DNA of 25,769 nt from Oscillospiraceae bacterium (GCA_051882075.1 JBJERC010000074.1:4629-30397), one strand, 5' to 3'; positions 1 through 25,769 are shown, counted from the first letter of the stretch. Numbers and translations: made by a program. Notes: generated by a model not told the origin, from the sequence alone.

Positions 1-119
1 CACACTGCGGAGCGGAGATAAGCACCGTCGGCGCAAAGGTCTGCGAATACTGCGGCGCTTCGGTTCAGGCTTCGGTCGAAAGAACATGGAAGGTAAACAA
101 TATCATCAAACTAAGATGA
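1..119 (+). CDS. 3' end of an upstream CDS (partial) with a zinc-ribbon-like C-terminal tail
   Basis: Frame 3 is open from the window edge and reads HCGAEISTVGAKVCEYCGASVQASVERTWKVNNIIKLR, with stop TGA at 117-119. Its Cys pairs resemble the zinc ribbons of the next gene. Only 38 nt separate it from the next start, so the two are probably co-transcribed. Confidence 0.5.
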   Translation, partial: HCGAEISTVGAKVCEYCGASVQASVERTWKVNNIIKLR

Positions 120-157
120 TACAAAATAAAAACAATTTAGGAAAGGATCTGTAATTT

Positions 158-1633
158 ATGGGTTTAATTAAGATGTTTACATCGGCAGTAGGCTCTAACC
201 TTGCCGATCAGGTAGTCGAGTATTTCCGCTGCGACGGAATGAGCAACGACACAATGTGTATCCCCGCAACGAGAGTTTTAAGGGGAAAGGCGCAGAACAA
301 AGGAACTGCGGACTACATTTCAAGCGGTTCGACCTTCGACGTTGCCGTAGGTCAGGCAGCTCTTTTAGTTGAAGACGGCAAGGTATGGGATATGGTAGTT
401 GCGCTCGACAACGACGGCGCAGGTCACTACAAGTATGATTCCTCGACCGCTCCTTCAATTCTCGGAAGCGGATTTAAGGATCTTATGCCCTCGATAAAGG
501 ACATCGGAAACAGATTTACCGCAGGCGGACAGGCAACGCACACAATGCGTCTTGTTTACATCAACTTAAAGCCTCTGTCGGGCAACAAGATCGGCTTCGG
601 AAAGGTGCCTTACCGTGACGGAGAAATGAACATCACAATCAACGCTCAGGGTCACGGCGAATTTGAGATCAAGATATTTGACCCCGGCGCATTCTATGAG
701 AACTGTATCCACGATATCTCAAAGCCGTTTATCAGAAGCGACGGAGACGGTTTTACATTTATCAACCAGTTAAAGACTGATATGAAGCCGAAGTTTGGTA
801 TCAGTCTTTCAAGAATCTCAGCTAAGAGGATCCCCTACGACCAGCTGATCGGTTATCCGGAGGTTCTGGAAGATGAAATGAAACAGGTTCTCAACGAACT
901 GTGGGCAGTTAAGGGAATTTCGGTCGAAAAAATTTCCATAGAGCTTAACGTTGACGACGAGTCGAAGGCAAGAATCGCAAAGTTCCAGGAGGCAAGAACC
1001 GCAGGAAGCGACCCCTCGATGCTTTACGCTATGGACAGAATGTCTATCAACAAGGCAAGAGAGACCGCTGCAGGCAACTCCGCAGGCGCTATGACAGGCT
1101 TTATGGGCATGGGCATGGCAGGCGGCGGAATGATGGGTCAGCCTATGGATCCGACTATGTATAATCAGCAGATGCAGCAGAATATGATGATGAATCAGCA
1201 GGCAATGTATAATCAGCAGCCTCAGCAGGCAGCTCCTGCACCCGCACCTGCACAGGCAGCACCTTCGGCAGACAGCTGGACCTGCGAGTGCGGCGAAACA
1301 AATACAGGAAAGTTCTGTCAGGGCTGCGGAAAGCCAAAGCCTGCGCCCAAGCCGGCGGCAGATACATGGACCTGTTCCTGCGGCGCACAGAATACAGGAA
1401 AATTCTGTATCGAATGTGGAAAGCCTCAGCCTGCTCCTGCGGCAGACGGCTGGACCTGCTCGTGCGGAGCTGTTAACAAGGGCAAGTTCTGTCCTCAGTG
1501 CGGCGCAAAGAAGCCTGCGGACGCTCCTCTCTACAAGTGCGACAAGTGCGGCTGGGAGCCCAAAGACCCCAAGAATCCGCCCAAGTTCTGCCCTGAGTGC
1601 GGAGACCCGTTTGACGATAACGATATTCAGTAA
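158..1633 (+). CDS. SPFH/Band-7 family protein of the YdjI type (COG4260-like) with a Met/Gln/Gly-rich linker and four C-terminal zinc ribbons
   Basis: 491-aa ORF with SD aggaaagga upstream. The N-terminal ~300 aa (MGLIKMF...VAVGQAALLVEDGKV...) follow the layout of the YdjI-type SPFH family. A GMGMAGGGMMGQ / QQMQQNMMMNQQ / APAPAPA low-complexity linker follows (1091-1270). Four CxxC-N(11-17)-CxxC modules complete the protein. Confidence 0.8.
   Translation: MGLIKMFTSAVGSNLADQVVEYFRCDGMSNDTMCIPATRVLRGKAQNKGTADYISSGSTFDVAVGQAALLVEDGKVWDMVVALDNDGAGHYKYDSSTAPSILGSGFKDLMPSIKDIGNRFTAGGQATHTMRLVYINLKPLSGNKIGFGKVPYRDGEMNITINAQGHGEFEIKIFDPGAFYENCIHDISKPFIRSDGDGFTFINQLKTDMKPKFGISLSRISAKRIPYDQLIGYPEVLEDEMKQVLNELWAVKGISVEKISIELNVDDESKARIAKFQEARTAGSDPSMLYAMDRMSINKARETAAGNSAGAMTGFMGMGMAGGGMMGQPMDPTMYNQQMQQNMMMNQQAMYNQQPQQAAPAPAPAQAAPSADSWTCECGETNTGKFCQGCGKPKPAPKPAADTWTCSCGAQNTGKFCIECGKPQPAPAADGWTCSCGAVNKGKFCPQCGAKKPADAPLYKCDKCGWEPKDPKNPPKFCPECGDPFDDNDIQ
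1271..1630 (+). repeat. In-frame array of four zinc-ribbon modules inside the SPFH gene
   Basis: Modules start at 1271, 1361, 1445 and 1532. Three close copies read D-x-WTCxCGxxNxGKFCxxCG-KP...; the fourth is divergent (YKCDKCGWEPKDPKNPPKFCPECG). The repeat is also visible at nucleotide level (tggacctg...tgcgg...ggaaa(g/a)ttctgt). Confidence 0.85.
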
Positions 1634-1666
1634 TATCGAAAAAGCTGCGGATAACTTAATATATAA

Positions 1667-1697
1667 ACGGCTGTGTTTGTGCGCAGCCGTTTTTTTA
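1667..1697 (+). terminator. Intrinsic terminator after the SPFH gene
   Basis: Stem acggctg / cagccgt (1667-1673 / 1684-1690) followed by a T7 run. Confidence 0.8.
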
Positions 1698-1714
1698 TTC
1701 TTTAAATATTACAC

Positions 1715-1743
1715 TTGCGGAAAGTCGGGAGATATGATATAAT
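1715..1743 (+). promoter_or_regulatory. Sigma-A type promoter for the ABC exporter gene
   Basis: -35 ttgcgg (1715-1720), 17-nt spacer ending in TGa, -10 tataat (1738-1743). It lies about 30 nt upstream of the start at 1773. Confidence 0.55.
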
Positions 1744-1772
1744 TATAGTATCTTAAAAAAGGGGGGCGCAAA

Positions 1773-3488
1773 ATGGCGGTTTTTAAAGGCGATAAGAAAA
1801 ATGCGGTAAAATGGCTTTGCTCGGTTTTCGGGAAAAAGAAAGCGTATATCGCAGTTCTGACCGCTATCCAGTCGGTAATCGGCGTAAGCAGCGTGGTTTT
1901 TGCGCTTATCCTTAAAAACGTTATCGACAGCGCAGTTTCGGGTGAAACGGGGCTTTTCTGGCGGAACACGGCGGCGCTTGCGGCGGTCTGTCTTATTCAG
2001 ATCTCGCTTCATGCGGCGCAGCGTCGGCTTTCGGAGTCCTCACGCTCGACATATGAAAATATTTTAAAAGAAAGACTCTTTTCAAATCTGCTTGGCAAGG
2101 ACTTTTCGCAGGTTTCCGCCGTCCATTCGGGCGAGTGGATAAACCGCCTTACGAACGACACGGTCGTGGCGGCAAACGGCTTTTCCGGAATAATCCCCGA
2201 CGCCGCAGGAATGTCGCTAAGGCTGATAGCTGCGCTCGTTATGATGATAGCGATCGAGCCGAAGTTCACGTTTTTTCTTATCCCGTGCGCTGCGGCGGCG
2301 CTCGTTTTCACCTATTCGTTCAGAAAAAAGTTAAAGCAGCTTCATAAGAATATTCAGGAAAAGGACGGCGAGCTTCGTGTGCATTTACAGGAAAGCCTCG
2401 GCAGTCCCGAGATCGTCCGCTGCTTCGCCGCCGAAAAGCAGACGGAGAAACAGGCGGCTTTTAAAATGTCCGAACACCGCATCGCAAGGCTTAAACGTGC
2501 GGATTTTTCAAATTTTTGCAGCACGGGATTTTCGGTCGTGATGAACGCAATGTATCTTATCGGGGCGGCATACTGCGGATATGGCATAATGAAAAACACG
2601 ATAACCTGCGGCACGCTTATGGCGGTTTTACAGCTTATCGCTCAGATACAGTCGCCCTTTGCGAGCCTTTCGGGCTATCTTCCGAAATTTTACGCAATGA
2701 CCGCAAGCGCCGAACGGCTTATGGAGGCGGAGAATTTTGACGACGACTGTCCGAACGGAGTAATGTCGGGCGAGGAGATAAACCGCCGCTATCAGAACGA
2801 ATTTGAGTCGATAGGATTTGAAAACGCTTCGTTTGCATACGCTTCAACAGATTCAGAGGGCTGCGCTGAAAAAGCTGCTCTTAAAAATATCACCTTTGAA
2901 ATCAAAAAGGGCGAATATGCCGCACTTACGGGCAGGTCGGGCTGCGGAAAATCGACGCTGTTCAAGCTTATAATGTGCCTTTATCCGCCCGACAGCGGCG
3001 AGAGGTACATAATCTCAGGCGGAAAACAGCCGCTTACGAGCGAGTGGCGGAGACTTTTCGCCTATGTTCCTCAGGGTAATCGGCTTATGGCAGGAAAAAT
3101 AAGGGAGATAGTCGCCTTTTCCGAACCATCGGCAATGAACGACGACGAAAGGATAAGCCGTGCGCTTAAAATCGCCTGCGCCGATGGGTTTGTAAACGAG
3201 CTTGAAAAGGGCGTTGATTCAATGCTCGGCGAAAGGGGAGTGGGTCTTTCGGAGGGTCAGACTCAGCGCATTGCGATAGCAAGGGCGGTCTTTTCGGAGC
3301 ATCCGATACTGCTGCTTGACGAGTCGACAAGTGCGCTTGACGAATCGACAGAAAAGCGGCTGCTTGAAAATCTCCGCAGCATGACCGACAAGACGGTAAT
3401 AATAGTTACCCACCGCCCGGCTGCTCTCGGAATATGCGACAAGACGATAAACTTTACGGACGAGGGAACGCTCGCAGTTTCGGAATGA
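1773..3488 (+). CDS. ABC exporter, fused permease/ATP-binding protein (type I exporter fold, probably a homodimer)
   Basis: 571 aa with an N-terminal six-TM-like hydrophobic half. Walker A GRSGCGKST, signature LSEGQTQR, Walker B ILLLDE, H-loop VTHR. SD gggggg lies 6 nt upstream of the ATG. Confidence 0.9.
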   Translation: MAVFKGDKKNAVKWLCSVFGKKKAYIAVLTAIQSVIGVSSVVFALILKNVIDSAVSGETGLFWRNTAALAAVCLIQISLHAAQRRLSESSRSTYENILKERLFSNLLGKDFSQVSAVHSGEWINRLTNDTVVAANGFSGIIPDAAGMSLRLIAALVMMIAIEPKFTFFLIPCAAAALVFTYSFRKKLKQLHKNIQEKDGELRVHLQESLGSPEIVRCFAAEKQTEKQAAFKMSEHRIARLKRADFSNFCSTGFSVVMNAMYLIGAAYCGYGIMKNTITCGTLMAVLQLIAQIQSPFASLSGYLPKFYAMTASAERLMEAENFDDDCPNGVMSGEEINRRYQNEFESIGFENASFAYASTDSEGCAEKAALKNITFEIKKGEYAALTGRSGCGKSTLFKLIMCLYPPDSGERYIISGGKQPLTSEWRRLFAYVPQGNRLMAGKIREIVAFSEPSAMNDDERISRALKIACADGFVNELEKGVDSMLGERGVGLSEGQTQRIAIARAVFSEHPILLLDESTSALDESTEKRLLENLRSMTDKTVIIVTHRPAALGICDKTINFTDEGTLAVSE

Positions 3489-3490
3489 AG

Positions 3491-3528
3491 AAAAACCGTA
3501 TCATGCATTTTGCGTGATACGGCTTTTT
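3491..3528. terminator. Bidirectional intrinsic terminator between convergent genes
   Basis: Stem ccgtatca / tgatacgg (3496-3503 / 3515-3522), flanked by aaaaa upstream and cttttt downstream. Confidence 0.75.
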
Positions 3529-3532
3529 GTGT

Positions 3533-6082
3533 TTATGTGTTATTATTCTTGATTATCTCCCTTATCCGTTCGTTTACGGCTTCAACGTCCTTTTTAAGCT
3601 CGTTCGCCGTCATTCTGAGCGCGCCTGCACGCATAACGGAAAGCTGAACAAGCCCGTCGTTCGTCGCAACTTTTATGCGGAATTTTTTTCGGTTTTCGCT
3701 GCAAAAGCTTTCGATAAAAGCGTCGCTCGTCTGTCCCGAGGCTGTATAGATAACGTCTATCGCCTCGGCTTTTATTTTGTGCGGAGTCACGGCAGGAGTT
3801 TTGTAAGCGTCGAAAACGAGCATAAGCCGCCGCTGTTTATAGCCTGCGTAATTGCTCAGAATATCCGCAAGCCTGCCGCACGCCGAGTCGATGTTGACCG
3901 CCGCAAGCTCACGCAGCTCCTCCCACGCAAACACGATGTTATAGCCGTCGACGATAAGCAGCCTCGGACGTGTCTCGGGCTTTTGCTTGAATTCGGCGGT
4001 TTTGTTTATCCGCTCGTTTATGCGCTCGCCGTCGGACTTCGGCTTCTGCTCCTTTTTCGGAGCGATCTTCTGCATAATGCTTTCAAGCTCGTCCTCGCTG
4101 ATCGAAAAATTGCGCTGCCTTGCGTTCACGACCGTCTTTTTCTTAACGAGCGTCGGCTCAAGGTGCATATAATTTTCCGTTTCTTGCCAGCTTACCGTAA
4201 AGCTCGAACCGTGCGAGCAGAAAACCGAATCGGGAGTGTTTTCAAGGTCGGATTCGGGCGAATAGGCGGCATTTGCGATAATCTCCTCGCAGTTATGACA
4301 AGGCTTGTATCCGCCCGGCGAAAGGGAAATCCTGCCCCTGCCTTTTGTGTACGAGGCGACCTCGGCGGCATAATCACGCATAAGCGAAACGGGCGCTTCG
4401 CCGCAGATAAGCGACATTTCGCCTGCCGATTCGGGCGCGCTAAAGCTGCCGTTCATCTGCCTTATATCGTTTATCGCCCTGCCCGTCTGCGCAGCAGGAA
4501 CGGTGAGCTTAAAGGAATAATAAGGCTCGAGCAGAACGCTTTTTGCCTTCATAAGCCCGTGCCTTACCGCCCGATATGAAGCCTCTCTGAAATCGCCGCC
4601 CTCGGTATGCTTGGGGTGCGCTCTTCCTGCCGTCAGCGTGATTTTCATATCAGTTATCGGCGAGCCTGTAAGCACTCCTATATGCCGCTTGGCTTTAAGG
4701 CATGAAATAATAAGATTCTGCCAGCTGCGGTCGAGGATATCCTCGCTCAGCGCACTGTCGAACAGTATTCCGCTGCCGCTTGGCAAAGGCGAAAGGATAA
4801 CATGAACCTCGGCATAATGCCTGAGCGGTTCAAAATGCCCAACGCCCTCGACCGTATCTTCAATGCTCTCACGGTAAAGAATACGTCCTCCGCCGAACTC
4901 GACGTCAAGCCCGAAACGCTGTTTTATTAGGCACTTTAACACCTCTGTCTGTATCCTGCCCATAAGCGAAACGGTTATCTCGTCATGCCGCTCGTCGTAG
5001 GAAAGCGAGAGCTTCGGGTCCTCCTCATGCAATTCTTTTAGCTTTTCAAGCAGCGTAAAGCTGTCGCAGCCCTTCGGCGGAATAACGGCGTAGGTCATGA
5101 CAGGCTCGGCGCTATCGCCGCTGTCGTCCTGCTGTCCGCCAAGCCCCTGTCCCGAATAGGTCGAGCCAAGCCCCGTGACCGAGCAGACGTCGCCTGCGCT
5201 CACGCTGTTTACTGCGGTAAATTTACCGCCGCTGTATATCCTTATTCCGCTTATCTTTTCTTCACATAAAACACCGTCCTTTGAGGTGTAAACAACGCTG
5301 TCCCTTACTTTAAGTTCGCCGCCCGTCAGCTTTAAACAGGTAAGCCGCTTGCCTGCACCGTCACGCTCGATCTTGAAAACCTGCGCTGAAAACTCCGACG
5401 AAAACTGCGGAGCAAGCGTAAGGCGGTCGAGCGAGCCTATAAATTCCTCGACCCCCTGCGAGTGAAGAGCCGAGCCGAAAAAACAGGGGATAAGCGTTCG
5501 GCGGCTTACGGCATAGGCAAGCTCCTCGTCGGTAAGAGAGCCGTTTTCGTCAAAAATCTCGAGCAGCGTTTCATCGCACATTGCGGCGGCTTCGTCACGC
5601 TCAGGCGTCGGGGCGGAAAAATCGACGGCGTTTGGCGAAAGCTTGTTCTGAATATCCTCAAAAACCTCGCTTCGGTCAATGCCCTGCATATCCGTCTTGT
5701 TCACAAAAATAAAGGTCGGTATACCACGTTTTGACAGCAGCCGCCAGAGCGTTTCGGTGTGTCCTGCAACGCCGTCGGGTGCGCTTACGAGAAGTATCGC
5801 ATAGTCGAGCGCCGAGAGCGTCCGTTCCGTTTCGGCGGTAAAATCGGCGTGTCCGGGGGTGTCGATAAGCGTAAAACGGGTGTCGCCGAAGCTGAAAACC
5901 GCCTGTTTTGAGAAGATAGTTATGCCCCTTTGCTTTTCAAGCTCGTGAGTGTCGAGAAAAGCGTCGCCGCTGTCAACTCTTCCTTTTTTTCTCAGCGCTC
6001 CCGAAGAAAACAAAAGCGCCTCCGAAAGCGTGGTTTTTCCTGCGTCAACGTCCGCAAGAATACCGACGGCGATCTTCTTCAT
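3533..6082 (-). CDS. TetM/TetO/EF-G-family translational GTPase fused to a C-terminal YacP/Rae1-like NYN (PIN-like) ribonuclease domain
   Basis: G1 ADVDAGKTT, G2 RGITI, G3 DTPGH and G4 NKTD are followed by EF-G/TetM-like domains II-V, a Lys/Glu-rich linker, then LLIVDGYN...LVFDAYK...TSDAFIE...ATNDG...GALRMTANEL. I place the start at the second ATG (MKKIAV...). It has SD aaggggg 7-8 nt upstream, and the predicted promoter puts the TSS at about 6113, leaving no room for the ORF-track start at 6112. Confidence 0.88.
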   Translation of the reverse strand: MKKIAVGILADVDAGKTTLSEALLFSSGALRKKGRVDSGDAFLDTHELEKQRGITIFSKQAVFSFGDTRFTLIDTPGHADFTAETERTLSALDYAILLVSAPDGVAGHTETLWRLLSKRGIPTFIFVNKTDMQGIDRSEVFEDIQNKLSPNAVDFSAPTPERDEAAAMCDETLLEIFDENGSLTDEELAYAVSRRTLIPCFFGSALHSQGVEEFIGSLDRLTLAPQFSSEFSAQVFKIERDGAGKRLTCLKLTGGELKVRDSVVYTSKDGVLCEEKISGIRIYSGGKFTAVNSVSAGDVCSVTGLGSTYSGQGLGGQQDDSGDSAEPVMTYAVIPPKGCDSFTLLEKLKELHEEDPKLSLSYDERHDEITVSLMGRIQTEVLKCLIKQRFGLDVEFGGGRILYRESIEDTVEGVGHFEPLRHYAEVHVILSPLPSGSGILFDSALSEDILDRSWQNLIISCLKAKRHIGVLTGSPITDMKITLTAGRAHPKHTEGGDFREASYRAVRHGLMKAKSVLLEPYYSFKLTVPAAQTGRAINDIRQMNGSFSAPESAGEMSLICGEAPVSLMRDYAAEVASYTKGRGRISLSPGGYKPCHNCEEIIANAAYSPESDLENTPDSVFCSHGSSFTVSWQETENYMHLEPTLVKKKTVVNARQRNFSISEDELESIMQKIAPKKEQKPKSDGERINERINKTAEFKQKPETRPRLLIVDGYNIVFAWEELRELAAVNIDSACGRLADILSNYAGYKQRRLMLVFDAYKTPAVTPHKIKAEAIDVIYTASGQTSDAFIESFCSENRKKFRIKVATNDGLVQLSVMRAGALRMTANELKKDVEAVNERIREIIKNNNT
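3536..3961 (-). other. YacP/Rae1-like NYN nuclease domain (last 142 aa of the GTPase fusion)
   Basis: Colinear with the motif order remembered for B. subtilis YacP/Rae1: LLVDGYN, VVFDA, ETADE-IE, ATSD, GALR-SA-EL. The acidic residues in VDGYN, FDA, TSD and TNDG are all present. Confidence 0.7.
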
Positions 6083-6119
6083 GCTTAGCCGCCCCCTTTC
6101 CGAAATAGTCATTTTATTA

Positions 6120-6148
6120 ATTATATCACATTACGCCCCGATTTTCAA
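6120..6148 (-). promoter_or_regulatory. Sigma-A type promoter for the GTPase-NYN gene
   Basis: The minus strand reads ttgaaa-atcggggcgtaatgtga-tataat: 17-nt spacer with a TGn extended -10. Confidence 0.6.
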
Positions 6149-6322
6149 GGGTCAGTGATTTTTGCAGGAAACCGCTTGTGAAAATTCATGCAGGAGTTGA
6201 AATGCGGTGAAAAGTAGGATAAAAGCTGCACAAAAACAGTTCAAAAAGGCACGCAATTTCGGGGTAAAATGCTGTTTTACAATCTGTTAACAAATAATTC
6301 ATGAAAGATTAAAAGCTAAATC

Positions 6323-6351
6323 TTGCAATTTGCGGTGAAGTGTGATATAAT
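6323..6351 (+). promoter_or_regulatory. Sigma-A type promoter for gltBD
   Basis: -35 ttgcaa (6323-6328), 17-nt spacer, extended -10 TGaTATAAT (6343-6351). Confidence 0.65.
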
Positions 6352-6387
6352 AATCAGGCAATAGATAATTAAATACAGCGTAGTCAA

Positions 6388-6428
6388 GGGCGACTCTTAC
6401 TTTTTCGTAAGGGTCGCTCTGTCTTTTT
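6388..6428 (+). promoter_or_regulatory. Promoter-proximal terminator-like hairpin in the gltBD leader (candidate attenuator)
   Basis: Stem gggcgactcttac / gtaagggtcgctc (13 bp including 2 G-U pairs), loop tttttc, then tgtcttttt. It lies about 30 nt after the predicted TSS and about 100 nt before the gltB ATG. Confidence 0.5.
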
Positions 6429-6529
6429 CTGAGAAAAGGCGCATATCTATTATAGCACTTAAAGCACATAAAAATTGTTGCCGAAAATGACCGATGGGAT
6501 GGGCATACGGCAGGAAAGGGTGATTACAG

Positions 6530-9500
6530 ATGGTACAGACAGAGGTAAACAGGACGGAAAAAGGTCTTTACTCACCGAGGTTTGAACATGATAACTGCGG
6601 TATCGGAGCTGTCGTAAACATTAAGGGTGTAAAGTCGCACGACACGGTCGTTAACGCTCTTACTATTGTCGAGACCCTTGAACACAGAGCCGGTAAGGAC
6701 GCAGAGGGTAAAACGGGCGACGGCGTTGGAATACTTCTCCAGATCTCGCACAAGTTCTTTAAAAAGGCGGCTAAGGAGGATCTTGGCATAACGCTTAATT
6801 CCGAAAGGGATTACGCTGTCGGAATGTTCTTCTTCCCGCAGAACGAGCTTGCAAGAAATCAGGCAAAGAAAATGTTTGAGATAATTGCGGAGAAGGAGGG
6901 ACTTCAGATTTTAGGCTGGAGAAAAGTTCCTTCACGCCCCGAGGTTTTAGGACACAGGGCGGTAGAGTGTATGCCTGCGATCATGCAGTGCTTTATCAAG
7001 CGTCCTGTCGGCGTAAAGAAGGGCATCGACTTTGACCGCAAGCTTTACGTTGCAAGACGGGTTTTCGAGCAGTCGAACGAGGATACCTACGTCGTTTCGC
7101 TTTCGAGCAGAACTATAGTATATAAGGGAATGTTCCTTGTCGGAGATTTAAGAAACTTCTTCCTCGATTTACAGGATCCCGATTATGAGTCGGCTATCGC
7201 AATGGTACATTCAAGATTTTCGACCAACACGAACCCGAGCTGGCAGCGTGCGCATCCGAACAGAATGATGGTGCATAACGGCGAGATAAACACGATAAGA
7301 GGAAATGCGGACAAGATGCTTGCCCGTGAGGAAACGATGAAGTCGGAGCATTTAAAGGGCGATCTTGACAAGGTAATTCCCGTTGTCAACACCGAAGGAT
7401 CAGACTCCGCAATGCTCGACAACACGCTTGAATTCCTCGTTATGAGCGGTATGGATCTGCCCCTTGCGGTCATGATAACAATTCCCGAACCGTGGGATAA
7501 CAACGGAACTATGCCGCAGGCGAAAAAGGACTTCTACCAGTATTATGCAACAATGATGGAGCCTTGGGACGGTCCTGCTTCGATACTCTTCTCCGACGGC
7601 GATATAATGGGCGCAGTGCTTGACCGAAACGGTCTTCGTCCGTCGAGATATTATATCACAGACGACGGCTGCCTTATCCTTTCGTCCGAGGTCGGCGCAC
7701 TTCCTATCGACCCCGAAAGAATTGTCGTTAAGGAAAGACTCCGCCCCGGCAAGATGCTTCTTGTCGACACGGTAAAGGGCAAGCTTATCGGCGACGACGA
7801 GCTTAAAAATTATTACGCTTCAAAGCAGCCTTACGGCGAATGGCTCGACTCAAATCTTGTCTGCCTGAAAGACCTTAAAATACCAAACGCAAAGGTTGAG
7901 GAACATTCCTACGAGGACAGACAGCGTCTGCAAAAGGCGTTCGGCTATACCTACGAGGAGATAATGACCTCTATTCTTCCTATGGCGAAAAACGGCAGCG
8001 AGTCTATCGCCGCAATGGGTACTGACAGTGCGCTTCCCGTGCTTTCAAATCAGCCGCAGCCGCTTTTCAACTACTTCAAGCAGCTGTTTGCGCAGGTAAC
8101 AAATCCGCCTATCGACGCTATCCGTGAGGAGATAGTTACCTCAACGACCGTATATATCGGCGAGGACGGAAATATACTTGAAGAGAAGCCGGAAAACTGC
8201 AAGGTAATGAAGATACACAACCCGATACTTACCTCGACCGACATCTTAAAGATAAAGAATATGCACATTCCCGGCTTTAAGGTCGCAGTTATCCCGATAC
8301 TTTATTATAAGAATACAAGACTTTCAAAGGCGGTCAACAGACTGTTTATCGAGGCTGACAAGGCTTACAACGAGGGCGCAAATATCATAATCCTCTCCGA
8401 CAGAGGAGTTGACGAAAACCACCTTGCTATCCCTTCGCTGCTTGCAGTGTCGGCTCTTCATCAGCACCTTGTTGTAACAAAGAGAAGAACTTCACTTGCG
8501 ATGATCCTCGAAAGCGGCGAGCCGAGAGAGGTTCATCATTTTGCAACTCTGTTAGGCTACGGTGCGTCGGCGATTAACCCCTATCTTGCGCAGGAAACTA
8601 TCCACGAGCTTATCGGCGACGACCTGCTTGACAAGGATTACTACGCAGCCGTTGAGGACTATAATTCGGCAGTGCTGCACGGAATTGTAAAGATAGCTTC
8701 AAAAATGGGTATCTCAACTATCCAGTCATATCAGGGTTCGCAGATATTCGAGGCGGTCGGAATAAGCCGTGAGGTCATCGACAAGTACTTCACGGGTACG
8801 GTAAGCCGTATCGGCGGAATTACTATAAAGGATATTGAAAACAGCGTCGACGCACTTCATTCCGAAGCGTTCGATCCGCTCGGTCTTGGCACGGACAGCC
8901 AGATCGTTTCAAGAGGAAGCCACAAATACAGAAGCGGCAAGGAGGAGCATCTTTACAATCCGCAGACGATCTATCTTCTCCAGCAGGCTTCAAGAACGGG
9001 AGATTATCAGCTTTTCAAGAAATATTCCCACCTTATTACAGATGAAATGGACCCGATGAACATAAGAGGTCTGCTTGACTTCAACTACGCCGACGAGCCT
9101 ATACCTCTCGACGAGGTGGAAAGCGTTGAGTCGATAGTTAAGCGTTTCAAGACGGGCGCAATGTCATACGGCTCTATCTCGCAGGAGGCTCACGAAACTC
9201 TCGCTCTTGCAATGAACAAGCTTCACGGCAAGTCCAACTCGGGCGAGGGCGGCGAAAGCCTTGAAAGACTTCTTACAAAGGGCACTGAAAACGACAGATG
9301 CTCGGCGATAAAGCAGGTAGCTTCGGGACGTTTCGGCGTTACTTCGAGATACCTCACCTCTGCGCAGGAAATTCAGATAAAAATGGCTCAGGGCGCAAAG
9401 CCGGGCGAGGGCGGTCATCTTCCGGGCAAAAAGGTTTATCCCTGGATAGCAAAAACAAGACATTCGACTCCGGGCGTTTCGCTTATCTCGCCGCCGCCTC

Positions 9501-11077
9501 ACCACGATATTTACTCTATCGAGGACTTGGCGCAGCTTATCTACGACTTAAAGAACGCAAACAAGGACGCAAGAATTTCCGTTAAGCTCGTTTCGGAATG
9601 CGGCGTCGGAACGGTTGCGGCAGGCGTTGCAAAGGCAGGCGCAGGCTGTATACTCATTTCGGGCTACGACGGCGGAACGGGCGCCGCTCCGAGAAATTCG
9701 ATATATAACGCAGGACTTCCGTGGGAACTCGGACTTGCCGAGGCTCACCAGACGCTTATCATGAACGGTCTGAGAAACAAGGTCGTTATCGAAACGGACG
9801 GAAAGCTTATGACGGGTCGTGACGTTGCGATTGCGGCTATCCTCGGCGCAGAGGAATTCGGCTTTGCTACCGCTCCGCTGATAACGCTCGGCTGCGTGAT
9901 GATGAGAGTGTGCAACCTTGATACCTGTCCGTTCGGCGTTGCTACCCAGAACCCCGAACTCAGAAAGAGATTTATGGGCAAGCCTGAATTTGTCGTAAAC
10001 TTCATGACCTTCGTTGCTCAGGAGCTTAGAGAATATATGTCGAAGCTCGGCGTGAGAACGGTCGACGAGCTTGTTGGAAGAATCGACCTGATAAAGCGCA
10101 AGGACGGACTTACCGGCACGGCTGCCGAGGTCGACCTGTCGAACATTCTGAATGCAGATTTCGCTTCGGAAAAGGTCGAATACGAAAACAAGTCGCTTTT
10201 CGACTTCCAGCTTGAGAAAACGCTTGATGAAAAGATCGTGCTCAAAGAACTTGGAAGAGCGCTTGCAAAGGGACAGAAGAAAAAGCTCTCGGTCGAGGTC
10301 AAGAACACCGACCGCTCGTTCGGAACGATGTTCGGTTCGGAGATAACAAAGAAGCACGACGACAAGCTTGACGACGACACCTATGTAATAAAATGTTCGG
10401 GTTCGGGCGGACAGAGCTTCGGCGCATTTATCCCGAAGGGTCTTACTCTCGAGCTTTCGGGCGATTCAAACGACTATTTCGGCAAGGGACTTTCGGGCGG
10501 CAAGCTGATAGTTTATCCGCCTAAGGGTTCACGCTTTAAGGCTGAGGAAAATATCATAATCGGAAACGTTGCCCTTTACGGCGCAACGAGCGGAAAGGCG
10601 TTCATCAACGGCGTTGCGGGCGAGAGATTCTGCGTAAGAAACTCGGGCGCAGTCGCAGTAGTCGAGGGCGTGGGAGACCACGGCTGCGAATACATGACGG
10701 GCGGACGTGTTGTCGTTATCGGCAAGACGGGAAAGAACTTCGCCGCAGGTATGTCGGGCGGTGTTGCCTATGTTCTTGACGAGGACAGAGATCTTTATAC
10801 AAAGCTCAACAAGGAAATGGTTCTTTTCTCGGAGGTCAAGGAGAAGTATGACATAATCGAGCTTAAAGGACTTATCGAGGAACACGCAGAAGCGACCGGT
10901 TCGCAGAAGGCAAAGCATATTCTTGAAAACTTCGAGGAATATCTGCCTAAGTTCAAGAGAATAATTCCGCATGATTATAAGAAGATAACAGCCGCTATCG
11001 TTTCGCTTGAGGAAAAGGGTCTTTCGAGCGATCAGGCGCAGATAGAAGCGTTCTATCAGATGGTAAGCGATAAGTGA
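6530..11077 (+). CDS. gltB: Glutamate synthase large subunit
   Basis: 1515 aa. N-terminal Ntn amidotransferase motif NCGIGAVV, central and FMN domains (GEGGHLPG, SGYDGGTGA), 3Fe-4S Cys region (CNLDTCP), and a C-terminal GXGXG repeat domain. Confidence 0.97.
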   Translation: MVQTEVNRTEKGLYSPRFEHDNCGIGAVVNIKGVKSHDTVVNALTIVETLEHRAGKDAEGKTGDGVGILLQISHKFFKKAAKEDLGITLNSERDYAVGMFFFPQNELARNQAKKMFEIIAEKEGLQILGWRKVPSRPEVLGHRAVECMPAIMQCFIKRPVGVKKGIDFDRKLYVARRVFEQSNEDTYVVSLSSRTIVYKGMFLVGDLRNFFLDLQDPDYESAIAMVHSRFSTNTNPSWQRAHPNRMMVHNGEINTIRGNADKMLAREETMKSEHLKGDLDKVIPVVNTEGSDSAMLDNTLEFLVMSGMDLPLAVMITIPEPWDNNGTMPQAKKDFYQYYATMMEPWDGPASILFSDGDIMGAVLDRNGLRPSRYYITDDGCLILSSEVGALPIDPERIVVKERLRPGKMLLVDTVKGKLIGDDELKNYYASKQPYGEWLDSNLVCLKDLKIPNAKVEEHSYEDRQRLQKAFGYTYEEIMTSILPMAKNGSESIAAMGTDSALPVLSNQPQPLFNYFKQLFAQVTNPPIDAIREEIVTSTTVYIGEDGNILEEKPENCKVMKIHNPILTSTDILKIKNMHIPGFKVAVIPILYYKNTRLSKAVNRLFIEADKAYNEGANIIILSDRGVDENHLAIPSLLAVSALHQHLVVTKRRTSLAMILESGEPREVHHFATLLGYGASAINPYLAQETIHELIGDDLLDKDYYAAVEDYNSAVLHGIVKIASKMGISTIQSYQGSQIFEAVGISREVIDKYFTGTVSRIGGITIKDIENSVDALHSEAFDPLGLGTDSQIVSRGSHKYRSGKEEHLYNPQTIYLLQQASRTGDYQLFKKYSHLITDEMDPMNIRGLLDFNYADEPIPLDEVESVESIVKRFKTGAMSYGSISQEAHETLALAMNKLHGKSNSGEGGESLERLLTKGTENDRCSAIKQVASGRFGVTSRYLTSAQEIQIKMAQGAKPGEGGHLPGKKVYPWIAKTRHSTPGVSLISPPPHHDIYSIEDLAQLIYDLKNANKDARISVKLVSECGVGTVAAGVAKAGAGCILISGYDGGTGAAPRNSIYNAGLPWELGLAEAHQTLIMNGLRNKVVIETDGKLMTGRDVAIAAILGAEEFGFATAPLITLGCVMMRVCNLDTCPFGVATQNPELRKRFMGKPEFVVNFMTFVAQELREYMSKLGVRTVDELVGRIDLIKRKDGLTGTAAEVDLSNILNADFASEKVEYENKSLFDFQLEKTLDEKIVLKELGRALAKGQKKKLSVEVKNTDRSFGTMFGSEITKKHDDKLDDDTYVIKCSGSGGQSFGAFIPKGLTLELSGDSNDYFGKGLSGGKLIVYPPKGSRFKAEENIIIGNVALYGATSGKAFINGVAGERFCVRNSGAVAVVEGVGDHGCEYMTGGRVVVIGKTGKNFAAGMSGGVAYVLDEDRDLYTKLNKEMVLFSEVKEKYDIIELKGLIEEHAEATGSQKAKHILENFEEYLPKFKRIIPHDYKKITAAIVSLEEKGLSSDQAQIEAFYQMVSDK

Positions 11078-11090
11078 GGAGGAGTGCAGG

Positions 11091-12575
11091 ATGGGAAAGC
11101 CAACAGGATTTATGGACTATAAGCGAGAGGACGAGGAGGCGCTTTCGGTTGAAGAGCGCATAAAGAATTTCGACGAATTCCACACGCCTCTTTCAAAGGA
11201 GGAGCGCAGAAAGCAGGGCGCACGCTGCATGGAGTGCGGCGTTCCGTTCTGTCAGGCAGGAATGATGATAGGCGGAATGATGTCGGGCTGTCCGCTCAAC
11301 AACCTTATCCCCGAATGGAACGACCTTATCTATAAGGGCGCATGGGAGCAGGCGTATCACAGACTTAGAATAACGAACAATTTCCCCGAATTTACTTCGA
11401 GGGTGTGTCCTGCGCTTTGCGAAAAGGCTTGCACCTGCGGAGCAAACGGCGACGCTGTTACCGTAAAGGCGAACGAATATGCCGTTGTTGAAAACGCATA
11501 TTCCGAGGGGTTAGCCCACGCAGAGATACCGAAGGTGAGAACGGGCAAGAAGATAGCCGTTATCGGTTCGGGTCCTTCTGGACTTGCAGCCGCCGACCAG
11601 CTCAATCAGCGGGGACACAGCGTTACCGTTTTCGAGCGCAGCGACCGTATCGGCGGACTGCTTATGTACGGTATCCCGAACATGAAGCTTGAAAAGGATA
11701 TAATCTACCGCCGTCTTGACATAATGCAGCAGGAGGGTATCGAGTTTGTGACCGAGGCGGACGTCGGAAATACCGTTAAGGCTTCCGATATTCTCGCAGA
11801 ATACGACAGAGTTATCCTTGCCTGCGGCGCATCACAGCCGAGGGATATAAGCGTTCCCGGAAGAGACGCCGACGGGGTCTGCTTTGCTGTCGATTTCCTG
11901 AAGTCGACGACAAAGGCTCTGCTCGACAACGGACTTACCGAGGGAACATATATATCCGCAAGGGGCAAAAACGTAATGGTAATAGGCGGCGGCGACACGG
12001 GCAACGACTGCGTAGGCACGAGCATAAGACACGGCGCAAGAAGCGTTTTGCAGCTTGAAATGATGCCGAAGCTTCCCGATACGAGAGCCGAGAACAACCC
12101 GTGGCCGCAGTGGCCGAGAGTGTGCAAGACCGATTACGGTCAGGAGGAGGCTATCGGACTGTTCGGAAAAGACCCGAGAGTTTATCAGACGACTGTCAAG
12201 GAGTTCATAAAGGACGAAAAGGGCGCGCTCAGGGGTGCGGTGCTTGTCAAACTTTCACCCGTTAAGGACGAAAAGACGGGCAGAATGATGATGAAAGAAG
12301 TCGAAGGCTCGGAATACACCGTCGAGGTCGAGCTTGCGCTTATTGCGGCAGGCTTCTTAGGCGCACAGAACTACGTCACCGAGGCTTTCGGCGTCGAAAA
12401 GACCGCAAGGGGCAACGTTGCGACAGCCGAGGGAGCGCACGCAACAAACGTTGAAAACGTGTTCGTCTGCGGCGATATGCATATCGGACAGTCGCTTGTC
12501 GTAAGAGCAATCCGTGAGGGCAGAGATGTCGCAAGGGAAGTCGACGAGAGCCTTATGGGGTACACAAATCTTTGA
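11091..12575 (+). CDS. gltD: Glutamate synthase small subunit (NAD(P)H-dependent)
   Basis: 494 aa. N-terminal Fe-S Cys clusters (CMECGVPFC, CPALCEKACTC), dinucleotide folds VIGSGPSGLAAA and VIGGGDTGNDC. It starts 13 nt after gltB, with SD ggagga. Confidence 0.95.
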   Translation: MGKPTGFMDYKREDEEALSVEERIKNFDEFHTPLSKEERRKQGARCMECGVPFCQAGMMIGGMMSGCPLNNLIPEWNDLIYKGAWEQAYHRLRITNNFPEFTSRVCPALCEKACTCGANGDAVTVKANEYAVVENAYSEGLAHAEIPKVRTGKKIAVIGSGPSGLAAADQLNQRGHSVTVFERSDRIGGLLMYGIPNMKLEKDIIYRRLDIMQQEGIEFVTEADVGNTVKASDILAEYDRVILACGASQPRDISVPGRDADGVCFAVDFLKSTTKALLDNGLTEGTYISARGKNVMVIGGGDTGNDCVGTSIRHGARSVLQLEMMPKLPDTRAENNPWPQWPRVCKTDYGQEEAIGLFGKDPRVYQTTVKEFIKDEKGALRGAVLVKLSPVKDEKTGRMMMKEVEGSEYTVEVELALIAAGFLGAQNYVTEAFGVEKTARGNVATAEGAHATNVENVFVCGDMHIGQSLVVRAIREGRDVAREVDESLMGYTNL

Positions 12576-12604
12576 TTTGTGCACAAACCTGTAAACTAAA
12601 CAGC

Positions 12605-12648
12605 AAAAATATGGACTGCCGCAGTTTTTACGGCAGTCCATTTCTTTA
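12605..12648. terminator. Bidirectional intrinsic terminator between gltD and the antiporter gene
   Basis: Perfect 11-bp stem atggactgccg / cggcagtccat (12611-12621 / 12631-12641), flanked by aaaaat and tttcttt. Confidence 0.85.
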
Positions 12649-12650
12649 TC

Positions 12651-13829
12651 TCAGTTTTGTTCAAGCATTCTTTCGCAGGTAATATCCATCGCAAACGCAC
12701 CGAGCGGCGCAGTAATGAGGATAGCAAGCACGGCGGCGGTAAGCACGAGGTTTCCGCAGGGCAGACCCATCGAAAGAGGTATCGAGCCGATAGCCGCCTG
12801 AACGGTCGCTTTCGGGGTGTAGGCAAGCATACAGAAAAGCCGCTCCTTTGCCGAAAGACTTGTCTTCACCACGCAAAGCGCAACGCCTGCCATTCTGAAT
12901 ATAAGCACGGAGAAGAGGAGTATCACAGCTTTTATTCCGAAGTCTGCCGCATAGCCTATGTCGACCGCTGCGCCGACAAGCACGAACAGCAGAATTTCGG
13001 CGGCAGCCCACAGCGACGAATACTTTGCCGAAACTTTTTTCGCCATTTCGGGAGCTTTCCGAGCCATCGCTGCGCCCATGCCCATTATCGCAAGCAGTCC
13101 CGAAAAGCCGATAATTCCGTCGGCTGCGTCCTCGAGCGTAACGAGCAGGAACGAAACGCTTATTGTGATGATAACTTTAAGATTGTCGCCCGGCTTGAAT
13201 TTCTCAAACAGCTTTGTAAGAATAATGCCGATAATAAGTCCCGACGGCAAGCCTAAAAGTATCGAAGTCGGTATCCTCAGATACCCCGCCGCAGAAAAAT
13301 CTCCGCCCGAGGCAAGCTGCGTAAACGAGGAAAAAAGCACGATAACGAAAATATCGTCGACCGATGCGCCTGCCATGATAAGCTGGGGTATGCCGTGCTT
13401 AGTTCCTCGCTTCGTTTCGATAAGCCGCAGCATTCTCGGCACGACTACCGCAGGCGAAACGGCGGCAAGCACCGAACCGAGCAGTGCGGCTTCGATAAGC
13501 GATACGTCAAACAGAAACGGCGCAATTATAACCGTTGCGCAGATTTCGCAGCAGGCAGGAAGAAAGCACATAAGCGCCGCAGGTCTGCCGACCTTTTTCA
13601 GCGAGTCGGGGTCGAGGTTAAGCCCGGCTCTTGTGAGGATTATTATAAGCGCAATTTTTCTAAGCTGCGGCGAAATTTCAAGCACCGAGCCGTCGATAAG
13701 TCCGAGTAAATTCGGACCTAAAATAATTCCTGCAAGCAACATTCCGAAAAGCGGCGGAAAATGTATCTTTGCAAACAGCCTGCCAAGCGCAAGACCGCAC
13801 AGAAAGATAAGCGCAAAACTAAAAAGCAT
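12651..13829 (-). CDS. Cation:proton antiporter (Na_H_Exchanger/CPA family) without a C-terminal regulatory domain
   Basis: 392 aa and hydrophobic throughout, with about 11-12 TM segments. The N-terminus FGMLLAGIILGP and the motif MAGASVDD are typical of CPA antiporters. Confidence 0.85.
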   Translation of the reverse strand: MLFSFALIFLCGLALGRLFAKIHFPPLFGMLLAGIILGPNLLGLIDGSVLEISPQLRKIALIIILTRAGLNLDPDSLKKVGRPAALMCFLPACCEICATVIIAPFLFDVSLIEAALLGSVLAAVSPAVVVPRMLRLIETKRGTKHGIPQLIMAGASVDDIFVIVLFSSFTQLASGGDFSAAGYLRIPTSILLGLPSGLIIGIILTKLFEKFKPGDNLKVIITISVSFLLVTLEDAADGIIGFSGLLAIMGMGAAMARKAPEMAKKVSAKYSSLWAAAEILLFVLVGAAVDIGYAADFGIKAVILLFSVLIFRMAGVALCVVKTSLSAKERLFCMLAYTPKATVQAAIGSIPLSMGLPCGNLVLTAAVLAILITAPLGAFAMDITCERMLEQN

Positions 13830-13962
13830 AAAATTCTATCTCCTTTAAAAAGCAATAAAAAAAGCCGACAGCTTCCCTGTAAAAACACAGAAGTCATCAG
13901 CGCAAAAGGCGGTTCGTGCCGTAAAATAAGCACCGGGAGAGCATCATTCCCGTTATTCCTTT
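13830..13962 (-). promoter_or_regulatory. About 130-nt structured 5' leader of the antiporter gene (candidate riboswitch/attenuator)
   Basis: It lies between the predicted promoter and the ATG. It contains hairpin cggga-augaugcuc-ucccg, helix gugc/gcac, and then the terminator listed below. Only about 27 nt, including SD aaggag, follow the U-tract. Confidence 0.45.
13857..13902 (-). terminator. Intrinsic terminator inside the antiporter leader
   Basis: The minus-strand RNA is gcugaugacuucugu-guuuuu-acagggaagcugucggc followed by U7. The stem is about 15 bp with G-U pairs and a GG bulge. Confidence 0.6.
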
Positions 13963-13968
13963 ATATTA

Positions 13969-13997
13969 ATTATAACAGACAAATAAGGGAATGTCAA
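13969..13997 (-). promoter_or_regulatory. Sigma-A type promoter for the antiporter gene
   Basis: The minus strand reads ttgaca-ttcccttatttgtctgt-tataat: perfect hexamers, 17-nt spacer, TGn extension. Confidence 0.65.
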
Positions 13998-14024
13998 CAG
14001 CCGCAAAGATTTTTTTATAAAAAG

Positions 14025-14053
14025 TTGACATATCGGGGGAAAGGTGATATAAT
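14025..14053 (+). promoter_or_regulatory. Sigma-A type promoter for the cyclophilin gene
   Basis: ttgaca (14025-14030), 17-nt spacer ending in tga, tataat (14048-14053). Confidence 0.65.
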
Positions 14054-14098
14054 AAATGAAGATTTTTAAAAACGCTTTTTTAGAAAGGAAAATGAAAA

Positions 14099-14764
14099 AT
14101 GAAAGCATTAAGAAGAATACTTATGATAACCACCGCTGCGTTTATCGTGTGCGCTGCATTCACAGCCTGCGCCGATAAAAATTCGCCCGTTCATTCAAGG
14201 GACGAGGATATTTCGGCGGCAGGAAACAAATCCGGAACGGCTGAGGAGATAGGAAGTTTCACCATTACCCTTTACCCCGAATATGCGCCGATAACCTGCG
14301 AGAATTTCGAGAGCCTTGTAAGCGACGGCTTTTATGACGGACTTACCTTCCACAGAGTTGTCGACGATTTTATGGCACAGGGCGGCGACCCCTCGGGCGA
14401 CGGCACGGGCGGAAGCGAGAAGACGATAAAGGGCGAATTTGCCGCAAACGGCGTTGAAAATCCGCTTTCGCACAAAAGGGGAGTAGTTTCAATGGCTCGT
14501 GCAAACGACCCCGACAGCGCTTCCTCGCAGTTTTTTATCTGCTATACCGATGACTGTACATTCCTTGACGGCAGCTATGCGGCGTTCGGAGAGGTAACGG
14601 AGGGCATGGAGATAGTCGACAAGTTCTTAGACGTCGAGCGTGTTTTAGGCTCTGATAACGCAATGTCCTCGCCGACAAAGCCTATCACGATCACAAAGGC
14701 TGAAATGATCGACGACGACGCCGACGGAAACCCAAGAGCAAAACTCACAATTGCGATAGGTTGA
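14099..14764 (+). CDS. Cyclophilin-type peptidyl-prolyl cis-trans isomerase, predicted lipoprotein
   Basis: Signal peptide with a lipobox (AAFTAC at the end of MKALRRILMITTAAFIVCAAFTAC). Cyclophilin motifs FHRVVDDFMAQGGDP, MARANDPDSASSQFFI and FGEV. Confidence 0.92.
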   Translation: MKALRRILMITTAAFIVCAAFTACADKNSPVHSRDEDISAAGNKSGTAEEIGSFTITLYPEYAPITCENFESLVSDGFYDGLTFHRVVDDFMAQGGDPSGDGTGGSEKTIKGEFAANGVENPLSHKRGVVSMARANDPDSASSQFFICYTDDCTFLDGSYAAFGEVTEGMEIVDKFLDVERVLGSDNAMSSPTKPITITKAEMIDDDADGNPRAKLTIAIG

Positions 14765-14772
14765 TTTTTTAT

Positions 14773-14801
14773 CGGGGCGGAGAATATCCGCTCCGTTTTT
14801 T
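14773..14801 (+). terminator. Intrinsic terminator after the cyclophilin gene
   Basis: Stem cggggcgg / ccgctccg with loop agaatat, followed by T6. Confidence 0.8.
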
Positions 14802-14817
14802 AAAGAGGTAAGATAAA

Positions 14818-15588
14818 ATGCTCAACGCAGAAAAAATAAAGCAGCTTGCAAAAGGCTGCGGCTATGATATTCACACCGCCGTTTCGGTCGATTCGACTAA
14901 CAACGTGTTAAAAAGGCTTGCGGCAGACGGAGAAAAAGAGGGATATATGCTCTTTTCCGAGGAGCAGACGGCAGGAAGGGGAAGACAGGGAAGGAGCTTT
15001 TTCTCGCCAAAAAGCGGTATTTACACATCGCTGCTGCTGCGACCAATGACCGACCCGACGAAAACGCTTTATTTTACGACTGCGGCGGCAGTTGCGGTCT
15101 GCCGTGCGATAGAAAGTGCGGCGGATATAAAAGCGCAGATAAAGTGGGTAAACGACGTTTATATCGGCGAAAAAAAGGTGTGCGGAATACTTACCGAGTC
15201 GTCGATCTCGGGCGGCGTTACCGACTGGGCGGTAGTCGGGATAGGCGTTAATCTTATTAAGCCCGACGGCGGATTTCCCGAAGAAATTTCAGACCGTGCC
15301 TGCGCACTTTTTGACAGCGAAGAGGATATGCCTGAATGTTTTTCTGACCGATTTGCAGCCGCTCTTGCCTTGCAGCTTAAACTCGTTTATTCGCAGGACA
15401 GACAGAAAACGGCGCAGGAATACCGCAGCCGCTCGATGCTTATCGGCAGGACCGTTACGGCTTGCGACGGCGGAAAAGAGCGTGTTTGCAGGGTGCTTGA
15501 CGTAAGCGACAGCGCCGAGCTTATCGTTGAGTTTGAGGATAAAACTCAGGGCAGGCTTTATTCGGGCGAGGTAAGGGTAAGGCTGTAA
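14818..15588 (+). CDS. birA: Biotin--[acetyl-CoA-carboxylase] ligase, class I (no N-terminal HTH)
   Basis: 256 aa. Signature GRGRQGRSF and motif KWVNDV. The length and the absence of a winged-helix N-terminus indicate a class I enzyme. Confidence 0.9.
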   Translation: MLNAEKIKQLAKGCGYDIHTAVSVDSTNNVLKRLAADGEKEGYMLFSEEQTAGRGRQGRSFFSPKSGIYTSLLLRPMTDPTKTLYFTTAAAVAVCRAIESAADIKAQIKWVNDVYIGEKKVCGILTESSISGGVTDWAVVGIGVNLIKPDGGFPEEISDRACALFDSEEDMPECFSDRFAAALALQLKLVYSQDRQKTAQEYRSRSMLIGRTVTACDGGKERVCRVLDVSDSAELIVEFEDKTQGRLYSGEVRVRL

Positions 15589-15632
15589 CTCTTTTCGTTT
15601 TAGCGGCATATGCTGTTACAGAGGCGATCAAT

Positions 15633-15821
15633 TTGAATGGCTGTGAAATTTCGGCAGCGGTCACGGCGATAGCGAACACTCTTGCAGGCAGGCTTTCCGA
15701 CGATCAGCTTGCGCTTGCCGCCGCTGTTTTTACTCAGCTTGGCGACACGCTTGCAACGATAGCCGTTTCACGCTCGATATGCGAAAAGACCGAGAAGCCG
15801 TGCGGCAGCAGTGAAAAATGA
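15633..15821 (+). CDS. Small Ala/Leu-rich hypothetical protein (62 aa, TTG start)
   Basis: The only open frame in the birA-to-terminator gap. TTG start with agagg 9 nt upstream. Codon usage resembles the neighbouring genes. A terminator follows directly. Confidence 0.45.
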   Translation: MNGCEISAAVTAIANTLAGRLSDDQLALAAAVFTQLGDTLATIAVSRSICEKTEKPCGSSEK

Positions 15822-15832
15822 CAAATAAAAAC

Positions 15833-15870
15833 AAAGCTCTCCGAACGCTTATGTCCGGGGAGCTTTTCGT
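15833..15870. terminator. Bidirectional intrinsic terminator between convergent genes
   Basis: 11-bp stem aaagctctccg / cggggagcttt, with a T-run on the plus strand and an A-run (T-run on the minus strand) at 15826-15835. Confidence 0.7.
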
Positions 15871-15905
15871 CTTGTCATGTCCTTACGTTTTATTTTCTTT
15901 CTCTT

Positions 15906-16988
15906 TTATTCTTCCGCCACTGTCTTTTGCGAACCGGTCGGCGAGCAGTAAAGGTCGGAAATAAGTATCTTTGAGCCGTCCTTTTTCACGCCGACAATGC
16001 ACACGGGACGCTTGTAGCTGCCGCCGATATTATCTTTATAATCGTCGATCGAAAAATCGTATTCCGAGACGGGCAGAGACGAACCGGGCGACAGCTTGTA
16101 AAAATCGTAGGTTTCGGGCGAAACCATTCCGACTTCCTCCGCCGAGATCTCGTCAGCGTCCGAAAGGCTTTCAAGCCGCACAAGCTCGGGCTTTTGCGCC
16201 GTATAACTCGGAGCCTCCTCTTCGCCGCTTCCTGAGAAATACTTGTTCTTTATTTTAAGCGTGTCGACCGCCGCCGCGCTGCTGTAATTTGCCTTACCGC
16301 CCGTTCTCACAAAACAGCTAACGACCGTGACGGTTATCTCCTCGCCCTGCAAAGCGGCAGTTTCGGGGTCTATCTTAAATTTAACGTTCTCGACAGTTTC
16401 TTCCTCGTCAAGCGTGCTGTAGCTGCAAACCGCCCCTTTGTCGTAAGTAACCTCGCCGCCGCAGATTACGAATGTGTGTATCATTCCGTATTTCGTTTCA
16501 CCCTCTATCGCAGGAAAAAACACCTTGTAGCTGAGCGAATACCTGTCCGAAATGGGAACTCCGCTTTCATCGCTGCTGTACCGAAGCGTTGATAAGCCGA
16601 TATATGCGCCGTTTTCCGAAGCCTCGCCCGAGTCTGTCGATATTGCGATAATGCCGCTCTCGCTTTCCGTCGGCTTTTCGCTGTCAGTTAAATATACGCT
16701 TTCAAAAACTTCCGATTCTTCGTCCGCCGCCGTCCGTGCGTCGGTTTCTATCATGCGGTCTGTCGAGAAAAGCTGCGTTATGCAGACGACCGCCGCAAGC
16801 GCCGCCGTGCAGACTATCGGGAAAAATATCCTGAATACGCCCGTTTTTACGCTCTCAAAACTTATGTAAGCGTTTTTCTCTATCTTCTTCCAGTCGCCGA
16901 CATTTTTGCAAGCCTTGTCAATATCAGACCGCAGAAGCTCTTCTGTCTCTTTAAGCTCGCTGTCTGTAAGCTCAAATCTCTTTTTCAT
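15906..16988 (-). CDS. Single-pass membrane protein, putative anti-sigma factor with an uncharacterised extracytoplasmic domain
   Basis: 360 aa with a single TM segment (VFRIFFPIVCTAALAAVVCITQLF) after about 50 cytoplasmic residues. ATGA start/stop overlap with the upstream ECF sigma gene, with SD aaggag inside the sigma gene's 3' end. No HxxxCxxC (ZAS) motif. Confidence 0.6.
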   Translation of the reverse strand: MKKRFELTDSELKETEELLRSDIDKACKNVGDWKKIEKNAYISFESVKTGVFRIFFPIVCTAALAAVVCITQLFSTDRMIETDARTAADEESEVFESVYLTDSEKPTESESGIIAISTDSGEASENGAYIGLSTLRYSSDESGVPISDRYSLSYKVFFPAIEGETKYGMIHTFVICGGEVTYDKGAVCSYSTLDEEETVENVKFKIDPETAALQGEEITVTVVSCFVRTGGKANYSSAAAVDTLKIKNKYFSGSGEEEAPSYTAQKPELVRLESLSDADEISAEEVGMVSPETYDFYKLSPGSSLPVSEYDFSIDDYKDNIGGSYKRPVCIVGVKKDGSKILISDLYCSPTGSQKTVAEE

Positions 16989-17575
16989 TGCGTTTGTCTC
17001 CTTTCCTGTTCGTTTTGTCTTTCACAGCGCAGCTGCCTTGCCGCAAGCCTTATCGCTTTCTGATAGCGTGATTTTGCGGTGCTTTCGGGTATCTTCAAAA
17101 ACGCTGCGATCTCTTTAAATGTCATACGGTTGTATACTTTAAGTATAAGCACGACCCGATATTTCTTCGCAAGCCTCCTCACCGCCTCGAGCGCACCCGA
17201 AAGCTCCGAGCCGTTTTCAAGCGGAAGCTCACGCTCCATTCTGACCGCACCCGACCGAAAGCGCATCTCGCTGCGGTAAAGCTCTCTCGATACGTTTTTT
17301 GCGACGCCGAGAATAAACGCCGATTCCGAGCCGCCTTTTTTGAAAGAGCCTGCCGCCTGCGGAAGCCTTATAAAGGTTTCCGAAACGCAGTCCTCCGCAA
17401 TTGTCGGGCTGCCGTAAAGACCGAGACTGAAAGCGTATACCGCCGATCTGTATTTCAGATACAGCCGCTCGAGCGCACGTTTGTCGGCGGCACATTCGGC
17501 AAGATCGCAGCTTTTGCTGTCGGAAAGCTCGTCCGCAGCAGAGCCTACCGCCGCCGCAAAGCTTATCTGTTCCAT
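16985..17575 (-). CDS. ECF-type sigma-70 family RNA polymerase sigma factor
   Basis: Region 2-like LYLKYRSAVYAFSLGLYGSPTIAEDCVSETFIRL and region 4 HTH MTFKEIAAFLKIPESTAKSRYQKAI. I place the start at MEQISF (SD ggagg 8 nt upstream) rather than at the ORF-track ATG at 17608, which has no SD. Confidence 0.85.
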   Translation of the reverse strand: MEQISFAAAVGSAADELSDSKSCDLAECAADKRALERLYLKYRSAVYAFSLGLYGSPTIAEDCVSETFIRLPQAAGSFKKGGSESAFILGVAKNVSRELYRSEMRFRSGAVRMERELPLENGSELSGALEAVRRLAKKYRVVLILKVYNRMTFKEIAAFLKIPESTAKSRYQKAIRLAARQLRCERQNEQERRQTQ

Positions 17576-17767
17576 GTCCTTTTCCTCCGAAGATGATTTA
17601 TTATGCATAATTTTTATGTGTAGTTTTTCATATGAAATAAAATAGTGATTTATAATATAATGACTTATCAGGCGGCAAAAGATGATAATTAAGTGTAAAA
17701 TAAATATAAACTATTCATGAACTGTATCACGAAACAAAAAATTAACAAAATCACCCACCGAATTTAA

Positions 17768-17796
17768 TTGACAATAGGCATGATAGTCTGTATAAT
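17768..17796 (+). promoter_or_regulatory. Sigma-A type promoter for the marR-ABC operon
   Basis: ttgaca (17768-17773), 17-nt spacer, tataat (17791-17796). Confidence 0.65.
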
Positions 17797-17800
17797 ATAT

Positions 17801-17845
17801 GTTAGCAAGCTAACAGTCAACCGTCAAACTGTGTCATAGCTGACA
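17801..17845. promoter_or_regulatory. Candidate MarR operator palindromes between the -10 and the RBS
   Basis: gttagc-aa-gctaac (17801-17814) and tgtca-tagc-tgaca (17832-17845) sit immediately downstream of the -10. This is the usual position for an autorepressing MarR-family dimer. Confidence 0.4.
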
Positions 17846-17867
17846 ATTTATTTAGGGAGGTAATCGC

Positions 17868-18377
17868 ATGAGAGATGAACGGATATTTGAACCGCCTGAG
17901 CCGCCTTTTGAGAGCAGGCATATCGGAATGAGGGTGAAGATGCTGTCGACGCTTATCCGCCGAAGGCTAAACCGTGCCTGCCGTGACGAAGACGATGTTG
18001 TAACAGGCTCGAACGGCTGGATACTGGGGTATCTTGTGGGGCATGACGGAACGGACGTATTTCAGCGCGATCTTGAGGAGCATATAAATATCCGAAGGGC
18101 GACCGTGTCGAAAACGATAGGGCTTATGGTTCAGAAAGGGCTTATCGAAAGACAGCCCTGCCCTTATGACGCAAGGCTGAAAAAGCTTGTTATAACCGAC
18201 AAGGGAAGAAGGATTCATGAAAACTGCGATCATGAGATAATGCTGCTCGAGGAGGATCTGAGAAAGGGAATCGACCCCGAAAAGCTCGATATCTTTTTTG
18301 AGGTGTGCGAGATGATGAAGAACAATCTCTTGTCGGAGGACGAGAAAAAAGAAGAAAGGACTGATAAGCAGAAATGA
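17868..18377 (+). CDS. MarR family transcriptional regulator
   Basis: 169 aa. Winged-helix core FQRDLEEHINIRRATVSKTIGLMVQKGLIERQ...DARLKKLVITDKG. SD gggagg. Its stop overlaps the next start (ATGA). Confidence 0.9.
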   Translation: MRDERIFEPPEPPFESRHIGMRVKMLSTLIRRRLNRACRDEDDVVTGSNGWILGYLVGHDGTDVFQRDLEEHINIRRATVSKTIGLMVQKGLIERQPCPYDARLKKLVITDKGRRIHENCDHEIMLLEEDLRKGIDPEKLDIFFEVCEMMKNNLLSEDEKKEERTDKQK

Positions 18378-20125
18378 AAATTATAAAACGTCTTGCGGCT
18401 TGTATCGGAGAATATAAGAGAGATACGATACTTACGCCGCTGTTTATTGCGTTCGAGGTCGTGCTTGAATGTATAATCCCTTACATTATAGCACAGCTTG
18501 TCAATGCGCTTCAGGACGGCTGCGGAATGGACGTTATTGTAAAGTACGGGCTTATCGTGCTTGTGCTTGCGTTTCTCTCGCTTGCCTGCGGCTCGCTTTC
18601 GGGCTATTACGGCGCAAAGTCTTCCTGCGGCTTTGCGAAGAATTTAAGACAGGAGCTTTTTTACAAGGTGCAGGAATTTTCCTTCTCGAATATCGACAAA
18701 TTCTCGACTTCGAGCCTTGTGACACGTCTTACAACGGACGTAACGAACGTTCAGAACGCTTTTATGATGGTAACAAGAATTGCGGTAAGAAGTCCGTTCA
18801 TGCTTATCTTCGCACTTTCCATGTCGATAATCATGAGCCCGAGTCTTGCGATGACCTATCTGTTCGTCATACCCGTTCTTGCTATCGGACTGGGCTTTAT
18901 CATAAGCCGAGGATTGCCGCTTTTCAACCGTATTTTCAAGAGATACGACGCTCTTAACGAATCGGTTCAGGAAAACATAAGCGGAATAAGGGTCGTAAAG
19001 GCTTTCGTAAGAGAGGATCATGAGATCGAGAAGTTCGACAAGGCTTCGGGCAGGGTAAAGGATGACTTCACGGGAGCTGAAAAGCTGCTTGCGTTCAACG
19101 CTCCGCTCATGCAGTTTTCCGTTTACGTCACAATGCTCGTTATCTCCTATTTCGGCGCAAAAATGATAATCTCGTCGGGCGGCTCAGCGTTCAAGGTCGG
19201 CGACCTGTCGAGTATGCTTACATACAGTATGCAGATACTTATGAGCCTTAATATGCTGTCGATGATATTTGTAATGCTTACCCTTTCGGGCGCTTCGGCA
19301 AAGCGTATCGTCGAGGTTCTTGAGGAAAAAAGCACCATTTCCGCTCCTGAAAACGCAGTAGAAAGCGTAGCTGACGGCAGCATCGAATTTAAGAACGTAA
19401 GCTTTTCTTATTCAGAGAACGCCGACAGAAAGGTGCTTGACAATATCGACATAAGTATAAGATCGGGCGAAACTGTCGGCATAATCGGCGGTACGGGAAG
19501 CTCGAAATCCTCGCTTATACAGCTTATACCACGTCTTTACGACGTAAGCGAGGGAAGCGTGCTTGTCGGCGGCAGGGACGTTAAGGACTACGACCTTAAA
19601 GCGCTCAGAGATCAGGTCGCCGTTGTGCTTCAGAAGAATGTGCTGTTCTCCGGCACTATTGCGGAAAATCTGCGCTGGGGAAATGAAAACGCCTCGGACG
19701 AGGAGCTTGAACGTGTGTGCAGACTTGCACAGGCGGACGAGTTCGTTCAGAAGCTGCCCGATAAATACAACACCTATATCGAACAGGGCGGAACAAACGT
19801 ATCGGGCGGACAGAAACAGCGTCTTTGTATCGCAAGGGCATTGCTCAAAAAGCCGAAGATACTTATTCTTGACGACTCGACAAGCGCAGTCGACACAAGG
19901 ACGGACGCACTTATAAGAAAGGCTTTTCTTGAAGAGATACCCGACACGACAAAGATAATCATTGCGCAGAGAATTTCGTCTATACAGGACGCCGACAGGA
20001 TAATTGTCCTTGACGGCGGAAAAATAAACGGCGTCGGAACTCACGCCGAGCTTCTTGAAAGCAACGAAATTTATAAAGAGGTATATTATTCACAGAACAA
20101 AGAAAACGGAGAGGAGGAGAAATAA
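18374..20125 (+). CDS. Heterodimeric ABC exporter, subunit carrying the degenerate ATP site (permease/ATPase fusion)
   Basis: 583 aa. Walker A GGTGSSKSS and signature VSGGQKQR. The Walker B reads ILILDDSTS, with Asp replacing the catalytic Glu. Confidence 0.92.
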   Translation: MKIIKRLAACIGEYKRDTILTPLFIAFEVVLECIIPYIIAQLVNALQDGCGMDVIVKYGLIVLVLAFLSLACGSLSGYYGAKSSCGFAKNLRQELFYKVQEFSFSNIDKFSTSSLVTRLTTDVTNVQNAFMMVTRIAVRSPFMLIFALSMSIIMSPSLAMTYLFVIPVLAIGLGFIISRGLPLFNRIFKRYDALNESVQENISGIRVVKAFVREDHEIEKFDKASGRVKDDFTGAEKLLAFNAPLMQFSVYVTMLVISYFGAKMIISSGGSAFKVGDLSSMLTYSMQILMSLNMLSMIFVMLTLSGASAKRIVEVLEEKSTISAPENAVESVADGSIEFKNVSFSYSENADRKVLDNIDISIRSGETVGIIGGTGSSKSSLIQLIPRLYDVSEGSVLVGGRDVKDYDLKALRDQVAVVLQKNVLFSGTIAENLRWGNENASDEELERVCRLAQADEFVQKLPDKYNTYIEQGGTNVSGGQKQRLCIARALLKKPKILILDDSTSAVDTRTDALIRKAFLEEIPDTTKIIIAQRISSIQDADRIIVLDGGKINGVGTHAELLESNEIYKEVYYSQNKENGEEEK

Positions 20126-22062
20126 TGCCGGGACACAGACAGCCTTATATAAAAGACCCCAACGCTCCCAAGCCGCAGATAAAAAGACTGCTTAAAGACC
20201 TGTTTTCAAACTATAAGGGAAGACTTATTCTTATAATGGTGTGTATCGTTATAAGCTCGCTTGCGGGAACGGTTTCCTCGCTGTTTTTAAACAAGCTTAT
20301 AGCCGCTATCGAGGAGGGTCTTAAAGAATATTCGATAAGCGGCAGGGACGGCGCGCTTGAGGCGGCAATGCCCGAGGTCATGAAGGTGCTTGCGCTGATG
20401 ATAACCTTCTATGTTCTCGGAATTGCGGCTACGCTTACACAAACGCTCAACAGCGCAGTCGTAACGCAGGGACACCTTGCGAAAATGCGTGAGCTTATGT
20501 TCCGCAGAATGGAAAAGCTCCCGATAAAATATTTCGACACACACCCTCACGGCGATATCATGAGCCACTACACAAACGATATCGACACGTTAAGACAGCT
20601 TATTTCCCAAAGTCTTCCGCAGGCGATAATGGCAGGACTTACAATAGTTATCCTGCTTTGCGTTATGCTCTATTTAAGCGTATGGATGACGCTCGTTATG
20701 TTTGTCGGAATTTTCGTCATGTTCCTTGTGACGAAGAATATCGGCGGAAAGAGCGCAAAATACTTTGTCGCACAGCAGAAATCGCTCGGTAAGGTCGAGG
20801 GCTATATCGAGGAAATGATCGAGGGTCAGAAGGTCGTTAAGGTCTTCTGTCACGAAGAAAGATCGAAGGCGGATTTTGACAAGATAAACGGACAGCTTCA
20901 GAGCGACGCCGAAAATGCTAACAAATACGCAAATGTCCTCATGCCGATAATGGGCAATATAGGAAATATTCTTTATATCCTTATGGCGTTCATCGGCGGT
21001 CTGCTGATAACGCTCAAAGTCCCGAACCTTTCGCTTTCGGGTCAGGCAATGTCGATCGCTGTCGTTGTTCCGTTCCTTTCGATGACAAGGCAGTTCTGCC
21101 AGAACATTTCGCAGGTATCACAGCAGATAAACTCAGTTGCGATGGCTATGGCAGGCGCTTCGAGAATTTACACGCTTATCGACGAACAGCCCGAAACCGA
21201 CGACGGATATGTAACGCTCGTAAACGCAAAATACGACAAGAACAACGAGCTTATCGAGTGCGAGGAGCGCACGAACATCTGGGCGTGGAAGCACCCCCAT
21301 TCCGACGGCACGACCACGCTTACAAAGGTTCAGGGTCATGTCGAGCTTGACGACGTAGACTTCGGCTACGTTCCAGAAAAGATAGTTCTCCACAACGTTT
21401 CGATATTTGCCGAGCCGGGCGAAAAGGTTGCGTTTGTCGGTGCGACGGGCGCAGGAAAGACCACGATAACGAACCTTATCAACCGCTTCTACGACATAGC
21501 AGACGGCAAGATAAGATACGACGGAATAAATATCAACAAGATAAAGAAGAGCGATCTTCGCCGTTCGCTCGGAATCGTTTTGCAGGACACAAATCTGTTC
21601 ACGGGAACGGTAATGGAGAATATCCGCTACGGAAATCTTTCGGCGACCGACGAGGAATGTAAAGCGGCGGCAAGGCTTGCGAACGCAGACGATTTTATAA
21701 GCCGTCTTCCCGAGGGTTACAACACGATGCTTACGGGCAACGGCGCAAATCTCTCGCAGGGTCAGCGTCAGCTTATCTCTATCGCCCGTGCGGCAGTCGC
21801 AGATCCGCCCGTTATGATACTTGACGAGGCGACCTCCTCAATCGACACGAGAACTGAGGCGCTCGTTCAGAGGGGCATGGACGGACTTATGTACGGCAGA
21901 ACGGTTTTCGTCATCGCCCACAGACTTTCGACCGTAAGAAACTCCGACGTTATCATGGTTCTCGAGCAGGGCAGGATAATCGAACGGGGCAACCACGAAA
22001 AGCTTATCGCCGAAAAGGGCAAGTATTATCAGCTTTACACGGGAGCGTTTGAGCTTGAGTGA
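20125..22062 (+). CDS. Heterodimeric ABC exporter, subunit carrying the consensus ATP site (permease/ATPase fusion)
   Basis: 645 aa. Walker A GATGAGKTT, Walker B VMILDEATS, non-canonical signature LSQGQRQ. There is a 1-nt overlap with the upstream partner gene. Confidence 0.92.
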   Translation: MPGHRQPYIKDPNAPKPQIKRLLKDLFSNYKGRLILIMVCIVISSLAGTVSSLFLNKLIAAIEEGLKEYSISGRDGALEAAMPEVMKVLALMITFYVLGIAATLTQTLNSAVVTQGHLAKMRELMFRRMEKLPIKYFDTHPHGDIMSHYTNDIDTLRQLISQSLPQAIMAGLTIVILLCVMLYLSVWMTLVMFVGIFVMFLVTKNIGGKSAKYFVAQQKSLGKVEGYIEEMIEGQKVVKVFCHEERSKADFDKINGQLQSDAENANKYANVLMPIMGNIGNILYILMAFIGGLLITLKVPNLSLSGQAMSIAVVVPFLSMTRQFCQNISQVSQQINSVAMAMAGASRIYTLIDEQPETDDGYVTLVNAKYDKNNELIECEERTNIWAWKHPHSDGTTTLTKVQGHVELDDVDFGYVPEKIVLHNVSIFAEPGEKVAFVGATGAGKTTITNLINRFYDIADGKIRYDGININKIKKSDLRRSLGIVLQDTNLFTGTVMENIRYGNLSATDEECKAAARLANADDFISRLPEGYNTMLTGNGANLSQGQRQLISIARAAVADPPVMILDEATSSIDTRTEALVQRGMDGLMYGRTVFVIAHRLSTVRNSDVIMVLEQGRIIERGNHEKLIAEKGKYYQLYTGAFELE

Positions 22063-22072
22063 CAGATTTTCA

Positions 22073-22103
22073 GGACGTGCAGTAAATGTGCGTCCTTTTT
22101 CTT
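22073..22103 (+). terminator. Intrinsic terminator after the ABC operon
   Basis: Stem ggacgtgca / tgtgcgtcc (2 G-U pairs), loop gtaaa, then tttttctt. Confidence 0.8.
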
Positions 22104-22120
22104 ATTTAAAAAATCCGCAC

Positions 22121-22149
22121 TTGACAAATCGTGAAAATGGGGTTATAAT
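22121..22149 (+). promoter_or_regulatory. Sigma-A type promoter for metG
   Basis: ttgaca (22121-22126), 17-nt spacer, tataat (22144-22149). Confidence 0.65.
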
Positions 22150-22206
22150 AAAAAGGTGCATGGAAAGTCTTTCAAATGCGCAGACTAATTTTCAGGAGGA
22201 ATGACA

Positions 22207-24189
22207 ATGTCAAAGTTTTACATTACAACGCCGATCTATTATCCGTCGGGTAATCCGCATATCGGACACTGCTACACAACGGTTGCCTGCGACTCTATAG
22301 CGAGGTACAGACGAATGCAGGGCTATGACGTTATGTTCCTTACAGGTACTGACGAGCATGGTCAGAAAATTGAGGACAAGGCAAGAGAAAAGGGAATTAC
22401 CCCGAAGCAGTATGTTGATGAAATAGTCGAGGTGTTCAAGAAGCTCTGGAGCTATATGAACATCAGCTATGACAGATATATTAGAACTACCGACGATTAT
22501 CATGTCGAGGCGGTTCAGAAGATATTCAAGGAGCTTTACGACAAGGGCTATATCTATAAGGGCGAATACAAGGGCAAATACTGCACCCCCTGCGAGAGCT
22601 TCTGGACGGAAAGCCAGCTTGATGAAAACGGCTGCTGTCCCGAGTGTCACCGTGAGGTAAAGGAGTCAAAGGAGGAGGCTTATTTCTTCAAAATGTCGCC
22701 GTTTGCCGACAGGATTGAAAAGCTCCTCACCGAAACGGATTATCTCCAGCCGAAAACGAGAGCGGTCGAGCTTGTAAACAACTTTATCAAGCCGGGTCTT
22801 GAAGATCTGTGCGTTTCCCGTACCTCGTTCAAGTGGGGAATACCCGTTACGTTCGACCCCGACCACGTTGTTTATGTGTGGGTGGACGCTCTTTCAAACT
22901 ACTGCACGGCTTTAGGCTATCAGAACGGCGCATACGACGATTTTGACAAGTTCTGGCCTGCGGACGTTCACATGGTCGCAAAGGATATAATGCGCTTCCA
23001 CGCTATAATCTGGCCCGCTATACTTATGGCTCTCGACCTGCCGCTTCCTAAGCACCTTGCGGTTCACGGCTGGATAACTTTTGTCAACAAAAACGGCGAA
23101 AATCAGAAAATGTCGAAGTCGTTAGGAAACGTTGTCGACCCGTTCATGCTTGGCGAGAGATACGGAGTAGATTGCATAAGATATCACATTCTGCGTGAAA
23201 TGGCGCTCGGTTCGGACAGCGCATTTTCAAACGAGATAATGATAAACAGAATAAATTCAGACCTTGCAAACGGTCTCGGAAATCTTGTTTCAAGAACGGT
23301 CGCAATGGTAACGAAATATTTCGGCGGCACTATCCCGTCCGAGCGTGAAGCGGATACGCTTGACGAGGAGTTCAAGGCGGTCGTGCTCGGCGCAGTAAAA
23401 GAGGTCGACAGGGAAATGGACGGCACACGCATAAAGGGTGCGCTTGAAGCTATTTTCAAGGCTGTCGACCGTGCGAACAAGTACATTGACGAGACCGAGC
23501 CTTGGAAGCTTGGCAAGGACGAAAGCAAAAAGGCAAGGCTTGCGGCTGTGCTTTACAACCTGCTCGACGCTATCAGAGTTATTTCGACCCTGCTTTATCC
23601 GTTCATGCCGACCACGATGCCTAAGGTATGGGAGCAGATAGGTGCGTCTGAGGAGGACGTCAAGTACGAAAAGCTGAGCATTTTCGGCGTACTTCCCGAA
23701 AACGTAACGGTTCACAAGGGCGAGATACTTTTCCCGAGAATCGACGTCGACAAGGAGATCGAGGAGCTTAATGCGATAATCGAGAAGAACATGGCTGAGG
23801 CGAAGTCGAACCTTTCGGCTGCCGAGCTTGGCGAAGAAGCGTTCACACCCGAGCCTGTTGCAGACGAGATAGAGTACGACGATTTTGCGAAGGTCGACCT
23901 GAGAATTGCCGAGATAAAGCAGTGTGAAAAGGTGAAGAAGTCGAAGAAACTGCTTTGCTTACAGCTTGACGACGGAATGGGCGGCAGGCAGGTCGTTTCG
24001 GGCATTGCGCAGTGGTACACGCCCGAGGAGCTTATCGGAAAGAAGATAATCCTTGTTGCGAACTTAAAGCCCGTGAAGCTGTGCGGTGTCGAGTCGAACG
24101 GCATGATATGCGCCGCAGACGAGCCGGACGGTTCGGCAAAGGTGATCTTCCCCGACCAGACCCTGCCTAACGGTTCAAAGGTTCGCTAA
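22207..24189 (+). CDS. metG: Methionine--tRNA ligase with a C-terminal tRNA-binding (Trbp111/EMAP-like) domain
   Basis: HIGH motif (PHIGH), KMSKS motif (KMSKS), zinc knuckle CTPC...CPEC, and a C-terminal VDLRIAEI...VVSGIA...LKPVKLCGVESNGMI domain. I place the start at the second ATG, because SD aggagg (22194-22199) is 7 nt from 22207 but abuts 22201. Confidence 0.95.
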   Translation: MSKFYITTPIYYPSGNPHIGHCYTTVACDSIARYRRMQGYDVMFLTGTDEHGQKIEDKAREKGITPKQYVDEIVEVFKKLWSYMNISYDRYIRTTDDYHVEAVQKIFKELYDKGYIYKGEYKGKYCTPCESFWTESQLDENGCCPECHREVKESKEEAYFFKMSPFADRIEKLLTETDYLQPKTRAVELVNNFIKPGLEDLCVSRTSFKWGIPVTFDPDHVVYVWVDALSNYCTALGYQNGAYDDFDKFWPADVHMVAKDIMRFHAIIWPAILMALDLPLPKHLAVHGWITFVNKNGENQKMSKSLGNVVDPFMLGERYGVDCIRYHILREMALGSDSAFSNEIMINRINSDLANGLGNLVSRTVAMVTKYFGGTIPSEREADTLDEEFKAVVLGAVKEVDREMDGTRIKGALEAIFKAVDRANKYIDETEPWKLGKDESKKARLAAVLYNLLDAIRVISTLLYPFMPTTMPKVWEQIGASEEDVKYEKLSIFGVLPENVTVHKGEILFPRIDVDKEIEELNAIIEKNMAEAKSNLSAAELGEEAFTPEPVADEIEYDDFAKVDLRIAEIKQCEKVKKSKKLLCLQLDDGMGGRQVVSGIAQWYTPEELIGKKIILVANLKPVKLCGVESNGMICAADEPDGSAKVIFPDQTLPNGSKVR

Positions 24190-24212
24190 AACGGCACAAC
24201 GATTATACTTAT

Positions 24213-24243
24213 AACTGTACCGACCCGTTTCGGTACAGTTTAT
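24213..24243 (+). terminator. Hairpin terminator after metG (weak T-tract)
   Basis: Perfect 11-bp stem aactgtaccga / tcggtacagtt followed only by tatc. Read-through into the tRNA is plausible. Confidence 0.55.
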
Positions 24244-24246
24244 CAC

Positions 24247-24320
24247 GCAACTGTAGCTCAGTTGGATAGAGCGTCAGACTCCGACTCTGAAGGCCGCTGG
24301 TTCGAATCCAGTCAGTTGCA
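24247..24320 (+). tRNA. tRNA-Arg (anticodon CCG)
   Basis: A manual cloverleaf folds cleanly: acceptor gcaactg/cagttgc, D arm gctc/gagc, anticodon stem tcaga/tctga with loop ctCCGac, 5-nt variable loop, T arm gctgg-ttcgaat-ccagt, discriminator A. 74 nt; CCA is not encoded. Confidence 0.93.
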
Positions 24321-24337
24321 TTTCGCCGAAGGCGAAA

Positions 24338-24531
24338 TGCCGCATAAGACCGAAGGTCTTATGCCTAAGTTTAGCTTCTTCGGCTAAAGCCTCGATTTCA
24401 CACTTCGTGTGAAACCGTAAAACTTCCCCTTGTGTGCCGCATAAGACCGATGGTCTTATGCTTGAAGTTTCACTTCTTCGGCTACAAGCCTCGATTTCAC
24501 ACTTCGCATGAAACCGTGAAACTTCCCCCCT
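24338..24531 (+). repeat. Tandem direct repeat, 2 x ~97 nt, about 90% identical and hairpin-rich, non-coding
   Basis: Unit A is 24338-24434 and unit B starts at 24435. Both begin tgccgcataagaccga(a/t)ggtcttatgc and contain ...cttcttcggcta(a/c)aagcctcgatttcacacttcg..tgaaaccgt.aaacttcccc. Confidence 0.85.
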
Positions 24532-24639
24532 ATGTGTTGTGGAAAATGTTCGATTGTGCCGAAAATGCTGATAGTTCAGATTTCCCGACAAAGCGAATTG
24601 TCCTGTGTTTCGGGGAGTGTTGTGAAAATGACTATAAAC

Positions 24640-24689
24640 CGGCTGTTTTTGTGCGTTGTTTCGTCGCAAATTAACAGCCGTTGTTTTTT
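24640..24689 (+). terminator. Terminator-like hairpin closing the non-coding region downstream of the tRNA
   Basis: Stem cggctgtt / aacagccg (24640-24647 / 24673-24680) with a 25-nt loop, followed by ttgtttttt. Confidence 0.5.
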
Positions 24690-24781
24690 GAAACGAAAAA
24701 TGAGATAATGAGAGAAACGGAGAAAAAACGAGAGAAATTGAGCGTATGAGGGTTATATTTTGAAATTTACGGATTTTCGGC

Positions 24782-24809
24782 TTGACATTCGCAAAATCTG
24801 TGGTATAAT
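24782..24809 (+). promoter_or_regulatory. Sigma-A type promoter for rplM-rpsI
   Basis: ttgaca (24782-24787), 16-nt spacer, extended -10 TGgTATAAT (24801-24809). Confidence 0.6.
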
Positions 24810-24815
24810 AATAAA

Positions 24816-24919
24816 TGTTGTTTCGAAAAAGAAAAGTAATTGGCTTTGCTGTCCGTTCGGGACGCAAAAGCCGGGGCGCTTTTTAACCCGGGCGCCAAAA
24901 GAAAAAGGAGGAAAATCTT
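24816..24919 (+). promoter_or_regulatory. Structured rplM 5' leader (possible ribosomal-protein autoregulatory leader)
   Basis: Long hairpin ggctttgc-t-gtcc / ggac-gcaaaagcc (24842-24872). It overlaps by 2 nt an alternative helix, ccggg/cccgg (24871-24875 / 24887-91) or ggcgc/gcgcc. SD aaggagg follows. Confidence 0.35.
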
Positions 24920-25348
24920 ATGTCAACTTATATGCCTAAATCAAGCGACATCGAGCGCAAGTGGTATATTATCGACGCTGAGGGTCAGTCTCTCGGTCGT
25001 GTAGCTGCCAAGGCTGCCCACATTCTCAGAGGCAAGCACAAGCCTACATTCGCACCTCACGCTGACTGCGGCGACCACGTTATCATCATCAACTCTGACA
25101 AGGCTGTTCTCACAGGAAACAAGCTCAATCAGAAGACCTACAAGTGGCACACCGGCTGGATCGGCGGTCTCAAGGAGATCCAGTATTCAAAGCTTATGGC
25201 TGAGGAGTCAGACAGAGCTATGACCATCGCCGTTACCGGTATGCTCCCCAACAACACTCTTGGCAGAAAGGCTGCTACAAGACTCAGAGTTTACAAGGGC
25301 GCAGAGCACAACAACGCTGCACAGAAGCCCGAGAAATACGAGCTTTAA
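24920..25348 (+). CDS. rplM: 50S ribosomal protein L13
   Basis: 142 aa. WYIIDAEGQSLGRVAAKAAHILRGKHKPTFAPHADCGDHVIIIN is a classic L13 N-terminus. Confidence 0.97.
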   Translation: MSTYMPKSSDIERKWYIIDAEGQSLGRVAAKAAHILRGKHKPTFAPHADCGDHVIIINSDKAVLTGNKLNQKTYKWHTGWIGGLKEIQYSKLMAEESDRAMTIAVTGMLPNNTLGRKAATRLRVYKGAEHNNAAQKPEKYEL

Positions 25349-25367
25349 TCAGAAAGGAGCAATTTAA

Positions 25368-25769
25368 ATGTACGAATCAAAGACTCCATACTACTATGGC
25401 ACAGGCAGAAGAAAGCATTCAGTTGCAAGAGTTCGTGTTTACGAAGGCTCAGGCAAGATAACCATCAACGGCAGAGACATCGACGATTACTTCGGTCTTG
25501 AGACCTTAAAGCTTATCGTTCGTCAGCCTTTCGCTGTTACTAACACTAACGACAAGTTCGACATCGTCTGCACAGTTACAGGCGGCGGCGTTACCGGTCA
25601 GGCAGGCGCTATCCGTCACGGTCTTTCAAGAGCTCTTCTCCAGTTCGACCCCGAGCTTCGCGGCGCTCTCAAGAAGGAAGGCTTCCTCACAAGAGACCCG
25701 AGAATGAAGGAAAGAAAGAAGTACGGCTTAAAGGCTGCAAGACGCGCTCCGCAGTTCTCAAAGAGATAA
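25368..25769 (+). CDS. rpsI: 30S ribosomal protein S9
   Basis: 133 aa. [31 protein letters not shown] and the C-terminal [11 protein letters not shown] are classic S9 motifs. The stop lies at the window edge. Confidence 0.97.

What the first reader, a model, noticed from the sequence alone, without database searches (positions are those of the whole stretch)
3533..6082. Translational GTPase (TetM/EF-G family) fused to a Rae1/YacP-type NYN ribonuclease: a candidate GTPase-guided, ribosome-targeted nuclease
Seen in sequence: one uninterrupted 849-aa frame with its own promoter (6120-6148) and terminator (3491-3528). The first ~640 aa carry intact G motifs (ADVDAGKTT, RGITI, DTPGH including the catalytic His, NKTD) and TetM/TetO/EF-G-like domains II-V. 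A Lys/Glu-rich ~60-aa linker follows (KKEQKPKSDGERINERINKTAEFKQKPETRPR). The last 142 aa (3536-3961) read LLIVDGYN / LVFDAYK / TSDAFIE / ATNDG / GALRMTANEL, colinear with stand-alone YacP/Rae1 proteins and keeping the acidic residues. Established knowledge: B. subtilis Rae1/YacP is an endoribonuclease that cleaves mRNA in a translation-dependent manner at the ribosomal A site. TetM/EF-G-family factors bind the same factor-binding site and reach the A site with domain IV. Inference: the fusion physically couples a ribosome-docking GTPase to an A-site nuclease. This suggests GTP-gated delivery of the nuclease to stalled or otherwise marked ribosomes, for mRNA surveillance, stress-induced decay, or an abortive-infection/toxin-like role. 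I know of no functional description of this architecture. It would probably be annotated as a tetracycline-resistance-like GTPase, which hides the nuclease domain.
Basis: partly seen in the sequence, partly recalled or inferred. Interest (0 to 1): 0.85.

Follow-up and report, generated by a model that had tools for sequence, protein, structure and literature searches.

The report
Translation GTPase fused to Rae1 nuclease
A gut Clostridia gene joins an EF-G/TetM-like ribosome-docking GTPase, through a long tether, to a Rae1-type RNA-cutting domain; the fusion is real, widespread and catalytically intact on both halves, was noted in two surveys but never studied, and most likely cuts RNA on stalled ribosomes.

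Summary
Window 3533-6082 (-) is one 849-aa gene with its own promoter, RBS and terminator. It encodes a complete five-domain translational GTPase plus a C-terminal NYN_YacP (Rae1) domain. It is not an artefact: at least 251 clusters at the 50%-identity level match its C-terminal half. G1 and G3 are kept in 201-202 of 204 full-length proteins, and all four Rae1 active-site aspartates in 203/203.

1. The architecture was already noted by Atkinson 2015 and Matelska 2017. No experiments exist.
2. Rae1 is no longer thought to cut in the A site. It cuts 12 nt upstream, at the tail of stalled or collided ribosomes (2025-26 papers).
3. The GTPase is not a true Tet protein. It falls below curated cut-offs, and TetM Pro509 is replaced by an invariant Lys. 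It belongs to a distinct, unnamed subfamily whose ~650-aa stand-alone members occur in Bacillaceae.

New here: the "linker" contains a conserved extension, a conserved helix motif and a tether that is never shorter than about 63 aa. In 6 of 27 loci the gene is adjacent to ylmH, a ribosome quality-control factor, and in five of those the two genes overlap.

Best reading: GTPase-targeted RNA cleavage on stalled ribosomes (confidence about 0.5).

The parts
6120..6148 (-). Sigma-70-type promoter: TTGAAA, 17-nt spacer, TATAAT with extended -10 TG
   Evidence: 11 of 12 consensus matches, the best in the region; sequence read.
6092..6100 (-). Ribosome-binding site GAAAGGGGG, 9 nt before the ATG at 6082
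   Evidence: Sequence. The start at 6082 gives the same 849-aa product as NCBI protein P0001.
5408..6082 (-). G domain (residues 1-225): G1 ADVDAGKTT 6029-6055, G2 RGITI 5915-5929, G3 DTPGH 5849-5863 (catalytic His78), G4 NKTD 5690-5701
   Evidence: Pfam GTP_EFTU 4.7e-48. G1-G3 are invariant in 41 sequences. G4 is (N/T/S)KxD. G1 is present in 202 and DTPGH in 201 of 204 full-length family proteins.
5150..5395 (-). Domain II (residues 230-311)
   Evidence: Pfam EF-G_D2 2e-06, 28.3 bits against a cut-off of 27. Beta-barrel in the AF2 model.
4892..5107 (-). Domain III (residues 326-397)
   Evidence: Pfam EFG_III 5e-11.
4541..4888 (-). Domain IV (residues 399-514), the A-site-probing domain, with family-specific invariant loops: loop I EGVGHFEPLRHYAE (4808-4849) and loop III GRAHPKHTEGGDFR (4586-4627)
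   Evidence: Pfam EFG_IV 6.6e-17. It is the most conserved domain, at 84% mean column identity. Its loops differ from both TetM and EF-G, and TetM Pro509 aligns to the invariant K491.
4292..4537 (-). Domain V (residues 516-597)
   Evidence: Pfam EFG_C 7.5e-17.
4148..4291 (-). Family-specific C-terminal extension of the GTPase (residues ~590/598-645), with invariant C595, C622, H624 and H640 within the 41-sequence set
   Evidence: 72% mean column identity. pLDDT about 82-89, with a helix and a beta-hairpin. The stand-alone ~650-aa relatives L014 and L016 end exactly after this module. No PDB relative by sequence.
3962..4147 (-). Tether (residues 646-707): a variable segment, a conserved motif FSISEDELESIMQK... 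(659-680; 4043-4108), then a variable Lys/Glu/Arg-rich segment
   Evidence: The motif shows 77% column identity and the flanks 38-47%. AF2 gives low confidence apart from helices 663-673 and 684-695. H640 to D712 is 63-74 aa in 40 of 41 sequences. Across the wider family the spacer is never shorter and can be about 130 aa longer.
3536..3961 (-). NYN_YacP (Rae1-type) endoribonuclease domain (residues 708-849). Active-site Asp codons: D712 3947-3949, D758 3809-3811, D787 3722-3724, D809 3656-3658
   Evidence: Pfam 6.3e-38. B. subtilis Rae1/YacP structures 5MQ8/5MQ9, E=1.2e-18. The four Asp equal Rae1 D7, D53, D81 and D104 and are present in 203/203 full-length family proteins. D7N D81N is the published catalytic-dead Rae1 (PMC10351889).
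3533..3535 (-). Stop codon TAA
3496..3522 (.). Bidirectional intrinsic terminator hairpin between the convergent ABC-transporter gene (+) and the fusion gene (-)
   Evidence: 12-bp stem. T-runs follow on both strands.

Best explanation
The gene encodes a ribosome-directed, GTPase-targeted endoribonuclease that acts in the surveillance or rescue of stalled ribosomes.

Proposed mechanism:
1. In the GTP form, the EF-G/TetM-like module docks in the ribosomal factor-binding site. It reads the state of the A site with its highly constrained domain IV.
2. Docking brings the tethered Rae1-type NYN domain within reach of RNA on the same or a neighbouring (collided) ribosome. The most likely target is the mRNA at the edge of the stalled ribosome, where free Rae1 cuts.
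3. The cut creates a truncated message. That hands the ribosome to rescue by tmRNA and/or by RQC involving YlmH.
4. GTP hydrolysis releases the factor.

Shown here: the domain make-up; intact catalytic residues on both halves across a large family; a conserved extension and a tether with a minimum length; chromosomal single-gene expression; recurrent linkage to ylmH.

Inferred: ribosome binding, the identity of the RNA substrate, the order of events and the downstream pathway.
For: Architecture and solved-structure relatives:
- Complete trGTPase plus NYN_YacP.
- The closest solved structures are ribosome-bound TetM and EF-G for the first 600 aa, and Rae1 for the last 140 aa.

Conservation, indicating that both activities are under selection:
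- G1 is present in 202/204 and DTPGH in 201/204 full-length proteins. Rae1 D7, D53, D81 and D104 equivalents are present in 203/203.
- D7 and D81 are the residues whose mutation kills Rae1.
- Domain IV is the most conserved part (84%) and has invariant loops, as expected for a specific contact in the decoding site.

Family size:
- 251 clusters at the 50%-identity level have E<=1e-30.

Tether:
- It contains a conserved motif and has a lower length limit of about 63 aa, with longer variants tolerated. This fits a need to reach a site distant from the GTPase C-terminus.

Gene neighbourhood:
- ylmH is the immediate neighbour in 6 of 27 distinct loci. YlmH is an RQC factor that binds 50S-peptidyl-tRNA (PMC11317155), and the neighbour is confirmed as YlmH.
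- In five members of one clade (68-73% identical) the stop and start codons overlap.
- In a distant Lachnospiraceae isolate the gene order is reversed.
- The gene has its own strong promoter and terminator in a housekeeping neighbourhood.
Against: - There is no experimental datum for any member.
- Ribosome binding and the RNA substrate are inferred from homology only.
- Free Rae1 needs no GTPase, so the benefit of the fusion is unexplained.
- The ylmH link is absent from 21 of 27 loci, including this window. It could reflect one clade's synteny plus one coincidence.
- No other rescue gene (smpB, rqcH, mutS2, arfB) was seen nearby.
- I could not read the model coordinates, so no distance could be measured from the GTPase C-terminus to any mRNA site.
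- I could not test whether these genomes also keep a stand-alone rae1.
- The window protein and 17 others have Asp instead of the usual His in the P-loop (AHxDxGK to ADxDxGK). The effect is unknown.
Confidence: 0.5

Rival explanations
1. The nuclease targets ribosomal RNA or tRNA rather than mRNA. On this reading the protein is a GTPase-guided factor for rRNA maturation, ribosome inactivation or ribosome turnover. An example would be a cut in h44 or the 16S 3' end, or near the sarcin-ricin loop, on defective or idle ribosomes.
For: - The factor-binding site places the protein next to the sarcin-ricin loop, the L11 stalk base and h44. This is established knowledge of EF-G/TetM complexes; the relatives appear.
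- Stand-alone yacP sits in the gltX-cysS-mrnC-yacO operon with rRNA-processing genes, and was first predicted to act in rRNA/tRNA maturation (Matelska 2017; Atkinson 2015).
- Nothing in my data identifies the substrate.
Against: - The only characterised NYN_YacP enzyme, Rae1, cuts mRNA.
- The long tether with a minimum length argues for a target far from the GTPase body, not the adjacent rRNA.
- The recurrent partner ylmH acts in rescue of stalled translation complexes, not in ribosome assembly.
- No rRNA-processing genes are in the neighbourhoods.
Confidence: 0.2
2. It is a tetracycline-type (or other A-site antibiotic) ribosomal protection protein, with an accessory RNase that contributes to resistance, as Atkinson 2015 suggested.
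For: - The best NCBIfam model is tet_protect, at 451 bits.
- The best PDB sequence match is TetM.
- MATE or ABC efflux genes are neighbours in several loci, including an ABC exporter next to the gene in this window.
- B. subtilis Rae1 regulates the bmrCD multidrug exporter and responds to ribosome-targeting antibiotics.
Against: - The score is far below the curated cut-off of 775 bits, for the fusion and for the stand-alone relatives alike.
- TetM Pro509, the residue that sits in the tetracycline site against C1054 (PMC8161019), aligns with an invariant Lys. Loops I and III of domain IV are unlike Tet proteins.
- Identity to TetM (29%) is no higher than to EF-G (29%).
- The gene is chromosomal in varied housekeeping contexts, with no transposon or conjugative element.
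- There is no leader peptide or attenuator, and no Rfam hit.
- Drug displacement would not require an invariant nuclease active site.
Confidence: 0.07
3. The two halves act independently. The fusion merely co-expresses or co-localises a housekeeping Rae1 with an unrelated trGTPase, or the NYN domain serves as an RNA-binding rather than a cutting module.
For: - The stand-alone ~650-aa GTPases evidently function without NYN.
- Rae1 functions without a GTPase.
- Monophyly of the fusions is unresolved, at 57/100 bootstraps.
Against: - The fusion persists down to about 35-40% identity in at least 251 clusters.
- The spacer holds a conserved motif and a length floor.
- All four catalytic Asp are kept in 203/203, which argues against a purely binding role.
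- No case of the two halves as adjacent separate genes was seen in the 27 fusion loci or the 2 stand-alone loci.
Confidence: 0.1
4. It is a toxin, abortive-infection or anti-phage effector that shuts down translation by cutting RNA on ribosomes.
For: Ribosome-dependent RNases such as RelE-type toxins exist. Unregulated, the nuclease could be toxic.
Against: - No PADLOC match; the only hit is E=0.009, in the low-complexity tether.
- No antitoxin-like partner. The gene is monocistronic with a constitutive-looking promoter.
- Neighbours are housekeeping genes.
- Only 5 of 2.9 million viral contigs carry a member, three of them at contig ends.
- The distribution is broad across Lachnospiraceae and Oscillospiraceae.
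Confidence: 0.04

Closest known systems
Rae1/YacP of Bacillus subtilis (NYN_YacP, PF05991; PDB 5MQ8/5MQ9)
   Same: The C-terminal 142 aa align over Rae1 residues 3-139 (E=1.2e-18). They keep D7, D53, D81 and D104, and also the G8-Y9-N10, W15, T79 and I84-E85 motifs. The domain is expected to be a metal-dependent endoribonuclease acting on translating ribosomes.
   Different: Rae1 is a free protein of about 170 aa, typically encoded in the gltX-cysS-mrnC-yacO-yacP operon. Here the domain is tethered to an 645-aa GTPase and lies in unrelated contexts. In this window the domain covers only positions 1-142 of the 166-position Pfam profile, so the Rae1 C-terminal tail is missing. Some family members keep that tail.
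TetM/TetO ribosomal protection proteins
   Same: Same five-domain layout and the best sequence match in the PDB (279 bits). A GTPase that binds the factor site and probes the A site with domain IV.
   Different: Only about 29% identical. Below the NCBIfam cut-off, at 451 against 775 bits. Pro509 is replaced by an invariant Lys and the domain IV loops are different. Not on a mobile element. Carries an extra C-terminal module, a tether and a nuclease.
Elongation factor G
   Same: Fold and domain order; the Foldseek top hits are ribosome-bound EF-G. A His at the tip of domain IV loop III aligns with the EF-G loop His. The first part of the C-terminal extension aligns with the EF-G C-terminal helix.
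   Different: About 29% identity. Loop I is 4 residues shorter and lacks GGRGQYGHV. Below the EF-G model cut-offs. Not in an rpsL-rpsG-fusA-tuf context.
Unnamed stand-alone ~650-aa trGTPase family of Bacillaceae and some Clostridia (e.g. Neobacillus cucumis L014, Priestia megaterium P0385)
   Same: True sister or parent group. They share the invariant domain IV loops and the C-terminal C...FCxHG...YMH module. They form one clade with the fusions in 100/100 bootstraps, at about 42% identity.
   Different: They end right after the YMH motif, with no tether and no NYN domain. They are named inconsistently in databases (TetM family, EF-G, GTP-binding protein, translation factor GTPase family protein). 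They are uncharacterised as far as my searches show.
MutS2 (B. subtilis) and SmrB (E. coli): sensors of collided ribosomes
   Same: Analogy only. An NTPase or a ribosome-binding module is joined to a small endonuclease-type domain, and the protein acts on stalled or collided ribosomes upstream of tmRNA or RQC (background).
   Different: Unrelated folds: ABC-type ATPase plus SMR domain, against trGTPase plus NYN. MutS2 binds the disome interface, not the factor site, and does not cut mRNA.
Hbs1-Dom34/Pelota with Cue2/NONU-1 (eukaryotic no-go decay)
   Same: Analogy only, from my own knowledge. A translational GTPase probes the A site of stalled ribosomes, and an endonuclease cuts the mRNA nearby.
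   Different: Separate polypeptides and different GTPase and nuclease families. No homology is implied.

Membership tests
NYN_YacP / Rae1 endoribonucleases | Significant match to PF05991 above the gathering score | tested here: met
   130.8 bits against 24.6, E=6.3e-38, residues 709-848. Rae1 PDB 5MQ8/5MQ9, E=1.2e-18.
NYN_YacP / Rae1 endoribonucleases | Active-site acidic residues (Rae1 D7, D53, D81, D104; the D7N D81N mutant is inactive) | tested here: met
   D712, D758, D787 and D809 in the window. They are invariant in 203/203 family proteins. The mutant is described in PMC10351889.
NYN_YacP / Rae1 endoribonucleases | Free single-domain protein of about 170 aa, usually in the cysS-mrnC-yacO-yacP operon | tested here: not met
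   The domain is the C-terminus of an 849-aa protein. None of those genes is adjacent in the window or in the 27 loci.
NYN_YacP / Rae1 endoribonucleases | Translation-dependent cleavage of mRNA at stalled ribosomes | not testable with these tools
   Needs biochemistry or RNA end-mapping.
Tet-type ribosomal protection proteins (TetM/O/W/Q...) | Score above the curated NCBIfam equivalog cut-off | tested here: not met
   NF012153 scores 451.4 bits against a cut-off of 775. The TetM/W model scores 317 against 1100. Another fusion member and two stand-alone relatives also fail, at 407-437 bits.
Tet-type ribosomal protection proteins (TetM/O/W/Q...) | Domain IV loop III YSPVS with Pro509 contacting C1054 in the tetracycline site | tested here: not met
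   TetM G504-LYYSP-V aligns to G486-RAHPK-H, so Pro509 aligns to the invariant K491. The neighbouring P490 is variable in the family. The role of Pro509 is described in PMC8161019.
Tet-type ribosomal protection proteins (TetM/O/W/Q...) | Carried on transposons, conjugative elements or plasmids; raises the tetracycline MIC | tested here: inconclusive
   There are no mobile-element genes around the gene in the window or in most loci; one locus (L092) has a nearby serine recombinase. The MIC cannot be tested here.
Elongation factor G | Score above the EF-G model cut-offs and the conserved domain IV loops (GGRGQYGHV; SYHDVDSS) | tested here: not met
   TIGR00484 scores 271 bits against 659, and NF009381 scores 330 against 583. 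The loops differ, although the loop III His is retained.
Classical translational GTPase superfamily | G1-G4 motifs with the catalytic His of DTPGH, plus the beta-barrel domain II | tested here: met
   AF2 model with mean pLDDT 81.5. Foldseek E=1.9e-51 to ribosome-bound EF-G.
Stand-alone ~650-aa 'translation factor GTPase family protein' group | Shared loops HFEPL(R/G)HYAE and GRAHxKHT(E/S)GGDF, and a C-terminal GY.xC...FCxxG...YMH module | tested here: met
   One clade in 100/100 bootstraps. The fusion adds a tether and NYN, so it is a derived architecture within or beside this group.
Known anti-phage defence systems | Match to a PADLOC model, or a defence-island or phage context | tested here: not met
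   Only an E=0.009 hit, in the low-complexity tether. Housekeeping context. 5 of 2.9 million viral contigs, three of them at contig ends.
Bacterial ribosome rescue / RQC pathway components | Conserved genomic linkage with established rescue factors | tested here: inconclusive
   ylmH is adjacent in 6 of 27 loci, in two gene orders, with overlapping stop and start in five. It is absent from the window and from 20 other loci. No smpB, rqcH or mutS2 was seen.

The most novel reading that the evidence does not exclude
The protein is a one-polypeptide sensor and effector for collided ribosomes.

Its EF-G-like module binds the trailing ribosome of a collision, which is stuck in the pre-translocation state that EF-G normally recognises. 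Alternatively it binds a leading ribosome with an empty A site, as TetM does.

The tether has a minimum length. It lets the Rae1 domain reach the short stretch of mRNA between the two ribosomes. That stretch lies beside the trailing ribosome's mRNA entry and factor-binding side, and it is exactly where free Rae1 cuts (12 nt upstream of the stalled A site).

GTP hydrolysis then releases or splits the complex. This feeds tmRNA and, in the clade with the fusion-ylmH operon, Ala-tailing by YlmH and RqcH.

If correct, this would be a bacterial, single-chain counterpart of Hbs1-Dom34 plus Cue2. It would also act as a natural 'molecular ruler' that reveals where Rae1 sits on the ribosome.
Probability: 0.2. 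Interest if true: 0.85.

Novelty: new variant of a known kind. Interest (0 to 1): 0.6.

Why it matters
Where and how Rae1 engages the ribosome is an open question. Its discoverers withdrew the A-site model in 2025, and no ribosome-bound structure is cited in the papers I read.

A natural fusion pins a Rae1 domain, through a tether with a length floor, to a factor whose ribosomal binding site is known. That makes it a ready-made geometric probe for the question.

The protein is also a good cryo-EM target, because a GTPase can be trapped on ribosomes with GDPNP or by mutating His78.

The family is common in human and animal gut Lachnospiraceae and Oscillospiraceae, so it may be a major route of stalled-ribosome clearance in these little-studied bacteria.

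The work also defines an unnamed trGTPase subfamily that databases often mislabel as tetracycline-resistance protein or EF-G. That matters for resistome surveys, which could count these genes as tet determinants.

The operon link to ylmH was not mentioned in the YlmH paper. It suggests a connection between nuclease-dependent and RQC-type rescue.

Tried and rejected
1. Artefact or frameshift: rejected. Hundreds of independent full-length homologues exist from four data sources.
2. True Tet resistance gene: rejected on curated cut-offs, Pro509, the domain IV loops and the genomic context.
3. Defence or toxin system: the PADLOC and viral-contig scans were negative.
4. Extra domains in the long (957-1069 aa) variants that might reveal function: none found, only longer spacers. 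An apparent duplication in P0017 turned out to be an insertion.
5. Zn-binding site from C595, C622, H624 and H640: these are invariant among the 41 closer sequences. The stand-alone Neobacillus relative has Lys at the H624 position, and many distant members lack the FCxHG motif. I could not read model coordinates. The idea is left as unproven.
6. Sequence relatives of the extension or tether in the PDB: none.
7. A fixed tether length: true only within the >=50% identity set (63-74 aa). Across the family it is a floor, not a fixed value.
8. An unbiased search for recurrent neighbours gave only ylmH, MatE (5 loci), GreA (3 loci) and mixed ABC ATPases. Apart from ylmH, these are abundant gene families, so I give them little weight.
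9. The genome-contig scan was diluted by a generic EF-G pattern. Only 16 of its 80 loci (L001-L013, L015, L017, L018) carried the fusion, two of them cut-off fragments, plus the two stand-alone relatives L014 and L016.
10. A regulatory RNA or leader upstream of the gene: none.
11. The first attempt at a bootstrap tree timed out. It was redone with a faster distance method.

Full report

Yes. Window 3533..6112 (-) is a single open frame. The start used by NCBI for the identical protein P0001, and supported by a GAAAGGGGG ribosome-binding site nine bases upstream, is the ATG at 6082, which gives 849 aa.

Pfam finds a complete translational GTPase and a C-terminal nuclease domain:
- GTP_EFTU, residues 4-220, E=4.7e-48
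- EF-G_D2, 230-311
- EFG_III, 326-397
- EFG_IV, 399-514
- EFG_C, 516-597
- NYN_YacP, 709-848, E=6.3e-38

A near-consensus extended -10 promoter lies at 6148-6120 (-). The hairpin at 3496-3522 has T-runs on both strands, so it terminates both this gene and the convergent ABC-transporter gene. The gene is monocistronic with a ~30-nt leader and no Rfam element.

**2. Is it an artefact?**

No. The top 120 homologues all carry both halves. They are 50-69% identical, 838-1040 aa long, and come from NCBI, ENA, JGI and Logan.

A search of 1.84 billion representative proteins with only the C-terminal 261 aa (extension, tether and NYN) found 251 clusters at the 50%-identity level with E<=1e-30. All of the best 150 matched this C-terminal query. 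Most are 820-1069 aa, consistent with full-length fusions, and the shorter ones look like fragments.

Reference genomes place the family in Lachnospiraceae (Blautia, Acetatifactor, Pseudobutyrivibrio and a cultured isolate, AC2029), in Oscillospiraceae and in other Clostridia.

**3. Anatomy and conservation**

- *GTPase motifs.* In a 41-sequence alignment, G1, G2 and G3 (including the catalytic His78) are invariant, and G4 is (N/T/S)KxD. In 204 full-length family proteins, G1 is found in 202 and DTPGH in 201.
- *Nuclease active site.* The NYN domain aligns to B. subtilis Rae1/YacP (PDB 5MQ8/5MQ9, E=1.2e-18). Rae1 D7, D53, D81 and D104 correspond to D712, D758, D787 and D809. They are present in 203 of 203 proteins. 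D7N D81N is the published catalytically dead Rae1 (PMC10351889). Both enzymatic centres are therefore under selection.
- *Domain IV.* This is the most conserved part, at 84% mean column identity against 65-69% for the other domains. Its two loops are invariant: EGxGHFEPLRHYAE and GRAHxKHTEGGDFR.
- *The "linker".* It is not a simple Lys/Glu-rich stretch.
  - Residues ~590-645 form a conserved, confidently modelled extension of the GTPase (72% identity, pLDDT 82-89). C595, C622, H624 and H640 are invariant in the closer set.
  - Residues 659-680 carry a conserved motif (consensus SIDExELEAIMEREFGPIRRPxY, 77% identity) that is predicted to be helical.
  - Only the flanks are variable and disordered.
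  - The distance from H640 to D712 is 63-74 aa in 40 of 41 sequences. Across the wider family it is never shorter, but it can be about 130 aa longer. The constraint is a length floor.

**4. What the GTPase is, and is not**

By sequence the closest solved structures are TetM and TetO (279 and 262 bits), then EF-G (245). By fold, ribosome-bound EF-G and TetM match at E about 1e-51 to 1e-45.

The protein nevertheless fails the tests for a Tet protection protein:
- The NCBIfam equivalog NF012153 scores 451 bits against a cut-off of 775.
- TetM Pro509, which sits in the tetracycline site against C1054 (PMC8161019), aligns with the invariant K491.
- Loops I and III of domain IV are unlike both TetM (HIEVPPNPFWAS; GLYYSPVSTPADF) and EF-G (QSGGRGQYGHV; GSYHDVDSSEMAF). 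Only the loop III His is shared with EF-G.

Two loci revealed stand-alone relatives: Neobacillus cucumis (648 aa) and a Clostridiales MAG (655 aa). They have the same loops and the same C-terminal module, and they end right after its YMH motif.

This stand-alone family is widespread in Bacillaceae, including Priestia megaterium. Databases name it inconsistently, as TetM family, EF-G, GTP-binding protein or translation factor GTPase family protein. It too fails all curated cut-offs.

In a distance tree, fusion and stand-alone proteins form one clade in 100/100 bootstraps. The clade is about 29% identical to both TetM and EF-G. Monophyly of the fusions alone is unresolved, at 57/100.

The window gene is therefore a member of a distinct, unnamed trGTPase subfamily to which a tether and a Rae1 domain were added.

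**5. Context**

The window is ordinary chromosome:
- an ABC exporter, convergent with the fusion gene
- gltB-gltD, divergent from it
- a Na+/H+ exchanger behind a fluoride riboswitch
- a cyclophilin and a lipoate/biotin ligase-family gene
- an ECF sigma factor
- MarR plus two ABC exporter genes
- metG, tRNA-Arg and rplM-rpsI

There is no mobile element, toxin-antitoxin pair or defence gene. PADLOC gives nothing. Only 5 of 2.9 million viral contigs carry a family member, and three of those five sit at contig ends.

Across 27 distinct fusion loci the neighbours vary, with one notable exception: a YlmH gene.
- Its identity is confirmed by YlmH_RBD plus S4 domains and by a match to B. subtilis YlmH (PDB 8S1P, E=2e-22).
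- It lies immediately downstream, with overlapping stop and start codons, in all five tested members of one clade (68-73% identical to each other).
- It lies immediately upstream, with a 10-nt gap, in the distant Lachnospiraceae isolate AC2029.
- YlmH is an RQC factor that binds 50S-peptidyl-tRNA complexes and supports Ala-tailing (PMC11317155). That paper does not mention a GTPase or NYN neighbour.

As a rough estimate of my own, a given single-copy gene is an immediate neighbour by chance about 2 times in 3000. Two different arrangements among roughly 15 independent contexts would then be expected at about 5e-5. The link is nonetheless absent from 21 loci, including this window.

Other recurrent neighbours are MatE (5 loci), GreA (3 loci) and mixed ABC ATPases. 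These families are too common to weigh. No stand-alone NYN gene lies within the flanks of any locus.

**6. What is already known**

The architecture is not new to the literature.
- Matelska et al. [quoted passage not shown]

I found no experimental work and no later discussion.

The biology of Rae1 has moved since then.
[quoted passage not shown] They raise the possibility that collided ribosomes are required (PMC12407103).
- A 2026 preprint shows that Rae1 generates tmRNA substrates from collided ribosomes (PMC13622287).

**7. Most likely mechanism (confidence about 0.5)**

Shown here:
- an intact trGTPase of the EF-G/TetM fold
- an intact Rae1-type active site
- a conserved extension
- a tether with a conserved motif and a length floor
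- expression as a single chromosomal gene
- recurrent ylmH linkage

Inferred:
- The GTP form docks in the factor-binding site and reads the A-site state with domain IV.
- The tethered NYN domain then cuts RNA on that ribosome or on a neighbouring one. The most probable target is mRNA at the edge of the stalled ribosome, as for free Rae1.
- The truncated mRNA routes the ribosome to tmRNA and/or RQC.
- GTP hydrolysis releases the factor.

The length floor fits a target that is far from the GTPase C-terminus rather than the adjacent A site.

A more specific and more speculative version (probability about 0.2) is that the EF-G-like module binds the trailing, pre-translocation ribosome of a collision. 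Its mRNA entry and factor side face the stretch of mRNA where Rae1 cuts.

**8. Rivals**

| Rival | Probability | Main points |
|---|---|---|
| rRNA/tRNA target (ribosome maturation, inactivation or turnover) | 0.2 | Not excluded, because nothing identifies the substrate. The long tether, the mRNA specificity of Rae1 and the ylmH link argue against it. |
| The two halves act independently | 0.1 | Argued against by persistence of the fusion, the conserved tether and the absence of split versions. |
| Tetracycline-type protection | 0.07 | Fails every sequence and context test available. Only an MIC assay can close it. |
| Toxin or defence | 0.04 | No support. |

**9. Limits**

- I could not read the model's coordinates. 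No distances, Zn-site geometry or docking could be computed.
- The single genome-contig scan was largely spent on generic EF-G hits. Co-occurrence with stand-alone rae1, mutS2 or rqcH is therefore untested.
- The tree is a simple distance tree with one TetM sequence.
- All functional statements are inferences from homology and gene neighbourhood.

**10. Verdict**

This is a real, widespread and catalytically intact fusion of a distinct EF-G/TetM-like GTPase with a Rae1 nuclease. Its existence is already published, but it has not been characterised. I class it as a new variant of known kinds.

Its value lies in timing. With Rae1 newly placed at stalled and collided ribosomes and its binding site unresolved, this fusion is a natural experiment that could settle the geometry. 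The ylmH operon link offers a testable connection to RQC.

Interest: 0.6.

Noticed in passing
window 13881-13960 (-), upstream of ORF 12651-13829 (-): A fluoride riboswitch (Rfam RF01734, 36.2 bits against a gathering score of 34) lies directly upstream of a Na+/H+-exchanger-family gene (PF00999). This suggests a fluoride-responsive transporter.
   Followed up: partly
window 6113-6529 (intergenic, + strand): Upstream of gltB (start 6530) there is a good promoter at 6323-6351. It is followed by a strong terminator-like hairpin with a T-run at 6387-6420. This may be a leader or attenuator controlling glutamate synthase. No Rfam family matched.
   Followed up: no
window 15906-17608 (-): An ECF-type sigma factor gene (16985-17608) overlaps by 4 nt a 360-aa ORF (15906-16988) that has no Pfam match. 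The ORF may be its anti-sigma factor.
   Followed up: no
window 158-1633 (+): A 491-aa ORF with no Pfam match at E<=1e-5.
   Followed up: no
window 6029-6055 (-), residue 11: The P-loop reads ADVDAGKTT instead of the family and trGTPase consensus AHVDAGKTT. The His-to-Asp change is shared by 18 of 202 family members. Its effect on nucleotide binding is unknown.
   Followed up: partly
L081 10651-11397; L089 7600-8331; L091 7582-8328; L093 5893-6639; L094 6618-7364; L015 5251-5991: A ylmH-like gene (YlmH_RBD plus S4) lies next to the fusion gene, outside the usual dcw/ylm cluster. In five loci it overlaps the fusion gene's stop codon. In L015 it lies upstream. The YlmH paper does not report this.
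   Followed up: yes
L014 5144-7090 (Neobacillus cucumis); L016 5788-7755; proteins P0270-P0389: A large, uncharacterised family of stand-alone trGTPases of about 650 aa in Bacillaceae, including Priestia megaterium. Databases often label its members as TetM-family tetracycline resistance proteins or as EF-G, yet they fail all curated cut-offs. This is a likely source of false 'tet' calls in resistome surveys.
   Followed up: partly
L018 (CAVJLG010000039.1, labelled Barnesiella intestinihominis): A Clostridia-type fusion gene (46% identical) on a 55.5% GC contig that is assigned to a Bacteroidota genome bin. This is probably bin contamination rather than transfer.
   Followed up: partly
P0017 (1040 aa); P0181 (1069 aa); other 957-1002 aa members: Long variants have the same domains but much longer spacers, up to about 237 aa between domain V and NYN. 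P0017 also has an insertion of about 120 aa between domains IV and V, with no internal duplication.
   Followed up: partly
L095 6708-7694: In one lineage the fusion gene is convergent with rplL-rplJ. These encode the L7/L12 stalk, which recruits translational GTPases. The genes are not co-transcribed, so this is probably coincidence.
   Followed up: no
L001, L002, L006, L011, L092 (MatE); L001, L006, L007 (GreA): MATE efflux genes neighbour the fusion gene in 5 loci and greA in 3. These are abundant families, so the significance is unclear. Efflux neighbours are the only hint in favour of an antibiotic-response role.
   Followed up: partly
L097-L101 (IMG/VR contigs): Five viral-collection contigs carry a family member, and three of them (L098, L099, L101) sit at contig ends. 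This is consistent with host DNA flanking prophages rather than phage-encoded copies.
   Followed up: partly
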